The notes beneath the pieces are model-generated. The model was given only the letters and a program-made list of their open reading frames with translations. It made no database searches and was not told the DNA's origin. From the NCBI GenBank assembly GCA_046714315.1, contig JBKKBD010000212.1:30152-94151 (forward strand): a stretch of DNA of 64,000 bases, in the 5' to 3' direction. Positions 1 to 64,000 of this stretch are shown here, piece by piece. The position numbers and the translations under genes were made by a program. Origin of the DNA: Specibacter sp. Its GTDB lineage: Bacteria > Actinomycetota > Actinomycetes > Actinomycetales > Micrococcaceae. Within the stretch, counting starts at the first letter, position 1. Each line of letters begins with the position of its first letter.

Positions 1-2
1 GG

Positions 3-59
3 CAGGATTTGCCTGCGGATGATCACCTATCTTCAAAGCATAAAGGACAGCAACCATGA
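3..59 (+). CDS. 3' end of an upstream gene (partial; possibly the acyltransferase or cmk neighbour of der)
   Basis: Open frame [18 protein letters not shown] whose TGA overlaps the der ATG (ATGA, 56-59). Identity is guessed from usual synteny only. Confidence 0.35.
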
Positions 60-1612
60 GCGACCCCAAGTCAACCGCACCCTCCGGTGACGGTGAGTTT
101 GGTCACCCGGAATACGTACCCACGGGTACCGACCAGATCGCCGAGAAGTTGGCGGCCATCTCCGACGAGGACGCCGATGCGCGCGCGGCCGGCCTGCTTG
201 CTGGCCTAGCCAACTACGAGCTTGACGACGAGGACGCCGCACTGCTTTCAGGCGGGTTCGACGACGGCTCCAACTTTGACGCCCTGCGCCAGGACCCCGT
301 ACTTGCCATCGTGGGCCGCCCCAACGTGGGCAAGTCCACCCTGGTGAACCGTATCCTTGGCCGCCGCGAGGCTGTTGTCGAGGACACCCCGGGTGTTACC
401 CGTGACCGCGTTCAGTACACAGCCGACTGGAACGGCCGCAACTTCACCCTGGTTGACACCGGTGGTTGGGAGCGCGACGCCCGCGGACTTGACCTGCGCG
501 TGGCTGAACAGGCCGAGATCGCCGTGGAAATGGCCGACGCCGTATTGCTCGTTGTCGACGCCATCGTGGGCATCACCGCCTCCGATGAGGCCATTGTGCG
601 CATGCTCCGCAAGTCCAAGAAGCCTGTCATCCTGGTCGGAAACAAGATTGATGATCTGGTCCAAGAGGCTGACAACGCCATGCTGTGGGGCCTTGGCTTG
701 GGCGAACCGCTTCCGGTTTCGGCCGTGCACGGTCGTGGTGTTGCCGACATGCTGGACCATGTCATGGAAATTCTGCCCGAGTTCTCCGCCGTCGAAGGCA
801 TCGAGCGCACAGGTGGCCCGCGCCGCATCGCACTGTTGGGCCGTCCGAACGTGGGCAAGTCCTCGCTGCTGAACAAGCTGGCCGGCTCCGAGCGAGTTGT
901 CGTTGACAATGTTGCCGGCACCACGCGTGACCCCGTCGATGAGCTCATCGAATTGGGCGACCGTACCTGGCGCTTCGTTGACACGGCCGGTATTCGCCGT
1001 CGTCAGCACATGGCACAGGGCGCCGACTTCTATGCGTCACTGCGTACGCAGTCAGCCCTGGAAAAAGCGGAAGTTGCCGTTGTCCTGTTGGCCGTTGACG
1101 AGATCCTGAGCGAGCAAGATGTTCGCATCTTGCAGCTGGCCATCGAATCCGGTCGCGCCTTGGTGCTCGCGTTCAACAAGTGGGACTTGATGGACGATGA
1201 GCGTCGCAAGTACCTGGAACGCGAAATTGAGACAGATCTGGCCCACGTTAACTGGGCCCCGCGCGTGAACATCTCCGCCAAGACCGGTTGGCACAAGGAC
1301 AAGCTGGTTCCTGCCTTGGACCTGGCTCTTGAGAACTGGGATCGCCGCATCCCCACGGGCCGCCTGAACGCGTTCCTTGGTGAACTTGTCTCCGAGCACC
1401 CCCACCCCGTCCGTGGTGGCAAGCAGCCCCGTATTCTGTTCGGCACACAGGCTTCCAGCCGCCCGCCGAAGTTCGTCCTGTTCACCACAGGCTTCCTGGA
1501 TCCCGGGTACCGTCGCTTCATCACACGCCGTCTCCGCGAGACATTTGGCTTCGAGGGTACGCCCATCGAGGTCAGCATGCGCGTGCGTGAAAAGCGTAGC
1601 CGCAAGAAGTAA
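56..1612 (+). CDS. der: Ribosome biogenesis GTPase Der (EngA)
   Basis: Two GRPNVGKS P-loops, DTGG/DTAG, NKID/NKWD, C-terminal KH-like domain, acidic N-terminal extension; RBS AAGGA. Confidence 0.97.
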
Positions 1613-1711
1613 CGCGGCTCACATCTGAATTGGTAAAGGTCATGATTTTTATGATGTAAACTTTTTCAGGTGGTTCAGCCACGGAAGATACTTTCCAAGG
1701 CTTGAACATTT

Positions 1712-1785
<74 letters not shown>

Positions 1786-1791
1786 CCGAAC

Positions 1792-1839
1792 AAAAACCGC
1801 TCAAACACTGGGAACATTCCAGAGTTTGAGCGGTTTTTT
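1792..1839 (+). terminator. Intrinsic terminator after tRNA-Pro (probably bidirectional, facing the convergent HAD gene)
   Basis: 15-bp stem AAAAACCGCTCAAAC/GTTTGAGCGGTTTTT, with A-run and T-run flanks. Confidence 0.85.
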
Positions 1840-1907
1840 GTTGCCCTTTTACAGCTGGCTGTGCAGGCACGCTGGCCGAGTCTGTCGAGACCCGCGTCTA
1901 CCAAACC

Positions 1908-2588
1908 TCAAGCGGTTCGTAGGGTGATCTGGATCCGACCGTCGGGGAGCACCGTGGCGCTCACGTCCGCGAGGCTGTTGACCACATGATCGGCGTCGAG
2001 CTCGCCAACCACGGTAGTTCCGGCCACGGCGAGGGTCAATGCCCCGGCTGCCCGGCCCGACGTCAGGCCTGCCGGCGCGTCCTCCACGACAAGGCAATTC
2101 TGAATGTCTGCGTTCAGCCGACTGGCGCCGAGCAAGAAGGGTTCGGGGTGGGGTTTACCGCGGGTCACCTGGTCGGCGGTGACTATGTGGGGCGGACCAG
2201 ATACGCCCGCGGCGGCCATCCGCGCGTCGGCCAGCCCGTGAGTGCAGGAGGTGACAATGGTCCACGTATCGTCCGGCAGTGACGCCAGCAAAGCCAAGGC
2301 CCCGTCCTTGGCGACCACGCCGTCGGTATCCGCCGTCTCGAGGGCCTTGATCAGTTCGAATGCCTCAGCTTGCCGTGCGGGCTCGATGGTCTGCTGCACG
2401 AGTGCCTGGGCTGGAACGCCGTGTGTCCCGTAACTGAAGTTCTCCAATCCCATGCGCTCGCCCCACGTACGCCACGCCCGTTCCGTTGCCGGCGTTGAAT
2501 CAATCAAGGTTCCGTCCAGATCGAACAAGATCGCGTTGACGGTGAACTGGCGGATGGCAGTGTCGGTGGAGGTTGGGATATGAGTCAT
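1908..2588 (-). CDS. HAD-IA family phosphatase (sugar-phosphatase-like)
   Basis: FDLDGTLIDS motif I, TIVTS motif II, GKPHPEPF, VVEDAPAG. Confidence 0.9.
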   Translation of the reverse strand: MTHIPTSTDTAIRQFTVNAILFDLDGTLIDSTPATERAWRTWGERMGLENFSYGTHGVPAQALVQQTIEPARQAEAFELIKALETADTDGVVAKDGALALLASLPDDTWTIVTSCTHGLADARMAAAGVSGPPHIVTADQVTRGKPHPEPFLLGASRLNADIQNCLVVEDAPAGLTSGRAAGALTLAVAGTTVVGELDADHVVNSLADVSATVLPDGRIQITLRTA

Positions 2589-2689
2589 GGCACAACCCTA
2601 GCGGTGTGTCGGGCGCTGATCTTGCGGCCCGGAAAATGTGGCGGCAGCTACTTTCACCGCTGAGGCTGGAAAAGCGTAGGCTCACAAGC

Positions 2690-3748
2690 ATGAAGGGGAA
2701 TGTGACGATCATAGGGGCTGGAATTGCGGGGTTGGCCACCGCGCGGGCACTGACCATGCGGGGGTGGGCGGTCGATGTGCGCGAGAGTGCCTTTGCGCCT
2801 CCTGCCTCCGGTACCGCGCTGGGCATGTGGTCGGAGGCTTTGAAGGCCCTTGACGCTATTGGTGTTGGTGACGCGGTGCGCCGCAGTGGGTCACGCATGG
2901 AGGCGTCTGCGGATACTGGGCTGAGGACGCCAGCGGGCCGAACTCTTGTCTCAATGTCCGGCGGCACCAATTTGTTGATGATTGCCCGTCCTCGACTGTT
3001 GGAAATACTGGCCGACGGCGTTGATGTCACCTTTGGCGCCGAAGTCAGCAATACCGGCGACTTCTCCGGTTCGGACGTTGTAGTTGGGGCCGATGGCACC
3101 TTCAGCAGGACCAGGTTGGCCCTTTTTGGCGAATCCTCCAACCCGCGATCTCTGGGAGTTGTTGCGTGGCGCGGAACGGTGGCAGGCGCCGTCGTTAGTC
3201 ACGGAGAAACGTGGGCACCCGGCGCAATGTTCGGGCTCACACCCGCCGGGCCGGATGCAACCAACTGGTACGCCTGCCTCAAGGCGGGCGGGAAGTTCGA
3301 GGCACCGCACCTCCAGCACTTGCGAGACCTCTTTGGCTCCTGGCGGACAGGCCCGGCCGAGGTGTTGCGCAACGTCAAGGAAGCTGACATCTTGCATCAT
3401 GAACTGTTTGAGCTGCCGCGGATGCCGTCCTACGTCAGCGGGCGCGTGGTCTTGGTGGGCGACGCGGCGCACTCGATGGGACCGTTCCTGGGGCGTGGAG
3501 CCTGTGAGGCGCTGGTCGACGGTGTAACGCTGGGGCGATGCCTTGGTGACGCCACATCGCTGGCGGAAGGGTTGGCCGCCTATGATCACGCCCGGAGGGC
3601 AAAGACGCAGCGTCTGATAGCGCTGTCGAGGTTGATGGGCCGGGCGGCCATGATGCCGCACGGTTTTCGGGAGCGCAATGCGGTTCTGGGAGCAGCAGGC
3701 TCGGTCATGCGTACCGCGGAGACTCTTAGGCGTGGCCTTCGACGTTGA
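2690..3748 (+). CDS. FAD-dependent monooxygenase (group A)
   Basis: GAGIAGL, GADG, GDAAH..P..G.GA motifs. Start moved to ATG 2690 (MKGNVTIIG), 7 nt after TAGGCT. Confidence 0.88.
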   Translation: MKGNVTIIGAGIAGLATARALTMRGWAVDVRESAFAPPASGTALGMWSEALKALDAIGVGDAVRRSGSRMEASADTGLRTPAGRTLVSMSGGTNLLMIARPRLLEILADGVDVTFGAEVSNTGDFSGSDVVVGADGTFSRTRLALFGESSNPRSLGVVAWRGTVAGAVVSHGETWAPGAMFGLTPAGPDATNWYACLKAGGKFEAPHLQHLRDLFGSWRTGPAEVLRNVKEADILHHELFELPRMPSYVSGRVVLVGDAAHSMGPFLGRGACEALVDGVTLGRCLGDATSLAEGLAAYDHARRAKTQRLIALSRLMGRAAMMPHGFRERNAVLGAAGSVMRTAETLRRGLRR

Positions 3749-3827
3749 GCGATGGCCGCCGCTGGCTGAAGAAGCGCATCACCAAGCCCCGCAAGGGAAG
3801 GCCTTAGGGGTAGTCATGGCCATTGCG

Positions 3828-4625
3828 TTAGCGAGCTGTCGTGGGGACAGCCCTAGGCGCAGAGTTGGCCTGGTGCAGTGTCACAAGAGCCCCCGCTGCG
3901 ATCAATCCTTGACCAACGGTGTAGCTCAGCATGACCATTCCGTTTGTCCAGTCGGGCATGAGCTCGAGAGCAAAGATTCTAAATGACAGAATCGTGTCGG
4001 AAGCAAGGAAGAAGATTCCGCCGGATATCACTAGGGCATTGCAACGGGTTGACAGAGCGGCTGTTCCGCCGAGAACCAGCCCGTAGAGGGCCACAGCTAT
4101 GGCGAGTCCCTCGGCTCGTGGCCACATGATGATCAGTAAGACCACCCACCAGCCAGCAAAGGCCAGGGCCCACCAAGATACTGTGCGGACAGTCAGATGC
4201 CGCCAAAAGAGTCGCATATAGCAAAGGTGGGCTATGCCAAAGAAAAGCAGCATCAGTGGCAGCGTGGGTGCAAAGGGGAACAAGGCGCCCGCGCCGTCGC
4301 CCAACCATGAGAAGAGCAACCCGGCCAGCAGCAAGAGCCATGGGCGTTTGGTGGGCTGTGGGCCTTTTGTTAGCCCACTAAGGTCCAGTTCAGGGGCTAA
4401 GACTCGCCAACATGCGTGAAGGACTGCCACAATCAACACTGGCATGAGCAACAATTTGGTGGGGTCTGCAAGCATGTCGTTGTCGGCAAAACGTGCGCCC
4501 ACATGGACAACACTTACCGCTGCGTACGGAATAAATCCCAGGGCGATTTGCCGGGCGTCTTTGGCCGGGATGTTGATCTCAGGTATCAAGACACTCCTTC
4601 TCGCCGTGCGGCTGGTGGATAGCAA
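3828..4625 (-). CDS. YhhN/TMEM86 family lysoplasmalogenase-like membrane protein
   Basis: TKLLLMP, FSWLGDG, FFGIAHLCY, FFLASDTIL, LSYTVGQGLI motifs. Start uncertain. Confidence 0.82.
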   Translation of the reverse strand: MLSTSRTARRSVLIPEINIPAKDARQIALGFIPYAAVSVVHVGARFADNDMLADPTKLLLMPVLIVAVLHACWRVLAPELDLSGLTKGPQPTKRPWLLLLAGLLFSWLGDGAGALFPFAPTLPLMLLFFGIAHLCYMRLFWRHLTVRTVSWWALAFAGWWVVLLIIMWPRAEGLAIAVALYGLVLGGTAALSTRCNALVISGGIFFLASDTILSFRIFALELMPDWTNGMVMLSYTVGQGLIAAGALVTLHQANSAPRAVPTTAR

Positions 4626-4676
4626 CTGGCCTCATTCTAGACTTGGCGGAACAACTAGGTAGTGGAGGAATATTCA

Positions 4677-5297
4677 ATGGAGAAATACGATCTCAAGCGG
4701 GCCCACAAGAAGCTGTACGCGCCCAATGCCAAAGATTTTTCACTGGACGATGTGCCCCCTTTTCACTATCTGGCGGTCGATGGACATGGTGATCCCAACA
4801 GCTCCATCGACTATGCCGAGGCAGTGACGGCTCTTTATTCGGTTTCATATGCAACGAAATTTGCGAGCAAAAAATCCCTGAATCGAGACTACGTTGTCGC
4901 ACCGTTGGAGGGACTGTGGTGGGCGGAGGACATGGCTGACTTCGTTTCCCGGAAGAAGGAGCGCTGGGACTGGACCATGATGATCTGCCAGCCGCAATGG
5001 ATCACTGCTGAACGAGTCGAAGAGTCGATTGCCACGGTTGCTGCGAAGCATGATCTGCCAGGGTTGGCGAGGCTGCGTCTTGAGGAGCTCGAGGAAGGAC
5101 TTTGCGTGCAAATTCTCCACATCGGTTCCTACGATGACGAGGCGCCTACCTTGGACCGGCTTCACAACACGTACATGCCGGCACATGGTCTTCAGTTCAA
5201 TGGCAAGCACCACGAGATCTATCTCAGCGATCCGCGCCGGACCGCACCTGAGAAACTGAAAACCATCCTGCGCCAACCGGTGCGAACGATCATCTAA
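4677..5297 (+). CDS. GyrI-like small-molecule-binding domain protein (Lin2189/YtkR7-like)
   Basis: DGHGDPN, LEGLWW, WTMMICQP, HIGSYDDE, HHEIYLSDPRR..PEKLKTILRQPV; RBS GGAGG before ATG 4677. Confidence 0.87.
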   Translation: MEKYDLKRAHKKLYAPNAKDFSLDDVPPFHYLAVDGHGDPNSSIDYAEAVTALYSVSYATKFASKKSLNRDYVVAPLEGLWWAEDMADFVSRKKERWDWTMMICQPQWITAERVEESIATVAAKHDLPGLARLRLEELEEGLCVQILHIGSYDDEAPTLDRLHNTYMPAHGLQFNGKHHEIYLSDPRRTAPEKLKTILRQPVRTII

Positions 5298-5325
5298 CGG
5301 TGCGGTCCAGCCGGGCAATCTGGTG

Positions 5326-7122
5326 CTAGCGCCTGACCTTGCGCGCAGATCCCGAGAGTTGGTGAGCATCGAGGGCAAACAAGTCAGTCGATCCAGCCGT
5401 TGCGGCACCCAGCAGGCTCGCGCATTGCGGCAGGATCTGTTGGGCGTGGAAATGGGCCAACACGAGTTGGTTTCGCGCCAGGTCCGCGTCGTCAGTTCCG
5501 GCAGCAGCTACGGCGGCCCGCGCCAGCATCCACGCACTGGTGCATAGCCCCCACATCCGGAGGTACGGCGTTGACCCGGATAGCACAGCGTTTGGATCCG
5601 CCTGTCCGGTACGGAGCATCCAGTTTGTGGCTTCCTCAAGGGCGTCGAACTGGCGGCCCAGCTCCTGACGGATACCGACAAATTCTGTGCCGGCGGCGTC
5701 AAGCTCACCTTCGATCTCACGCATGGTAGCGATGAACTCCAGGACTGAAGCGCCACCACGAAGTCCCAGTTTGCGGCCCACGAGGTCGGCAGCCTGGATG
5801 CCGTTGGTCCCTTCATAGATGGCTGCAATGCGCACATCCCGAACATGCTGGGCAGCCCCAGTTTCCTCGATGAAGCCCATCCCACCTTGGATCTGCAGAG
5901 CCAGCGAGGTTAGCTCGTTGCCCAGATCTGTTCCGTAGGATTTACAAATCGGGGTCAGGATTCCAACGATCTCGTCTGCCCGGGCCCGGACTGCAGGGTC
6001 CGGATCGTTGGTGCTCAGGTCCACGTACACGGCGTCGAGCAAGGTGAGGTATCGCAGGGCCGCAATGGAGGCCCGCTGGGTCATCAGCATGCGCCGAACA
6101 TCAGGGAAGTCAATGATGGGCGAGCTATTGCCGGTTGCACCGATTGCGAGGCCCTGCTGGCGGTCCTGCGCATAGGCCAGGGACTGCTGGTATGCGCGCT
6201 CAGCCACTGCCAGTCCTTGGACACCAACGCCGAGACGTGCGCTGTTCATCATGATAAACATGATGCGCATGCCCCGGTTTTCTTCACCGATCAGATATCC
6301 GGTGGCATTTTCATATGAAAGTACGCAGGTAGGGGAGGCGTGAATGCCCATCTTGTGTTCGAGTGAAACAGTCTCCACACCATTTCGCTCGCCCAAAGAG
6401 CCGTCGTCGTTGACGAGGAACTTCGGAACAATGAAACAGGATATGCCGCGAGTACCTTCGGGAGCGCCCGGAGTCCGCGCGAGAACCAGGTGCACAATTT
6501 GTTCGGCCATGTCGTGATCGCCGTAGGTGATAAAGATTTTCTGCCCTGTGATGGCGTAGCTGCCGTCGTCGTTCTTCACCGCCCGGGTAGTCAAGGCGCC
6601 AACGTCCGAGCCCGCTTGCGGCTCCGTGAGGTTCATGGTGCCGGTCCACTCGCCGCTGACCATCTGGGGCAGGTAGCGCTGTTTCAAATCGTCGTTACCG
6701 TAGTGCAACAGTGCCTCAATGGCACCTTGTGTCAACAGTGGGCACAGCGAGAATGCCATGTTGGCGCTGGTCATGAGCTCCTGGATCACCAAGCCCACAG
6801 TGCGGGGGAAGCCGCCTCCGCCAAACTCTTCCGGCAGCGGCACCGATCCCCAACCGGCCTCCACATACTGTTGGTACACCTCCTTGAAGCCCTCCGGTGT
6901 CACCACAGTTCCGTCGGCTTGGAGCCGGGATCCCTGGACGTCGCCTTGGCGGTTCGTCGGGGCTACCGCCTCTGTCATGAACTCACCGCATTGCTCAAGG
7001 AGTTCGACGACGGTCTCGAGGTCGGCGTGTTCGAAGCCTGGCAGTTTGGCAATGTCCGGGTATCCCACAACATGCTCAAGGGCGAAGGCGATGTCTGCAA
7101 TTGGCGGCTGGTATTCGTTCAT
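5326..7122 (-). CDS. Acyl-CoA dehydrogenase (long, FadE5/DmdC-like family)
   Basis: TMNLTEPQAGSDVG, GQKIFIT, EHKMGIHASPT, IYEGTNGIQA, with an extra C-terminal domain. Confidence 0.93.
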   Translation of the reverse strand: MNEYQPPIADIAFALEHVVGYPDIAKLPGFEHADLETVVELLEQCGEFMTEAVAPTNRQGDVQGSRLQADGTVVTPEGFKEVYQQYVEAGWGSVPLPEEFGGGGFPRTVGLVIQELMTSANMAFSLCPLLTQGAIEALLHYGNDDLKQRYLPQMVSGEWTGTMNLTEPQAGSDVGALTTRAVKNDDGSYAITGQKIFITYGDHDMAEQIVHLVLARTPGAPEGTRGISCFIVPKFLVNDDGSLGERNGVETVSLEHKMGIHASPTCVLSYENATGYLIGEENRGMRIMFIMMNSARLGVGVQGLAVAERAYQQSLAYAQDRQQGLAIGATGNSSPIIDFPDVRRMLMTQRASIAALRYLTLLDAVYVDLSTNDPDPAVRARADEIVGILTPICKSYGTDLGNELTSLALQIQGGMGFIEETGAAQHVRDVRIAAIYEGTNGIQAADLVGRKLGLRGGASVLEFIATMREIEGELDAAGTEFVGIRQELGRQFDALEEATNWMLRTGQADPNAVLSGSTPYLRMWGLCTSAWMLARAAVAAAGTDDADLARNQLVLAHFHAQQILPQCASLLGAATAGSTDLFALDAHQLSGSARKVRR

Positions 7123-7166
7123 GATCGTCAGCGTACCCTCGAGTAACTTGTTTGTCGCGGAAATGG

Positions 7167-7182
7167 GTTACTTGTGAGTAAT
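7167..7182. promoter_or_regulatory. Palindromic operator GTTACT-N4-AGTAA(T) upstream of the acyl-CoA dehydrogenase
   Basis: GTTACTtgtgAGTAAT; a perfect version lies upstream of fadD (23478-23493). Confidence 0.65.
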
Positions 7183-7197
7183 GTTGCGTGGATCACA
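7182..7197. promoter_or_regulatory. CRP/GlxR-like site
   Basis: TGTTG-cgtgga-TCACA versus consensus TGTGA-N6-TCACA. Confidence 0.45.
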
Positions 7198-7403
7198 CGG
7201 ATTTGATGCGTCAGAAGTGTGAAGTGAGGCTCATTGCGCGCTTCTGGTGCAAGTGATTGGCCCGGTGGCAGGTAATGTTCTTGGTAGCCAATGCGCTCTT
7301 CTCAGAGTTAGCTGCGGTTAGGCCCGTACGAGTATCTCGCCGATGCTCTGCGGGTCGTCTTATGTTTAAAGAGTCTTTCCAAAATGCTCGACGGCGGCTC
7401 CGT

Positions 7404-7799
7404 CTAGAGAGTCATGTTGCCTTGGGTAAGCGTGCCAACCCAGAATCCCAGGGCTGCGGCGCCTACGCTGGCAGCAAGTGTGCCAAGGGCGTTGGCGAAC
7501 GAGGCGGCGTAGCGCTTCTCACTGAGGAGGCGCAGTGTTTCGTAGCTGTTGGTGCTGAAGGTCGTGTAGCCGCCCAGAAACCCCGTGCCCAGAATGAGTG
7601 CCCATTCCCTTGGGACCACGTTTCCAGCTGCCAGGGCAGTCAAAAGGCCCAGTGCCAGGGAGCCGGAGACATTGATGGTGAACGTTGCCCAGGGAAACAC
7701 CGTCTGGAAACGCCGGCCTATGGCGCCATCCAGCAGGAAGCGGGCAATGGCACCGAGCCCGCCGGCCAGGGCCATGGCGATGAAAACAAAGGGAGTCAT
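7404..7799 (-). CDS. crcB: Fluoride channel Fluc/CrcB, subunit 2
   Basis: GGLGAIAR, TINVSGS, GTGFLGGYTTFST. Confidence 0.93.
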   Translation of the reverse strand: MTPFVFIAMALAGGLGAIARFLLDGAIGRRFQTVFPWATFTINVSGSLALGLLTALAAGNVVPREWALILGTGFLGGYTTFSTNSYETLRLLSEKRYAASFANALGTLAASVGAAALGFWVGTLTQGNMTL

Positions 7800-8290
7800 G
7801 AACGTCCGCCGTCCTGTGATCGTGCTGGGGCTGTACGGCTTGCTGGCTCAGAAATAACCCGGCGGCTACCCAAAGCCATGCCCGCCCACGTGGCCAGGCC
7901 GCCAACCAGCACCGTCCCAAGGCCATAAAGCACCGCCGACCCCAGGCCCTGGGTAGCAGATCCGGACAGTGAAACCATCCCCACGGCAAGCGTGCTGTAG
8001 GTGGTGAAGCCGCCACAAAATCCCGTTCCCAGGAGGAGCTGGAGCCGCCGCCTCCGAGGCAGCGCCGGGGTATCGGAAGGATCATGCCGTGGCGGATGCA
8101 GGACCGCCACCCGGGCAAGCGATGAAAGCAACAGCCCGAGCACAAAAGCACCAACAACATTGGCCAACACGATCGCCCAGGGAATGCCACCGGCGTCGGA
8201 AATGGCCAGAACCAGACCCTCACGCGCCGCGGCACCAAGTGAGCCACCAATCCCTATGAGAACCAGGGAATGAAGGAGGTGGGGCTTCAC
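7796..8290 (-). CDS. crcB: Fluoride channel Fluc/CrcB, subunit 1
   Basis: GGSLGAAAR, ANVVGAF, GTGFCGGFTTYST; 4-nt overlaps with both neighbours. Confidence 0.9.
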   Translation of the reverse strand: MKPHLLHSLVLIGIGGSLGAAAREGLVLAISDAGGIPWAIVLANVVGAFVLGLLLSSLARVAVLHPPRHDPSDTPALPRRRRLQLLLGTGFCGGFTTYSTLAVGMVSLSGSATQGLGSAVLYGLGTVLVGGLATWAGMALGSRRVISEPASRTAPARSQDGGRS

Positions 8291-8787
8291 AAACGCTCCT
8301 CGGCAACAGCTCCACCAAAGGTAGGCACAACGAGCACAGGGCAGCTGGCCAGCCGGGTTAGGTGGGCAGCGACCGAGAGGCGAAAGAGCTCGCGCAACGG
8401 CGTGCGGGCGTCGCCATGGGTGCCGACCACGATCATGGTTGCGCCTGTGATTTGGGCGCAGCGCGCCAAAGCCCGGGCCGGATCACCGGCTAACAATGCG
8501 GTGCGCCATTGAACCGGGATCGAGCCCAGCCGCAACTCCAACTCTGCAGCGAGCTCGGCCGGGAAGGAGGCTTCCTCGGCGTCCATGAAGTCCGGGTCTA
8601 CCGACTCGGAGACGACAGTTCCATCGGCTTTCTCTTCGACCGGAAAACGCGCCGGGTTCGAATAGGCGCAAATGAGCGGGCAGTTAAGGGCAGAAGCGAG
8701 CCGGGCGGCTTCAAGAACGACGCCGGCTGGCTGGCCCGGGTGGACACCAACCAGCACGCAGGGCTGCTTCGGCGACGGCTGTGGCAT
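8287..8787 (-). CDS. Universal stress protein (USP)
   Basis: VLVGVHPGQ, GDPARAL, MIVVGTHG, CPVLVVP. Confidence 0.88.
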   Translation of the reverse strand: MPQPSPKQPCVLVGVHPGQPAGVVLEAARLASALNCPLICAYSNPARFPVEEKADGTVVSESVDPDFMDAEEASFPAELAAELELRLGSIPVQWRTALLAGDPARALARCAQITGATMIVVGTHGDARTPLRELFRLSVAAHLTRLASCPVLVVPTFGGAVAEERL

Positions 8788-8796
8788 TGTGCGCCC

Positions 8797-9501
8797 CTAG
8801 GCTTGTGGCGTTTCGGTGGGTGAACCGGGCGTGGCCGGGGAATTGGCGCCGGGTGCTGCAGGGGGATTCTTGCGCTGCGCCTTTATGGCCGCCTTCGCTG
8901 CCCGCTCCTTGGCTGTTTCGTTGTCGCGGAGGAGTTTCTCGGCGGCCTTGATTTCGCGGATCTTGCGTCCGCGTCGCATCCACATCCGACCCAGAATGAT
9001 GACAGCCACGGCGCAAACGACGCCAACCACCATGAAGATCTGGCTCCAGGTGCCGAACCAGTTGGCGGTGTTGGCCCAGATCGAGCGGGCGTCGGCAGCG
9101 GTTTGGGTGGTTCCAAAGAGGACGCCGAGCGTGAGCAGGTTCGGTACCGTCAAAATGACGCCAAGAACCACCAGTGAAATGCGCACCCACTTATTGAGTT
9201 TGCGGTGGTGGGCCTGCCATGCGACCAGAACAGGGGCGAAGGAGAAGACGAAACCGTAGAACATGCCCAGCGGGATGCTGTTGCCCAATTGGTTCCCGAT
9301 CTGATTTCCGATCGACTTCGCCCAGATCAGTGGCACGGTCACGGACGCGATCAGGTATGCGACCACGAGCACAGCAGCAATGATCACGCCAAGAATCGTA
9401 CGAAAGAGCCATACTGGCAGTTTGGCCTTGCCTTGATTGCCAGTCCTGGTGTTCGAATCGGTCGAACCATCCGTCGGGGTGGGGGCTGTTGAATCAGTCA
9501 T
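8797..9501 (-). CDS. Hypothetical integral membrane protein
   Basis: About 4 hydrophobic segments, basic C-terminal tail; 9 nt upstream of the USP start. Confidence 0.78.
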   Translation of the reverse strand: MTDSTAPTPTDGSTDSNTRTGNQGKAKLPVWLFRTILGVIIAAVLVVAYLIASVTVPLIWAKSIGNQIGNQLGNSIPLGMFYGFVFSFAPVLVAWQAHHRKLNKWVRISLVVLGVILTVPNLLTLGVLFGTTQTAADARSIWANTANWFGTWSQIFMVVGVVCAVAVIILGRMWMRRGRKIREIKAAEKLLRDNETAKERAAKAAIKAQRKNPPAAPGANSPATPGSPTETPQA

Positions 9502-9709
9502 GCATGCATCATCTCAGAGTTGCTGCTGACAGAGTGGGTCATTTCGATTAAATATGCTAGAAAGTACCTTCGACTTGTCAAGAACGGCCGCACACTAAAG
9601 ACTGGTTAAGGATCGTTGAAGAATTCCGCGGCCAAATGTGTTTTAGTTTCCCAATAGACTTCACTTTTTCCTCGCACTGCACGCGATGAACCCCGAAAGG
9701 TGCGCATAA

Positions 9710-10096
9710 ATGAGCAACATTCCAGCAGAACTTTCCTACACCGGTGAACACGAATGGGTACTGGCACCCACGGCTGAGGGTGTGGTGCGCGTTGGCATCA
9801 CCGATTTTGCGCAGGATGCACTGGGCGACGTCGTTTATGTTCAGGTCCCGGAGCTCGGAACCGAAGTTACGGCTGACACGGTTGTAGGCGAGGTCGAGTC
9901 CACCAAGAGCGTCAGCGACATCTACGCACCTCTGACCGGCACGGTCACCGCCCGTAACGAAGCCTTGGATGCCGATCCGGCGCTGATCAATTCAGATCCT
10001 TACGGTGCCGGCTGGTTGCTCGAAATCACCCTCACCGATGCGGCCAGCTACGGCTCGCTCCTCAGCGCGGCTGAGTACCAGGAAAAGGTAGGCTAG
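9710..10096 (+). CDS. gcvH: Glycine cleavage system H protein
   Basis: YTGEHEW, VGITDFAQ, EVESTKSVSD lipoyl-Lys, NSDPYGAGW; RBS GAAAGG. Confidence 0.96.
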   Translation: MSNIPAELSYTGEHEWVLAPTAEGVVRVGITDFAQDALGDVVYVQVPELGTEVTADTVVGEVESTKSVSDIYAPLTGTVTARNEALDADPALINSDPYGAGWLLEITLTDAASYGSLLSAAEYQEKVG

Positions 10097-10218
10097 TAGC
10101 TAAGGAACATTTGGGTAGCTCTACCCAGATCATTCCCAGCGACGGCTCGTACGTTGTTAGTAACTGAGGGAGCATCCGCTTTCCTCTGCAAGATTTTTTT
10201 CAGCAAGGAGGAGTACCA

Positions 10219-10701
10219 ATGGTTGACACGGGTAACGGCGCCGGGGTGAATGATCAGGCGATCTCCCAAGATCAGCCCGGTGCTACAGACACGACCTCAA
10301 TTCAGCTTCCTCCCGTTCAGGCCGGGCCCTCCACGGTGCCCGTTCTGGCGCCCGATGAGCAAGCCGCCGTGAACTCGCTTCCTGCTGGTTCCGCGCTGCT
10401 CATTGCGCACGTAGGGCCAAATGCTGGAGCGCGGTTCTTGCTGGACAGCCAGGTCACCACGGCCGGCCGCCATCCAGACGCGGACATTTTCTTGGACGAT
10501 GTGACCGTTTCGCGACGCCACGTGAATTTCATGAAGTACGACGGCGGCTTCGAAGTCATCGACGCCGGCAGCCTCAACGGGACATACGTAAACGGCGACC
10601 GTGTGGATGCAGTGCGCCTGCGGACCGGAAATGAAGTGCAGATCGGCAAGTTCCGACTCACGTACTACTTCAGCTCCAGCAACGCCGCTGCGGATTCCTA
10701 G
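10219..10701 (+). CDS. garA: FHA domain protein, GarA/OdhI family
   Basis: GRHPDADIFLDDVTVSRRH, SLNGTYVN, IGKFRL; N-terminal DTTS motif; gcvH-garA-MerR synteny. Confidence 0.9.
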   Translation: MVDTGNGAGVNDQAISQDQPGATDTTSIQLPPVQAGPSTVPVLAPDEQAAVNSLPAGSALLIAHVGPNAGARFLLDSQVTTAGRHPDADIFLDDVTVSRRHVNFMKYDGGFEVIDAGSLNGTYVNGDRVDAVRLRTGNEVQIGKFRLTYYFSSSNAAADS

Positions 10702-10707
10702 GGCGCT

Positions 10708-11475
10708 GTGGGAAGTATGAATACCGGCACAGGGCGCCGGTTGGTGGACGTGCAGTCCACCAGCCGGCGTTCCGGTGCCGCAACCGTCCTGAACATTGGT
10801 GAAGTCCTGGCGCAGCTGACCTCGGACTTCCCTTCAGTGACGGCCTCCAAGATTCGTTTTTATGAAGAAAAGGGACTCATTACCCCGCAGCGAACCGCAG
10901 CAGGGTACCGGCAATTCCGAGAGTCCGACGTCGAAAGGCTCCGGTTTGTGCTCGCGCTCCAACGTGATCACTACCTGCCACTGAAGGTCATCAGGGAGTA
11001 TCTGGATGCCATCGATCAGGGGCTGACACCGGAGAACCTGCCGCCGGGTGTTTCCATTGCGCCGCGCATGGTTTCCGAGGATATGCTCCGTGAGCTCAAG
11101 GGCCGGACACGCCGCCTGACGCCGGAGCAGTTGCGAGCCGAGTCTGGTTCCGGCATTGATTTATTTGAGACCATGATCAGTTATGGTCTGATCGCCTCGC
11201 ATGAGGGTACTTTTGACGATCACGCCTTGAAGGTTGCGCAGGCGTGCACTGCGTTGGCAGTCCACGGACTTGAACCTCGTCACCTGCGGCCTTTCCAGGC
11301 TGCCGCCGACAGGGAATTTGGTTTGGTTGAACGTGCGGTAGGTCCGGTGTCAGCGCGCAAGGACAGCACGGCTGCCATGCGGGCTGCCGAGTCTGCCCGC
11401 GAAATTGCTGATCTGTGCCTGAGTCTGCACAGTGCCCTAGTTCAGACACGCATTGCTGAGATGGAAAGCTCATGA
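10708..11475 (+). CDS. ftsR: MerR-family regulator FtsR (Rv1828/Cg1631-like)
   Basis: IGEVL..SKIRFYEEKGLI.P.RT.GYR.F, LPLKVI, GLEPRHLR..RAAADRE; directly downstream of garA. Exact start uncertain. Confidence 0.82.
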   Translation: MGSMNTGTGRRLVDVQSTSRRSGAATVLNIGEVLAQLTSDFPSVTASKIRFYEEKGLITPQRTAAGYRQFRESDVERLRFVLALQRDHYLPLKVIREYLDAIDQGLTPENLPPGVSIAPRMVSEDMLRELKGRTRRLTPEQLRAESGSGIDLFETMISYGLIASHEGTFDDHALKVAQACTALAVHGLEPRHLRPFQAAADREFGLVERAVGPVSARKDSTAAMRAAESAREIADLCLSLHSALVQTRIAEMESS

Positions 11476-11981
11476 TCGAAGTGGAGATCGTGGGAGTCAG
11501 GATTGAACTGCCGTCCAACCAGCCGTTGGTTCTCCTGCGCGAGAAGGTGGGGGAGCGGCATATCCCGATCTGGATCGGTGCCGCCGAAGCCACGGCCATC
11601 GCATTGTCAGAACAAGGCGTGGTCCCTCCGCGACCGCTAACCCATGACCTTTTGTGTGGAGTCGTTTTGGCGCTTGGACACAGAATCCTGGACGTTAGCC
11701 TGACCAGGGTTGAGGACGGTGTGTTCTTTGCCGAATTGCGCTTCGACAACGGGACAACCATTGGCTCACGTGCCTCCGACGCCATCGCCATTGCCCAACG
11801 TGCAGAGTGCCCGATTTTGGCTGATGAGAACCTCATTGAGGAAGCCGGCGTGGTGATTGGGGACCACAATGAGGACGGAAACGCCGAAGTCGTCGCCGAT
11901 GACGACGAGGCCAAGGAGCGTGAGGTTCGTCAATTCAGAGAATTCCTCAATGACGTCGAGCCAGAGGATTTTGACAAGTAA
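11472..11981 (+). CDS. Bifunctional nuclease family protein (DUF151, Rv1829-like)
   Basis: IPIWIGAAEA, RPLTHDL, SRASDAIAIA. Confidence 0.9.
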   Translation: MIEVEIVGVRIELPSNQPLVLLREKVGERHIPIWIGAAEATAIALSEQGVVPPRPLTHDLLCGVVLALGHRILDVSLTRVEDGVFFAELRFDNGTTIGSRASDAIAIAQRAECPILADENLIEEAGVVIGDHNEDGNAEVVADDDEAKEREVRQFREFLNDVEPEDFDK

Positions 11982-12013
11982 TCCGCGTATTTTCGGGGAT
12001 TTCCTCTCATGTC

Positions 12014-12034
12014 TAACCTTAAAGCTGAGCCTGA
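12014..12034. promoter_or_regulatory. Putative FtsR-type site
   Basis: TAACCTTAAAGCTGAGCCTGA, 16/21 identical to the inverted repeat upstream of ftsZ (52247-52267). Confidence 0.45.
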
Positions 12035-12070
12035 AACTTTCGACACGCTGAAATTGTTGTGCGGACGTCT

Positions 12071-12099
12071 TTGACCTTGCTCCCGCAGGGATCTAACGT
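12071..12099 (+). promoter_or_regulatory. SigA-type promoter of the MerR gene
   Basis: TTGACC-17 nt-TAACGT. Confidence 0.6.
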
Positions 12100-12245
12100 C
12101 AAAGTATTGAGTTCCCCATTGCAAGCTTCGGCTGGCACGGGCACACTTGAGGTTAGAGCCCCTTCAGCTCTCCCTTAGGTGTTTCGTGCGTTGACGGTTT
12201 GCAAGCAAGCAAACCGTTCGGGGGACTGTGAACAGGAGGATCCAC

Positions 12246-12839
12246 GTGAATGCCAAGAGTGACGCCGGCGAGCCGACGGCAGCCGTTGTCCCCAGTGCGG
12301 CATTCCGCGCGGGATCCCAAGGCTTGTTGTTCACCGAAGACCTGCCTGTCCTCGATGTGGACGCGGGTTACCGTGGGCCCACAGCCTGTAAGGCTGCCGG
12401 CATTACTTACCGCCAGCTCGACTACTGGGCTCGTACGGGTCTGGTGGAACCGGCCGTCCGCGGGGCCGCAGGATCTGGCTCGCAGCGACTCTATGGCTTC
12501 CGGGACATTCTTGTACTCAAGGTGGTCAAGCGGCTTCTGGACACGGGTGTGTCCCTCCAACAAATTCGCACCGCTGTAGAACACCTGCGCGAGCGCGGCG
12601 TTGAAGACTTGGCACAAATCACGTTGATGAGCGACGGCGCCTCGGTGTATGAGTGCACCTCGGCAGATGAGGTTATCGACCTTGTGCAGGGCGGCCAGGG
12701 TGTCTTTGGCATTGCCGTTGGCCGTGTTTGGCGTGAGGTTGAAGGAAGCCTTGCTTCCCTCCCCAGTGAACATGCGGCCATTGCAGCTTTCCCGGACGAT
12801 GAACTCAGCAAGCGCCGCGAAGCCCGCAAGATCTCCTAA
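12246..12839 (+). CDS. MerR-family regulator (Rv1830-like)
   Basis: GITYRQLDYWARTGLVEP, SQRLYGFRD, LDTGVSLQQIR, GQGVFGIA; AGGAGG RBS before GTG 12246. Confidence 0.9.
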   Translation: MNAKSDAGEPTAAVVPSAAFRAGSQGLLFTEDLPVLDVDAGYRGPTACKAAGITYRQLDYWARTGLVEPAVRGAAGSGSQRLYGFRDILVLKVVKRLLDTGVSLQQIRTAVEHLRERGVEDLAQITLMSDGASVYECTSADEVIDLVQGGQGVFGIAVGRVWREVEGSLASLPSEHAAIAAFPDDELSKRREARKIS

Positions 12840-12849
12840 CCTCCGTTCC

Positions 12850-12919
12850 AACTGACCCGCAGTAGTGGTTGAAATATCGCGTTTTCGCGCCGTTTTCCAA
12901 CCACTACTGCGGGTCAGTT
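12850..12919 (-). repeat. REP-like ~70-bp palindrome, copy 1
   Basis: Perfect 22-bp arms AACTGACCCGCAGTAGTGGTTG (12850-12871) and CAACCACTACTGCGGGTCAGTT (12898-12919). Internal motif is inverted relative to copies 2 and 3. Confidence 0.92.
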
Positions 12920-12937
12920 CTTGGTGTTGCTGAGAAC

Positions 12938-12946
12938 TGTGGATAA
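12938..12946 (-). promoter_or_regulatory. DnaA-box consensus TTATCCACA
   Basis: TGTGGATAA on the + strand, between palindrome 1 and the -10 (CATGAT 12973-12978) of the nuclease gene. Confidence 0.5.
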
Positions 12947-12984
12947 CTTAAACGTCACCGACGGTAACTTGCCATGATGGAGGC

Positions 12985-13923
12985 ATGTTTCAACGTGAAT
13001 CATTTCCACCAGAACTGAGAAATGGCCCCTTCACGACCAGATCAGCACAGGATTTGGGCGTCGGCCGGGGCAAGCTCAGGCACGCAGCAATCAGGGCGCT
13101 AAGCCGTGGAATCGTCTCGATTGACGGTGAAGATCTGCCGCTGGCGCTCTTGACGCGGCCCTTCACCCAGGTAACTGGGTATTCTGCCGCATCGCACTAC
13201 ACCGCCTTTGCCATCTGGGAGTTTCCAGGATTCATGCCGGTTAACGATGAGACCTTGATTGACATTTCCCGCCAAGCTCCCCATGACGAACCGCGTCGTG
13301 CGGGCGTGCGGGGCCACACTACCAAGTTCCGTGACGATGAAGTGGTTTGCTTGGATGGATTGTGGCTCACCACCCGATGCCGCACGTGGTTGGATTGCTC
13401 CAGGCGTATGAGCGTCGATGAATTGGTGGTGGTTGCCGACCATTTGGTCCGCATCCCAAGGATGGAGTTTGAGGGTCGGGCCGAGCCCTACGCCACCGTG
13501 GAAGACCTTTCGCTGATGCTGGAACGCCACAAAGGCACACCCGGAATCCAAAAGGCCCGGCAGGCCCTTGCGCTCACGAGAGTCGGATCAGATTCCGCCC
13601 CGGAAACAAGGCTTCGCCTAGCTCTGGACAGAGCGGGCTTACCGGAGCCCCTGATCAACGTGGCGGTACAGCTGGTTCCCGGAAAGTCCCGTACACCCGA
13701 CGCCCACTTCCCTGAGTATCGTGTGGCAGTGGAGTACGACGGCGGCAGTCACTCCGATTCTGACCAGGTCACAAGTGACATTCGGCGGCAGGAAGACTTC
13801 CAGGAAGCAGGCTGGATTGAGGTGCGCATTGCCAAGGAGCACATGCGCGACGATGCCAAAGGGGCTGTGCGCAAGATCCGTGATGCACTGTACAGCCGAG
13901 GATGGCGTCCCAAACAGAACTGA
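12985..13923 (+). CDS. AbiEi-like N-terminal/DUF559 (Vsr-like PD-(D/E)XK) endonuclease domain protein
   Basis: ASHYTA, TTRCRTWLD, SAPETRLRLAL, PDAHFPEYRVAVEYDGGSH, DIRRQEDFQEAGWIEVR. Confidence 0.82.
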   Translation: MFQRESFPPELRNGPFTTRSAQDLGVGRGKLRHAAIRALSRGIVSIDGEDLPLALLTRPFTQVTGYSAASHYTAFAIWEFPGFMPVNDETLIDISRQAPHDEPRRAGVRGHTTKFRDDEVVCLDGLWLTTRCRTWLDCSRRMSVDELVVVADHLVRIPRMEFEGRAEPYATVEDLSLMLERHKGTPGIQKARQALALTRVGSDSAPETRLRLALDRAGLPEPLINVAVQLVPGKSRTPDAHFPEYRVAVEYDGGSHSDSDQVTSDIRRQEDFQEAGWIEVRIAKEHMRDDAKGAVRKIRDALYSRGWRPKQN

Positions 13924-13988
13924 CCCGCAGTAGTGGCTCAAAAAGTCACGAATATCGCGATTTTTCGAGCCACTACTGCGGGCCAGTT
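13918..13988 (+). repeat. REP-like ~70-bp palindrome, copy 2
   Basis: 22-bp arms AACTGACCCGCAGTAGTGGCTC / GAGCCACTACTGCGGGCCAGTT (1 mismatch); contains the TGA stop of the nuclease gene. Confidence 0.92.
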
Positions 13989-13995
13989 GTAAGGG

Positions 13996-14832
13996 CTAAC
14001 CGCGGTAGAGGCGGCTTCGGGTAGCGCTTTGATTCAGTACCGAATCGAGCAAGCGATCAAAGAGAGCCGAAGCGTTCTTGGCGGAATCTCCGGGCCACTG
14101 GTGCACAGGGTGTGCAGCGCCTTGGATCTGCTGCCAGTTGGCCTGTTCTGGAATGGTGGGGGAGAGCAGCAGCTCACCAAACATGGTTTTCATCTCGCCG
14201 AGCCGGTAGGCATGCTCGTTTGATCCTGTGCGGACGCGGTTGGCCACAATGCCGGCGGGCACAAGGGCCGGGGCAAATTCGGTGCGGAATAGTTCTATGG
14301 CGCGCAGGGTGCGTTGCGTGCCGGCCACGGAGAATAGGCCAGGCTCGGCGACGAGCAGCACGCGGCTGCTGGCGGTCCACGCCATGCGGGTCAGGCCGTT
14401 CAAGGACGGCGGGCAGTCGATCAGCACCAGCTGATAGGGTGCCGTGCCGTCACGATCAGCATTCGCCAACACGGTGGAAAGGCGGCGCAGATCGCGCTTG
14501 CCCAGGTCCGGTCGGTCGTAGATGCCACTGAAGGCCGAGCCCATGGCGACGTCGAGCGTTGGTGCGGCACCGCCGTCCTGCTGGTGGGCCGCCAGCCAGC
14601 CGCTGGGGACCACATTGGCGCCAAGGTTCGCCTTGCGTGCGTTCTTGATCATCTGGCCAATGTCCAGCTGGTCGCGCGCGGCGACACCGAGGCCGGTGGT
14701 GGCGTCGGCATGGGGATCGAGATCGATCACCAAAGTGGGGATGCCGGCCGCCAAGGCTGCCGAGGCCAGGCCAAGCGTGACTGAGGTCTTGCCGACGCCG
14801 CCCTTGAGGCTGCTGATACTCACTACTTGCAC
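13996..14832 (-). CDS. ParA/MinD-family ATPase (orphan, no ParB nearby)
   Basis: SLKGGVGKTS deviant Walker A, IDLDPHADAT, LIDCPPSL. Confidence 0.9.
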   Translation of the reverse strand: MQVVSISSLKGGVGKTSVTLGLASAALAAGIPTLVIDLDPHADATTGLGVAARDQLDIGQMIKNARKANLGANVVPSGWLAAHQQDGGAAPTLDVAMGSAFSGIYDRPDLGKRDLRRLSTVLANADRDGTAPYQLVLIDCPPSLNGLTRMAWTASSRVLLVAEPGLFSVAGTQRTLRAIELFRTEFAPALVPAGIVANRVRTGSNEHAYRLGEMKTMFGELLLSPTIPEQANWQQIQGAAHPVHQWPGDSAKNASALFDRLLDSVLNQSATRSRLYRG

Positions 14833-14933
14833 GGATGAACCATTACCCTTTGCGTTGCTTACTCAATCATGTGCTGTGCTGTTAGCCCTGACACATACAA
14901 TAGCTGTGGAACGTTCGCGACTTGGAGAACCCA

Positions 14934-17828
14934 TTGACAAATACCGCTGAAAATTTGCCGGAACGCCAGAGCACAAACAACCTTGTGTCGGCCGCCTTTA
15001 GTGATCGACACATTGGGGTTACTGCGCAGCCCCACATTCATCATATGTTGAGCACCCTAGGATTTGGTTCTTTGGAGGCGCTAACCACAGCCGCGCTGCC
15101 AAAATCGATCTATTCGGCTGAGCCGATGAACCTTCAGGCCGCCGTGTCGGAGGAAGTCATGCTGGCCGAATTGAAGGAGTTGGCTGGCAAAAACACCGTC
15201 AACAAGTCCTTCCTTGGGCAGGGTTACTACGGCACTCACACCCCCGGTGTGATTCAGCGCAACGTTTTGGAAAGCCCTGCCTGGTACACGGCATATACCC
15301 CTTACCAGCCTGAGATTTCCCAGGGCCGCCTCGAGGCGCTACTGAATTTCCAGACCGTCGTGTCGGATCTGACCGGCATGGTCACGGCCAATGCCTCCAT
15401 GCTCGACGAGGGCACCGCGGCCGCGGAGGCTGTCGCGCTCATGCGCCGCAATAACCGCACAGCCAAGGATGACGCCGTCCTGCTGGTTGACGCCGATACC
15501 TTCCCTCAGACCCTCGCTGTGGTGCATACCCGCGCCAAGGCCATGGGCATCCCTGTGCTCGCGCATAACTTTGACGAAGAACTCCCCGCGGTTGAGTTCT
15601 TCGGCGTGCTGCTGCAATACCCCGGGGACTCCGGGCTGATTCGCGACATTGAACCGATCATTGCCGCGGCCCACGCACGCAAGGCCGTTGTGGCCGTTGC
15701 CGCCGATCTGTTGGCGTTGACGCTTGTGGAATCCCCGGGTGCACTCGGTGCCGATCTAGCCGTTGGCACCTCCCAGCGTTTTGGTGTCCCCATGGGCTTT
15801 GGTGGCCCGCACGCCGGCTACATGGCCGTCCGCAAGGGGCTGGAGCGTTCGTTGCCTGGCCGCCTGGTGGGCGTGTCCAAGGATGCCGCTGGCAACCAGG
15901 CCTATCGTCTGGCCCTGCAGACCCGTGAGCAGCACATCCGCCGTGAGAAGGCCACCTCGAACATCTGCACGGCGCAGGTGCTGCTGGCTGTCATGGCCGG
16001 CATGTACGCGGTTTACCACGGCCCTGAAGGACTGCGAAAGATTGCCACCCGCGTCCACATGATGGCCCAGGGTGTTGCGACCGCGGCGACGGCAGCCGGA
16101 CACACTGTGGTGCACCCGAACTTCTTCGACACCGTCAAGATCAAGGTCACCTCGCACAGCGGCCACGCGGCGGCTGAACTTGTTGCCGCCGCGCACCGGG
16201 CCGGCTACCTGCTGCGCCAGGTGGATCACGATCACCTGCAGATCGCCGCCGATGAGACCACCACCGAGGCCGACGTCGCCGCTTTGGCAGCGTTGTTCGG
16301 CGACAAGGGCACACAAAAGGTAACGGACGGGTCCGCCGTCGAGCTCCCGGCGCCGGCCCGTGCCACTGGCTACCTTGCCAACCCCGTATTCCATGCGCAC
16401 AATTCCGAAACCCAGATGCTGCGGTACCTGCGCAAGCTCTCGGACGCCGATTACGCACTGGACCGCGGCATGATCCCCTTGGGCTCGTGCACCATGAAGC
16501 TGAACGCCACTGCGGAGATGGCCGCCGTGACGTGGCCCGAGTTCTCCAATCTGCACCCCTTCGCTCCGGCCTCGGACACCGTGGGCATCGTGGAAATGGC
16601 CACACAACTTGAAGCCTGGCTGGCCGAAATTACCGGCTACGACGCGGTTTCCGTGCAGCCCAATGCCGGTTCGCAGGGAGAATTTGCCGGGCTCATGGCC
16701 ATCCGCGCGTTCCACCTGGAAAACGGCAATCCGGACAGGGACATTGTGTTGATCCCGACCTCCGCACATGGCACCAACGCCGCATCTGCTGTCATGGCCG
16801 GCATGAAGGTTGTCGCCGTGGCAACGGACGGCTTCGGCAACATCGACATGGACGATCTCAAGCGCCAAATCACCGTCCACGAAGACAGCCTGGCCGCAAT
16901 CATGGTCACCTACCCGTCAACCCACGGCGTGTTCGAGACCTCCATCAGCGCCATCTGCGCCATGATTCACGACGCCGGAGGCCAGGTTTACGTTGACGGC
17001 GCGAACCTCAACGCTCTGGTTGGCTTGGCCCAGCCTGGCAAGTTTGGTGCCGACGTTTCCCACCTGAACCTCCACAAGACATTCTGCATCCCGCACGGCG
17101 GTGGCGGCCCCGGCGTTGGCCCCGTTGCCGTTGGAGCGCACCTGGCCAAGCACCTGCCGGCCCGCGAGCTTGATGCCGGCACCTCGGTGGGGCTGGTTTC
17201 CAGCGCACCGTACGGTTCGGCGTCGATCCTTCCCATCTCCTGGGCCTACATCCGCATGATGGGTCCGGAGGGACTGCGCCTGGCGACACAGACGGCCATC
17301 TTGTCGGCCAACTACATTGCCCGGCGCCTCAGCGAGCACTACCCGGTGCTGTACACGGGCGCCCACGATCTGGTGGCGCACGAATGCATCCTGGATCTGC
17401 GTGGTATCACGGCCGATTCCGGTGTGAGTGTTGATGATGTTGCCAAGCGACTCATCGATTACGGGTTCCATGCCCCGACCATGTCGTTCCCGGTGGCCGG
17501 AACGCTCATGGTGGAGCCCACCGAATCCGAGGACCTGGGCGAAATTGACCGCTTCATCAATGCCATGATCTGCATCCGCAAGGAGATTGCGGCCGTCCAG
17601 GATGGCCTCTGGCCCGCGGACGACAACCCTCTGGTGCATGCTCCCCACACGGCACAAAGCATCACCCAGGAGTGGGACCACCCCTACAGTCGTGAAGAGG
17701 CCGTCTTCCCAGCTGGTGTGGATCCGCGTGCCAAGTACTGGCCAATTGTGCGCCGCATCGACCAGGCCTACGGCGACCGCCACCTCGTATGCTCGTGCCC
17801 ATCCATCGAGGAACTGGCCGAGCAGTAA
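14934..17828 (+). CDS. gcvP: Glycine dehydrogenase (glycine cleavage P protein, single chain)
   Basis: [46 protein letters not shown]-Lys. TTG 14934 follows GGAGA; the ORF is open from 14922. Confidence 0.96.
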
Positions 17829-17864
17829 CGGCTCAGCCGGCCGCAAGAATATTACGTCCCCTGC

Positions 17865-17880
17865 AGTGATCTGTGCCACA
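17865..17880. promoter_or_regulatory. Possible CRP/GlxR-like site upstream of pyc
   Basis: AGTGA-tctgtg-CCACA, 2 mismatches to consensus. Confidence 0.25.
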
Positions 17881-18061
17881 CGATTTGGTGCAGAATGGCT
17901 GCAGGGGCGAAGCTTGCACCACTTTGTGTCACAGAACTACACCAAATATCTATAAGACGGCGCGATTTTGGCCTTAGTGTCAGCCTCGCTGCCCTCACGG
18001 GTGAGTCACTGCTTCAGGATTGAGGCACGTGCCTCGCCACCATTGTTCACACAGGAGTGAG

Positions 18062-21000
18062 ATGTTTTCGAAAATTCTGGTTGCCAACCGCGGCGAAATC
18101 GCGATCCGGGCATTCCGCGCCAGCTACGAGCTTGGTGCCAAGACAGTGGCCGTCTACCCTTACGAGGACCGCACCTCCATCCACCGCCAGAAGGCCGATG
18201 AAGCCTACCTGATTGGTGAAGAGGGCCACCCCGTACGGGCTTACCTTGACGTGGCAGAGGTGATCCGTGTCGCCAAGGAAGCCGGCGCAGACGCCATCTA
18301 CCCCGGTTACGGTTTCCTCTCTGAAAATCCTGACCTAGCCGCTGCCGCCAGGGATGCTGGAATTGCCTTTGTTGGCCCGCCCGCCGAAGTGCTGGAGCTG
18401 ACAGGTAACAAGGTTCGCGCCTTGGACGCCGCCCGCAAGGCCGGCATTCCCGTGCTGCAGTCAAGCAAGCCCAGTGCAGACCTTGACTACCTTTTGGGGG
18501 CCGCTGCCGAGATTGGCTACCCCATCTTCGCCAAGGCCGTTGCCGGTGGAGGCGGGCGCGGCATGCGCCGTGTTGAAAAGGCCGAGGACCTGGAGGAGGC
18601 CCTGAAGGCCGCCATGCGCGAAGCGGATGCAGCCTTTGGTGACCCCACCATGTTCCTGGAGCAGGCCGTATTGCGTCCCCGCCACATTGAGGTCCAGATC
18701 CTCGCCGATAATGAGGGCAACGTCATCCACCTGTTCGAACGCGATTGCTCACTGCAGCGTCGCCACCAGAAGGTCGTTGAAATCGCCCCGGCTCCAAACC
18801 TGGACGAGAACATCCGCAAGGCCCTGCACGCCGACGCCGTGAAGTTTGCCAAGGCCATGGGCTACGTCAACGCCGGAACCGTAGAGTTCCTCGTTGACAC
18901 AGTGGGGGAGCGGGCCGGTCAGCACGTGTTCATCGAAATGAACCCGCGCATCCAAGTCGAGCACACTGTTACGGAAGAAATCACCGACGTGGACCTGGTT
19001 CAGGCGCAGCTGCGCATTGCAGCCGGTGAGACCCTTGCCGATCTTGGCCTGAGCCAAGACACTGTACAGGTCAAGGGTGCTGCGCTGCAGTGCCGCATCA
19101 CCACGGAGGATCCCTCCAACGGCTTCCGCCCCGACGTTGGCGAGATTACCACCTACCGTTCGGCTGGTGGTGCCGGTGTAAGGCTCGACGGCGGAACCAT
19201 TTACGCAGGTGCCCAGATCAGCCCGCACTTCGATTCCATGCTGGTCAAGCTCACCTGCCGCGGCCGCGACTACCCGACAGCGGTTTCGCGCGCCCGCCGT
19301 GCCCTGGCCGAGTTCCGTATCCGCGGCGTCTCCACCAACATTTCCTTCCTGCAGGCCGTTCTTGCCGATCCGGCCTTCAACGCCGGTGACGTGGCCACGT
19401 CCTTCATTGACGAGCGTCCCGAACTGCTTAACTCGCATGTGTCCTCCGACCGTGGCACGAAGCTGCTGACGTGGCTGGCGGATGCAACAGTCAACAAGCC
19501 GCACGGCGAGTTGACGGTCTTGGAAGACCCGGCACGCAAGTTGCCCGACGTCGATCTCGCCACGGCTCCGGCCGGATCTCGCCAGCAGCTGGCAGAGCTT
19601 GGGCCCGAAGGCTTTGCCGCAGCCCTGCGAGCACAGATTCCCGTGGCCGTCACGGACACCACTTTCCGTGATGCACACCAGTCCTTGCTGGCCACCCGTG
19701 TGCGCACAAGGGACTTGTTGGCTGCGGGCCCCGCCGTCTCGGTGCTGACCCCGCAGCTGCTCTCGGTGGAAGCCTGGGGTGGGGCTACCTACGATGTTTC
19801 CCTGCGCTTCCTCGGTGAAGATCCGTGGCAGCGGCTGAGTAAGCTGCGCGAAGCCCTCCCCAACGTCTGCCTGCAGATGTTGCTGCGCGGGCGCAATACG
19901 GTTGGCTACACGCCGTACCCGGCAGAGGTTACCGACGCCTTTGTGCAGGAGGCGGCTGCCAGCGGCATTGACATTTTCCGCATCTTTGACGCGCTCAACG
20001 ATGTTGACCAGATGGAACCGGCCATCAAGGCCGTGCGTGCCACGGGAACCGCGGTGGCCGAGGTGGCCCTGTGCTACACGGGCGACCTTCTGGACCCGGC
20101 CGAGACCATCTACACCCTTGACTACTACCTTGAGTTGGCGCAGCGCATCGTCGACGCCGGCGCGCACATCCTGGCCATCAAGGACATGGCAGGGGTACTT
20201 CGCCCGGCCGCTGCCGCCAAGCTGGTCACGGCCCTGCGCGAACGCTTCGAGCTGCCCGTGCACCTGCACACTCACGACACCGCGGGTGGCCAGCTGGCCA
20301 CCCTGATGGCTGCTATCAATGCAGGGGTCGACGCCGTTGACGTCGCCTCCGCTGCCCTGGCAGGCACTACCAGCCAGCCCTCGGCGTCGGCCTTGGTTGC
20401 CGCCCTGGCACACACCGAGCGGGACACCGGAATCGATTTGGCGGCCATCAGCTCGCTGGAGCCGTACTGGGAAGCCGTTCGTCGCCTGTACTCACCCTTC
20501 GAGTCAGGTCTCGCCGCACCCACGGGCCGTGTTTACCTGCACGAGATCCCGGGCGGCCAGCTCTCCAACCTGCGCCAGCAGGCCATTGCATTGGGTCTGG
20601 GAGAGCGCTTCGAGGAAATCGAGGACATGTACACGGCCGCGGATAGGATCCTCGGGCACCTTGTCAAGGTCACGCCGTCGTCAAAGGTGGTGGGCGATTT
20701 GGCTCTGCACCTGGTGGGAATCAAGGCCGACCCGGCCGATTTCGAGGCCAACCCGCAGAACTATGACATTCCCGATTCCGTTGTTGGCTTCCTCGGCGGT
20801 GAGCTGGGAACTCCTCCGGGTGGCTGGCCCGAGCCGTTCCGTACCAAGGCCCTGCAGGGCCGGACCGTTACCGAACGCATGGGCACGCTCAGCGCACAGG
20901 ACAGCGCCGAACTTGCCGGGGACAGTGAAACACGCCGCGCGGCCCTGAACCGGCTGCTCTTTGCCGGACCCACCAAGGACTTTGAGGCTGTTCGCAAGAC

Positions 21001-21460
21001 GTACGGAGATGTTTCCGTGCTGGACACCCGCGACTACCTTTACGGCCTTCGCCGCGGCGTGGAGCACTCAGTGGACCTTGGCAAGGGTGTGCGCCTGATC
21101 GCCGTGCTTGAGACCATCTCCGAGGCAGATGAAAAGGGCATGCGGACCGTGGTCTGCAAGCTCAACGGCCAGAACCGTCCCATCACCGTGCGGGATCGCA
21201 GCATCGAAAGCACCGTCAAGGCGGCTGAGAAGGCCGACGAGACCGTGCCCGGCCAGGTTGCGGCGCCGTTTGCTGGTGCCGTGAGCGTCAAGGTTGCCGT
21301 GGGCGACGTCGTCGAGGCAGGCGCAACCATCGCCACCATCGAAGCCATGAAGATGGAAGCCTCAATTACGACGCCGATCGGCGGCACAGTGGCCCGCCTT
21401 GCCGTTCCTGGGGTGGCCCAGGTCCAGGGCGGAGACCTGTTGGTAGTTATCGAGGGCTAA
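18062..21460 (+). CDS. pyc: Pyruvate carboxylase
   Basis: ANRGEIAIR biotin carboxylase domain, RDAHQSLLATR carboxyltransferase domain, EAMKM biotin site; RBS AGGAG before ATG 18062. Confidence 0.97.
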   Translation: MFSKILVANRGEIAIRAFRASYELGAKTVAVYPYEDRTSIHRQKADEAYLIGEEGHPVRAYLDVAEVIRVAKEAGADAIYPGYGFLSENPDLAAAARDAGIAFVGPPAEVLELTGNKVRALDAARKAGIPVLQSSKPSADLDYLLGAAAEIGYPIFAKAVAGGGGRGMRRVEKAEDLEEALKAAMREADAAFGDPTMFLEQAVLRPRHIEVQILADNEGNVIHLFERDCSLQRRHQKVVEIAPAPNLDENIRKALHADAVKFAKAMGYVNAGTVEFLVDTVGERAGQHVFIEMNPRIQVEHTVTEEITDVDLVQAQLRIAAGETLADLGLSQDTVQVKGAALQCRITTEDPSNGFRPDVGEITTYRSAGGAGVRLDGGTIYAGAQISPHFDSMLVKLTCRGRDYPTAVSRARRALAEFRIRGVSTNISFLQAVLADPAFNAGDVATSFIDERPELLNSHVSSDRGTKLLTWLADATVNKPHGELTVLEDPARKLPDVDLATAPAGSRQQLAELGPEGFAAALRAQIPVAVTDTTFRDAHQSLLATRVRTRDLLAAGPAVSVLTPQLLSVEAWGGATYDVSLRFLGEDPWQRLSKLREALPNVCLQMLLRGRNTVGYTPYPAEVTDAFVQEAAASGIDIFRIFDALNDVDQMEPAIKAVRATGTAVAEVALCYTGDLLDPAETIYTLDYYLELAQRIVDAGAHILAIKDMAGVLRPAAAAKLVTALRERFELPVHLHTHDTAGGQLATLMAAINAGVDAVDVASAALAGTTSQPSASALVAALAHTERDTGIDLAAISSLEPYWEAVRRLYSPFESGLAAPTGRVYLHEIPGGQLSNLRQQAIALGLGERFEEIEDMYTAADRILGHLVKVTPSSKVVGDLALHLVGIKADPADFEANPQNYDIPDSVVGFLGGELGTPPGGWPEPFRTKALQGRTVTERMGTLSAQDSAELAGDSETRRAALNRLLFAGPTKDFEAVRKTYGDVSVLDTRDYLYGLRRGVEHSVDLGKGVRLIAVLETISEADEKGMRTVVCKLNGQNRPITVRDRSIESTVKAAEKADETVPGQVAAPFAGAVSVKVAVGDVVEAGATIATIEAMKMEASITTPIGGTVARLAVPGVAQVQGGDLLVVIEG

Positions 21461-21477
21461 GTCCCGCAACTCAAGCG

Positions 21478-21549
21478 AAAGTAACCCGCAGTAGTGGTCG
21501 TAAAATCAGCGAAAATCGCGATTTTACAACCACTACTGCGGGTTACTTT
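21478..21549 (+). repeat. REP-like palindrome, copy 3 (no associated gene), between convergent pyc and fadD
   Basis: 30-bp arms AAAGTAACCCGCAGTAGTGGTCGTAAAATC / GATTTTACAACCACTACTGCGGGTTACTTT (1 mismatch), same core as copies 1 and 2, followed by a T-run. Confidence 0.92.
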
Positions 21550-21582
21550 TTTTGGGACGGACCCAGCTTGTTTAATGAGTGG

Positions 21583-23397
21583 TTAGGAAGGCTTCTTGCT
21601 CAGGTAGATGTCTTCCACGACCGCGTTGTAATCCTTGAGGACCTGGCCACGCTTGACCTTCATGGACGGGGTGAGGTGGCCGGAAGTCTCGGTGAAGTCG
21701 GTGTCGACGATCCGGAACTGCTTAATGGCTTCGGCGGAAGAGACCGAGCTATTTGCCCTGTCTACGGCCTTCTGTACCGCGGCGAGGACAATCGGGTCCT
21801 TGCCTGCTTGTGCCACCGTGATGCCTTCGCTGAGGCCGTGAGCCTTGCCCCATTGCGGCAATGCTTCTTCATCCAGCGTGACGATCGCGGCGATGAACGG
21901 GCGCTGCTCGCCAATGACGACGCACTGGGAAACTATGGCGTCAGCCCGGATCTGATCTTCCAGTAGGGCCGGGACAACGTTCTTGCCACCTGAGGTGACA
22001 ATGATTTCCTTTTTACGCCCCGTGATTTTCAGGAATCCCTGATCGTCGAGCTCGCCAATGTCTCCGGTCCGGAACCAGCCGTCAACGAAGGTTTCGGCTG
22101 TTAGGTCATCGCGGCCGTAGTAGCCCTTCATGACGCACACACCCTTGGTGAGGATCTCGCCGTCGGCCGCGATCTTCACGGCATTGCCCGGCAGGGGCGC
22201 GCCCACGGTACCGATCTTGATCCGTTCCGGACGGTTGACGGTGATGGGCGCCGTAGTTTCGGTGAGGCCGTAACCTTCCAGGATTTGCAGGCCGATGCCC
22301 TGGAAGAAGTAGCCAAGACGCTCACCGAGGGGCCCGCCGCCGGAGACGGCGTGGCGAACATTGCCGCCCATTGCCGCACGAAGCTTGGAGTAGACAAGTT
22401 TGTCGAACAGGGCATGCTTGGCCTTGAGGACCAGGCCAACCTTGCCCGTCTGGGCTGCGCGAGCGTAGTCAATGGCGGTGTGGGCGGCCAAGGCGAAGAT
22501 CTTGCCCTTCCCGGCAGTTTCGGCCTTGAGTGACGCCGAGTTGTACACCTTTTCAAAGACGCGCGGCACAGCCAAAATGAACGTGGGTTTGAAGCTCTGC
22601 AGGTCATCGAGCAGGTGCTTGATGTCCGGGGTGTGGCCCACCTTTGCGCCACCAGCCACGGCCAAAACTGAGATGTACCGCGCAAACACATGGGCCAGCG
22701 GCAGGAACATGATGGTCTGGGAGCCCGGCGTCACCACGGTCTGGGCCAGGACGGCGAGTGCGTTCTCACTCAGCTCCACAAAGTTACTGTGTGTAAGCAT
22801 GCACCCCTTGGGGCGGCCCGTGGTGCCCGAGGTGTAAATAATGGTGGCGATGTCATCGAGGCCGTTGGCCGTGCGGGCGGCCTCCAAGGTCTCATCGCTG
22901 ACGTCGCGGCCGGCCTCACGCAGGACGTCCAGGCCATCGCCCTCAAGTTGCCACACGTGGGCCAACGTGGTGAGTCCTTCGTTGTGAGCAGCCTGGCGGA
23001 TGATGTTCTCGTGGGTGCCGGTTTCAGCGAAAACTGCCACCGCAGCCGAATCGCCCAGATTCCAGGCCACCTGAGACGGTGAGGACGTTTCGTAGATCGG
23101 CACGGAAATTGCACCGGCAAACCAGATTGAGAAGTCAACGAGTGACCATTCGTAACGTGTGCGGGCCATGATGCCTACACGATCACCAACGCCGATGCCA
23201 GAGGCGATCAGGCCCTTGGCGATGGCGCTAACGTCGGCCAGAAATTCCTTGGCGGATACATCAACCCAGACGTTGTCTGCATTGCGTTTGGAGAAAAGTG
23301 CAGGATTGGCGGCCAGCTTGGCCTGACGCAGAACGAAATCGGTGGTGTTCATGGTGGGCGGGCTGACCACCTTGGCCGGAACGGAAATCTCTTGCAC
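21583..23397 (-). CDS. fadD: Long-chain fatty acid-CoA ligase (FadD15-like)
   Basis: IYTSGTTGRPKG, EGYGLTET, WFRTGDIG, GHLTPSMKVKR. Confidence 0.93.
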   Translation of the reverse strand: MQEISVPAKVVSPPTMNTTDFVLRQAKLAANPALFSKRNADNVWVDVSAKEFLADVSAIAKGLIASGIGVGDRVGIMARTRYEWSLVDFSIWFAGAISVPIYETSSPSQVAWNLGDSAAVAVFAETGTHENIIRQAAHNEGLTTLAHVWQLEGDGLDVLREAGRDVSDETLEAARTANGLDDIATIIYTSGTTGRPKGCMLTHSNFVELSENALAVLAQTVVTPGSQTIMFLPLAHVFARYISVLAVAGGAKVGHTPDIKHLLDDLQSFKPTFILAVPRVFEKVYNSASLKAETAGKGKIFALAAHTAIDYARAAQTGKVGLVLKAKHALFDKLVYSKLRAAMGGNVRHAVSGGGPLGERLGYFFQGIGLQILEGYGLTETTAPITVNRPERIKIGTVGAPLPGNAVKIAADGEILTKGVCVMKGYYGRDDLTAETFVDGWFRTGDIGELDDQGFLKITGRKKEIIVTSGGKNVVPALLEDQIRADAIVSQCVVIGEQRPFIAAIVTLDEEALPQWGKAHGLSEGITVAQAGKDPIVLAAVQKAVDRANSSVSSAEAIKQFRIVDTDFTETSGHLTPSMKVKRGQVLKDYNAVVEDIYLSKKPS

Positions 23398-23477
23398 AAT
23401 AGCTCCTTTGATATGTGGCGCTGCAACCGTGTTGCTTCACTCTATCCGGCGGACGGGTGTTTATTCCGGTGTCGGAT

Positions 23478-23493
23478 GTTACTGAAGAGTAAC
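23478..23493. promoter_or_regulatory. Perfect palindromic operator GTTACT-N4-AGTAAC upstream of fadD
   Basis: GTTACTgaagAGTAAC; overlaps a minus-strand TAAAGT -10 candidate (23497-23492). Confidence 0.7.
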
Positions 23494-23497
23494 TTTA

Positions 23498-23513
23498 TGT
23501 TGTCCAGCTCACA
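23498..23513. promoter_or_regulatory. CRP/GlxR-like site
   Basis: TGTTG-tccagc-TCACA, the same half-sites as 7182-7197. Confidence 0.45.
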
Positions 23514-23598
23514 CTTTCCAAGTCGGCGAACGCGGTTCTGCTCCTTGCCGCGGCCAGCGAACTGCGCGGATGGGCGGTTGGCTGGATAGAATCAGGGG

Positions 23599-24600
23599 AT
23601 GATTTCGCCCCAAACTGAACCCGCCCTCACCGTAACGTCAACAGCTGACCTCAAGCCCTTGGCGTTGGGGATCGATATTGGCGGCACCAAGGTGGCTGCC
23701 GGCGTTGTTGACGGTACCGGGGTCATCATCGAAGAGCTACGGCGAGTCACTCCGGGCCGCGATGCTCGTGCCGTCGAAGAAGTGATCGTGGAACTTGTCA
23801 CCGAGCTCGGTACCCGGCACAAGATTGCATCCGTGGGTATCGGGGCAGCGGGCTGGATGGACCTCGATGGTGGGCGGGTGGTGTTCAGCCCACATCTGGC
23901 CTGGCGCGATGAGCCACTGCGGGACACGCTGGAAAGCATGTTGGAGCGCCCCGTCCTGGTAACAAACGACGCAGATGCTGCTGCCTGGGCTGAATCCCGG
24001 TTCGGGGCCGGCCGTGGCCACTCGAGGATGATCATGCTGACCTTGGGTACGGGCATCGGCGGAGCCCTTGTCCTGGACGGCAAGGTTGAACGTGGTGCCT
24101 TTGGCATGGCAGGCGAATTCGGCCACCAGATCATCATGCCCGGCGGGCACCGCTGCGAATGTGGAAACCGGGGGTGCTGGGAGCAATACGCGTCCGGAAA
24201 CGCATTGGGCAGGGAGGGTCGCGAGTTGGCGGGGAAGCAATCGCCCATGGCCGCCGGCCTCTTGGAAGCTGCGCATGGAAAACAGGAAAACATCACCGGG
24301 ACTGTCGTCACCGAGCTGGCTCTGCAAGGGGAAGCAACGGCTCAAGAGCTCGTTGCGGAAGTGGGTGACTGGCTGGGTCTGGGCATGGCCAACCTTGCCG
24401 CAGCACTCGACCCTGCGATCTTTGTCATCGGCGGGGGACTTAGTACTGCCGGTGAACTGCTGTTGGATCCGGCCAGACGCGCTTACTCCCGGAATTTGAC
24501 CGGACGCGGATATCGGCAAGAGGCGGCTATCACCGTGGCGCAACTGGGAGCCGCCGCCGGACTCATCGGGGCTGCCGATCTTTCCCGCATCCGCCGTTGA
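23599..24600 (+). CDS. glk: ROK-family glucokinase
   Basis: GIDIGGTK, NDADAAA, LGTGIGG, GEFGH, CECGNRGCWEQYASG. Confidence 0.92.
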   Translation: MISPQTEPALTVTSTADLKPLALGIDIGGTKVAAGVVDGTGVIIEELRRVTPGRDARAVEEVIVELVTELGTRHKIASVGIGAAGWMDLDGGRVVFSPHLAWRDEPLRDTLESMLERPVLVTNDADAAAWAESRFGAGRGHSRMIMLTLGTGIGGALVLDGKVERGAFGMAGEFGHQIIMPGGHRCECGNRGCWEQYASGNALGREGRELAGKQSPMAAGLLEAAHGKQENITGTVVTELALQGEATAQELVAEVGDWLGLGMANLAAALDPAIFVIGGGLSTAGELLLDPARRAYSRNLTGRGYRQEAAITVAQLGAAAGLIGAADLSRIRR

Positions 24601-24617
24601 GAGTTGGAAGCTGACAG

Positions 24618-25148
24618 TTAGACGACGGCGCCGTCTCCACTGTCGTCGTCACGGTGGCTGGGCAGGCGGAACAGCAGATACCCGGCGCCGGCAAGAAACG
24701 CCACGATGACGCCGACAACCAGCAGCATGGGCGCGTTACGCCAGAAGATGACGGAAAAGACGAGAAACAGTGGGCCGCCAGCGGCAGCAATCCAGGACAG
24801 CATGATGGCGGGTTCGGTGTTGCTCAGGCTGGGAGGTTCCTCAGGCACAAAATCGTCAGCGGATTCCTCGGCTCGATAGTCTCGGGGCCCGCCAGTGGAT
24901 GCTCCGGCGTCGTTCGCGGAATCGCTCGGTGACGTTTCTGTCTGCCAAACACCCAAGGGGTCAAAGTCGCTGACGCTCTTGGATTCCGCGCTCTTGGAGT
25001 CTCCGCTCGTGGAATCAGGGGCGGCCTTCATATCGGGCTCATCCATGAAGTAATCTTCGGCGCCTTCGAGCCGCGCAACAAGATCGCGCCACACATCGTC
25101 ATCGCTACCGCCGGTATGCGGTGCACCCGCACCGGGATCAGATTGCAT
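24618..25148 (-). CDS. Hypothetical membrane protein (acidic N-terminus, 2 TM)
   Basis: DDDVWRDLVARL, FVPEEPP, two hydrophobic segments, C-terminal DDDSGDGAVV. Confidence 0.8.
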   Translation of the reverse strand: MQSDPGAGAPHTGGSDDDVWRDLVARLEGAEDYFMDEPDMKAAPDSTSGDSKSAESKSVSDFDPLGVWQTETSPSDSANDAGASTGGPRDYRAEESADDFVPEEPPSLSNTEPAIMLSWIAAAGGPLFLVFSVIFWRNAPMLLVVGVIVAFLAGAGYLLFRLPSHRDDDSGDGAVV

Positions 25149-25881
25149 GGAGGTTCCTTCGAAAGAAATCAGCAGACTGGGAAAAGATCAATGGCGCGTC
25201 GTTGTCCATAGTGGCTACATGGTAGCTGTTTTCCAAGGGAACTATCCGCAGCTCGGAGGCACCGAGCTTCTCCTTGATGACCTCGAGGCTGGAATCGGGC
25301 ACAACATGGTCCACTGTGGATCGAAAGACCAAGGTGGGAGCGGTGACGCTTGGCAGCAGCCCTATGGTGTCCTCGAAAAGTTGTGACAATTGATGAACCG
25401 CGGCGACGGGCGTACGAGTGTAGGCGCCTTCGCTGACGCCCTGGACCTTCATATCGTCACCAATGGCCGGAACACTCTTGAGTACTAACTTGAGCAGACC
25501 GGCATATTTCGCTTTCGGATCGGAGAAGGTCAGGCCGGGATTCACCACGGCCACCCCGGCCACAGGGTGCAGTGCCGCTACGCGTAAGGCCAGCGCCCCG
25601 CCCATGGACATGCCAGCAACAAATACGGTGTCGCAACGCCCCGCCAATTCCAGATAGGCGGCCTCGAAGTCCCGGTACCAGTCCTCCCACGGCGTCTTGC
25701 TCAGTTCCTGCCACGTGGTGCCGTGGCCCGCAAGCAACGGCATGTTGACGGCAAAGCCAGCCTCTGCGAGGTATTCGCTCCAACCTCGCATACTCACGGG
25801 GGATCCGGTGAAGCCGTGACATACGGCTACACCTATGCGGGCCAGTTCCCCGTGTCCTTGGGAACGGAACGATTGCGCCAT
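25138..25881 (-). CDS. Alpha/beta-hydrolase carboxylesterase
   Basis: CHGFTGSP, GMSMGG nucleophile elbow, DHVVP, SYHVAT. Confidence 0.9.
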   Translation of the reverse strand: MAQSFRSQGHGELARIGVAVCHGFTGSPVSMRGWSEYLAEAGFAVNMPLLAGHGTTWQELSKTPWEDWYRDFEAAYLELAGRCDTVFVAGMSMGGALALRVAALHPVAGVAVVNPGLTFSDPKAKYAGLLKLVLKSVPAIGDDMKVQGVSEGAYTRTPVAAVHQLSQLFEDTIGLLPSVTAPTLVFRSTVDHVVPDSSLEVIKEKLGASELRIVPLENSYHVATMDNDAPLIFSQSADFFRRNLHAI

Positions 25882-26059
25882 GATGATGGCCCCTTTCCTG
25901 CCCGGCCGCCGTGGCCGGGGAAGTACCTCGCGTGGCTGCGGCCGTGCTGCCGCGATTGTGTGCCTCTTTCACTAGACTACTGTTGATATGTTCACAGCGG
26001 GGGAACCGCCGTGAACCCGGTTCGTGCGCAACCGGCAGCGCAAGAGGAGGAACATCCCC

Positions 26060-26911
26060 GTGATCTATTGGGTACTAAAAAAGATTTTTCTAGGCCCTGT
26101 TTTGAAGGTGCTGTTCCGGCCCTGGACCAAAGGGTTGGACAACCTCCCTGTTGATGGCCCGGCTGTCCTGGCCAGCAACCATCTTTCCTTTTCGGACTCC
26201 ATCTTTATGCCCTTGATGGTTCCGCGTCCGGTGGTGTTCCTCGCCAAGAGCGATTACTTCACGGGCAAGGGCATCAAGGGGCGCCTGACCGCCGCGTTCT
26301 TCAAGCTGACGAACCAGCTGCCCATGGACCGCTCGGGTGGTGCCGCGTCCCAGAATTCGCTCCAGACGGGCATTGACGTCCTCAAGGACGGCGGGTTGCT
26401 GGGCATCTACCCCGAGGGGACTCGCAGCCCCGATGGTCGCCTGTACCGCGGCAAGGTCGGAGTGGCCAAGCTAGTGTTGACGGCCAATGTGCCAGTGATT
26501 CCTGTGGCGATGATTGGCACCGATAAGGTTCAGCCCATCGGCCGTCGCATCCCTACGATCCGCCGGCTCGGCGTCATATTTGGTGAGCCCATGGACTTCA
26601 GCCGCTACCAGGGCATGGCCGACGACCGCTTTGTCCAGCGCTCAGTAACGGATGAAATCATGTACGAACTCATGCGCCTATCCGGCCAGGAGTACGTCGA
26701 TTCCTACGCCAGCACCATCAAGGACAAGATCGCTGCTGAGAAGTCCGCCAAGCCACCGGTGGCAAGCGACGCGGTACGGATCGATCCGAGCCCGGTCATT
26801 GCCCCTGGGACCGTGACCGTCATCGGCGCCAAAAAGGAAGATGCCAAGCCCGACGTCGAACCTACTGCCAAGCCTGATGCCACGCCCGATGTCGAGGCGA
26901 CGCAGAACTGA
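26060..26911 (+). CDS. Lysophospholipid acyltransferase (PlsC family)
   Basis: NHLSFSDS (HX4D), FLAKS, YPEGTRS; GAGGAGG RBS. Confidence 0.92.
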   Translation: MIYWVLKKIFLGPVLKVLFRPWTKGLDNLPVDGPAVLASNHLSFSDSIFMPLMVPRPVVFLAKSDYFTGKGIKGRLTAAFFKLTNQLPMDRSGGAASQNSLQTGIDVLKDGGLLGIYPEGTRSPDGRLYRGKVGVAKLVLTANVPVIPVAMIGTDKVQPIGRRIPTIRRLGVIFGEPMDFSRYQGMADDRFVQRSVTDEIMYELMRLSGQEYVDSYASTIKDKIAAEKSAKPPVASDAVRIDPSPVIAPGTVTVIGAKKEDAKPDVEPTAKPDATPDVEATQN

Positions 26912-26995
26912 GCCCTGCGGGCACCAACCCGCAAGGAGTCATCTCAGGGGGTGGACAGGTTAGTGAGGTGCCGCTTTGGGGGATACCCTTAAGGC

Positions 26996-28393
26996 GTGAC
27001 TGATCTAACCCCTAATGACACTCTTGCACCCGCTGCCGGATTTTCCGTCCCCGGTGCCGCCGTTTACCCAGGCCTCGATGACTGGCGCGAGCTTCCGATC
27101 GCCCAGCAACCCACCTGGTCCCAGTCCCCGGCGTTTGAGCCCACGGTAAAGGAACTTTCCGTCCTGCCTCCGCTGGTGTTTGCGGGCGAAGTGGATGTTT
27201 TGCGTTCACGCCTGGCCCAGGCCGCCAAGGGCAAGGCATTCCTGCTGCAAGGTGGTGACTGCGCCGAAACCTTTGAAGCCGCCACGGCAGATAAGATCAG
27301 TGCCCGCGTCAAGACCATTCTGCAGATGGCTGTTGTGCTGACGTACGGTGCCCAGCTGCCTGTCATCAAGATGGGGCGCATGGCTGGCCAGTTCGCCAAG
27401 CCCCGCTCGTCCAATGATGAAACGCGCGACGGCGTAACGCTTCCGGCATACCGTGGCGACATCGTCAATGGCTACGACTTCACGCCGGAATCCCGCCAGC
27501 ACGATCCGGCCCGCATGCTCAAGGCGTACCATACCTCGGCATCGACCTTGAATTTGATCCGGGCGTTCACGCAGGGCGGCTTTGCCGACCTGCGCAGTGT
27601 GCACGAATGGAACCGTGGCTTCACCGCCAACCCTGCGCACAGCCGCTACGAGCAGCTGGCCAAGGAAATCGACAGGGCCATCAAGTTCATGGCCTCCTGC
27701 GGTGCCGACTTCGAAGCACTCAAGACCGTTGAGTTCTTCGCCAGCCACGAAGCGCTCTTGCTTGATTACGAGCGCGCACTGACCCGCATCGATTCACGCA
27801 CCGGACTGCCGTACGACACCTCCGCGCACTTCCTGTGGATCGGCGAGCGTACCCGCGACCTAGACCAGGCGCACGTTGACTTCCTCTCGCGCGTCCGCAA
27901 CCCGATCGGCGTCAAGCTCGGGCCCACTACGTCCCCGGACGATGCCCTGCGCCTCATCGACAAGCTTGACCCGAACCGCGAGCCCGGCCGCCTGACGTTC
28001 ATTACCCGCATGGGTGCGAACAACATTCGCGAGAAGTTGCCGAACCTTGTCGAGAAGGTTACGGCCTCCGGCGCCGAGGTCCTCTGGGTTACCGATCCCA
28101 TGCACGGCAACACGGTGACCTCGCCCAACGGCTACAAGACCCGCAACTTCGACGACGTCATCGACGAGGTTCGCGGCTTCTTCGAGGTTCACGAGGCCCA
28201 GGGAACCGTTCCTGGTGGCCTGCACGTGGAAATGACCGGCGACGACGTCGCCGAGTGCCTCGGTGGCGCGGACCCGATCGATCAGGAAGCATTCCTGACC
28301 GGGTACGAGTCCGTGTGCGATCCTCGCCTGAACCACAAGCAGTCCCTGGAAATGGCCTTCCTGGTCTCTGAAGGCCTGCGCAAGTCCCAGTAG
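26996..28393 (+). CDS. aroG: Class II DAHP synthase
   Basis: LQGGDCAE, GRMAGQFAKPRS, LWIGERTR, DPMHGN, CDPRLN. Confidence 0.95.
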   Translation: MTDLTPNDTLAPAAGFSVPGAAVYPGLDDWRELPIAQQPTWSQSPAFEPTVKELSVLPPLVFAGEVDVLRSRLAQAAKGKAFLLQGGDCAETFEAATADKISARVKTILQMAVVLTYGAQLPVIKMGRMAGQFAKPRSSNDETRDGVTLPAYRGDIVNGYDFTPESRQHDPARMLKAYHTSASTLNLIRAFTQGGFADLRSVHEWNRGFTANPAHSRYEQLAKEIDRAIKFMASCGADFEALKTVEFFASHEALLLDYERALTRIDSRTGLPYDTSAHFLWIGERTRDLDQAHVDFLSRVRNPIGVKLGPTTSPDDALRLIDKLDPNREPGRLTFITRMGANNIREKLPNLVEKVTASGAEVLWVTDPMHGNTVTSPNGYKTRNFDDVIDEVRGFFEVHEAQGTVPGGLHVEMTGDDVAECLGGADPIDQEAFLTGYESVCDPRLNHKQSLEMAFLVSEGLRKSQ

Positions 28394-28399
28394 GCCCCT

Positions 28400-28504
28400 A
28401 ACGAACGGGAGCCGGGAACCTCTCGCGGGCAGTAAGATTTCCTCGGTCGCTAAGCGACCTTTGAAATCCATCCCCGCTCCGAGAACCTCGGCTCCCGTTC
28501 CGTT
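28400..28504. repeat. 105-nt nested rod-like inverted repeat between convergent aroG and kinase genes
   Basis: Nested helices AACG, AACGGGAGCCG, TCTCG, CGGG, GATTTC, GGTCGC with apical loop TAA. Confidence 0.75.
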
Positions 28505-28516
28505 TAACCTCAGCGG

Positions 28517-30559
28517 TTAGACGACCCTCAACAGGATCGTCGATCCCTCAGGAGCCTCGCCGCCCTCGGGCGATTGGAATCGGACGGTGCCAAAGAAGCC
28601 GCCGAGGAGGTTTTCCACCTTGACCTCGAAGCCGAGGGCCTTCAGCTCTGTGGTGGCTGCGCCCACTTGCTTGCCAACCATGCTTGGCACGCCAATCATC
28701 TTCGGTCCCTTGGACAGCGTCAGGGTCACGGTGTCACCGGCCTTGAGCTCACCTGATGCGGGGGACTGGGACACCACCAAGCCGGCGGCGACGGTCTTGC
28801 TGTTGACCTGCTCCGGTGCTGTCACGGAGACCAGCCCAACGGCCTTCAGCGCTGCGACGGCATCGCCCTCACTCATACCGGACACGGATGGAACGGGGAT
28901 GGGTTTGGGGCCCTTGGAGGTCACTAGGTTGATCTTTGTTCCATTACGGAATTCCTTGCCGGCAGCAGGATCCTGACTCAGTACGACGCCGGCCGGAACC
29001 TTTTCATCGAAGGCCCCGGTCACGTTTCCTGCAGCCAGATTCGCTTCCGCGAGGGCATTCTTGGCAACCTCCAGCTGCTGCCCCGTCACGGTGGGGACGG
29101 TGTAAAGAATGGGTCCGCGAGAAACCTTCAGCGTCACGGTTTTGAATTTTCGCACCGATTCTCCGGCTGCCGGATCCGTGGCTACGATGAAGCCGACAGC
29201 CACTTTTTCATCAAAGACATCTGCGGTGGGTGCCTGCTCGAACCCTGCTGCGAGCATTAGCTCTTGCGCTTGAGGCACGGTCTTGTTGTGGACGTCCGGG
29301 ACGGTGGCAAGTGCGCCAGGGCCAAAGCCCACATACCAGCCGGCTGCGGCGGCCAGCATGCCCAGAACTACGACAAGCAGGATCCACAGCAGGGCCCGCC
29401 GTTTGGGCTTCTTGGAGCCCAATGTCTTTGTTGGGGTTGCGGCCGCCTTGGCCCGTTCCTTGGCTGCAGCGGCTGCCTGGCGCTTTGTCAGTGGCGCAGG
29501 AGTCTCGGAGTCATCCGAGGGATCCTCGGTGTACAGCCGCGGCGAAGCCGGCAGGACTGACGTGGGGAAGTAGGGGGCGGCGATAACACTGGTGGCGTCA
29601 GGGAACGAGCTGGGCCCCGTGATGACCTCGGTGTGCAGCGCGGTGGTCCGGGCAGCTTGCTGTTTGCCTGAGGGGACGGCGGGGCTACCCGGTGCTGCAC
29701 CAAAGTCCAGTTCGGCATTGGACAGAGTCTGGCGGATATGGCGGAGATCCTCCAACAGCGCCGCGCCATTGGCGGGGCGGTGGTCGGGGTCCTTTTCCGT
29801 CATGTACCGGACGAGTTCGTCCATGACCGGAGGGAGTCCGGGGACAGCGATCGAGGGAGCGGGAACCTCATCCTGGATGTGTGCCATGACCACGGCCACG
29901 GGAATCTCACCGCGGAACGGTTGGGAACCTGTCAGTAACTCGTAGAGCATGATGCCAGCGGAGTAAATGTCGCTTCGCGCATCGCCGCCCTGACCGCGGG
30001 CCAATTCGGGCGCAATGTAGCCGACTGTGCCCAACAGCGTTCCGGTATTGGTGGAGGTGGTGACAGCCCGAGACAGCCCAAAGTCACCGATTTTGACCCA
30101 TCCCTGACGGGAGATCAGGACGTTCTCAGGCTTGACGTCACGATGTACCAGCCCGGCGTTATGTGCTGCTGCCAGGCCCTCAACGACGGGGTCGAGAAGG
30201 TTCAGGGCCTGCCGCGGGCTCAAGGCACCGTTCTCGTTGACGACGTCCCGCAGGGTGTATCCGTCAATGAATTCAAAGACGAGATAGGCGTGCTGAGGAC
30301 CAACACCGTGATCGTGAATTTGCACTACATGCGGGTGGGAAAGGCTTGCGGCACTCTGGGCCTCCCGGCCAAGGCGTGCGATAAACGCTGTGTCCGTGGC
30401 CAGGTGCGGGTGCAGGATCTTTAAGGCAATGTTCCGCCCTAACCGCAGGTCCTTGGCTAGATATACGGTGGACATGCCACCGTGCGCCACCTTGGATACA
30501 ACCAGATAGCGTCCGTCGATGGTTGACCCGTTCAGCGGGTCGTCAGATACATCTTGCAC
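28517..30559 (-). CDS. PASTA-domain Ser/Thr protein kinase (PknL-like)
   Basis: HRDVKPEN, KIGDFGL, GTVGYIAPE, one TM segment, about 4 PASTA repeats; position between aroG and the Rv2175c-like gene matches pknL. Confidence 0.93.
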   Translation of the reverse strand: MQDVSDDPLNGSTIDGRYLVVSKVAHGGMSTVYLAKDLRLGRNIALKILHPHLATDTAFIARLGREAQSAASLSHPHVVQIHDHGVGPQHAYLVFEFIDGYTLRDVVNENGALSPRQALNLLDPVVEGLAAAHNAGLVHRDVKPENVLISRQGWVKIGDFGLSRAVTTSTNTGTLLGTVGYIAPELARGQGGDARSDIYSAGIMLYELLTGSQPFRGEIPVAVVMAHIQDEVPAPSIAVPGLPPVMDELVRYMTEKDPDHRPANGAALLEDLRHIRQTLSNAELDFGAAPGSPAVPSGKQQAARTTALHTEVITGPSSFPDATSVIAAPYFPTSVLPASPRLYTEDPSDDSETPAPLTKRQAAAAAKERAKAAATPTKTLGSKKPKRRALLWILLVVVLGMLAAAAGWYVGFGPGALATVPDVHNKTVPQAQELMLAAGFEQAPTADVFDEKVAVGFIVATDPAAGESVRKFKTVTLKVSRGPILYTVPTVTGQQLEVAKNALAEANLAAGNVTGAFDEKVPAGVVLSQDPAAGKEFRNGTKINLVTSKGPKPIPVPSVSGMSEGDAVAALKAVGLVSVTAPEQVNSKTVAAGLVVSQSPASGELKAGDTVTLTLSKGPKMIGVPSMVGKQVGAATTELKALGFEVKVENLLGGFFGTVRFQSPEGGEAPEGSTILLRVV

Positions 30560-30579
30560 TCTTCCACCTTAGAAGCTGA

Positions 30580-30627
30580 AACGAAAAGGGACCGCCAGCA
30601 ACACCGCGCTGGAGGTCCCTTTTCGTT
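30580..30627 (-). terminator. Terminator of the LysM-SLT gene
   Basis: 14-bp stem AACGAAAAGGGACC/GGTCCCTTTTCGTT with an inner CCAGC/GCTGG helix. Confidence 0.75.
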
Positions 30628-30664
30628 GAAAGCGTACTAATAGGTGTATTTCTGGCTGGTTGCC

Positions 30665-32119
30665 CTACCGGAAGAGCTCGCGATTGGCCTTGATGCCGGC
30701 CACATAGTTCACGGTGTCGGAGAACATTCCGTTGACGCTGACGGAGTACTGTCCCTGGTAGTAGCCGGCAATAGCCTCTGACTCGTTGGGTGCATCCTTG
30801 AGCAGGGCGCGGATAATGGCCACTCCGGCGGTGACATTGTCCTGAGGATCCAGCAAGTTCAGATCGCGGCCCACAAGCCCCGATGCCCATTCGCCAGCGT
30901 CCGGGATGACCTGCATGGTGCCGATGGCGTTGGCCGGAGACACCGATTGGTGGTTGAACCCGGATTCCTGCTGTGCGAAGGCCATCGCCAGCGCCGGATC
31001 GACGCCCATGCTGGCCGCGGTGCTGGCTACCAGCTCCTTCATCTGCGCCTGTGACGGCGAGGGTGCTGCGAGCAACAAGGACTTGTTCTTGTTGGCGTCG
31101 CTGACCACTGCCGCGGGGTAGGTGTAGTGCAGGAAGGTGCTCGGTACCTGATCCTCCGGAGCCAAAGCGGCGGTGGTGTCCGAGGGCTTGGGTGCGATGG
31201 GCGTGATGCCGCTTGAGGAGGCGCTCAGGCCCGGGATGATGAGTGTCTTACCCGGGTAGATGGGTGCCTTGACGTCCACGCCATTGGCCGAGACCAAGGC
31301 TGAAAGGCTGACGTCATTCTTGGCTGCAATGGAGGAGAGTGTATCGCCGGCTTTGATGACGTACTTGGCGCCGCTGGCAGGCTTTGCCGTGGCAGTCGCC
31401 TTGCTCGTGTTCGACGCCGGCGCTTGCGCAGCCTGTCCGCCCACCTTGACCTTCTGGCCCGGGTGGATGATTGAGCTGCCGCTGAGGCCATTCAAGGAAA
31501 AGATGTTGGACAGGCTGATCTTGTGATCGGCAGCAATGCCGCTGAGGGTGTCCCCTGCGCGGACGGTGTAGCTCGCGGATGCCGTGGCAGTACTGGTACT
31601 CGGTGCCGCGGCCGCCGTGGATCCCGAGATGCTCAGGACCTTGCCCGGGTGAATGAGGGAGTTTGCCGAGAGCTTGTTGCGCGCCAGCACGGACTCAGTG
31701 GAGACACCATACTTTGCGGCGATGGCGGAAACGGTGTCACCGGCAGCCACTGTGTGGGAAATGTTGGTTGACTGTGCCTTCAAGGTGCTCAGCATGTTTG
31801 CCGTGAGGGAGGTCTTGACGGACGTCTGGGCCGTGCCGAGCGCGGTGACGGCGCGTGGCACGGAGCTGGCAACGAGAGTGGAAGGTATGCGGTTGGCAGC
31901 GGTGCGAGCCTGAACTGCTGCCAGAACCTTCTGGGAATCAAGGGCGCCGTGCGTACCTTGCGGTGCGATTCCTGACTGGGCAGGGGCCGCTGAGACCGGA
32001 GATGCGAGGGCCAGGGATGAGAGCATAACAACCGGAATGGCGGCGGTGGCGACTGCAACCAGCTGCTTGCCACCCGTTGCCGGTTTGGTGGCGGCGGGAG
32101 AAGGGCGTGTGGGAGTCAT
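30665..32119 (-). CDS. Secreted 3xLysM plus SLT lytic transglycosylase
   Basis: Signal peptide, three (H/Y)xVxxGDTxSxIA LysM repeats, C-terminal QQESGF, AIGTMQV, AGYYQG. Confidence 0.9.
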   Translation of the reverse strand: MTPTRPSPAATKPATGGKQLVAVATAAIPVVMLSSLALASPVSAAPAQSGIAPQGTHGALDSQKVLAAVQARTAANRIPSTLVASSVPRAVTALGTAQTSVKTSLTANMLSTLKAQSTNISHTVAAGDTVSAIAAKYGVSTESVLARNKLSANSLIHPGKVLSISGSTAAAAPSTSTATASASYTVRAGDTLSGIAADHKISLSNIFSLNGLSGSSIIHPGQKVKVGGQAAQAPASNTSKATATAKPASGAKYVIKAGDTLSSIAAKNDVSLSALVSANGVDVKAPIYPGKTLIIPGLSASSSGITPIAPKPSDTTAALAPEDQVPSTFLHYTYPAAVVSDANKNKSLLLAAPSPSQAQMKELVASTAASMGVDPALAMAFAQQESGFNHQSVSPANAIGTMQVIPDAGEWASGLVGRDLNLLDPQDNVTAGVAIIRALLKDAPNESEAIAGYYQGQYSVSVNGMFSDTVNYVAGIKANRELFR

Positions 32120-32301
32120 GGGTGCTTACCTCAAGTTTCCGTTACGGATGAGACCAATGGGAATGATGTTACTAATGTGACTACCAGAAAATTTACCCTA
32201 AAACACGGTTAAGTGGGACCCCGCTGTGGATTCGCGCACAAAATTCTCCGAATAAGCGCCTTATATACATGATTGACGCCAATATGTGGGAACCTTTGAG
32301 G

Positions 32302-32655
32302 GTGAGTAATGTTGAAACAGTAGTCAGCGAATGGTTGCCCCTGCCCGATGTCGCCGAGAAGCTTGATGTCTCGGTCACCAAAGTCCATGCACTGGTCAAG
32401 GATGGTTCCTTGCTGGCCGCACGTGTGGGGGAGCGCAAGATTCGGGCCGTGCCCGCCGAATTCATCGCAGGTGACCACATCCTGGAAAGCCTGCGGGGCA
32501 CCATCTCGGTGTTGCAGGATGCCGGCTTCGAGGACGAAGAGGCCATCTTGTGGCTCTACACCCCCGACGAATCACTGCCGGGTCGTCCCATTGATGCCCT
32601 GATGAGTGGCCGTAAGACGGAGATCCGCCGCCGCGCGTCAGCCCTGGGCTGGTAG
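32302..32655 (+). CDS. Rv2175c-family DNA-binding protein
   Basis: WLPLPDVAEKL HTH, GTISVLQDAGF, WLYTPDESLPGRPIDAL, EIRRRA. Confidence 0.88.
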   Translation: MSNVETVVSEWLPLPDVAEKLDVSVTKVHALVKDGSLLAARVGERKIRAVPAEFIAGDHILESLRGTISVLQDAGFEDEEAILWLYTPDESLPGRPIDALMSGRKTEIRRRASALGW

Positions 32656-32699
32656 CAAGCACGAATTAGCCAAGTCTTAGGATTAGCCAAGTATTAAAC

Positions 32700-32739
32700 A
32701 GGAGAGGTTGGGCATGGCGCCCAACCTCTCCTTTATTTT
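32700..32739. terminator. Bidirectional terminator
   Basis: Perfect 14-bp stem AGGAGAGGTTGGGC/GCCCAACCTCTCCT followed by TTATTTT. Confidence 0.8.
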
Positions 32740-32769
32740 AAGTAGCCAGTAGTTTAGTTAGCGTGGTGG

Positions 32770-33897
32770 CTAAGACGTACGGGCGACTGCCGCGAGGCCC
32801 AGCGCCGAAAGCGCCGCGGCAACGGAGGCATCAATGCTTAGCTGCGCCAGTGCCGTAAACGCGCTCTCGCTGAGTTGGGAAATCATGGCCTCCGTGTTGG
32901 ACAAGGCACCGGACTCGACCATGATGGCGCACAGTCGTTGGATTTCCGCGTCGTTGAGGTCCTGCCGGCCAAGGTTCCGGTCCACAAACTCACCGTCTTG
33001 CGCGCTGGCGGCATCGATGGTCAACCCGACAAGGACGGTACGCTTCCCCTCGCGCAGGTCGTCTCCTGCGGGCTTGCCGGTCGTGGCCGGGTCACCAAAA
33101 ACGCCGAGAACGTCGTCGCGCAATTGAAACGCCTCGCCGAGGGGGAGCGAAAATGCACTGTAACCAGCCAGGAGATCTTCGTCGGCACCAGCCAAGGCGC
33201 CACCCATGACAAGGGGGTGTTCCGAGGAATACTTCGCACTCTTGTAGCGAATGATGGCCGACGCCCGTGCGACTGCCGTGCCATGGGGCTTGGAAGGCCC
33301 CGAAACTTCCTCCAAGATGTCAAGGTACTGACCGGCCATGACCTCGGTCCGCATCACGTTGAAGACCGCACGGGCCCGCGCGGCAGCGGCGGCGGACACG
33401 GCTTTGTCTGAACCTGACCCAATGCGAGAGAACATCTCCTCACTGAGGGAGAGGCAAAGATCGCCGGTCAGAATGGCCGCGGCATGGCCAAACCGCTCAT
33501 CGTCCAGGGCCCAGCCGTTCTCCGAGTGCAGGGTGCTGAATTGCCGGTGCACACTTGGTCCGCCGCGACGGGTATCTGAGCGGTCAATGATGTCATCGTG
33601 GATCAAAGCTGCGGCCTGGAAGAGTTCAAGTGCCGCTCCGGCCTGAACGACGGCCTCGGCGTTCGCCGCGCCGCCAGCGCCACGCCACCCCCAGTAACAG
33701 AGCAGGGCACGCATGCGTTTGCCGCCCGTGACGAGGGTTTTGATGGAATCAATCAATGTCAAGGTGTCAGGGGAGATCTGAGCCAGAAGCGTGTGCTTTT
33801 CGGCAAGGAAATTGTTCAGTTGGGTGGCAACTGCTGCAATGAATGCATCTTGTTCGGCCGACGGTGTGGCGCCAGGGTGGACAGGCGTTGCATTCAT
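32770..33897 (-). CDS. Polyprenyl diphosphate (GGPP) synthase, IdsA2-like
   Basis: GGKRMRA, LIHDDIIDRSDTRRG, FQLRDDVLG, GDDLREGK. Confidence 0.93.
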   Translation of the reverse strand: MNATPVHPGATPSAEQDAFIAAVATQLNNFLAEKHTLLAQISPDTLTLIDSIKTLVTGGKRMRALLCYWGWRGAGGAANAEAVVQAGAALELFQAAALIHDDIIDRSDTRRGGPSVHRQFSTLHSENGWALDDERFGHAAAILTGDLCLSLSEEMFSRIGSGSDKAVSAAAAARARAVFNVMRTEVMAGQYLDILEEVSGPSKPHGTAVARASAIIRYKSAKYSSEHPLVMGGALAGADEDLLAGYSAFSLPLGEAFQLRDDVLGVFGDPATTGKPAGDDLREGKRTVLVGLTIDAASAQDGEFVDRNLGRQDLNDAEIQRLCAIMVESGALSNTEAMISQLSESAFTALAQLSIDASVAAALSALGLAAVARTS

Positions 33898-33936
33898 ACT
33901 TTCAAGATTCCTTGCTATTTGAGCTGTTGCTGAGAA

Positions 33937-33972
33937 TAAAAAATGCCGGTTACTACTTAAATGAAGCCGGCA
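33937..33972 (-). terminator. Intrinsic terminator overlapping the end of the lipoprotein gene
   Basis: Minus strand TGCCGGCT...AACCGGCA followed by TTTTTT. Confidence 0.6.
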
Positions 33973-34519
33973 ACAGTGTGGCGCCGAGGGTGAAGGTGGC
34001 AGTAGAGGCCGTCTGGATGACTGAGACGGTCACGATTTCCTGGCCCTCAGCGCGCACGAACGTTTTCATAGGGACACCGTCAACAGAATCGCCCGGTTGT
34101 GCCTTGAACCCCTGATCGGTGAAAACCTTGGTGTAGTAGCTCAAAACATCGGCCGAAGGAGCCGTTGCCGTGGCAGTCAGTGATGCCAAGGACACTGGCT
34201 CAGCATGTTGCACGCTCGATGCCTGAATCTGCGCGCCCTTCATGAGCGGCATGACGGTGACTGGAAACCCGGTCACGAGCTCCTTGACGGCAGTGTCTGC
34301 GGACGGAGCGGCCGTTGCCGTCGCCGAAGCGCTGGAGGAGGCTGCCGCCGTCGTACCTTGAGATACCGTAGCCGAGGCGTTAGGGGAAGGATCGCTGGGA
34401 GCGGGGCTTGAGCAGGCAGTCAAAAGTGCGACGGCGGCTGTTGCGGCCGCAGCGGCCAGTCGCGTGCGCCGCAGTGGCAATGTGCGCCCGGTGCGGGGTG
34501 ATTCCAATGTCATGAGCAT
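33953..34519 (-). CDS. Hypothetical lipoprotein
   Basis: Basic N-region, Ala-rich h-region, lipobox LTAC, S/T/A linker. Confidence 0.8.
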   Translation of the reverse strand: MLMTLESPRTGRTLPLRRTRLAAAAATAAVALLTACSSPAPSDPSPNASATVSQGTTAAASSSASATATAAPSADTAVKELVTGFPVTVMPLMKGAQIQASSVQHAEPVSLASLTATATAPSADVLSYYTKVFTDQGFKAQPGDSVDGVPMKTFVRAEGQEIVTVSVIQTASTATFTLGATLLPASFK

Positions 34520-34616
34520 TTCCTTAGCTTCTTGAGCCTGTGGGATGGCATCCAGTCCAGTTTACCCACGATGGGCGTCGCTGCCTTAGTCCCAGCTGAA
34601 TCACTAGACTTGAGGC

Positions 34617-35831
34617 GTGAATGAGGATCAACGGATAGGGCAGGCGCGGCTCCCCGAGCAGGCCGGGTGCACAGTCATGCACGTGGACATGGACGCCTTC
34701 TTTGTCTTGGTTGAATTGCGGGACAGACCAGAGCTAGTGGGCAAAAAGGTCATTGTGGGCTTCCCCGAAGGTCGCTCGGTGGTGCTGTCGGCCTCGTATG
34801 AGGCTCGCGCCCTCGGCGTGCGCTCGGCCATGCCCATGTCAACAGCCATGCGGATGTGCCCCGGTGCCGTTGTGATCGAACCACGGCACAAGCTCTACTA
34901 CGAGGTCTCGGCCGATGTTATGACGGTGTTCCATTCCATTACGGACACCGTTGAACAACTCAGTGTTGACGAGGCGTTCCTTGACATCAGCGGTTCGTTG
35001 CGGCGGTTGGGAACACCTCTGGAAATCGGGGCGTTGATCCGACGGCGCATAGCGGCCGAGATTGGCATCACAGCTTCGGTGGGAATCGCCGCCAGCAAAT
35101 TTGTGGCCAAGGTGGCATCGACCCGCTGTAAGCCCAATGGCATGCTGCTTATTGAGAAGGCACGGACGGTTGAATACCTCCATACACTTCCCGTCGAGGC
35201 GCTGTGGGGAGTGGGAGCCAAGACTCGTGAGGTGCTGGCTCGTCTGGGGATTTTCACCGTGGCCGATGTTGCCGCAACACCGTTGCCGGCCCTGCAAAAG
35301 GCCCTTGGCAGCACAGGAGCGTCATTGCATGATCTTTCATGGGGGATAGATCCGCGGGCAGTAACACCCGAGCACCAGGAAAAGAGTATTGGTGCAGAGG
35401 AAACATTTGCCAAGGACACCTTCGACAGTGAACTTCTGACCAAGGAGCTCCTGCGGCTCTCCCACCGGGTGGCCGGGCGCCTTCGTGAGGCGGGTTTGAG
35501 TGGGCGCACACTCGCCCTTAAGATCAAATATTCGGATTTCTCCACCATTACCCGGTCCAAGGCGCTCGGTGCAAGCACCGATAGCGCCACGCAAATATAC
35601 GCCGGCACGGTAGCGCTTCTTCGCGCGCTGGGGGATAGGCCGCAGAGCGTGCGACTGATCGGCGTCCGTGTTGAAAAGCTGGAGTCCTTGGACAGCGCCC
35701 CATTGCAGTTCACCTTGGATCCCCGAGATGACAATTCTCGTAACGCCGAGGTGGTCGGCGACGCCATTGCGGCGAGGTTCGGGACGGCAAAAATAGGCCC
35801 CGCACGGCTACTTAAGCCTCGCGGGGAGTAG
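34617..35831 (+). CDS. dinB: DNA polymerase IV
   Basis: HVDMDAF, SYEARALG, SVDEAFLD, KFVAKVAS, EKSIGAE. Confidence 0.95.
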   Translation: MNEDQRIGQARLPEQAGCTVMHVDMDAFFVLVELRDRPELVGKKVIVGFPEGRSVVLSASYEARALGVRSAMPMSTAMRMCPGAVVIEPRHKLYYEVSADVMTVFHSITDTVEQLSVDEAFLDISGSLRRLGTPLEIGALIRRRIAAEIGITASVGIAASKFVAKVASTRCKPNGMLLIEKARTVEYLHTLPVEALWGVGAKTREVLARLGIFTVADVAATPLPALQKALGSTGASLHDLSWGIDPRAVTPEHQEKSIGAEETFAKDTFDSELLTKELLRLSHRVAGRLREAGLSGRTLALKIKYSDFSTITRSKALGASTDSATQIYAGTVALLRALGDRPQSVRLIGVRVEKLESLDSAPLQFTLDPRDDNSRNAEVVGDAIAARFGTAKIGPARLLKPRGE

Positions 35832-36035
35832 CAAAAGGAATGTGGGTTTCAGTTCAGCAAAATGAAGCCTATTGTTAGTCATAGGAGTTAATTTGTTGAT
35901 GGCAATACGACGAATTTTGCACCCCTGGACACGCAGTTGTCGCTTGCGCGAAAACTGGTTCGGCGGGAATCTTTTCGGCGGTAGAGTCGTTAACGAGGAA
36001 AGACCCCAGCGGCCCTTGACCTGAAGGAGGTCGTC

Positions 36036-36413
36036 ATGCCCCTCTCTGAACATGAGCAGAGACTGTTGGACCAGTTGGAACAACAGCTGCATGCTGAAGA
36101 TCCGAAATTTGCCAACGCCCTGTCATCGGATTCAACGCGCTCAATGTCGATGCGCAACGTTGTCATCGGCGTGCTCGTCGTGATCGTCGGATTGCTGGTC
36201 GTCCTTGGCGGCGTAGCCTCGCATTTGATCATTGTGGGGATTCTCGGATTCCTGATCATGGGCGGCGGCGTATACCTGGCACTTTCCAAAGCGAAGTTCG
36301 CGCCGGATCAGCAAGGCGCCAACAACACCGGTGGAAAGAGCGGAGCCAAGCAAAAGAGCGGCTTCATGAACGGGCTCGAGGAAAAGTGGGAAGAGCGGCG
36401 CCGCCAACAATAG
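36036..36413 (+). CDS. DUF3040 membrane protein
   Basis: MPLSEHEQRLLDQLEQQL..EDPKFA, 2 TM, FMNGLEEKWEERR; typical position upstream of mraZ. Confidence 0.9.
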   Translation: MPLSEHEQRLLDQLEQQLHAEDPKFANALSSDSTRSMSMRNVVIGVLVVIVGLLVVLGGVASHLIIVGILGFLIMGGGVYLALSKAKFAPDQQGANNTGGKSGAKQKSGFMNGLEEKWEERRRQQ

Positions 36414-36494
36414 GCGTCATGATCTCCTCGTCACCTCCCTGACGGAAGTCTGCGGCCCGGCCCGCGCCTCTGGCAAGCCGCACGCAAGACAATC

Positions 36495-36516
36495 AAGGCC
36501 CTACGGGGCCTTTTTT
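36495..36516 (+). terminator. Intrinsic terminator
   Basis: AAGGCCC-TACG-GGGCCTT followed by TTTT. Confidence 0.75.
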
Positions 36517-36775
36517 GTTTTAAATGGCACTAACGAGGGACCTCTTGCGCAAAGTTTCCTGTGAATCTGGCCGCATTCGGTGGCCATGCCCCGTTCCTCC
36601 ACTTTGCACCACCAGGCGCCTCAACCAGGCGAATTTGCGCCTCAAAAGGCGAAATTACGGGGGTAGGTACACACTGCGTGGTAGTCGCCCCGTTTTTCCC
36701 TCCACCACACACCCCGCAGATAATCCTTGAAACCGCGCGGAATATTAATCCGACCCGTGGTCAACACGCCCTAAA

Positions 36776-36813
36776 GTGGAGTTGACGGTGGAGGATTGTG
36801 GAGTAATGTGGAG
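36776..36813 (+). promoter_or_regulatory. MraZ operator (4x GTGGAG) overlapping the dcw promoter
   Basis: GTGGAG at 36776, 36788, 36798, 36808 (last three at 10-bp period); TTGACG (36782)-16 nt-TAATGT (36804). Confidence 0.82.
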
Positions 36814-36863
36814 CACGTAAGAGGGGATCGGGGTTGGGCTCTCAACAATGAAGGCGGTGGACG

Positions 36864-37295
36864 TTGTTTCTCGGAACACATTCGCCGCGTCTTGATGAAA
36901 AGGGCCGAATCATCCTTCCCGCAAAGTTCCGGGAGGAACTTGCCAGCGGACTTGTCCTGACCAAGGGACAGGAAAACTGCATTTACGTCTTCAGCGCAAG
37001 GGAGTTCGAAAAGGTCTTGGCCCAAATGCAGGACGCTCCACTGTCCAACATGGCGGCACGTGACTACATTCGAATCTTTCTCTCCGGAGCTTCTGACGAA
37101 GTGCCTGACAAGCAAGGGCGGGTGACCATTCCGGCCACCCTTCGTTCGTACGCAGGTCTCGAGAAGGAACTGGTGGTCATTGGCGCCGGCAGCCGGGCAG
37201 AGATTTGGGATTCACACGCTTGGCACGAGTACCTGAGCGCCAAGGAGAAGACTTTCGCAGCAACCGACGAACTCGCCATCCCAGGAATTAGCTAG
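36864..37295 (+). CDS. mraZ: Division/cell-wall cluster repressor MraZ
   Basis: [34 protein letters not shown]. Confidence 0.96.
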
Positions 37296-37352
37296 TTGAA
37301 TTCGTCAAAAAGCAGCGTCAACAAACAGCAGTAACACCGCGTTCGCCGGTGG

Positions 37353-37455
37353 TCTTGAATGAGATCTCCAGCCGCCCAGCACGGACTTTTCCTGGCTCAC
37401 CTTCCCCGGAGCCAGGCACGGTACGGCTTGGCGCGGAGGGGGATCTGGTTCAAGA
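37353..37455 (+). ncRNA. mraW RNA motif (actinobacterial structured RNA)
   Basis: Long hairpin TCTTGAA..AGATC..CCTGGCTC-ACCTTCCCCG-GAGCCAGG..GATCT..TTCAAGA with the CUUCCCC loop, upstream of rsmH (mraW). Confidence 0.8.
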
Positions 37456-37589
37456 GCACACTCCGCAATGGTGCGGACGGACCAACGCAGTACCCAGCGC
37501 CACAGCAAGATTTTTATTTGTCAGTTTGCATTGCCACGGGGGGATTGAATGCCCCTTACCGGTTTTGACCGAAGAGAAACGGAGTCGTG

Positions 37590-38588
37590 ATGACGTCGGA
37601 TACCCCCACGCCACCAACGTCCGAACGCCACACTCCAGTTCTGAAAGACCGCTGCATCAACCTCTTGGCTCCTGCCTTTGAGATCGCCCGGGCAGCCGGT
37701 CGCACCCCCATCGTCATTGATGCCACGCTGGGCATGGGCGGGCACAGCGAAGCAATGCTGCAGCGCTACCCGGATCTGCACCTGATCGGGATCGACCGAG
37801 ACACCGAAGCACTTGGCCTGGCCGGTGAACGTCTGGCACCATTTACGGACCGCACCGACCTTGTTCACGCAGTCTACGACGAAATTGCTGACGTCCTTGA
37901 GGATCTTGGCATCCCAGCCATCGACGGAATCCTGATGGATCTGGGCGTTTCCTCACTGCAGCTCGATGAGCGCGATCGCGGCTTCGCCTATTCCTTTGAT
38001 GCGCCGCTGGACATGCGCATGGACACAAGCCGTGGGCAGACAGCGGCCGACGTCATCAACACTTACTCGGAAGAGGATCTGGTCCGGATCATCCGCAAGT
38101 GGGGCGAAGAGAAGTTCGCCGGGCGCATCGCCAACCATATTGTGGCCGCACGCGACAAGGCGCCACTGACCCGCACCGGTGAACTCGTAGATATCATCCG
38201 CAACGTTGTCCCCTCGGGCGCAGCCCGAACGGGTGGACATCCCGCCAAGCGAACGTTCCAGGCCCTGCGCATCGAGGTCAATGAGGAACTGAGTGTGCTG
38301 GAAACGGCCATTCCGGCCGCTGTCGATGCGCTGGTTCTGCACGGCCGGGCCGTTGTCATGTCCTACCACTCCTTGGAAGACAAGATTGTCAAGGCTGTCT
38401 TTGCGGCCGGATCGCAGTCCTCGGCCCCCGCCGGATTCCCGGTTGAGCTTGAAGAACACAAGGCAACTCTGAAACGCCTGACTAAGGGCACGGAGATACC
38501 CACAGAAGAAGAGATAGCAGAGAATCCAAGAGCGGCCTCGGCGCGCTTGCGAGCAGTGGAAAAGATCAGGGTCAGGAGTGCCAAATGA
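37590..38588 (+). CDS. rsmH: 16S rRNA m4C1402 methyltransferase
   Basis: [44 protein letters not shown]. Confidence 0.96.
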
Positions 38589-39274
38589 GCCAGCAAGCAG
38601 CACGCATTATCCCGGTGACCACGGGCAATAACGCCCGATCCCTGCGTGCTTCCTTGGCCGATCCCCGAATCGCCCGCCCCGCCCCGGCCCCTGAGAAGTC
38701 CAAGAAGTCCCGCGCGCCGCTGTCCTTGGTGGTATCCGCTCCCAAGCGCAGCTCAAGGTCTCTGATGGTCATCTTGTTTGCGGTGGTTGTAACGGCCATG
38801 GCCGTTGTGCTGGTCATGAGCATCTCGGTCTCCAAGGGGCAGTATGAACTCGTGGGCCTGAAGAGTCAGCAATCAGACTTGTACAAGGTGAACCAATCAC
38901 TCGAGCAGGACATTGCGGCCAAGGCGGCTCCTCAGGAACTGGTGGCCCAGGCTGCGGCTCTGGGTATGGTGCCGGCAACAACAACGGGCCAGATTGATGT
39001 GCGCACCAAGCAGGTCAGTGGTTCGCCCGAGCCGGCTTCAGCAGATGCCAAGGGGCTGGCGGTCATCCCTCCCGCCCTGATCGACACCCCCGCAGTTCCC
39101 GTTGCAGAGGAGGCCGCCGAGCCGCTGAGTCCTGCCGCAAAGGAAACTAAGGCAAGCGACGATCCATCCGCGGCCGAGAAAGCTGTGGCAGCGCCTGCAG
39201 CCGCTCCTGCGGCTGCTGTGACACCCGATCTTAACGGCGGCACCATCCCGGCTCCGCTCGAGAAGGGCGACTAG
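38585..39274 (+). CDS. FtsL-like cell division protein
   Basis: Basic N-terminus, single TM, coiled coil, located between rsmH and ftsI. Confidence 0.7.
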
Positions 39275-39338
39275 GGTTTAACCACAGTCATCATCACAAG
39301 AGACGGCATCGCCGCTCTCACAGCAAACAGCGCAAGGA

Positions 39339-41168
39339 ATGGCAGCAGTGGCACAGAATCCCACCCAGTCGGCACGTGGTGCAAGTGCACAACAGCTCAA
39401 CAAAGTTGGCCGCGGACGGATGCGCGCCGGCTTTGTTTTGATGATGGTCTTCCTGCTGCTCATTGCTGGCAGGCTCATCATGGTGCAGGGACTCGATGTT
39501 GGCAACATGGCGCAGGCCGCCGAGAACCAGCGCACGGTAGTCCAGACACTGCCGGCCGTTCGCGGCAAGATCATTGACGCCAAAGGCAACGTTTTGGCCG
39601 AAAGCATCATCCGCTACGACATCACCGTGGCCCAAAACAACCTTGCCGAAGTTGAGGACTACGAGCGCCGCGAAGTAAATCCGGATACCGGCAAGGTCAC
39701 CAAAACCGTTCTCACCAAGGACGAGGGCCTGGCCCAGTTGGCCAAGGTTTTGGGTCTGAGTTTCGAGGCTGTCAAGAAGAGCGCCACGGGTACGGCAAAC
39801 TTCAACTACATCGCCAGGGATGTGAGCCCCTTGGTTGAGAAGAAGGTGGCCGAACTTGGCATTCCGGGCATCTATCCACAAACAATAACCAAGCGTGTGT
39901 ACCCCATGGGCGCCGTGGGTGGCCCCATTGTAGGCTTCCTCGACTCCGACGGAAACCCACTGGCCGGTATTGAGCAGACCATGAATAAGCAGCTCACCGG
40001 AGCCGACGGCAAGCGTACCTTTCAGGCTGGCAAGAACGGCATCATCATTCCTACTGCGCCCGTTCGCACCGAACCTGCAGTTGACGGCCAGACGGTCAAG
40101 CTCACGATTGATCAGGATATTCAGTACTACGCCCAGCAAGCCGCACAGCAGCAGAAGAAACAGTACAGTGCCGAATGGGCCAGCATTTCCGTCATTGAAG
40201 TCAAGACCGGAAAGGTGATTGCGCTGGCCGACAGTGATTCCTACGATCCCAATGACGTGGGTGCTTCACAGGAAGCCAACATCGGTTCGCGGACGGTCAG
40301 CTCCGTGGTGGAGCCAGGTTCAACAAGCAAGATCATGACTGCCGCGGCGTTGGTCCAGGAAGGCCTCGCAACGCCCATGAGCCAGTATCTGGTTCCGCCC
40401 ACACTAACGATCGACGGGCAGACGTTCTCCGACGCCTTCGAGCACGGCACGGAAAAGCGCACCTTGGCCGGCATCATTGCTGACTCCATGAACACAGGTA
40501 CCGTCATGGCCGGCTCCAAGCTGAGCCTTAAACAGCGTTATGACTACATGCGTAAGTTTGGTGTTGGTGAGAAAACCGGCATCCCACTCCCGGGCGAGAG
40601 CCCCGGTATTTTGGCGAACTGGCAGAACTGGGATGGTCGCCAACAGTACACCGTGCTGTTCGGCCAGGGCGTAGCCCAAACTCCCCTCCAGACAACCATG
40701 ATCTTCCAGACCATCGCCAACAACGGCGTGCGGCTTAAACCGGCCCTCATCGATTCATTCACTCATGCCGATGGCACAGTAGATACCGTTCCCCAAGCCG
40801 CCGGTGTGGACGTTGTCAGTCCGGAAACGGCGAAGGCGGCGCGGGACATGCTTGAAGGCGTCGTGACCATGACCGACTACAAGGTTGTCAACATCCCCGG
40901 GTACCGGACAGGTGGAAAGACCGGAACTGCCGAGGCCCCCGCCGACAACGGTGTGGGTTTCAATGGCTACACGGCCTCCTTCATCGGCATGGCCCCCATG
41001 GAGGATCCCAGATATGTGGTGGGCATTACCGTTCAACGGCCGCAGGGTGACATCTACGGCGTCACGCAGGGGTATACCTTTAATCAGGTGATGGGACAGG
41101 TGCTGCGCAGCTACGATGTGCCGCCGTCCACCACACCTCCGGTCAAGTTGCCGAAGTTCTACGAGTAA
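39339..41168 (+). CDS. ftsI: Septal peptidoglycan transpeptidase (PBP3)
   Basis: RGKIID, EPGSTSK (SxxK), SMN (SxN), KTGTAE. Confidence 0.93.
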   Translation: MAAVAQNPTQSARGASAQQLNKVGRGRMRAGFVLMMVFLLLIAGRLIMVQGLDVGNMAQAAENQRTVVQTLPAVRGKIIDAKGNVLAESIIRYDITVAQNNLAEVEDYERREVNPDTGKVTKTVLTKDEGLAQLAKVLGLSFEAVKKSATGTANFNYIARDVSPLVEKKVAELGIPGIYPQTITKRVYPMGAVGGPIVGFLDSDGNPLAGIEQTMNKQLTGADGKRTFQAGKNGIIIPTAPVRTEPAVDGQTVKLTIDQDIQYYAQQAAQQQKKQYSAEWASISVIEVKTGKVIALADSDSYDPNDVGASQEANIGSRTVSSVVEPGSTSKIMTAAALVQEGLATPMSQYLVPPTLTIDGQTFSDAFEHGTEKRTLAGIIADSMNTGTVMAGSKLSLKQRYDYMRKFGVGEKTGIPLPGESPGILANWQNWDGRQQYTVLFGQGVAQTPLQTTMIFQTIANNGVRLKPALIDSFTHADGTVDTVPQAAGVDVVSPETAKAARDMLEGVVTMTDYKVVNIPGYRTGGKTGTAEAPADNGVGFNGYTASFIGMAPMEDPRYVVGITVQRPQGDIYGVTQGYTFNQVMGQVLRSYDVPPSTTPPVKLPKFYE

Positions 41169-41194
41169 CCCGGAACAATCGGAGACGATTACCA

Positions 41195-42946
41195 GTGAAA
41201 GAAAAGGATTCTGTTCAAGTGCCTGTGAATAATTCACCTGCCCCGCTGCGTCCACACCACCACCGTGGTGCGGATCTGGCGGAGCTGGCCACCCTGCTCG
41301 GGGCCGCCATGAGCCATCCGCAGGGCAGCGCCGCTCCGGTCCACGTCAGTGGTGTCAGCCTGGATTCCCGGTCCATTTGTCCGGGAGACCTTTACGTTGC
41401 CCTCCCCGGTGCCCGGGCGCACGGTGCCCAGTTTGCCGGGCAGGCCATTGCGGCAGGTGCCATTGCGATCCTCACGGACGACGCCGGAACCCGGCTTTTG
41501 GGCGCACGCCCAGCTATTCCCGTGCTGACCGTCTCTGATGCCCGTGCTGTAACAGGGCCGGCCGCGGCCATGGTTTACGGCACCTCCGCTGAACCGGGTC
41601 ATGACGGTCGGGTCGGCAAGCAGGCCCTGGAGCTCTTTGGTGTTACCGGAACCAACGGCAAGACCACCACAACTTATTTCCTTAACTCCTTGCTGCAGGC
41701 CCTGGGAAACACGACCGGCCTCATCGGCACGATTGAAATTCTGGCCGGGTCCGAAGCGATTCCCAGCAAGTTGACCACGCCCGAGTCCACGGATGTGCAT
41801 GCCTTGTTGGCGGTCATGGCTGAAAAGGGCCTCAGTGCCGCCTCCATGGAGGTCTCATCCCATGCACTAGCGTTTGGCCGGGTGGATGCTGTGGCCTTCA
41901 ACGTGGCGGGATTCACCAACCTCACCCAGGACCACCTTGACCTCCATGGCGGCATGGAAGGGTACTTCGAGACAAAGGCGGCGCTTTTCACACCTGAGCA
42001 TGCCCATTCGGCCGTCATAACCGTTGACGATCCATGGGGCGCCCGCCTAGCGGAAAACTGCACGGTTCCTGCCGTAACTCTTTCAACCCGCCAGGTGGAA
42101 CCAAGCCAGAAGGAAAGCGGTGACCAGTATGGCGCCATGTGGCAGGTGCGCGATGTTCGCCGCGAAGGCATCGGCTCCCGATTCAGCGTGAGCGGCCCTG
42201 AAGGTGCCGTCCTTGAAGCGCACACCGGCCTCCCCGGCGACTTCAATGTCGCCAACGCGGCCCTGGCGTTGCTCATGGTGACCACGCGCCTGCTGGCGAT
42301 TGCCGCGGAGCCTGGCTCCGGCGTCGTACCTGGTTCAGGATCTTCTGCCCAGGCAGTCCTTGCCCGTATTCAGGCGGCACTTGATGCCCACGATCCGTTC
42401 ACGGTCGAGGTGCCTGGGCGCATGCAGCTAGTCGGCACGGCCCCTGTTGCGGTGGTTGATTTTGCCCACAATCCCGATGCCCTGGAAAGGGCCTTGGATG
42501 CCGTGCGGCCAACAGCCCCCGGAGCGCGCGTCATCGCCGTTTTTGGGGCCACGGGGGAGCGCGATTCGACTAAGCGGCCCATCATGGGTGCCGTCGTGGC
42601 GCAGGGTGCCGACGTTGTCATCATCACCGATGATGACCCCCACAACGAGGACCCGGCAGCCATCCGGGCCGAGGTGCTGGCTGGTGCCAACGAAGCCAAC
42701 CGCAGTGCCGGACTGGGCCGGGTCATCGAGGAATTTGACCAGCGCGCTGCCGCGATCGCCCGGGCCGTTGAATTGGCCACACCGCAGGACGTGATTTTGG
42801 TTGCAGGGCGTGGCCACGAAGTTTACCAAGAGGTCAAGGGCATCAACATTTCCCTCGACGACAGGGTCGAGTTGCGGGCGGCCCTGGCCTCCCGCGGATT
42901 CCCCTTGAGCGATACAAGCAAGATAGAGTCCTCAACTGATGATTGA
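41195..42946 (+). CDS. murE: UDP-MurNAc-dipeptide-diamino acid ligase
   Basis: GVTGTNGKTT, TTPES, MEVSSH, NLTQDHLD, DFAHNPD. Start may be 41219. Confidence 0.95.
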   Translation: MKEKDSVQVPVNNSPAPLRPHHHRGADLAELATLLGAAMSHPQGSAAPVHVSGVSLDSRSICPGDLYVALPGARAHGAQFAGQAIAAGAIAILTDDAGTRLLGARPAIPVLTVSDARAVTGPAAAMVYGTSAEPGHDGRVGKQALELFGVTGTNGKTTTTYFLNSLLQALGNTTGLIGTIEILAGSEAIPSKLTTPESTDVHALLAVMAEKGLSAASMEVSSHALAFGRVDAVAFNVAGFTNLTQDHLDLHGGMEGYFETKAALFTPEHAHSAVITVDDPWGARLAENCTVPAVTLSTRQVEPSQKESGDQYGAMWQVRDVRREGIGSRFSVSGPEGAVLEAHTGLPGDFNVANAALALLMVTTRLLAIAAEPGSGVVPGSGSSAQAVLARIQAALDAHDPFTVEVPGRMQLVGTAPVAVVDFAHNPDALERALDAVRPTAPGARVIAVFGATGERDSTKRPIMGAVVAQGADVVIITDDDPHNEDPAAIRAEVLAGANEANRSAGLGRVIEEFDQRAAAIARAVELATPQDVILVAGRGHEVYQEVKGINISLDDRVELRAALASRGFPLSDTSKIESSTDD

Positions 42947-44456
42947 TTTTTCTGCGGCCCAGATTGCCGAACTGACCGGCGGCACGTTGTCCGCCGGCAC
43001 CGACCCGGCCATGTCCATTGACGTGGCTAAAATCGCCACGGATTCCCGAGAGGTGACTCCCGGCGGAATGTATGTGGCGAAAGCCGGTGAAAACGCAGAC
43101 GGCCATGATTTCATGGCTGCCGCCTTCCGCGCCGGTGCCGTGTTGGCCCTGTCCGAGCGGGATATTCCCGCGGACGACGCCGGAACTCCCTTCCCGGCTG
43201 TCATCGTCACCGACGCGGTGCTGGCCATGGGGACGCTGGCGGCCGAGGTTGTGCGCCGCATTCGCGCGCATTCCCAACTCACGGTCATTGGCATTACGGG
43301 CTCCGCCGGCAAGACCACCACGAAGGATCTCTTGGGCGGCATCCTGTCCCCGCTGGGCGCCACGGTGGCCCCGGTTGGTTCGTACAACGGTGAAGTTGGC
43401 GTGCCGCTGACGGTTTTCCGCGCCGATGAAGACACGCGCTATCTCATTATTGAAATGGGTGCCACCAAGATTGGCCACATTGCTTACTTGAGCTCCATGG
43501 TCCAGCCGGATCTTGGCGTCGTATTGTGCGTTGGTAGTGCGCACGCTGGCGAGTTTGGCTCCATCGAGAACATTGCCGCCGCTAAGGGTGAGCTGGTCGA
43601 GGCGCTGGCGCCGGCCGGCCGCGCACTGCTTAACTACGACGATGGTCGTGTTCGAGCCATGGCGGCGCGCTCCGGCGCCCCTGTCACTTTCTTCAGCAGC
43701 GCCGATGCGGCGGCCGATGAGTCCGGCCAGGCCTTTTTACAGGCACGCAACGTTCGAACGAACGCTGACGGGGAGCCTGAGTTTGACCTGGTATTCCCCG
43801 GCCACACCGGCGAATACCAGGTACATAGCAAGTTGCTGGGGCTTCATCACGTAGCCAACCTGCTGGCTGCCGCATCGGCAGCCCATGCGTTGGGCATTGC
43901 TCCGGAGCTCATTGTGGCTTCGCTTAACGAGCAGCGTGCTGCCAGTCGCTACAGGATGGAACGCACGGATCGCGGCGACGGCGTCACTGTTGTCAACGAT
44001 GCGTACAACGCCAACCCGGAATCCATGCGTGCGGCGCTGCGGACCTTGGCCGAGCTCGGCGGAAGTGGCGCCCGCCGAACCTGGGCCGTGCTGGGGGAGA
44101 TGCTCGAGCTCGGCGAAGATTCGGTGCTCGAACACGATGCCGTTGGGCGCGTGGCCGTCCGCCTGAACATTTCCCGCTTGCTGGTTGTTGGCGCTGGCGC
44201 CAGAGCCATGCACGTGGGTGCCGTGATGGAGGGATCGTGGGGGAATGAGTCAATGTTCCTGCCTGACGCCGAGGCCGCCTATGAAATTTTGAGCGCCGAG
44301 CTGGCGCCCGGAGATGTTGTTCTGGTCAAATCCTCCAACGGCGCTGGACTGCGCTTCTTGGGTGATCGGATAGCATTACCCACGGGGAATTACCCCATCA
44401 AGACAACCAGCACGACAACCGAGCCCACCCTAGGTGAAAGGACTGCCCAGCCGTGA
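42939..44456 (+). CDS. murF: UDP-MurNAc-tripeptide-D-Ala-D-Ala ligase
   Basis: GITGSAGKTTTKD, SYNGEVG, DAYNANPESM, GEMLELG. Confidence 0.95.
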   Translation: MIDFSAAQIAELTGGTLSAGTDPAMSIDVAKIATDSREVTPGGMYVAKAGENADGHDFMAAAFRAGAVLALSERDIPADDAGTPFPAVIVTDAVLAMGTLAAEVVRRIRAHSQLTVIGITGSAGKTTTKDLLGGILSPLGATVAPVGSYNGEVGVPLTVFRADEDTRYLIIEMGATKIGHIAYLSSMVQPDLGVVLCVGSAHAGEFGSIENIAAAKGELVEALAPAGRALLNYDDGRVRAMAARSGAPVTFFSSADAAADESGQAFLQARNVRTNADGEPEFDLVFPGHTGEYQVHSKLLGLHHVANLLAAASAAHALGIAPELIVASLNEQRAASRYRMERTDRGDGVTVVNDAYNANPESMRAALRTLAELGGSGARRTWAVLGEMLELGEDSVLEHDAVGRVAVRLNISRLLVVGAGARAMHVGAVMEGSWGNESMFLPDAEAAYEILSAELAPGDVVLVKSSNGAGLRFLGDRIALPTGNYPIKTTSTTTEPTLGERTAQP

Positions 44457-45565
44457 TCGCATTGCTCATTGGTGCAGGCTTGGCCTTGGCCTTTGCCATG
44501 GTCGGCACCCCATTGTTTATCCGTTTCCTTGTCAAGCAGGGATACGGTCAGATCATCCGTGAGGACGGTCCCACAAGCCACCAGATCAAGCGTGGGACAC
44601 CCACCATGGGTGGAACCGTGTTTGTTGGTGCCGTTGTGGCCGCCTACTTCATCACGCACCTGATCGTGTGGCTTCTCAACCCGAATTCCGCAGGGCCGAC
44701 GGCGTCGGGCCTGCTCATGATCTACCTCATGGTTGGCATGGGACTTGTTGGGTTCCTTGACGACTTTTTGAAGATCACCAAACAGCACAACACGGGACTT
44801 GACCCCAAAGGCAAGCTCATTGGCCAGGGCGTTGTGGGTATTTCCTTTGCCATCATGGCCTTGGGATTCCCTGATGAGGCCGGGCGCACCCCGGCCAGCA
44901 CACTCATCTCCTTTGCCCGCGATATTCCGGCGCTCAACCTGGCTTTTGCCGGGGCCGGACTTGGCGTGGTGTTGTTCATCTTGTGGTCCAACCTGATCAT
45001 TACTGCCGCCACGAATGGTGTAAACCTGACCGATGGCCTTGACGGCCTCGCCACGGGTGCATCGATCCTCGTCTTCGGCGCCTACACGTTGATCGGCATC
45101 TGGCAGAGCAGCCAGGCCTGTGGCTCCCACAAGGTGACCAACGAAGCGGTGTGCTATCAAGTCCGCGACCCGTTGGACCTCGCTCTCGTTGCGGCGATCA
45201 TGTTTGCGGCGCTCATCGGCTTCCTGTGGTGGAACACCTCGCCCGCAAAAATCTTCATGGGCGACACGGGCTCGCTGGCCATCGGTGGCGCCATGGCCGG
45301 GTTCGCCATTCTTTCCCGCACCGAAATTTTGCTGGCCATCATTGGCGGCCTCTTCGTTATCATCTCCCTCTCGGTCATTATTCAGGTTGGCTTCTTCAAG
45401 CTCTCAAAGGGCAAGCGCGTGTTCCTCATGGCTCCGCTGCAGCACCACTTTGAGCTGAAGGGCTGGCGTGAAGTGACAGTTGTTGTTCGCTTCTGGATCT
45501 TGGCCGGCCTCCTGGTCGCCGTTGGACTTGGAGCTTTTTATGCTGAATGGATTGTTCGCCTGTGA
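44453..45565 (+). CDS. mraY: Phospho-MurNAc-pentapeptide transferase
   Basis: KRGTPTMGG, GFLDD, NLTDGLDGL, IFMGDTGS, APLQHHFE. Confidence 0.96.
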   Translation: MIALLIGAGLALAFAMVGTPLFIRFLVKQGYGQIIREDGPTSHQIKRGTPTMGGTVFVGAVVAAYFITHLIVWLLNPNSAGPTASGLLMIYLMVGMGLVGFLDDFLKITKQHNTGLDPKGKLIGQGVVGISFAIMALGFPDEAGRTPASTLISFARDIPALNLAFAGAGLGVVLFILWSNLIITAATNGVNLTDGLDGLATGASILVFGAYTLIGIWQSSQACGSHKVTNEAVCYQVRDPLDLALVAAIMFAALIGFLWWNTSPAKIFMGDTGSLAIGGAMAGFAILSRTEILLAIIGGLFVIISLSVIIQVGFFKLSKGKRVFLMAPLQHHFELKGWREVTVVVRFWILAGLLVAVGLGAFYAEWIVRL

Positions 45566-47100
45566 GTGCACCCGAAAACCGGCTTGAGTCACTGACAAGT
45601 TGGGACGCTGATTGGTCGAAACTACGTGTCGTGGTGACGGGCATCAGCAAAACGGGTTTCTCCGTTGCGGATACCCTAGCGGAGCTTGGCGCACACGTTG
45701 TGGTTGTTGCCGCTTCGGATGACGAGAAAGCCTATGCTGACGCAGACACGCTCAGGATTGTTGGCGTCAAGGACGTCATCCTTGGCGTGGACACCTCCAC
45801 TTTGCTTCCGCTCGTTGAGGGGTTGCCTGCCGAATTGGTCGTCACCAGCCCGGGGTTCAAGCCCAGCCACCCATTGCTGGCCTCGGCCGCAGAAGCAGGC
45901 ATTCCCATCTGGGGAGATGTGGAATTGGCATGGCGTGTGCGCACCAAGGCTGGCCGGAAGACTGCCGAATGGATCACCATCACCGGCACCAACGGCAAAA
46001 CCACAACCACCACCATGGTTGAATCAATGCTGCAAGCGGCCGGGTTGCGTGCCATCGCGGCCGGCAACATTGGCACCCCCATCCTGGATGCTGTCCGGGA
46101 CCCTGAAGGTTACGACGCCCTTGCCGTTGAGCTCTCAACGTTCCAACTGCATTGGAGCGAATCTTTGGCGCCGGTCTCCAGTGTCTGCCTGAACCTGGCC
46201 GAAGATCACGTTGACTGGCATGGCAGCTTTGAAGCTTATGCGGCGGACAAGGCCAAGATCTACGCGAACACGAAGATTGCCTGCGTCTACAACGCCGAGC
46301 AGATCGAAACCGAACGCATGGTCCAGGAAGCCGACGTCCAGGAAGGCTGCAGGGCCGTTGGCTTCACCACCGGGATTCCATCGATCAGCATGGTCGGCGT
46401 GGTGGAAGGTCTTCTCGTAGACCGGGCCTTCATTGCAGAACGCAAGGACTCCGCGGCTGAATTGGCCAGCATGAGCGACATTGGTGATCTGGTTCCCAGA
46501 CACTTGGTGGCCAATGCGGCGGCGGCCTCTGCACTGGTGCTCGCCTATGGCCTGACGCCGAAGGATGTGCGCAAGGGCCTGCAGAACTATCACAACGGTG
46601 AGCACCGGATTCAGCCGGTGGCGCGTTCGGGCGGTGTGCTGTGGGTCAACGATTCCAAGGCAACGAACCCGCACGCAGCCTCAGCCTCGCTGTCGGCCTT
46701 TAAGCCCGTGATTTGGATTGCCGGCGGATTGCCCAAGGGCGTGGACTTTGACGCTTTGGTCAAGGAGCATGCGGCACGGCTGAAGGCAGTGGTGCTGATT
46801 GGGGCCGACAGCTCCGCTCTTGCCGGTTCCCTTGAACGTCATGCCCCGGGAGTCCAAGTCATCACGACCCGAGCCGAAGGTGGTCGGCACACGAGCGCCG
46901 ATACCTTGCGCGGGGATGCAGTTATGGCCGAGGCCGTCGCCGTGGCGGCGTCACTGGCAGCCGACGGCGACACCGTCCTCATGGCTCCGGCGTCGGCCTC
47001 AATGGATCAATTTTCTTCCTACGCCCACCGAGGCCAAGCGTTCATCGACGCGGTCCGTGAGCTGCTGGAATCACAGGCAAGCGCCGACAAGGAGTCCTAG
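45562..47100 (+). CDS. murD: UDP-MurNAc-L-Ala-D-Glu ligase
   Basis: ITGTNGKTT, ELSTFQL, DHVDWH, NDSKATN; GTGA overlap with the mraY stop. Confidence 0.95.
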   Translation: MSAPENRLESLTSWDADWSKLRVVVTGISKTGFSVADTLAELGAHVVVVAASDDEKAYADADTLRIVGVKDVILGVDTSTLLPLVEGLPAELVVTSPGFKPSHPLLASAAEAGIPIWGDVELAWRVRTKAGRKTAEWITITGTNGKTTTTTMVESMLQAAGLRAIAAGNIGTPILDAVRDPEGYDALAVELSTFQLHWSESLAPVSSVCLNLAEDHVDWHGSFEAYAADKAKIYANTKIACVYNAEQIETERMVQEADVQEGCRAVGFTTGIPSISMVGVVEGLLVDRAFIAERKDSAAELASMSDIGDLVPRHLVANAAAASALVLAYGLTPKDVRKGLQNYHNGEHRIQPVARSGGVLWVNDSKATNPHAASASLSAFKPVIWIAGGLPKGVDFDALVKEHAARLKAVVLIGADSSALAGSLERHAPGVQVITTRAEGGRHTSADTLRGDAVMAEAVAVAASLAADGDTVLMAPASASMDQFSSYAHRGQAFIDAVRELLESQASADKES

Positions 47101-48380
47101 TGGCCAAGACCCCCACACAGCCAGGATCATCCGCCGCACGAGCAGCGCAGGCCAAGGCTGCTGCGGGTTCGGTCGGCTCAAAAGGTTCCAAATCCAGTAC
47201 GGCTGCGACCTCGGCAGACGACGGAATGCCGCGTCCACTCAAGCGATTCAGGAACTGGTTCAACCGCAAGGTGGGGCGCCCCACAGCCACCTACTACTGG
47301 ATTATTGGCACCACCGTGACGTTGACGCTGATCGGCCGCATGACGGTGCTTTCAGCGTCGACCGCTGAGACGATTTCCGAGGGCAAGGACCCGTACGATC
47401 TCTTTATTCGTGAGTCCCAGTTCGCGGTTGGGGGTCTCATCCTCATGTTCGCGCTTTCGTGCGTGCCGCCAAGGCTGCTTCGAAAGTTGGGCTGGCCGCT
47501 GCTGGGACTGGCCCTGGTCCTCCTGGTCCTGATCTTTACGCCACTGGGCGTCGACATCAACGGAAACCTGAACTGGCTGGCCTTGGGTCCAGTGACCTTC
47601 CAGCCATCCGAAGCGGCGAAGCTGGCGCTGGCCATCTGGGTCGGTTCCGTGCTGGCACTAAAGGGCACCCTGGTACGGCAGTTCCTCCACGTGCTGCTGC
47701 CGGTCGGTGTCGGTGGCGCTGCCGTCCTTGGCTTGATCCTTGGCGGCAAGGATCTGGGAACGGCCGTGATCGTTGGCATGATGATCCTTTCCGGACTCAT
47801 GTTCGCCGGCGTGCGGAAATGGTTACTTGGCTTGGCCCTGGCGGCTGCCGCCGTCGTCGCCATTGGATTCTCGGTCATGAGTTCCAACCGAACCGGACGC
47901 TTTGCCAGCTGGCTGGGCGACTGCAGCGAACCGGGCGCATGTGACCAGTACCTAAACGGCGTTTATGCCCTGGCCTCCGGCGGCTGGTTCGGCGTGGGTC
48001 TTGGCCAAAGTCGGCAAAAGTGGAGCTGGATCCCGGAAGCCCACAACGACTTCATCTTTGCCATTATTGGCGAGGAATTTGGACTCTTGGGCACACTCGT
48101 GATCCTTGGGTTGTACGTGGTGATGGCGTTTGCGATTTTCCGCATCATCAATACCCGCAACGAACCTTTTTCCCGGATCGTGTGCGGCATGATCTTGACT
48201 TGGATCATTGGTCAGGCCGTGGTCAATATTGCGGTAGTTGTTGGGCTGCTGCCTGTAATTGGTGTCCCGCTGCCCTTGATTTCTTATGGCGGTACCGCGC
48301 TCGTCATGGTTCTTGCAGCCATCGGCGTTGTCCTGTCATTTTCCCGCACTGAGCCAGAAAGCACCCTGAAGACTTCATGA
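47100..48380 (+). CDS. ftsW: SEDS peptidoglycan glycosyltransferase FtsW
   Basis: [42 protein letters not shown]. Confidence 0.94.
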
Positions 48381-49486
48381 CACAGAATTCAAACACGCCG
48401 CTGTCTGTGGTGCTGGCCGGGGGTGGCTCTGCCGGTCACGTCAGCCCCTTGCTGGCAATCGCCCATGCGATCAAGGCCACCGTGCCTGACGCTGCGATCC
48501 TGGCCGTCGGCACCCGCGAGGGACTGGAGGCACGGCTCGTCCCGGCGGCCGGCTTTGAGCTGGCCTTCATTGAACGCATCCCGCTTCCCCGCAAGCCCTC
48601 GGTTGATCTCCTAAAGCTCCCCCTGCGCATGATCCGGGCCGTAGCTACGGCCAAGACCCTCCTGCAAGATGCCAAGGCCGATGTTCTCGTCGGTGTCGGT
48701 GGCTACGTATGCACGCCGATGTACCTGGCCGCCAAGTCCCTGGGCGTACCCATTGTCATTCATGAAGCGAACACCAAGGCCGGGCTCGCCAACAAGGTTG
48801 GAGCCAGATACACGAGCTTTGTTGGCACGGCGTTTGAGGCCACCAAGATCCGCCACGCCCATCTCGTGGGCATGCCCATGCGCAAGGCCGTCGCCACGCT
48901 GGATCGTGCCGCCGAACGTGCCGCTGCCCGTGAACGGCTGGGACTCGAAGCCGGGCTTCCTACCCTGATTGTCACCGGCGGTTCCCTTGGCGCGCTGCGC
49001 ATCAACAATGCCGTGGCCGCCTCGCTGGAGGCCCTGGCTGCGGCCGGAATTCAGACCCTCCACATCACAGGCAAGGGCAAGTCAGTCGAGGGGTCCGACG
49101 GCGGGCTCCTCACCGCGCCGCTGTACCGCCAGGTTGAGTACGTTGACCGTATGGAAGATGTTTATGCGGCAGCGGACCTCCTGCTGTGCCGTTCGGGTGC
49201 CGGTACGGTTTCCGAGGTCGCGGCCGTGGGCCTACCTGCCGTCTTCGTGCCGTTGCCCGTGGGTAACGGTGAGCAAGCCCGCAATGCCGCCGAGCTCGTT
49301 GCCGCAGAAGCCGCATTGCTGGTAGCTGATGCTGCCTTGACCGCACAGTGGATTATCGACACCGTGATTCCCTTGTGTCTGGATGAGCCGCTACTGACCC
49401 GCATGGGTGAGTCCGCTGCCCGGCTTGGCATTCGCGATGCCGCCGAAAGCATGGCCGGCATGGTTCTTGCATCCAGCGGGAAGTGA
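48377..49486 (+). CDS. murG: Lipid II GlcNAc transferase
   Basis: GGGSAGH, GVGGY, HEAN, GGSLGA, RSGAGT, GEQARNA. Confidence 0.96.
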
Positions 49487-50979
49487 CTGCCATGACAGAA
49501 AAATCTACTACTGAGGAAATAACAGCCGTGGCCTATATTCCACCGACGCTCTCCGAACTTGGCCGTGTCCACTTCATCGGCATGGGCGGGGCCGGCATGT
49601 CAGCAATTGCCCGCATCATGCTGGGGCAGGGGTTGACCGTCAGCGGATCGGACGAGAAGAATTCGACCGGACTGTCCGAGTTGGCTGAACTTGGTGCCAC
49701 GGTGCACATTGGGCAGAGCGCGGAGAACGTTAGCGGTGTTGACACCGTTGTAGTCTCAACCGCCATTAGGGAAAGCAACCCGGAGCTGGGGGCTGCCCGT
49801 GCCGCCGGCGTTCGCGTGTTGCACCGGTCGCAGGCACTGGCGGCCGCCATGGCCGAGGACACCGTTGTTGCTGTTGCGGGGACGCATGGCAAGACCACCA
49901 CCACGTCCATGATTACCGTGATGCTCAAGGGTGCAGATGTCGATGCTTCCTTTGCCGTTGGCGGAACTGTTCAGGGCCTTGGCGTCAATGCCGGACACGG
50001 TGATGCGGGCGTCTTCGTCGCTGAAGCTGATGAGTCGGATGCCTCCTTCCTGAACTACCGGCCGAACATTGCCGTGGTCACCAACCTTGAGGCCGACCAC
50101 CTTGACCACTATGGAACGGCCGAGGCCGTCTATTCCGCCTTTGAAAAGTTTGCTGCTCTGCTTCCGGCCGATGGCACGCTTGTGGCCTGCGCCGACGACG
50201 CCGGTTCGGCCGCCTTGGCTGCCAAGGTAGCAACTACCGGTACCCGCTGCCTCAGCTATGGTTTCTCGGAGGGCGCCGACATCCGATTGGTGCCCGCCAC
50301 CCAGAACGGGCTGCACAGCACTGCCATCCTAGAGTTCCGCGAGGGGCTGCTGCCCAGTTTGCAGGAAACACCGCTCACTTTGCGCCTGCAGGTGCCCGGA
50401 AACCATAACCTCAGCAACGCTGCAGCGGCCGTAGCGGTTGCCTTGGCACTCGGGGTTGACATGGACAAAGCACTGGCGGCCCTGGCCAACTTCAGTGGTG
50501 CAGCCAGAAGATTCGAGGCCAAGGGGGAGGGGCGCGGCGTCAGGGTCTATGACGATTACGCTCATCACCCCACGGAAGTGACAGCCGCACTCAAGGCCGC
50601 TAGGACCGTTGCCGGAGAGCACAAGGTCCACGTCTTGTTCCAGCCGCACTTGTTCTCCCGAACCTTGGAATTTGCTTCCGAATTCGCGCAGGCCCTGGAC
50701 CTTGCCGACACCGTGGCCGTGCTGGACATTTACCCCGCCCGTGAAGACCCCGTACCCGGGGTCACGAGCGAGCTCATCACACGCGAGTTGCGCCAGCCCG
50801 CCGGCTACGCACCCGACAGTACGGCGGCGGTGCAGAAGTTGGTAGATGGCGCCACTGCCGGCGATATCATCTTGACCGTCGGTGCCGGTGACGTCACGGA
50901 ATTTGGACCGGAACTCGTTGCCGCGCTGAACAAGAACAGTGTTGACGAAGGCAGTGTCGACGAAGGTAGCGATGGCTGA
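49483..50979 (+). CDS. murC: UDP-MurNAc-L-Ala ligase
   Basis: [42 protein letters not shown]. Start may be ATG 49492. Confidence 0.96.
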
Positions 50980-52084
50980 GCCGCGCAAGCCCCGAGTTAT
51001 TAGGACGCGGCTGGGCCCGGTACCACCGACCGCTGAAGCCACGGACGAAACGGAAAACACGGCTGTCCGCCGCACGAGTTCCAAGGTATCCGTGGTCCCG
51101 CTGATGGAGGCTACTGGTGAAAAGCCTGCCGCCCGGAAGTTTTCCGTGCCACGGGCCGGGGCCTCGCGGCCCAAGGCCAAGCCGGCACGGGTCCAAAAAG
51201 ACCAGCCGTCTCAAAAAACCGTGCCAGCTCAAAAAGCCGTGCCGGATCAAAAAGCAGCGCAGGTACAAAAAGCCGTGCCGGATCAAAAAGGCGAGCCTAT
51301 GAAGAAAGGCGAGCCGGGAAAGGCTGACACGGAGGGGGGCGCAAAGGTACTGGCCTTTCCTGTCCCTGAATACAAGCGCCGGCGACGCATCGTCATGTTT
51401 GCGGTGGGGGGCGTTGGAGTCGTCCTGGCGCTCATCATGGCCATGGCCATGTTTTCTCCCGTTTTGGGTGTCAAGACGGTGGTATTCGACGGCCAGAAGC
51501 TCGTTGGCGACGGGACCCTGCAACTAGCGGTGGCACCACTCGTGAACAAGCCCTTGCCACAGGTCACGGACTCTGAGGTTCAGGAACTTCTTGACTCCGT
51601 GGTCCAGGTCAAGAGCTCCAGTATCGAGGCCAGGCCTCCGTCAACCCTGCTGGTGCACATTGTGGAACGGGTTCCCGTGGCACTGCTTAAGAATGGCGAG
51701 AACTACCTGATGGTGGATCAGGACGGAGTCCAGCTCGGTTCCACCAAGGATCCGGCGAAGGCGTCGTTGCCGTTGATCGACGGCGGCACGGCAGCGATTG
51801 GCCAGGACACGTTCCAGGCCATGACGGCTGTCCTGGCAAATTTGCCACAGGGCATTCTCTCGCAGCTTGCCAATGCAACGGCGAAGTCCCCGGACGCAGT
51901 GGAGTTAGCCCTTGCCGACGGCAGAAGCGTGGTGTGGGGCAATGCCAGTGACATGGAACTGAAGGCTCAAGTTCTCGAGGCTTTGCTCAACGCACCGCCG
52001 CCTACGGCGGCTGCGGGAAAGCCCGATCCTGCCCCGGCCAAAGTCTTCGACGTCAGCGCTCCACGTCATCCGGTGACGCGGTGA
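50972..52084 (+). CDS. ftsQ: Cell division protein FtsQ/DivIB
   Basis: Long disordered N-terminus, TM, POTRA (FSPVLGVKTV...ERVPVA), VWG..SD, DVSAPRHPVT. Confidence 0.9.
   Translation: MAEPRKPRVIRTRLGPVPPTAEATDETENTAVRRTSSKVSVVPLMEATGEKPAARKFSVPRAGASRPKAKPARVQKDQPSQKTVPAQKAVPDQKAAQVQKAVPDQKGEPMKKGEPGKADTEGGAKVLAFPVPEYKRRRRIVMFAVGGVGVVLALIMAMAMFSPVLGVKTVVFDGQKLVGDGTLQLAVAPLVNKPLPQVTDSEVQELLDSVVQVKSSSIEARPPSTLLVHIVERVPVALLKNGENYLMVDQDGVQLGSTKDPAKASLPLIDGGTAAIGQDTFQAMTAVLANLPQGILSQLANATAKSPDAVELALADGRSVVWGNASDMELKAQVLEALLNAPPPTAAAGKPDPAPAKVFDVSAPRHPVTR
51194..51301 (+). repeat. 18-bp tandem repeat x6 in ftsQ (QKxxPx units)
   Basis: Units begin CAAAAA at 51194, 51212, 51230, 51248, 51266, 51284; units 3 and 5 are identical. 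Confidence 0.88.
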
Positions 52085-52246
52085 ACTGGAATCGGCAGGG
52101 ACTAGGCCATGATGGAGTGGGATGCGGCACTAACCTCGGTAGCCGTGACGTCTTTTTTGGCGGATTACGGCGACACGCGGCAGTGGTCATTGCATGCGGC
52201 GTGGATGCATCATAGCGTCACACATAAGAGTTAGTTGACATAACTA

Positions 52247-52267
52247 TAACCTTCAAGTTGAGGGTTA
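52247..52267. promoter_or_regulatory. Inverted repeat upstream of ftsZ, putative FtsR site
   Basis: TAACCTTCAA-G-TTGAGGGTTA (9/10 symmetric), just downstream of TTGACA (52235-52240). Confidence 0.65.
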
Positions 52268-52403
52268 AGCTAATAAAGTTTCAAGCAACACTTCAAGGTT
52301 GCCCCGGAGATCGACGCCGACACCTTGTTGTAGGGGCCGGAGCCTTTGGCGGCAGCAAAATTTTTTGATCTTCGAAGCAACATACGAACAAGGGACACCT
52401 AAC

Positions 52404-53573
52404 GTGGCAGCACCCCAGAATTACTTGGCAGTCATCAAAGTCGTCGGTATCGGCGGTGGCGGCGTAAATGCAGTGAACCGCATGATTGACGTGGGTTTGC
52501 GCGGCGTGGAATTTATCGCCATCAACACCGACGCACAAGCACTGTTGATGAGCGATGCCGACGTCAAGCTTGACGTCGGCCGCGAGCTGACACGCGGTCT
52601 CGGAGCAGGCGCCAACCCGGACGTTGGACGCCAGGCGGCGGAAGATCATCAGGAAGAGATCGAAGAAGTCCTGCGCGGAGCTGACATGGTCTTCGTTACG
52701 GCGGGCGAGGGTGGTGGCACCGGAACCGGTGGCGCACCCGTTGTTGCCCGTATCGCCCGGACCTTGGGTGCCTTGACCATTGGTGTTGTTACACGACCGT
52801 TCACTTTTGAAGGCCGTCGCCGCGCATCCAGCGCCGACGCAGGCATCGAAGCGCTCCGTGACGAGGTCGATACCCTTATCGTCATCCCGAACGACCGACT
52901 CCTGTCCATCAGTGACCGCAATGTCTCCGTCATGGATGCTTTCCGCTCCGCAGACCAGGTCCTGCTCTCGGGTGTCCAGGGCATCACCGACCTCATTACC
53001 ACCCCGGGCTTGATCAACCTTGACTTCGCGGACGTCAAATCGGTCATGCAGGGCGCCGGCTCGGCTCTCATGGGTATTGGCTCGGCTCGCGGCGAAGACC
53101 GTGCGGTCAAGGCCGCCGAACTAGCTATCGCCTCACCGCTGCTTGAAGCCTCCATTGATGGCGCACACGGAGTTCTGCTGTCCGTGCAGGGTGGTTCGGA
53201 CCTTGGGCTCTTCGAAATCAACGAGGCCGCCCGCCTCGTGCAGGAAGTAGCCCACCCCGAAGCCAACATCATCTTTGGTGCTGTCATTGATGACGCGCTT
53301 GGCGATGAAGTCCGTGTCACCGTTATTGCTGCAGGCTTTGATGATCCTGAAAATCCGTCCGAAAACCTGGAACCGGCAGTGGCCGTGGCCCCTCCGGTAC
53401 CGGCGGCGGTTCCCGCCAGCGCCACTGTCACGAACCTCAACCAGTGGGGCCAGCACTCCGGTAGCAACGTTCCGGCAGACGGTGGCTTTGACGTTGAGCT
53501 GCCCGCCATCGTTGAACCGGACCTGAGTGGTCACCGTTCCGATGATCTCGATGTCCCCGACTTCCTGAAGTAG
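52404..53573 (+). CDS. ftsZ: Cell division protein FtsZ
   Basis: [36 protein letters not shown]-terminal [10 protein letters not shown]. Confidence 0.98.
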
Positions 53574-53664
53574 GCAAGTCGTCCTGGGGTAGACAGGGCG
53601 TCCTGAAGTATGTTCCTTAGTCACCGTTAGTTGCCGGTGGCGCCAGATTGGTCAGGTTGTTTGC

Positions 53665-54474
53665 ATGTGGTTTTCAGAACAGGTTCGTCCCGGAATATGG
53701 GTGGGCTTTACCGACACCACGGCAGGCAACCTGGCCTTTCATGTTGGTGACGCTGCCCAGGAAGTAGCCGGTCGCAGGGCTGATGTGGAAGCGCAGCTGG
53801 CCCGCCAGTCACTATCAGTGGCGGCACCTACGCCGCTACTCGCCTACATGAACCAGGTTCATGGTGCAGATGTGGCGGTGATTGCCGCAGGCGAAGCTGC
53901 CGCCACGGGGGCGTCCGCGCCCACGGTCGACGCCATGGTCATGCGTCCTGACGGCGAACCAACCGGGCTGGCCGTCATGGTGGCCGATTGCGTCCCCGTA
54001 GTCCTGGTAGGAGAGACCCCTTCCGGTAGCGCCGTTATTGGTGTAGCCCACGCCGGGCGGCCCGGCGTGGAGAAGGACGTCATCGGCGCTGTTGTCGCCC
54101 AGATGCGTCGGTTAGGGGCAGTCACCCTTGAGGCGTGGCTGGGACCGAGCGTGTGCGGCAAATGCTATGAAGTTCCCGAAGCCATGCGGGCAGCAGTGGC
54201 AGCAGTCGCACCGGCATCCCACTCAACCACCACATGGGGGACGCCCGCGTTGGACCTTCCAGCGGCGGTCATTGAACAGCTAACCGCCAACGGCGCCACA
54301 GCGCACGCCTCAGGAGTTTGCACCCTCGAGGATTCGCGTTACTTCTCCCACCGCCGTTCCCAGCGCGACGGGGAAGTGGAAGGCCGCTTCATAGGCTTCG
54401 CCGCTGCCCTGTCTGGCACTGATTTGTCTGGCACTAACAAGGTGCAATCGAACGAAAGTAATCCCACGCAATGA
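53665..54474 (+). CDS. pgeF: PgeF/YfiH polyphenol-oxidase-like protein
   Basis: NQVHG, VADCVPV, AHAGRPG, GPSVCGKCYEV, FSHRR. Confidence 0.92.
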   Translation: MWFSEQVRPGIWVGFTDTTAGNLAFHVGDAAQEVAGRRADVEAQLARQSLSVAAPTPLLAYMNQVHGADVAVIAAGEAAATGASAPTVDAMVMRPDGEPTGLAVMVADCVPVVLVGETPSGSAVIGVAHAGRPGVEKDVIGAVVAQMRRLGAVTLEAWLGPSVCGKCYEVPEAMRAAVAAVAPASHSTTTWGTPALDLPAAVIEQLTANGATAHASGVCTLEDSRYFSHRRSQRDGEVEGRFIGFAAALSGTDLSGTNKVQSNESNPTQ

Positions 54475-55214
54475 CTCTGCACGATGACCGTACCGCAGTT
54501 CTCGCCGATCGTCTCGCGGTGGTCCGTCACCGCATCGAGGTGGCCGCCGGCAGCAAGGCCGGGCCCACCCTCATTGTGGTGACAAAATTTCATCCCGCTG
54601 CCGATGTCCTGCGTCTGCGTTCCTTGGGTATTGCCGACGTTGGCGAAAACCGTGACCAAGAGGCGGCAGCCAAGGCGCTTGAGGTGGCGGACCCGGAACT
54701 GCGATGGCACTTCATTGGCCAGCTGCAGACCAACAAGGCCAAGTCTGTTGCCGCCTACGCACAATCGGTCCATTCCATTGACAGGGCCTCGCTCGTAAGA
54801 GCATTGGGTAAGGCAATGGCGATCCAGCAGCAAAGCAACGGCCGGGCCAACCTTGAATGTTTCATTCAGCTCGACCTCAGCGAGGCGTACCCCGGACTGG
54901 CCGACGCCGAGGTTGCCAACCACAGCGGAAGGGGAGGGGTCGCGCCGTCGGACATTACTGCGTTGGCAGACCTGATTGCCGGCACAGCGGGGTTGGATCT
55001 GGCCGGGGTAATGGCCGTCGCCCCTCTAGGGGTAAAACCCGAACCAGCCTTTGCCCTACTGGCGGAGACATCCTCGGCGCTGATCGCCAACCACCCCCGT
55101 GCCACCGGAATCTCGGCTGGCATGAGTCACGACCTGGAAGCAGCCATGGCCGTGGGTGCGACACACCTGCGTGTCGGTTCCGATATACTCGGCCCCCGTC
55201 CGCCTTTACTGTAG
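54471..55214 (+). CDS. yggS: PLP homeostasis protein YggS
   Basis: VVTKFHP, GENRDQE, WHFIGQLQTNK, SAGMSHD, RVGSDI. Confidence 0.94.
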   Translation: MTLHDDRTAVLADRLAVVRHRIEVAAGSKAGPTLIVVTKFHPAADVLRLRSLGIADVGENRDQEAAAKALEVADPELRWHFIGQLQTNKAKSVAAYAQSVHSIDRASLVRALGKAMAIQQQSNGRANLECFIQLDLSEAYPGLADAEVANHSGRGGVAPSDITALADLIAGTAGLDLAGVMAVAPLGVKPEPAFALLAETSSALIANHPRATGISAGMSHDLEAAMAVGATHLRVGSDILGPRPPLL

Positions 55215-55300
55215 CGTTTTGAGTGTTGGCAACAACGCTGAAGTACCGCACAAGCTACCGGTGACGTGATTTGTGCTTTGCAGACTAAAGAGGAGCAACC

Positions 55301-55837
55301 ATGGCTGGCGCTATGCGCAAGACAATGATCTTTCTTGGACTCGCCGACGGTGACGAGCACTATGACGCTGAGCATGCTCCGTCATTCCAAAAAGACGAAG
55401 ATTACGTCCAAACCATCGAGCGTGAAGCGCGTGAAACGGCCCCAACGCCTGCTCCCGTCGTGGAATCCGCCGCGCCAAAGGCCGGCGATGACGAATACCG
55501 GGCTCCAGTGACCCCCATCAAGCGTGCCGCATCAACTCGGGAAGAGGCAGAAAGTTTGCGCCAGATTACCACCGTCCACCCGCGGTCATACAATGACGCA
55601 AAAATCATTGGTGAAAGTTTCCGGGATGGTATTCCGGTCATCATGAACGTCACCGACATGGGTGAGGCCGACGCCAAGCGCTTGGTCGACTTCTCAGCCG
55701 GATTGGTGTTTGGCCTGCGCGGCTCCATCGAGCGCGTAACAAACAAGGTGTTCCTGCTCTCTCCGTCATACATCGAAGTCCTCGGTGACGACAAGAAGAT
55801 ATCAGACACGCAGGCAACTTTCTTCAACCAGAGCTAG
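55301..55837 (+). CDS. sepF: Cell division protein SepF
   Basis: [35 protein letters not shown]. Confidence 0.95.
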
Positions 55838-55981
55838 CCGTGCGGGCCGGTTCGGTCCGCACCAAGTTCTTGCGCCAGCGATGTTTCTCCTTTGCCCGGA
55901 CACGGTGTGTCCGGGCTTTGGTCTATTCTGGACACAGCATTTCGTTTGAATTTCGGCCACCTAGGGATTGTGTGCACTCGC

Positions 55982-56272
55982 GTGACAATTGTCTTTGCTC
56001 TTCTCTACCTGTTGTTACTCCTGTACTTCCTCACACTTCTGCTGCGCATGGTGTTTGACTGGGTACAGGTCTTCGCTCGCGACTGGCGTCCCAAGGGCGC
56101 AGCCTTGATTGGCGCATCAGTTGTTTACCGACTCACCGACCCGCCGCTGCGTAAGTTGCGAGCCATGATTCCACCACTGCGGATTGGGTCCATGGCACTT
56201 GATATTGGCTTCATTTTGTTGCTCGTCACCGTGGGTATTGGGATGAGTGTCACAAAAAGTTTTGTGAATTAG
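55982..56272 (+). CDS. YggT/YlmG membrane protein
   Basis: LTDPPLRKLRAMIPPLRIG..LD; start placed at GTG 55982. Confidence 0.88.
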   Translation: MTIVFALLYLLLLLYFLTLLLRMVFDWVQVFARDWRPKGAALIGASVVYRLTDPPLRKLRAMIPPLRIGSMALDIGFILLLVTVGIGMSVTKSFVN

Positions 56273-56416
56273 AGCCGCGTCGTTAGTTTTCATCGAGGAA
56301 AAGTTATATTGTAAAAAGCGATAGACCCCAGTGCAGGTCGTTAGATTTGTATTCGGTACCGTAGTCTGGACGGCTTCGGTCAGTACCAGATTCACTAAAA
56401 CCAATGAGGTGACTAA

Positions 56417-57100
56417 ATGGCGCTTACGCCAGAAGACGTTGTCAACAAGCGGTTCCAGCCGACGAAGTTCCGCGAAGGCTACGACCAGGACGAAGTTGAC
56501 GATTTTCTTGACGAAATCGTCGTAGAGCTTCGCCGCTTGCACCAAGAAAACGATGACCTGCGCAAGCAGCTCGCCGATGGTGGATCCGACTCCGCAGCCG
56601 CTCCTGTCGCAGCAGCCCCGCTGTTGACGAAGGAGCCGGAAGTTGTCAAGGAGCCGGTCAAGCCCGAGCCCGTCGTTGAGCCCGAGCCGGTTGTTGAGCC
56701 CGAGCCTGTTGTTGAGGAAGCGCCCGTTGTTGCGGCTGCTCCCGCAGCGGCAGCGGTTTCCGCTACCTCGGCAGAGTCCGCAACCGGCGTTATCGCCTTG
56801 GCTCAGCGCCTGCACGACGAATACGTCAACGCAGGTGTGGAGCAGCGCGACAAGATCATCGCCGAAGCACAGATCGAGGCCAGCACACTGGTCAACGATG
56901 CACAGGAGAAGAGCCGCAAGACGCTCGGTGCCCTGGAGCAGCAGCGTTCAGTGCTCGAACGCAAGGTCGAGCAGTTGCGCGGCTTCGAGCGCGACTACCG
57001 TTCACGCTTGAAGACCTACATTGAAGGTCAGCTGCGTGACTTGGATGCACGCGGTTCGGTGGCAGCACCGGATTTCACCGAGGGTAACTCGGAATCCTAA
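56417..57100 (+). CDS. divIVA: DivIVA/Wag31
   Basis: MALTPEDVVNKRF..REGYDQDEVDDFLD, C-terminal coiled coil LRGFERDYRSRL. Confidence 0.96.
   Translation: MALTPEDVVNKRFQPTKFREGYDQDEVDDFLDEIVVELRRLHQENDDLRKQLADGGSDSAAAPVAAAPLLTKEPEVVKEPVKPEPVVEPEPVVEPEPVVEEAPVVAAAPAAAAVSATSAESATGVIALAQRLHDEYVNAGVEQRDKIIAEAQIEASTLVNDAQEKSRKTLGALEQQRSVLERKVEQLRGFERDYRSRLKTYIEGQLRDLDARGSVAAPDFTEGNSES
56663..56716 (+). repeat. 18-bp tandem repeat x3 in the divIVA linker (PEPVVE)
   Basis: CCCGAGCCNGTYGTTGAG x3. Confidence 0.85.
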
Positions 57101-57110
57101 GCCAAGAACT

Positions 57111-57152
57111 AAAAGCCGGTGGTGCAAGGAAACTTGTTCCACCGGCTTTTTT
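57111..57152 (+). terminator. Intrinsic terminator after divIVA
   Basis: AAAAGCCGGTGG...CCACCGGCTTTT followed by TT. Confidence 0.85.
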
Positions 57153-57195
57153 AATTGACCAATTACTTTTTTGCCAAAGAACAAATGAAAGCAAC

Positions 57196-57780
57196 ATGAG
57201 CGAGAACTCTTTGCAGGGCCCGGCAGCACCGTCCAAGCTCCGCCGTCGAACATTTTGGTGGCTGTGGCTAGGCTTTGCGGTGTTTGCCTATACGTGCGAT
57301 CAATTGACCAAATGGTGGGTTACTTCCACCATGGTTGAAGGTCAAACCACGGCTGTGATTCCGGGTGTCCTGCAGTGGTACTTCATTCGCAATTCCGGCG
57401 CGGCATTCTCCATTGGTGAAAACTTCACCTGGTTCTTTACTTTGGTCATGGCGGCAGTAGCCGTTGCGATCATCGTCATGTCCCGGCGGATCGGCTCTGC
57501 CTGGTGGGGGATTGGCCTTGGTCTGGTTCTGGGAGGCGCTCTGGGTAACCTGACGGACAGGCTGTTTCGTCCGCCGTCGTTCGCCATGGGTCACGTCGTT
57601 GACTTCATTTCCTTCCCGAATTTTGCCATCTTCAACATGGCCGATATGGCCGTGGTTGGCGGGGTCATCACCATCTGCGTGTTGACTCTCCTTGGCCTCC
57701 CGATGAGTGGGGTCAAGCCGGAGGAAGTTGCACCAGAAAAGAAGGCCGAAATCGTGGGCGAGGAAACCGAAAATGACTGA
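57196..57780 (+). CDS. lspA: Lipoprotein signal peptidase
   Basis: DQLTK, RNSGAAF, GNLTDR, VVDFI, FNMAD. Confidence 0.95.
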
Positions 57781-58696
57781 AACTTTTACCGTTCCTGAAG
57801 ACGTCGCTGGCAGTCGGGCCGACGCCGGACTGGCAGTGCTGCTGGGCATCTCACGTTCCGCCGCGGCGTTGCTGTGCACGGAGGGAAACGTGCTCCAAAA
57901 CGGTGTGATCTTGGGAAAAAGCGAGAAGTTCAAGGCCGGGGCCAGTGTTCAGGTCACGATTCCTGAGCGTCGTGACTTCCTTGAAGTTGTGGTTGAGCCA
58001 GTTGATGGCTTGAACATCCTGCTAGACGACGACGATTTCGTGGTGGTCGACAAACCCGTAGGCGTGGCCGCCCACCCCTCACCGGGCTGGGTTGGTCCCA
58101 CAGTTGTGGGTGGGCTAGCCGCCGCCGGATTCCGAATCTCCACCTCCGGTGCACAGGAGCGGGTTGGAATTGTTCACCGGCTCGACGTTGGCACCTCGGG
58201 TGCCATGGTGGTTGCCAAGACCGAACACGCCTACACAGTTCTCAAGCAGGCCTTCCGTGAACGGACCGTGGAGAAGGTTTACCACGCGGTGGTACAAGGT
58301 CTGCCCGATCCGCTGGCGGGCACCATCGATGCGCCCATTGGTCGGCACCCAGGCTTTGACTGGCGTTTTGCCGTGATCGAGGACGGCCGCCCTTCGATCA
58401 CTCACTACGAGGTCCTTGAAGCATTCGGCAAGGCCTCCTTGGTTGAGGTGCACTTGGAGACGGGGCGCACACACCAGATCCGCGTACACTTCTCGGCCCT
58501 ACGCCACCCCTGCGCCGGAGACCTCACCTACGGTGCCGATCCCACGCTGGCGGCTGAACTGGGTCTGACGCGGCAATGGCTGCACGCGCACAAACTCGGC
58601 TTCACGCACCCGTCGACGGGGGAGTTGGTATCGGTGACAAGCCCATACCCGCAGGACCTGAACTACGCGCTGGACCATCTGCGCGGCGAACACTGA
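57773..58696 (+). CDS. RluA-family pseudouridine synthase (RluD-like)
   Basis: S4-like N-terminus, [26 protein letters not shown]. Confidence 0.93.
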
Positions 58697-58707
58697 GTGC
58701 TTCTGTT

Positions 58708-58740
58708 TTACGCTCCCTCTCGTCATGAGAGGGAGCGTAA
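58708..58740. terminator. Hairpin terminator (no long U-tract)
   Basis: Perfect 14-bp stem TTACGCTCCCTCTC/GAGAGGGAGCGTAA. Confidence 0.65.
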
Positions 58741-58815
58741 TGGTTTAAACCCCCGGATGTGAGCGAGCGTCGTGTGGTCGGTCAGCGTTTCATTTTTGGC
58801 ACGTAGAATGGTTCG

Positions 58816-61800
58816 GTGGCTAGCTCATCGACTGACAGTTTTGTTCATCTTCATACGCACACCGAGTACTCCATGTTGGACGGTGCGGCGCGCCTGACCG
58901 AACTGTTTGACGAGGCCAAACGGCTTGAAATGCCGGCCTTGGCCACCACGGATCATGGCTACCTTTTCGGGGCCTTCGATTTTTGGCGGAAGGCCACCGA
59001 CGCGGGCATCAAGCCCATCATTGGTGTTGAAGCCTATGTCACCCCGGGCACCGCTCGCACGGACAAGACCAGGGTCAAGTGGCGCACCGAGGAGTCCCAG
59101 AAGAAGGACGACGTCTCAGGTGGTGGTTTCTACACCCACATGACGCTGCTCAGCTACAACAACCAGGGCATGCGGAACCTGTTCCGGGCCTCCTCCCTTG
59201 GTTCCCTGGATTCGCCCATGGGCAAGTACCCGCGCCTTGACCGTGAACTGCTAAACCAGTACCACCCGGGCCTGATTGCGACCACGGGGTGCCCCTCCGG
59301 CGAGGTGCAAACAAGGCTCCGCTTGGGCCAGTACAACGAAGCCAAGGCTACGGCCGCCGAATTCCAGGACATCTTCGGCAAGGAAAACTACTTCTGCGAA
59401 CTCATGGACCACGGCCTGGACATTGAGCGACGCGTCACCAAGGACTTGCTGCGCCTGGCCAAGGAATTGGCGATCCCGCTGGTCGCCACGAACGATCTCC
59501 ACTACACCCACGAGCACGATGCCAAGGCCCACGAGGCACTCTTGGCCCTGCAATCGGCGTCCACGCTCACCGAGCCCACTTATGATCAGGGTGGCAAGCG
59601 CTTTGCGTTTAGCGGTAGCGGCTACTACCTGAAGTCTCCGGCTGAAATGCGTTCGCTGTTCTCGGAATTGCCCGAAGCCTGTGACAATACGCTTCTCATC
59701 GCCGAGCGCTGTGAAGTGTCCTTTAACACGGACGCCAATTACATGCCCAAGTTCCCCTGCCCGCCCGGCGACGATGAAACGTCCTGGTTGGTCAAGGAGG
59801 TCGACGCCGGGCTGAAGTTCAGGTACCCGGCGGGTATTCCAGACAATGTTCGGGAGCGGGCCGATTATGAACTTGGCGTCATCATCAAGATGGGCTTCCC
59901 GGGCTACTTCCTTGTGGTTGCCGACTTCATCAACTGGTCAAAGGACCACGGCATCCGCGTGGGCCCGGGCCGTGGTTCAGGTGCCGGTTCCATGGTTGCC
60001 TATGCCATGCGCATCACCGATCTCGATCCGATCCGGCACGGCCTGATCTTTGAGCGTTTCCTGAACCCGGAACGCGTCTCCATGCCTGACTTTGACGTGG
60101 ACTTCGATGATCGCCGCCGCCATGAGGTCATCAAGTATGTGACCGAAAAGTACGGCGATGAGCGTGTTGCCATGATCGTCACCTACGGCAGCATCAAGAC
60201 TAAGCAGGCCTTGAAGGACTCATCCCGCGTCCTTGGACACCCCTTCAGCATGGGTGAAATGCTGACCAAGGCGCTGCCACCGGCCGTCATGGCCAAGGAC
60301 ATCCTGCTCAATGACATTGAAAACCCGGAGGCCAAGCGCTACAGCGAGGCCGCCGATTTCCGCAACCTGATCAACAGTGATCCTGAAGCGGCCAAGGTCT
60401 TTGAACTGTCCAAGGGGCTTGAAGGCCTCAAGCGCCAGTGGGGTGTTCACGCGGCCGGTGTGATCATGAGCTCCGATCCCATCATCGACGTCATCCCGAT
60501 CATGCGCCGCATCCAAGACGGGCAGGTCATCACGCAGTTCGACTACCCGACGAGTGAAGGCCTTGGCCTGATCAAGATGGACTTTTTGGGGTTGCGCAAC
60601 CTCACCATCATCACCGACGCCCTGGAGAACATTAAGGCCAACACGGGCTTTGAACTAGACCTTGAAGGTCTGGAGTACGACGACGTCGCCTCCTACGAGC
60701 TCATGGCCCGTGGTGACACGCTGGGCGTGTTCCAGCTCGACGGCGGACCCATGCGCGGGCTCCTCAAGCTCATGCGTCCGGACAACTTTGAGGACATCTC
60801 CGCCGTCCTGGCGCTATACCGGCCCGGCCCCATGGGTGCCGATTCGCACACGAACTATGCCTTGCGCAAGAACGGCCTGCAGCCGATCACCCCGATTCAC
60901 CCCGAGCTTGAAGAACCGCTGGCGGAGATTCTCGGCGGTACCTACGGTTTGATCGTGTACCAGGAGCAGGTCATGTCCATCGCGCAGAAGCTGGCCGGCT
61001 ATTCGCTGGGCCGGGCTGATATTTTGCGCCGTGCAATGGGTAAGAAGAAGAAGTCCGAACTGGATAAGCAGTACGCCGGCTTCCACCAGGGCATGTTGGA
61101 CAACGGTTACTCTGACGCCGCTGTCACCACCTTGTGGGCGATCCTGCTGCCCTTCTCTGACTACGCCTTCAACAAGGCCCACTCCGCCGCGTACGGTGTC
61201 ATCAGCTACTGGACCGCCTACCTCAAGGCGCATTACCCGGCCGAATACATGGCTGCGCTGCTGACCAGCGTCGGGGATGACAAGGACAAACTGGCTCTGT
61301 ACCTGAACGAGAGCCGCCGCATGGGCATTACCGTGCTGGCCCCTGATGTCAACGAATCAGCGCTGAACTTCACCCCGGTGGGCAGCGACATCCGCTTTGG
61401 CATGGGTGCCATCCGCAACGTTGGCGCCAACGTAGTGAACGGCCTGGTTGACTCCCGCACGGAGCGCGGCAATTTTGAGAACTTCGCCGACTTCTTGATG
61501 AAGGTTCCGGCGGTGGTGTGCAACAAGCGCACCATCGAATCCTTGATCAAGGCCGGTGCCTTTGATTCTCTGGGCCATGCCCGCAGGGCCCTGGCCATGA
61601 TCCACGAAGAAGCCGTGGACTCTGTCATCACCATCAAGCGCAACGAGGCCGTGGGGCAGTTTGACCTCTTTGCCGGGCTCGGCGGGGACGCCGAACCCGA
61701 AGCCGCCTTGATCACCGAGATTCCGGACCTTCCCGAATGGGAGAAGAAGGACAAGCTGGCGTTTGAGCGCGACATGCTGGGCCTCTACGTCTCCGACCAC

Positions 61801-62382
61801 CCGCTGCGTGGACTGGAAGGCGTTCTGAGTCAAAACGCCGACATTTCCATCACCGCGCTGCTCGCCGACGACGGCCCCCAGGATGGTCACATCATCACCA
61901 TTTCGGGCATGATCACCAACTTGCAACGGCGCATTGCCAAGAGCAGCGGCAACCCGTACGCGCGCTGCGAGGTGGAGGATCTTGGTGGCTCGGTTGAGGT
62001 CATGTTCTTTGGTCAGGTGTACGGTCCCATCGCCAACGTCCTGGCCGAAGACCTGATCGTGGTCATCAAGGGACGCCTGCAAAAGCGCGACGACGGGGCC
62101 GTCACCTTGAACGCTATGGAACTGAGCGTTCCTGACCTGAGCGAAGGCCTTTCCGGTCCGCTGGTCATCTCCATGCCGGAACACAAGGCCAACGAGCAAG
62201 TGTTGCTGGCTTTGAAGAACGTGTTGGGGGATCACCGCGGCAACACCGAAGTCAAGATGCACTTGTCCGGCAGCCGCTCCATGAAAGTCATGAAACTGCC
62301 TTTGCACCACCGCGTCAATCCCACCCCTGCCTTGTTTGGGGACTTGAAGGTCCTGTTGGGTCCGACGTGTCTGGAAGGCTGA
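58816..62382 (+). CDS. dnaE: DNA polymerase III alpha subunit
   Basis: FVHLHTHTEYS PHP domain, GRGSGAGS, MPDFDVDF, KMDFLGL, OB fold; no intein apparent. Confidence 0.97.
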   Translation: MASSSTDSFVHLHTHTEYSMLDGAARLTELFDEAKRLEMPALATTDHGYLFGAFDFWRKATDAGIKPIIGVEAYVTPGTARTDKTRVKWRTEESQKKDDVSGGGFYTHMTLLSYNNQGMRNLFRASSLGSLDSPMGKYPRLDRELLNQYHPGLIATTGCPSGEVQTRLRLGQYNEAKATAAEFQDIFGKENYFCELMDHGLDIERRVTKDLLRLAKELAIPLVATNDLHYTHEHDAKAHEALLALQSASTLTEPTYDQGGKRFAFSGSGYYLKSPAEMRSLFSELPEACDNTLLIAERCEVSFNTDANYMPKFPCPPGDDETSWLVKEVDAGLKFRYPAGIPDNVRERADYELGVIIKMGFPGYFLVVADFINWSKDHGIRVGPGRGSGAGSMVAYAMRITDLDPIRHGLIFERFLNPERVSMPDFDVDFDDRRRHEVIKYVTEKYGDERVAMIVTYGSIKTKQALKDSSRVLGHPFSMGEMLTKALPPAVMAKDILLNDIENPEAKRYSEAADFRNLINSDPEAAKVFELSKGLEGLKRQWGVHAAGVIMSSDPIIDVIPIMRRIQDGQVITQFDYPTSEGLGLIKMDFLGLRNLTIITDALENIKANTGFELDLEGLEYDDVASYELMARGDTLGVFQLDGGPMRGLLKLMRPDNFEDISAVLALYRPGPMGADSHTNYALRKNGLQPITPIHPELEEPLAEILGGTYGLIVYQEQVMSIAQKLAGYSLGRADILRRAMGKKKKSELDKQYAGFHQGMLDNGYSDAAVTTLWAILLPFSDYAFNKAHSAAYGVISYWTAYLKAHYPAEYMAALLTSVGDDKDKLALYLNESRRMGITVLAPDVNESALNFTPVGSDIRFGMGAIRNVGANVVNGLVDSRTERGNFENFADFLMKVPAVVCNKRTIESLIKAGAFDSLGHARRALAMIHEEAVDSVITIKRNEAVGQFDLFAGLGGDAEPEAALITEIPDLPEWEKKDKLAFERDMLGLYVSDHPLRGLEGVLSQNADISITALLADDGPQDGHIITISGMITNLQRRIAKSSGNPYARCEVEDLGGSVEVMFFGQVYGPIANVLAEDLIVVIKGRLQKRDDGAVTLNAMELSVPDLSEGLSGPLVISMPEHKANEQVLLALKNVLGDHRGNTEVKMHLSGSRSMKVMKLPLHHRVNPTPALFGDLKVLLGPTCLEG

Positions 62383-62945
62383 TGCGCCAGGAGACGCGGG
62401 CCCTTTGGCGTAGTGGCTTGTCCTTTGCCGTCCTTACAGGCATGGTTGTCGGGGTCCTGTGGTGGCTGCTGGCACCAGGCGGAGCTTTCTACGGCAAAGG
62501 CACCGATGCCACCATCTGGTTGCCGCGTGATGCCGTGCTGGGGATCCTGCTGGCCTTGGCGGGGGCTTTCTCCGCCATGGTCACAATGCGCACTTCCTCC
62601 CAGAGCCGCTCACCATCCCGCCGTTCATCCCAGCGACGGCGCCGTGCCTTGGGCTCGGCGACAAAGCACGCTGCGGCACCGATGGCCATCGTGATTCTGG
62701 CCGTGTCTGGACTGGTGGGGTCCGTCGTCGCATGGAGAATGGGTGTTTTTGCCGGAGATCTCTTCCAGACACCGCCGGAAAACATGCCCAACCCCAGCAT
62801 CGTGTTCTCCCTGCGTTCGGGCCCGTTGCTCCTGCTGTGGCCGCTGCTTGCGACGGTGGTGCTCTTTGTGTGGAGCCTTCTCTCCTACGCTTTCGTGCCG
62901 TCACCAGATGAGACGCTGCACACCACCGCCGGGGCCAACGGGTAA
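62382..62945 (+). CDS. Hypothetical membrane protein (about 4 TM)
   Basis: ATG overlaps the dnaE TGA (TGATG); hydrophobic segments, R/S-rich loop. Confidence 0.75.
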   Translation: MRQETRALWRSGLSFAVLTGMVVGVLWWLLAPGGAFYGKGTDATIWLPRDAVLGILLALAGAFSAMVTMRTSSQSRSPSRRSSQRRRRALGSATKHAAAPMAIVILAVSGLVGSVVAWRMGVFAGDLFQTPPENMPNPSIVFSLRSGPLLLLWPLLATVVLFVWSLLSYAFVPSPDETLHTTAGANG

Positions 62946-62955
62946 ACTTACCCGG

Positions 62956-64000
62956 GTGAGCAACCTTGAATCTTCCGTGTCCACCGCCCCATCCAGCGCA
63001 TTCGCAAACCTGCATCGCACCGACCTGCGCGGACGCACCCTGAGCCTTGCCGAATTGAAAAGCGCCGTTCCCCGGACGGCCCAGTCGACCGTCACGACGG
63101 CCGAGACCGCCGTTCATGGCATTATTGCCGATGTGCGGGAGCGCGGCCATGCGGCACTTTCGGAGCTTGCCCTGAAGTTCGACGGCGTCACCCAGGAACA
63201 CCCCCGGGTCCCGGCCGAAGCACTTGCCCAGGCGCTGGAATCTCTGGACCCACAGGTGCGGGCCGCCCTGGAAGAGTCGATTTCCCGCGCCAAGGCATTC
63301 GCGCAGGCCCAAAAGCCCGCTGACATCGACGTACCTATCGCCGCTGGTGCTGTTGTATCCTCACATTGGATTCCGGTGCGCCGTGTTGGCCTTTACGTGC
63401 CGGGCGGCCTTGCTGCTTATCCTTCATCTGTCATTATGAACGTTGTTCCGGCGCTGGCCGCCGGCGTAGGCTCGGTGGCCCTTGCATCACCGCCGCAAAA
63501 GGAATTTGGTGGCCTTCCGGATCTGACGGTGTTGGCTGCGGCCGCGCTGCTGGGGATCGATGAGGTTTACGCCATGGGCGGGGCCCAGGCCATCGTTGCC
63601 TTCGCCTACGGCGTCCAGGCTGGTAGCAGCGCTAATGGAGCAGGCGGCGTCATTGAGCCTGTTGATGTCGTTACGGGCCCGGGCAATATCTTTGTCGCCA
63701 CGGCCAAGCGCCTGGTCAAGGGGGTTGTTGGCATTGACTCCGAGGCTGGCGCCACAGAAATTGCGGTCCTGGCGGATCAGAGCGCGAACCCGGCGTTTGT
63801 GGCAGCCGATCTCATCAGCCAGGCAGAGCACGATCCCAACGCCGCCTCCGTGCTGGTTACGCCGTCGCTGGAGCTTGCCGACGCCGTCGAAGAAGAATTA
63901 CGTCGCCAGGTGGCCACCACCAGGCACCGGGAACGTGTTGAAACTGCATTGAATGGTCCGCAGTCGGGCATTGTTCTTGTCGACGACCTGGATCAGGGTG
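62956..64000 (+). CDS. hisD: Histidinol dehydrogenase (partial, runs off the window end)
   Basis: Translated by hand from GTG 62956: VGLYVPGG...YPSSVIMN, GGAQA, GPGNIFV, GIDSEAGATE, SQAEHD. Not in the supplied ORF track. Confidence 0.94.
   Translation, partial: MSNLESSVSTAPSSAFANLHRTDLRGRTLSLAELKSAVPRTAQSTVTTAETAVHGIIADVRERGHAALSELALKFDGVTQEHPRVPAEALAQALESLDPQVRAALEESISRAKAFAQAQKPADIDVPIAAGAVVSSHWIPVRRVGLYVPGGLAAYPSSVIMNVVPALAAGVGSVALASPPQKEFGGLPDLTVLAAAALLGIDEVYAMGGAQAIVAFAYGVQAGSSANGAGGVIEPVDVVTGPGNIFVATAKRLVKGVVGIDSEAGATEIAVLADQSANPAFVAADLISQAEHDPNAASVLVTPSLELADAVEEELRRQVATTRHRERVETALNGPQSGIVLVDDLDQG

Follow-up and report, generated by a model that had tools for sequence, protein, structure and literature searches.

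The window analysed here is a stretch of 64,000 nucleotides (positions 30152 to 94151 of contig C212) from a draft genome of 3.75 Mb and 61% G+C, referred to below as G000, of a bacterium belonging to the Micrococcaceae. The closest named relatives of one of its conserved genes come from Arthrobacter psychrolactophilus B7 and Specibacter sp. Such soil and cold-adapted bacteria find use in bioremediation and in the biotechnology of lipids. The window carries fadE, which encodes a FadE5-type acyl-CoA dehydrogenase, and fadD, which encodes a long-chain acyl-CoA synthetase and is divergent from a gene for a ROK-family sugar kinase (Table 1). A previous sequence-only reading of the window had proposed that these two catabolic genes share an operator of the form GTTACT-N4-AGTAAC, and the features that it described lie exactly where it placed them: GTTACTTGTGAGTAAT upstream of fadE, the degenerate second site CGTACCCTCGAGTAAC next to the start codon of the same gene, and the perfect palindrome GTTACTGAAGAGTAAC upstream of fadD. 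The two flanking genes are also those that it had named. Its remark that it saw no further convincing intergenic copy agrees with our scan, in which no other match with two or fewer mismatches was detected. In the window alone, however, two copies are not significant, since 0.52 matches are expected and two or more copies were seen in 11 of 100 shuffled sequences. The ROK protein was considered as a regulator and ruled out; it is a sugar kinase without a DNA-binding domain, because the ROK domain leaves no space for an N-terminal wHTH.

Table 1. Predicted regulatory elements and genes at the fadE and fadD loci (positions within the window)
Feature	Positions	Strand	Remarks
fadE operator O1 (predicted)	7167..7182	-	gene strand ATTACTCACAAGTAAC; centred near −52.5 relative to the predicted start of a leaderless mRNA
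fadE operator O2 (predicted)	7132..7147	-	gene strand GTTACTCGAGGGTACG; left half-site perfect, right half fused to the −10 hexamer
fadE predicted −10, TACGCT	7130..7135	-	the ATG (7122-7120) follows at 7 nt
fadE predicted weak −35, GCGACA	7153..7158	-	17 nt upstream of TACGCT; putative
Box TGTGATCCACGCAACA, CRP/GlxR-like shape (TGTGA-N6-cAACA)	7182..7197	-	one base in common with O1
fadE, 598-aa FadE5-type acyl-CoA dehydrogenase	5326..7122	-	Pfam Acyl-CoA_dh_N, _M, _1, _C
Perfect operator GTTACTGAAGAGTAAC (predicted)	23478..23493	.	divergent fadD/ROK-kinase intergenic region; distance to start codon 81 bp (fadD, GTG) and 106 bp (ROK, ATG)
fadD, 604-aa long-chain acyl-CoA synthetase	21583..23397	-	Pfam AMP-binding, AMP-binding_C_3; AAGGAG ribosome-binding site before the GTG
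ROK-family sugar kinase, 333 aa, divergent from fadD	23599..24600	+	Pfam ROK over residues 23-329

The sequence-only reading had recommended a scan of the genome for GTTACY-N4-RGTAAC, and the outcome was as it anticipated, with copies carrying at most one mismatch located at the lipid genes fadD, fadE, fadA-fadB and two others described here. The motif GTTACT-N4-AGTAAC occurs in G000 in three perfect copies and in six copies with one mismatch. The number of perfect copies compares with a mean of 0.13 for 960 half-sites of equal base composition, only six of which reach three. One perfect copy is that upstream of fadD in the window, another (C23) lies 33 bp upstream of the gene for a 405-aa acyl-CoA dehydrogenase, hereafter the second acyl-CoA dehydrogenase, and the remaining one (C201) is found at the start of an alpha/beta hydrolase gene directly downstream of the gene for an AidB-like acyl-CoA dehydrogenase. 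One-mismatch copies are positioned upstream of fadE and of the fadA-fadB operon (C89). None of the top ten matrix matches in G000 falls inside a long reading frame. A PWM match at C142:756-800, which is weak and part of a terminator-like hairpin, was discarded.

The motif is enriched well beyond this genome. GTTACY-N4-RGTAAC was counted 162 times in 61 Micrococcaceae genomes, as compared with 24 for the reversed control, and 93 times, as compared with 11, in 119 other genomes of the class Actinomycetes, which amounts to a seven- to eightfold enrichment over the 180 genomes. The counts per genome in the family are bimodal, being either zero or between three and eight. The 78 distinct sites yield a 20-bp consensus, A-W-GTTACY-sRYs-RGTAAC-W-T, in which the centres of the half-sites are 10 bp apart. 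The half-sites are invariant and the spacer is variable, and 22 of 49 distinct sites carry a combination of Y and R positions that would not pair between the halves. This independent variation of the two halves points to recognition by a dimeric helix-turn-helix protein and not to a hairpin; together with the 10-bp distance between half-site centres, it fits the dimeric binder that had been postulated from the window.

The sites are also held at orthologous positions. Upstream of fadE, the sequence ATTACY-N4-AGTAAC is found at the same position in 19 of 21 genomes of the same genus, the flanks having diverged. The fadD/ROK intergenic site is retained in four other genomes (G003, G012, G020 and G044), and the site upstream of fadA in 26 of 30 genomes representing about 22 genera of the family. 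In a survey of the neighbours of about 60 site loci from about ten genomes, the genes that recurred were those encoding the 405-aa acyl-CoA dehydrogenase, FadD together with the ROK kinase, FadA/FadB, a 4HBT_2 thioesterase, a 2,4-dienoyl-CoA reductase, an ADH_N_2 enone reductase, an SDR/carboxyltransferase pair, an MFS transporter, a PAQR/hemolysin-III protein beside uppS, and a repeat-rich membrane protein beside gltX. The carboxyltransferase gene is preceded by the site in two other genera. The proposal of a single beta-oxidation regulon is thereby extended, as the motif marks fadD, fadE, the gene for the second acyl-CoA dehydrogenase, fadA-fadB and accessory lipid genes across genera, and a palindromic operator common to several fatty-acid degradation genes and operons is one feature of the regulon of an acyl-CoA-responsive TetR repressor. 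On these comparative grounds, there is little doubt that the palindromes are operators of a lipid-catabolic regulon. The predicted regulon is conserved through the Micrococcaceae and, in a smaller form, across the class Actinomycetes; in the Micrococcaceae it is apparently undescribed in the literature that we searched. The system is of an ordinary kind, consisting of a transcription factor, an operator and a regulon.

The sequence-only reading had judged the repressor not identifiable in the window. The survey agrees, as no transcription-factor gene adjoins any of the roughly 60 loci from some ten genomes. In mycobacteria and corynebacteria, FAS-I and acc genes are under the control of FasR, an acyl-CoA sensor of the TetR family, of which G000 possesses an orthologue, a 212-aa TetR protein encoded outside the window on contig C102 (4178-4816) and called C102 below. 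C102 matches FasR of Mycobacterium tuberculosis (PDB 6O6P) over residues 8-209 with an E value of 6e-51, and the recognition helix VSKPVLYQHF is identical in the two proteins. In the reverse search, C102 was the best match of mycobacterial FasR in G000. The helix-turn-helix of C102 is invariant across the family (12 genera), so that both full-length orthology and the conserved helix-turn-helix assign the protein to the FasR orthologous group.

One connection between C102 and the palindrome comes from the region upstream of fasR itself. In Micrococcaceae, this region contains (A/G)TTACY-N4-RGTA(A/G)A, the right half of which runs into a TANNNT hexamer (TAGAAT or TAAACT), and the corresponding region of Streptomyces, Actinomadura, Kitasatospora, Nocardioides and others contains GTTACY-N4-nGTA(G/C)GAT. 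The site joins a TANNNT −10 hexamer at fasR in the Micrococcaceae and in each of the four genera named. Among 110 loci, TTACY-N4-RGTA was found 56 times in the 29.6 kb upstream of fasR orthologues and not once in the remaining 364 kb. The fasR-upstream site in G000 itself is degenerate (CCTACTGGCGGGTAGA), and G072 keeps ATTACCGCGCAGTACA at this place. The 25-mer TACCCGTACGTAGAACTCGCCAGTA, with which FasR was co-crystallized, is bound by two dimers side by side (PMC7382501). It holds two (T/A)AC-N6-GTA units, one of which is ACT-N4-AGTA. Long-chain acyl-CoA is known to release FasR from DNA (PMC7382501, PMC5541348).

The control of synthesis genes (fas, accD1, accBC) that is a trait of the FasR group was not observed in G000. 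No reading frame of the size of FAS-I was found in this fragmented assembly, and no site above 4 bits was detected in the region of the fabD-fabH-acpP-fabF operon, which has its own PucR/MabR-type regulator. With no reading frame of FAS-I size and a site-free fab operon, the FasR orthologue would therefore need other targets, and C102 would be a member of the FasR group by sequence that governs a different regulon. We consider C102, the single TetR protein of the FasR/FdmR clade in the genome, to be the probable cognate binder of the palindrome. Several observations count against a simple correspondence: the fasR-upstream site of G000 is itself degenerate, genes resembling C102 at 68% identity are present in G072 and G074, both of which lack an exact site, and G043, which has eight exact sites, has a FasR-like protein that is only 41% identical.

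The other TetR proteins of G000 were also examined. There are 35 TetR genes in the genome; 32 of the proteins were concatenated into three queries and searched against a panel of 13 genomes, and C102 was searched separately. Only C102 and C210, among 34 tested, were conserved in all site-bearing genera, and no TetR protein had a distribution in the 13-genome panel that followed the sites, with presence in every site-bearing genome and absence from every site-free genome. C210 belongs to its own cluster of thiolase, large FabG, MaoC and acyl-CoA oxidase genes and has a palindrome with 13-bp arms, GATACTCAGCGTA-N5-TACGCTGAGTATC, that is distinct from the motif. The gene at C23:11139 was the sole TetR gene of G000 that scored for an upstream site. 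Its own palindrome is different, GTTAAT-N4-ACTAAC, and its position beside carboxyltransferase and branched-chain keto-acid dehydrogenase genes makes it look like a BkaR-like local regulator. C242 gave the strongest TetR_C_24 match but adjoins paaA and has a PaaR-like box, and is hence regarded as PaaR-like. The operators described in the literature for XNR_0706, SCO3201 and MftR are unrelated to the motif.

The mycobacteria present a more complex case. One family stood out in the survey of the class, and we take it to be the Mycobacteriaceae, as its FasR is nearly identical to that of M. tuberculosis over the stretch compared. Tandem motifs in these genomes, 25 bp apart, lie upstream of the gene for a membrane oxidoreductase of about 1000 aa with Fe-S and CCG features that resembles EtfD. 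In G133, GTTACCCACCAGTAAC is positioned 67 bp upstream of a gene for a 611-aa FadE5-like protein, to which the fadE product of the window is 37% identical, and about 8 kb from a gene for an FdmR-like TetR protein. The same operator is thus found at the fadE5 target in mycobacteria, as would be expected of the FdmR group. The mycobacterial genomes encode three related TetR proteins, namely FasR, a second paralogue with the helix VSKPVVYEHF, and a third with the helix ISKPMLYLYY. The gene for the third is some 8 kb away from the fadE5 site and belongs to a neighbourhood of genes for a TetR protein, a MaoC dehydratase, a large FabG and FadE5, which we take to be Rv0238-Rv0244c on the M. tuberculosis map, with Rv0238 near fadE5. 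The fasR genes of mycobacteria mostly lack an upstream site. FdmR (Rv0238) of Mycobacterium marinum and M. tuberculosis is reported to be a TetR-family protein that represses the genes of fatty-acid degradation in response to long-chain acyl-CoA levels (Dong et al. 2021, as cited in PMC12403877 and PMC10501769). The motif in mycobacteria may therefore be bound by the paralogue FdmR, in which case motif and protein would not correspond one-to-one across the clade. No orthologue of FdmR was detected in G000, where a tblastn search with the mycobacterial FdmR-like protein found only C102, at 27% identity; likewise, neither the second nor the third mycobacterial paralogue has an orthologue in G000, C102 being the best match for both.

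One could envision a genuine operator and a genuine beta-oxidation regulon whose binder is another factor, either a non-TetR protein or one that was not recognized, in which case fasR would be one more regulated gene. No regulator gene adjoins any site, our regulator screen covered TetR-family genes, FasR-like genes exist in genomes without exact sites, one genome with many sites has a diverged FasR-like protein, and the mycobacterial paralogue FdmR is the known repressor of fatty-acid degradation (PMC12403877). These observations would be accommodated by such a factor. We think it unlikely nonetheless, for a site of this type overlaps the fasR promoter in several orders, the published DNA bound by FasR has the same TAC-N6-GTA skeleton, and neither FdmR nor the third mycobacterial paralogue has an orthologue in G000, where C102 is the best match for both. 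The only other tested TetR protein in all site-bearing genera is C210, with its own palindrome.

How the operator is placed with respect to the promoter is clearest at fadA. There it occupies the whole of the 17-nt spacer that follows a conserved TTGCAc, and its right end forms the −10 hexamer TAACAT or TAACGT (26 of 30 upstream regions, about 22 genera), and this placement of the predicted operator is classical repressor geometry. In other genera, GTGGATCACA recurs directly downstream of the fadA operator.

At fadE, all 21 orthologous upstream regions share, without any change, the sequence GGTACGCTG and its 7-nt spacing to the start codon ATG. Because TACGCT lies 7 nt before the ATG, its conservation suggests a leaderless fadE mRNA, and if TACGCT is read as the −10 hexamer, O1 falls at −60 to −45. 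A hexamer of the form nnnACA at 17-nt spacing from this −10 is retained in fadE relatives. A scan for E. coli-type promoters found nothing in the fadE and fadD site regions, and the −10 call at fadE is therefore drawn from conservation. The box TGTGATCCACGCAACA beside O1 is conserved in most genomes of the same genus. At fadD, the −10 hexamer could be either TAACAT within the operator or a conserved TAGAGT located 33 nt downstream.

The second fadE site, O2, has two mismatches to GTTACY-N4-RGTAAC and scores 11.5 bits in the PWM, ranking about 35th in the genome. It overlaps the conserved TACGCT hexamer and is composed of a perfect left half-site, N4, and GGTA running into the −10. This layout is that of the conserved fasR-upstream site, in which a half-site and N4 are followed by RGTA leading into the TANNNT hexamer. 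The degenerate site that had been reported near the fadE start is thus supported in this lineage, its conservation being restricted to G000 and the two or three genomes most closely related to it (L008, L009 and L011). The operator overlaps the predicted core promoter at fadA, at fasR and, through O2, at fadE, while the position of the main fadE and fadD sites depends on the predicted transcription starts. These main sites may be situated near −53, on the upstream side of the core promoter, so that simple promoter occlusion may not hold for the two genes.

Alternatively, the binder at fadE and fadD might act from about −53 as an activator, or as an anti-activator in competition with a CRP/GlxR-like protein that would occupy the neighbouring TGTGATCCAC box. 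The fixed position of TACGCT 7 nt before the fadE ATG puts O1 at −60 to −45. At fadD, a similar distance would follow from the conserved TAGAGT located downstream of the operator, and a site near −53 is more readily explained by an activator or anti-activator than by a repressor that occludes the promoter. The CRP-like box is itself conserved and overlaps O1 by one base. FasR, moreover, is an activator in mycobacteria, as at the fas promoter (PMC7382501). Activation of degradation genes when acyl-CoA is lacking would, however, make no physiological sense, and the fadA and fasR sites overlap the −10 hexamer. In addition, fadE in this lineage has gained O2 over its −10, and TAACAT within the fadD operator is possibly a −10 itself. 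For these reasons, action from −53 seems to us improbable.

The least tenable explanation, to be given almost no weight, is that the palindromes arose by chance or play a structural part, for instance as an RNA hairpin or as a terminator: a pair of copies in 64 kb falls short of significance by itself (see the shuffled sequences above) and the genomic near-match on C142 sits in a terminator-like hairpin, but the idea is already contradicted by the comparative data, namely the seven- to eightfold enrichment over the control, the positions held at orthologous lipid genes in many genera, the invariant half-sites with a variable spacer and unpaired Y/R positions, and the location of the fadA site between −35 and −10, upstream of transcription.

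The explanation that accounts best for the combined observations, and that we hold to be probably correct, is a regulon governed by an acyl-CoA-released TetR repressor of the FasR/FdmR clade that acts on the palindrome. A dimeric long-chain acyl-CoA sensor of this clade would bind the palindrome and, where the site overlaps the −10 hexamer and the spacer, as it appears to do at most targets, would block RNA polymerase. FadD would convert incoming fatty acids to acyl-CoA, which as a ligand would open the dimer and bring the repressor off the DNA, and this release would induce fadD, fadE, the gene for the second acyl-CoA dehydrogenase, fadAB and the accessory genes. The candidate for this role, C102, is the genome's only predicted member of the clade and appears to be autoregulated as well. 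At fadE, O2 would act over the −10, and O1, at about −52.5 beside the CRP-like box, may either cooperate with O2 or block an activator. Repression, the effector, the start points of transcription and the binding of C102 to the sites are what we infer from the sequence comparisons.

The proposed circuit resembles several known systems to different degrees. FdmR has the same logic and target class as we predict for the G000 regulon but has no orthologue in the genome. C102 is an orthologue of FasR (Rv3208/Cg2737), with an identical recognition helix and a shared TAC-N6-GTA skeleton in the DNA. The effector of FasR is long-chain acyl-CoA (PMC7382501), as we propose also for C102. FasR differs in that it activates (in mycobacteria) or represses (in Corynebacterium glutamicum) fatty-acid synthesis genes, whereas the sites described here are at degradation genes. 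FadR (YsiA) of Bacillus and its namesake in Thermus thermophilus are TetR repressors of beta-oxidation operons that are released by acyl-CoA. They combine a palindromic box over fad promoters with an acyl-CoA effector and autoregulation (PMC5397183), an architecture like the one that we predict for G000. The operator sequence, however, is a different one, and the Bacillus and Thermus genes reside inside a fad operon, whereas the gene for the candidate regulator in G000 is unlinked. C102 is only distantly related to the FadR chains 1VI0 and 3WHB (E values of about 4e-6). The FadR protein of E. coli, a global switch of the GntR family, also senses long-chain acyl-CoA and represses fad genes, but it differs in protein family and operator; GTTACY-N4-RGTAAC is presumably unlike the GntR-type operator pattern.

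A tentative history can be suggested, which we regard as possible without favouring it. A FasR-type TetR protein would have been the ancestral repressor of fatty-acid degradation in the Actinomycetes, with one class-wide operator. A duplication in the mycolic-acid bacteria would then have produced FasR for the activation of FAS-I, leaving FdmR with the degradation regulon and the old operator, and Actinobacteria without FAS-I (Arthrobacter, possibly Streptomyces) would still carry out autoregulation and fad repression through a single FasR orthologue. The novelty is modest and lies in a concrete operator and regulon for fatty-acid catabolism in the Micrococcaceae, which seem not to have been described before, and in the possibility that the orthologue of a "fatty-acid synthesis activator" is an ancestral repressor of degradation. 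Mycobacterial FasR and FdmR may be specialized descendants of one older fad repressor. If this is true, the annotation of "FasR" orthologues in bacteria other than those with mycolic acids would have to be revised. The 20-bp operator and an acyl-CoA sensor could also serve as a fatty-acid-inducible switch in engineering.

The divergent arrangement of the ROK kinase gene and fadD around the perfect palindrome is retained in other genomes, and the kinase may be co-regulated with fadD.

Two perfect copies of the GTTACY-N4-RGTAAC operator, spaced by exactly 25 bp, were found at four loci of other genomes (L211:9951-9991, L212:9970-10010, L213:9972-10012 and L214:3585-3625). The host genomes are mycobacteria-like, apart from one other genome with a high GC content, and the gene downstream of the pair encodes either an Fe-S/CCG (EtfD-like) oxidoreductase or a FadE5-like protein. 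The 25-bp spacing is reminiscent of the arrangement of FasR, the TetR-family acyl-CoA sensor, which occupies its published 25-mer as two adjacent dimers. The Specibacter genome itself carries two sites 38 bp apart in the uppS/hemolysin-III (PAQR) intergenic region, where a site is kept in several genera. This conservation suggests that a membrane-homeostasis gene is a member of the regulon.

The main fadE operator, O1, is adjoined by a conserved box (see the table) that, judged by its shape, is a putative CRP/GlxR-type site. Several other genera (L064-L075) have its reverse complement, GTGGATCACA, a few bases downstream of their fadA operator.

Positions of sequence elements and a neighboring gene in the Specibacter genome
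Feature	Position	Strand	Setting
Box TGTGATCCAC(GCAACA), CRP/GlxR-like in shape	window 7182-7197		conserved; adjoins fadE O1
CrcB fluoride-channel gene	window 7404-7799	minus	directly past the fadE regulatory region
Two sites 38 bp apart	C197:9511-9564		outside the window; uppS/hemolysin-III (PAQR) intergenic region
One-mismatch site GTTACCTGCGAGTAAC	within C161:19150-19300		outside the window; a BNR-repeat protein gene lies 39 bp downstream
Palindrome GTTAATAATCACTAAC, related to but distinct from GTTACY-N4-RGTAAC	C23:11069-11084		outside the window
Palindrome GATACTCAGCGTA-N5-TACGCTGAGTATC, 13-bp arms	within C210:2900-3062		outside the window; shared intergenic region of the C210 cluster

The intergenic region on contig C161 that holds the one-mismatch site also contains a typical CsoR-type box, ATACCCCCTAGGGGTAT, which precedes a 104-aa CsoR-like gene. 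A weak matrix match at C142:750-805, outside the window, was rejected as an operator. The match belongs to a terminator-like element made up of a long hairpin (TTACTGGCGGGTATAAAA/TTTTATACCCGCCAGTAA) and a T-run behind it, and supplies one of the hairpin arms. Elsewhere in the family, the 2.4-Mb genome G043 has eight exact GTTACY-N4-RGTAAC sites and a FasR-like protein that is just 41% identical; its congener G080 has no exact site of this form.

The C23 palindrome is flanked by a TetR gene (C23:11139-11732) on one side and a carboxyltransferase gene on the other, has branched-chain keto-acid dehydrogenase genes as neighbors, and is followed by a second GTTAGT-type repeat. It appears to be a local operator of the BkaR-like type, with a half-site that is a cousin of the main motif's. 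On C210, a TetR gene heads a cluster encoding a thiolase, a 454-aa FabG, a MaoC dehydratase and an acyl-CoA oxidase, and two direct GTTAC half-sites flank the long-armed palindrome. A different palindrome, GTTCAT-N4-ATGAAC, occurs in five perfect copies in the whole genome, the top count among 960 half-sites of equal base composition, and could be the operator of a further regulon.

The CrcB gene past the fadE regulatory region is followed on the same strand by a second frame of 164 aa (window region 7404-8290).

Follow-up and report, generated by a model that had tools for sequence, protein, structure and literature searches.

A Vsr-type nuclease gene associated with its own long flanking palindromes across Micrococcales

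Introduction

Do the two long palindromes that bracket a nuclease gene in Specibacter sp. belong to that gene, and what might the nuclease have to do with them? The question is raised by a 64-kb stretch of Specibacter DNA (the window), for which a preliminary description had proposed that the encoded protein, a nuclease of another class than the RAYT transposases, recognises, cuts or spreads its own palindromes. DUF559/MTES_1575-type nucleases fused to AbiEi-like domains constitute a large family without known function; a profile search for the family returned 809 clusters (50% identity) at a threshold of E 1e-30, and 14,598 when the threshold was relaxed to E 1e-3. A full-text literature search, whose coverage falls short of most subscription journals, found no work that links this nuclease family to flanking palindromes.

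Results

Palindromes around the nuclease gene and elsewhere in the window

The elements on which the analysis rests are, in order along the window:

12228-12839, plus strand: MerR-family gene, left neighbour, convergent with the ParA-like gene
12850-12919: pal1, upstream palindrome, 70 bp, perfect 22-bp arms, core CCCGCAGTAGTGG
12937-12947, plus strand: motif CTGTGGATAAC, invariant, between pal1 and the ATG
12969-12984, plus strand: second conserved 5' block, TTGCCAnnATGG(A/G)GG, from 55 upstream regions aligned by eye
12985-13923, plus strand: nuclease gene, open reading frame of 312 aa between pal1 and pal2
13918-13988: pal2, downstream palindrome, 71 bp, same core CCCGCAGTAGTGG as pal1
13996-14832, minus strand: ParA-like gene, right neighbour, convergent with the MerR-family gene
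21478-21549: pal3, solo copy of the pal1/pal2 family, 30-nt arms with 97% complementarity

pal1 starts 11 bp past the MerR-family stop codon and ends 65 bp before the nuclease ATG, and its arms can be extended to 32 nt (88% complementarity). The left arm of pal2 (34-nt arms, 88%, one mismatch between arms) encodes the final codons of the nuclease gene and its TGA stop (13921-13923), and pal2 ends 7 bp short of the ParA-like stop codon. There are six exact matches to CCCGCAGTAGTGG in the 64 kb, all of them arms of pal1, pal2 or pal3; with up to two mismatches allowed there are nine, against 2.06 expected, a number reached by none of 100 shuffles. The core-to-core spacing is nearly constant (32, 33 and 32 nt in pal1, pal2 and pal3), and folding of the three as single-stranded DNA gives -32.3, -28.7 and -35.2 kcal/mol (z-scores -11.2, -8.9 and -12.6). 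pal3 lies between a pyruvate carboxylase gene (end 21460) and a convergent acyl-CoA ligase-like gene (end 21583) and is followed by a T-run; in A. glacialis (L006:2195-2268), a solo palindrome with the same core is found where the 3' end of the pyruvate carboxylase gene is expected.

A search of the cassette borders for direct repeats or a target-site duplication found none, as the preliminary description had stated. Rfam matched only a tRNA in the window, and a sigma-70 promoter scan of positions 12700-14100 returned no site. Terminator calls in this region occur at the rate seen in shuffled sequence and include neither the whole of pal1 nor the whole of pal2; of the two palindromes, just a short minus-strand stem inside pal2 was called terminator-like. 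It should be noted that palindromes of this kind break short-read assemblies and risk being mis-annotated as terminators.

The protein joins an AbiEi-like domain to a Vsr-type nuclease

The N-terminal part of the protein is AbiEi-like and of the winged-helix type (PADLOC AbiEi model, residues 11-151, E 5.7e-12); a Pfam search gave no AbiEi match. The C-terminal part (approximately residues 200-305) is a PD-(D/E)xK nuclease domain of the Vsr/DUF559 type, for which Pfam gives weak matches to MTES_1575 (E 6e-7) and DUF559 (E 9e-4), both under the curated cut-offs (29.9 versus 38.2 bits for PF18741, 19.6 versus 20.6 bits for PF04480). At E 0.01 or better, PF18741 is matched by all 29 aligned homologues and PF04480 by 22. 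D239, E250, H256, D265, E270 and D271 are invariant in the 29 sequences and residue 252 is D or E, and the catalytic D...E.D...H set is intact throughout, the second acid of E.D being D or E. In an AF2 model (pLDDT 82), the C-terminal domain is predicted to resemble most closely the catalytic domain of the homing endonuclease I-Bth0305I (3r3p, target TM 0.78), followed by the DUF559 protein 3hrl (TM 0.74). A search of the PDB by sequence found only a weak match of this domain to PvuRts1I, with the nuclease motif aligned to the PvuRts1I nuclease domain, and nothing meaningful for the full-length profile. None of the RNA runs searched for the gene contains it.

The enzyme is thus not a RAYT, as had been suggested: its fold is Vsr-type, and its only Pfam matches, MTES_1575 and DUF559, leave no match to an HUH/Y1 domain in the window protein. 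Nor does it have the toxin partner of AbiE systems, again in agreement with the earlier reading; an AbiEii gene is absent beside the nuclease gene and in the related loci inspected, and an AbiE type IV toxin-antitoxin system was rejected on this ground. The protein shares with AbiEi antitoxins an N-terminal domain that, in AbiEi, binds inverted repeats of its own promoter. It differs from them in that the AbiEii nucleotidyltransferase gene is replaced by MerR-family and ParA-like neighbours, in that a nuclease takes the place of the C-terminal antitoxin domain, and in that the palindromes both flank the gene and recur at other places in the genome. With the Vsr repair endonuclease and DUF559 proteins (E. 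coli YcjD, N. gonorrhoeae NGO0050) it has the nuclease fold and the D...E.D...H motif in common, but it carries ~200 additional N-terminal residues and flanking palindromes, and has no neighbouring cytosine methyltransferase gene.

The same architecture recurs across loci and genera

The bracketed gene is no peculiarity of the window. Among 57 loci with nuclease homologues of at least 50% identity (the close loci), 55 carry a long palindrome ~64 bp before the ATG, one spanning the stop codon, or one at each position: an upstream palindrome 40-110 bp before the ATG is present in 40, a stop-codon palindrome in 45, and both in 30, where chance would give fewer than one per position class (background 0.128 hairpins per kb). 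The palindromes of the family are 66-72 bp long, the spacing between the upstream copy and the ATG is typically ~62-67 bp, and the conserved C-terminal residues ...GWxPK* together with the stop codon are encoded by the palindrome arm. More distant homologues in Microbacterium, Cellulomonas, Tersicoccus, Nesterenkonia and Brachybacterium have palindrome types of their own, so that the proposed tie between palindromes and this nuclease gene family holds across genera. Several paralogues can occur in one genome, each with a distinct palindrome type; these are syntenic and at most ~77% identical.

The leader is conserved as well. CTGTGGATAAC occurs once in the window and upstream of 51 of the 57 close homologues, and TGTGGATAAC is found 61 times in 1.63 Mb of loci, 57 times directly 5' of a family gene. 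CTGTGGATAAC is a candidate promoter element or protein-binding site; its reverse complement contains TTATCCACA, the DnaA box of the E. coli type. A Shine-Dalgarno-like GGAGG (12979-12983) lies inside the second block, TTGCCAnnATGG(A/G)GG. The order palindrome, ~65-bp leader with CTGTGGATAAC, gene for a winged-helix plus Vsr-type nuclease and stop-containing palindrome is that of a cassette conserved across Micrococcales, including Arthrobacter and related soil bacteria.

Could a genome-wide REP-like repeat have ended up in the intergenic regions on either side of the gene by coincidence? There are only three copies in the window, solos exist, and other genes are bracketed too, as such a coincidence would have it, but chance would account for less than one instance of an architecture with fixed junctions that is seen in 55 of 57 close loci and again in other genera, which makes this barely credible, and the likeness of the flanking copies and their co-divergence with the protein (see below) contradict it further. 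Chance adjacency of palindromes and gene was rejected on the same count.

Solo palindromes are dispersed and diverged

Related solo palindromes are scattered through intergenic regions at roughly 10-25 per genome. The summed contig depth of pal1 is 11-23x the single-copy depth, with ~8 or more other flanking contexts, and in the flanks of the loci solos occur at ~1 per 60-70 kb. On each of two Arthrobacter megareplicons, which carry one nuclease homologue each, one palindrome type matches 20 places (possibly ~10 sites, if both strands are counted); this type has no match on any other plasmid. In 9 of 11 cases the solos are similar to the palindromes of the cassettes in the same genome (rank 1-6 of 52). 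Genome-wide repeats of the kind expected earlier thus exist in the same genomes, but solo copies within a genome differ by ~10-15%: they are diverged and do not form recent identical bursts, unlike recently amplified REPIN populations. In metagenome DNA the gapped palindrome pattern had no match, and the plain 14-mer had only single chance matches among the matches listed. Because the loci were sampled through the gene, the share of palindromes that adjoin a nuclease gene is known only roughly.

Unrelated genes, GNAT-like in L014 and hydrolase-like in L025, are also bracketed by family palindromes. A tblastn search with all family proteins detected no decayed nuclease gene in the bracketed intervals of L014, L025, L059 and L003; the interval in L063 gave one marginal match to a family protein (E 0.001).

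Arms and flanking copies evolve in concert

Co-variation between the arms, noted at the outset within the window, proves to be real and strong across the family. In the arm alignment, paired cells make up 87%, and changes on both sides are seen in 28 of 30 pairs; covariation scores 0.55, as compared with 0.18 in shuffles and ~0.1 in slid controls. Double-sided changes (441) far outnumber one-sided changes of the G-U type (51), indicating that the symmetry is maintained at the DNA level. The two copies that flank a gene also evolve in concert: identity between the upstream and the downstream copy is 81% at the same locus and falls to 49% when copies of different loci are compared, and the best match of a flanking copy is its own partner in 20 of 26 loci. 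The joint divergence of protein and repeat that had been anticipated is likewise found, with a Spearman coefficient of 0.80.

These data bear on the simplest functional reading, namely that the palindromes serve regulation only, with the upstream copy as an operator for AbiEi-like autorepression, the downstream copy as a terminator or insulator, the solos as terminators or extra binding sites, and a nuclease whose targets lie elsewhere (for example foreign or damaged DNA) and which plays no part in the fate of the repeats. AbiEi proteins of the AbiE system do autoregulate through inverted repeats in their own promoter, and the N-terminal AbiEi match, the fixed position of the upstream palindrome relative to the conserved leader, the location of pal3 and other solos at gene 3' ends, the T-run after pal3 and the long-term synteny, which suggests a host gene, all fit. 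What regulation leaves unexplained is that operator and terminator would share one sequence and change jointly, that the stop codon lies inside the palindrome even in distant paralogues, that the arms stay Watson-Crick symmetric with no G-U intermediates, and that lineage-specific solos match the cassette type; in addition, pal1 and pal2 as wholes do not look like terminators, given calls at shuffle level. We therefore consider regulation alone an unlikely account.

Alleles and inheritance of the cassette

The site between the MerR-family and ParA-like genes is polymorphic. The cassette has the same orientation in the window and in L096, and is inverted, with the flanks not inverted, in L001, L002 and L006. 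Empty alleles, whose existence in relatives had been predicted, are found in L086 and L089-L092, in some of which (L086, L089) the palindrome is wholly absent; two further empty sites (L094, L097) hold a related solo palindrome. At a second site, the place taken by a cassette in L015 and others is occupied in L003 by a solo palindrome. The cassette thus varies in both orientation and presence. Logan contigs of four runs, in which rare variants are dropped, contained no inversion or deletion joints as population variants.

Movement is rare, since 55 close loci fall into only ~10 syntenic contexts (27 + 16 + 4 + 2, plus singletons) and protein identities at the MerR/ParA site follow host relatedness. 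The L003 cassette, from another context, encodes a protein 76% identical to that of L001, as close as those of same-site cassettes. The nuclease family is nearly absent from plasmids and phages. The cassette is best read as a unit whose inheritance is mostly vertical and which occupies a limited set of chromosomal sites. For the earlier proposal of repeat mobilisation by the nuclease we found no evidence.

Presence/absence at a fixed site, together with the C-terminal fold, recalls Vsr-fold homing endonucleases (I-Bth0305I, EDxHD family), and the nuclease gene might be a homing-type selfish gene that cuts unoccupied, host-owned solos and is inserted on repair, that is, a parasite of the repeats and not their maintainer. 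The solo palindromes at two empty sites, the two orientations at one site and the closeness of the L003 cassette would suit such an element. However, it would have left 10-25 solos per genome unoccupied while colonising few contexts, its phylogeny tracks that of the host at the shared site, it hardly occurs on plasmids and phages, and multiple paralogues, each with its own palindrome type, persist per genome. Unlike known homing endonuclease genes, moreover, the cassette is intergenic between convergent core genes, with no intron, intein or adjoining target gene, and has complete flanking palindromes and an AbiEi-like DNA-binding domain. Homing as the explanation seems to us improbable.

Two palindromes at occupied sites and one at empty sites would also be expected if they were folded attC-like sites for a host tyrosine recombinase, with the nuclease gene only the commonest cargo. 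As in integron cassettes, the palindromes are imperfect, of similar length, and abut or overlap the stop codon, which lies within the site in many integron cassettes, and genes other than the nuclease gene are also bracketed by them. The attC core-site consensus is RYYYAAC/GTTRRRY, and family termini (CCCAAC...GTTGGG) resemble it: of 68, 32 have YYYAAC and 40 have GTTRRR. Conservation does not extend to the outermost R and Y, however, and the window's own palindromes retain only AAC and GTT. No integrase, attI or array accompanies any locus examined, and in all annotated loci the cassette stands alone amid core genes. Further, the cargo, which belongs to one family in 55 of 57 loci, comes with a conserved, promoter-like leader of its own; the cassette is found in both orientations at a single site; and the palindromes are near-perfect and show no obvious extrahelical bases. 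An integron-like origin is accordingly highly improbable.

Discussion

Association with the gene, co-variation of the arms, empty alleles, joint divergence and dispersed solos together make a partnership of nuclease and palindromes well founded. On balance, we favour the view that this partnership is vertically inherited and RAYT-REPIN-like, with a PD-(D/E)xK nuclease in place of the HUH tyrosine transposase. The preliminary description is in this sense partly supported: the pairing of repeat and nuclease stands, and that the nuclease binds, cuts or spreads the palindromes is, here too, an inference.

The likeness to RAYT-REPIN systems lies in a low-copy, largely vertical enzyme gene with palindromic repeats of its own on either side, in the occurrence of the same repeats as intergenic solos, in lineage-specific repeat families and in the coexistence of paralogues, each with its own repeat variant. 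The differences are equally clear. The enzyme is a winged-helix protein with a Vsr/DUF559 nuclease domain and not an HUH/Y1 (IS200/IS605 TnpA-like) transposase; the repeats are 66-72-bp near-perfect palindromes instead of 20-40-bp REPs or REP doublets, and number tens of diverged copies, not hundreds; the stop codon lies in the downstream repeat; and a GTAG/CGTC end tag is not consistently seen. With IS200/IS605 elements, which have subterminal hairpins and no inverted terminal repeats, the cassette shares hairpin-forming ends and the absence of a target-site duplication, but it has no TnpA or TnpB and no multiple identical copies, and its loci are syntenic across genera. An IS or MITE was rejected for want of a target duplication and identical copies.

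How might such a partnership work? The AbiEi-like domain would bind the palindrome, as a duplex or an extruded hairpin, and the upstream palindrome could double as the operator. The nuclease would nick or cut palindrome DNA, and repair templated by the other arm or the other copy would keep the arms complementary and both flanking copies alike. Recombination between flanking copies might sometimes invert or delete the gene, deletion leaving a solo palindrome; conversely, a solo broken at its centre and repaired from a cassette would yield palindrome-gene-palindrome in either orientation without target duplication. Palindromes or the entire cassette may, rarely, be copied into new intergenic sites.

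More specifically, and more tentatively, the protein could be a winged-helix-tethered, Vsr-type (mismatch- or structure-specific) nickase that keeps and spreads the palindromes without a transposase, as a non-HUH counterpart of RAYT-REPIN; we regard this as possible, though rather doubtful. Nicking of extruded or mismatched palindromes, with repair from the other arm or copy, would then produce concerted evolution from arm to arm and from copy to copy, as well as palindrome-mediated inversion and deletion, slow seeding of new sites and vertical persistence across Micrococcales.

If the nickase proposal is true, it would provide the first function for a large part of the DUF559/MTES_1575 family, for which the co-evolving palindrome is in any case a concrete candidate substrate. 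The cassette is also a natural system in which to study palindrome stability, palindrome-mediated inversion and the way in which inverted repeats evolve in concert. Finally, if the protein acts on the palindromes, REP-like families could owe their persistence to a class of enzyme that has no relation to HUH transposases, and the idea of a repeat with a resident enzyme would extend to Gram-positive actinomycetes.

Organization of the cassette

In the window, a 312-residue open reading frame (ORF) is bracketed by two palindromes with a common core, which confirms the preliminary description, and a further copy stands alone:

12228-12839, + strand: MerR-family gene, upstream neighbour of the cassette
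12850-12919: pal1, ~70-bp palindrome upstream of the 312-aa ORF
12937-12947: upstream motif CTGTGGATAAC
12985-13923, + strand: 312-aa ORF, bracketed by pal1 and pal2
13918-13988: pal2, ~70-bp palindrome downstream of the 312-aa ORF, containing its stop
13996-14832, - strand: ParA-like gene, downstream neighbour, convergent
21478-21549: pal3, ~70-bp solo palindrome between convergent genes

Each arm of the three palindromes contains one copy of the 13-mer CCCGCAGTAGTGG, and these six are its only exact occurrences in the window; with ≤2 mismatches there are 9 matches versus 2.06 expected, a number reached by 0 of 100 shuffles. The arms of pal1 are perfect over 22 bp, those of the window palindromes can be extended to 30-34 nt at 88-97% complementarity, and folding as single-stranded DNA gives -32.3, -28.7 and -35.2 kcal/mol for pal1, pal2 and pal3 (z-scores -11.2, -8.9 and -12.6). 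To the earlier account we add that pal2 has one arm mismatch and contains the TGA stop of the ORF, and that the cassette (palindrome, leader, gene and second palindrome) nearly fills its intergenic space, with 11 bp and 7 bp separating it from the stop codons of the flanking genes. The gene order at 9710-21460 (gcvH, FHA-domain gene, MerR, BFN-domain gene, MerR, cassette, ParA-like, gcvP, pyruvate carboxylase) is conserved and common to Arthrobacter and Specibacter relatives, and resembles the mycobacterial Rv1826-Rv1832 region. Elsewhere in the window, a hairpin with a 20-bp stem, an A-run and a T-run (1792-1838) comes after a tRNA gene (1712-1785), and a terminator-like hairpin at 30580-30627 resembles it; neither hairpin is related to the palindrome family.

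The encoded protein

The AbiEi model of PADLOC matches residues 11-151 (E 6e-12), and the C-terminal part gives weak Pfam matches to MTES_1575 (E 6e-7) and DUF559 (E 9e-4), both just below curated cut-offs; MTES_1575 is matched by 29 of 29 aligned homologues and DUF559 by 22 of 29. In an AlphaFold2 model from 29 homologues (mean pLDDT 82, pTM 0.77), the predicted C-terminal domain has its best structural match in 3r3p, the catalytic domain of the Vsr-fold homing endonuclease I-Bth0305I (probability 1.00, target TM 0.78), and also matches the DUF559 protein NGO0050 (3hrl, TM 0.74). Its D...E.D...H stretch aligns with the nuclease domain of PvuRts1I, and D239, E250, H256, Q261, D265, E270 and D271 are invariant among aligned homologues, position 252 being D or E. 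The AbiEi match bears out the AbiEi-like N-terminal part claimed earlier, as the modelled fold and the conserved D...E.D...H do the Vsr-like nuclease domain. Because of the fold match and the invariant residues, the enzyme appears active and under purifying selection. It had also been described as no RAYT and as having no AbiEii toxin partner, and indeed we found no HUH/Y1 domain in the protein and no AbiEii partner for the gene. The family is large: a profile search over 1.84 billion representatives returned 14,598 matches at E ≤1e-3, 4,882 at 1e-10 and 809 at 1e-30.

Palindromes accompany the gene across genomes

We fetched 85 loci around homologues of 31-76% identity, the nearest being in Arthrobacter, Pseudarthrobacter, Paenarthrobacter and Specibacter, and scanned them with an ungapped hairpin finder written for this analysis (≥14 matched pairs, loop ≤50 nt); all loci were ascertained through the gene. 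In the close set (n = 57, that is, 56 homologue loci at ≥50% identity and the window itself), a long palindrome lies 40-110 bp (typically ~62-67 bp) before the ATG in 40 loci, and one begins ≤30 bp from the stop codon in 45; 30 loci have both and only 2 have neither. At the background of 0.128 hairpins per kb, 0.8 upstream and 0.7 stop-codon hits are expected, so chance adjacency is excluded, and the proposed tie between the palindromes and the gene family holds across genomes. Distant homologues in Microbacterium, Cellulomonas, Tersicoccus, Nesterenkonia and Brachybacterium have their own, unrelated palindrome sequences at the same positions. In the commonest, 66-bp type, the palindrome arm includes the last codons and the stop (CCC AAG TAG, or AAC TGA); judged from this arrangement, the gene-palindrome junction is ancient and did not arise from many separate insertions of a repeat.

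Conservation is much stronger in CTGTGGATAAC than in the palindromes: this motif is nearly invariant 37-47 bp before the ATG in cassettes with proteins only 34-55% identical to that of the window (L033:14524, L045:14467, L055:14391, L061:14386). In three loci from Microbacterium (L066, L068, L076) it is on the reverse strand. Over 1.63 Mb, 57 of 61 occurrences of TGTGGATAAC are directly upstream of a family gene. Given this difference in conservation, the motif is probably recognised by a factor that all paralogues share; the reverse complement of the motif includes TTATCCACA, the E. coli-type DnaA box, a resemblance that we treat as a lead only. L033, L045, L055 and L061 have a second paralogue (~34% identity) on the downstream side of the focal gene, ~4.4-4.5 kb away; it shares the upstream motif but has another type of palindrome, and its distance is conserved across several Paenarthrobacter and Arthrobacter genomes.

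Arm symmetry and concerted evolution

When 68 gene-flanking palindromes were aligned without gaps and their pairs counted, Watson-Crick or G-U pairs filled 87% of cells, changes had occurred on both sides in 28 of 30 pairs, and the covariation score was 0.55 versus 0.18 in shuffles (0 of 500 reach 0.55) and ~0.1 with slid partners, so that the co-variation of arm variants reported for the window extends to the family. Double-sided changes (441 cells) far outnumber one-sided changes of the G-U type (51 cells), a pattern more in keeping with a constraint on DNA (hairpin, cruciform or symmetric protein site) than with an RNA stem. The two copies at one locus are 81% identical on average, compared with 49% between loci, and the own partner is a copy's best match in 20 of 26 loci. 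Since many of the compared loci are orthologous, gene conversion or replacement must maintain the likeness of the flanking copies even as the pair drifts from one species to another. Protein and palindrome divergence correlate (Spearman 0.80, over pairs that are not independent), in agreement with the co-phylogeny of protein and repeat that had been raised as a possibility. A role as operator and terminator only is plausible for the upstream copy, but it gives no reason why the copies share a sequence and change together, why the stop codon is part of a palindrome, or why there are solo copies that match.

Empty sites, inversion and mobility

Empty sites, with the same flanks and no cassette, had been envisaged in relatives and do occur. 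At the MerR/ParA site there is no cassette in A. stackebrandtii (L086), which has an ordinary short hairpin only, or in the L089-L092 group, where the 254 bp at L089/L091:4338-4591 contain no long palindrome on reading and have no DNA similarity to the window cassette (L089 and L091 are close relatives). In A. cryoconiti (L094) and in L097 the cassette is absent and a solo palindrome, CAAGGAGACCCGCAGTGACACCTAG..., with a shared GACCCGCAGT start, occupies the site. The cassette is oriented as in the window in a metagenome contig (L096, 93% DNA identity) and inverted in L001, L002 and L006 (A. glacialis), whose flanks align to the window on the minus strand and whose cassettes align on the plus; L001 has the core of the window, and L002 and L006 have a different one (CCCGCAGAAAACG...) in both copies. 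Cassette protein identity tracks host relatedness (window-L096 94%, L002-L006 85%, others ~75%), and vertical descent with losses and one inversion is the simplest history at this site. A second such site is flanked by genes for a formyltransferase and an MFS transporter: L003 has only a solo palindrome there, and L015, L033 and L041 have a cassette at the orthologous position. Two palindrome copies are simultaneously direct and inverted repeats of each other, and recombination can therefore delete the gene, leaving one palindrome, or invert it; both outcomes are seen among the loci.

Mobility of the cassette is low. The flanks of 55 close loci form about 10 syntenic groups (27, 16, 4, 2 and six singletons), and by tblastn just 7 of 72,556 plasmid records have the family (0 of 7 predicted mobilisable; the three from Arthrobacter are replicons of 0.75-1.35 Mb), as does 1 of 50,697 phage records. 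The L003 cassette, in a different context, is as near to the L001 protein (76%) as same-site cassettes are; relocation does occur, if rarely. Several paralogues coexist within genomes, and every one has a palindrome variant of its own. A few copies are pseudogenes: L053, L062 and L073 are frameshifted or partial, and in L056 (Specibacter cremeus, 10541-12098) a ~1.56 kb insertion splits the nuclease gene between residues 179 and 178 and carries, from ORF translations only, a transposase-like gene that is frameshifted and runs on the opposite strand, so that the locus looks like an IS-disrupted cassette.

Solo copies

The cassette repeats also form a dispersed, lineage-specific family. A solo copy with the core of pal3 stands at the expected 3' end of pyruvate carboxylase in A. 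glacialis, and in Logan contigs of three samples containing the species pal1 has a summed depth of 11-23 times single-copy depth and flanks of about eight or more kinds, some of which end in stop codons. In Arthrobacter sp. StoSoilB13, the cassette palindrome type matches 20 places in each of two megareplicons (possibly ~10 sites each, as both strands may be counted), each with one homologue, and has no match in any other plasmid record. In the flanks of close loci there is one family-type solo copy per ~60-70 kb. Solo copies are similar to the palindromes of cassettes in the same genome (rank 1-6 of 52 in 9 of 11 cases), a likeness to which shared ancestry could contribute; within one genome the copies are ~10-15% divergent, and no burst has therefore occurred recently. 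Family palindromes can flank unrelated genes, since at L014:9186-9925 two of them, the second being the upstream palindrome of a nuclease cassette, bracket a GNAT acetyltransferase-like ORF (9243-9842, - strand). At L025:1-1040, a family palindrome (1-50) and TGTGGATAAC (74) have no nuclease gene after them and may be all that is left, at the 5' end, of a cassette since lost; a hydrolase-like ORF on the other strand (115-879) follows, bracketed by this palindrome and the next (913-984), which precedes an intact cassette gene. A homing-type selfish gene parasitising host repeats would agree with the fold and the site polymorphism and so fits in part, but it is at odds with the strong synteny and with how many solo copies are unoccupied.

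A resident enzyme with its own repeats

The cassette is a co-inherited unit with co-evolving parts. The palindrome termini, CCCAAC...GTTGGG, lie within the attC core-site consensus (RYYYAAC/GTTRRRY; a lead only), as an integron-like cassette would have it; in the 68 aligned palindromes, YYYAAC is found in 32 (columns 4-9) and GTTRRR in 40 (columns 64-69), the outermost R and Y are not conserved, and the window copies keep only AAC and GTT. Against an integron-like cassette are the lack of an integrase or array near any annotated locus, the constant cargo and the occurrence of both orientations.

The mechanism we think most likely is one of binding, cutting and repair. AbiEi binds inverted repeats in its own promoter; the AbiEi-like domain would likewise bind the palindrome, the Vsr-type domain would nick or cut it, and repair would draw on another arm or copy. 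Such a cycle would explain how the arms stay symmetric with no G-U intermediates, how the flanking pair is homogenised, how inversion and deletion come about, and how new sites are, rarely, seeded. If a solo palindrome broke at its centre and the break was repaired from a cassette, the product would be palindrome-gene-palindrome, in one orientation or the other, with no target duplication. Searches of full-text literature, with most subscription journals outside their coverage, found no paper linking this protein family to flanking palindromes, which is weak evidence of absence. RAYT-REPIN systems pair a resident enzyme gene, inherited vertically, with palindromic repeats of its own on either side, one repeat family for each paralogue. 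The cassette shares the vertical enzyme gene, the cognate flanking repeats and the dispersed family, but lacks the defining HUH/Y1 enzyme and is therefore not a RAYT system; on available evidence, it would nevertheless work like one.
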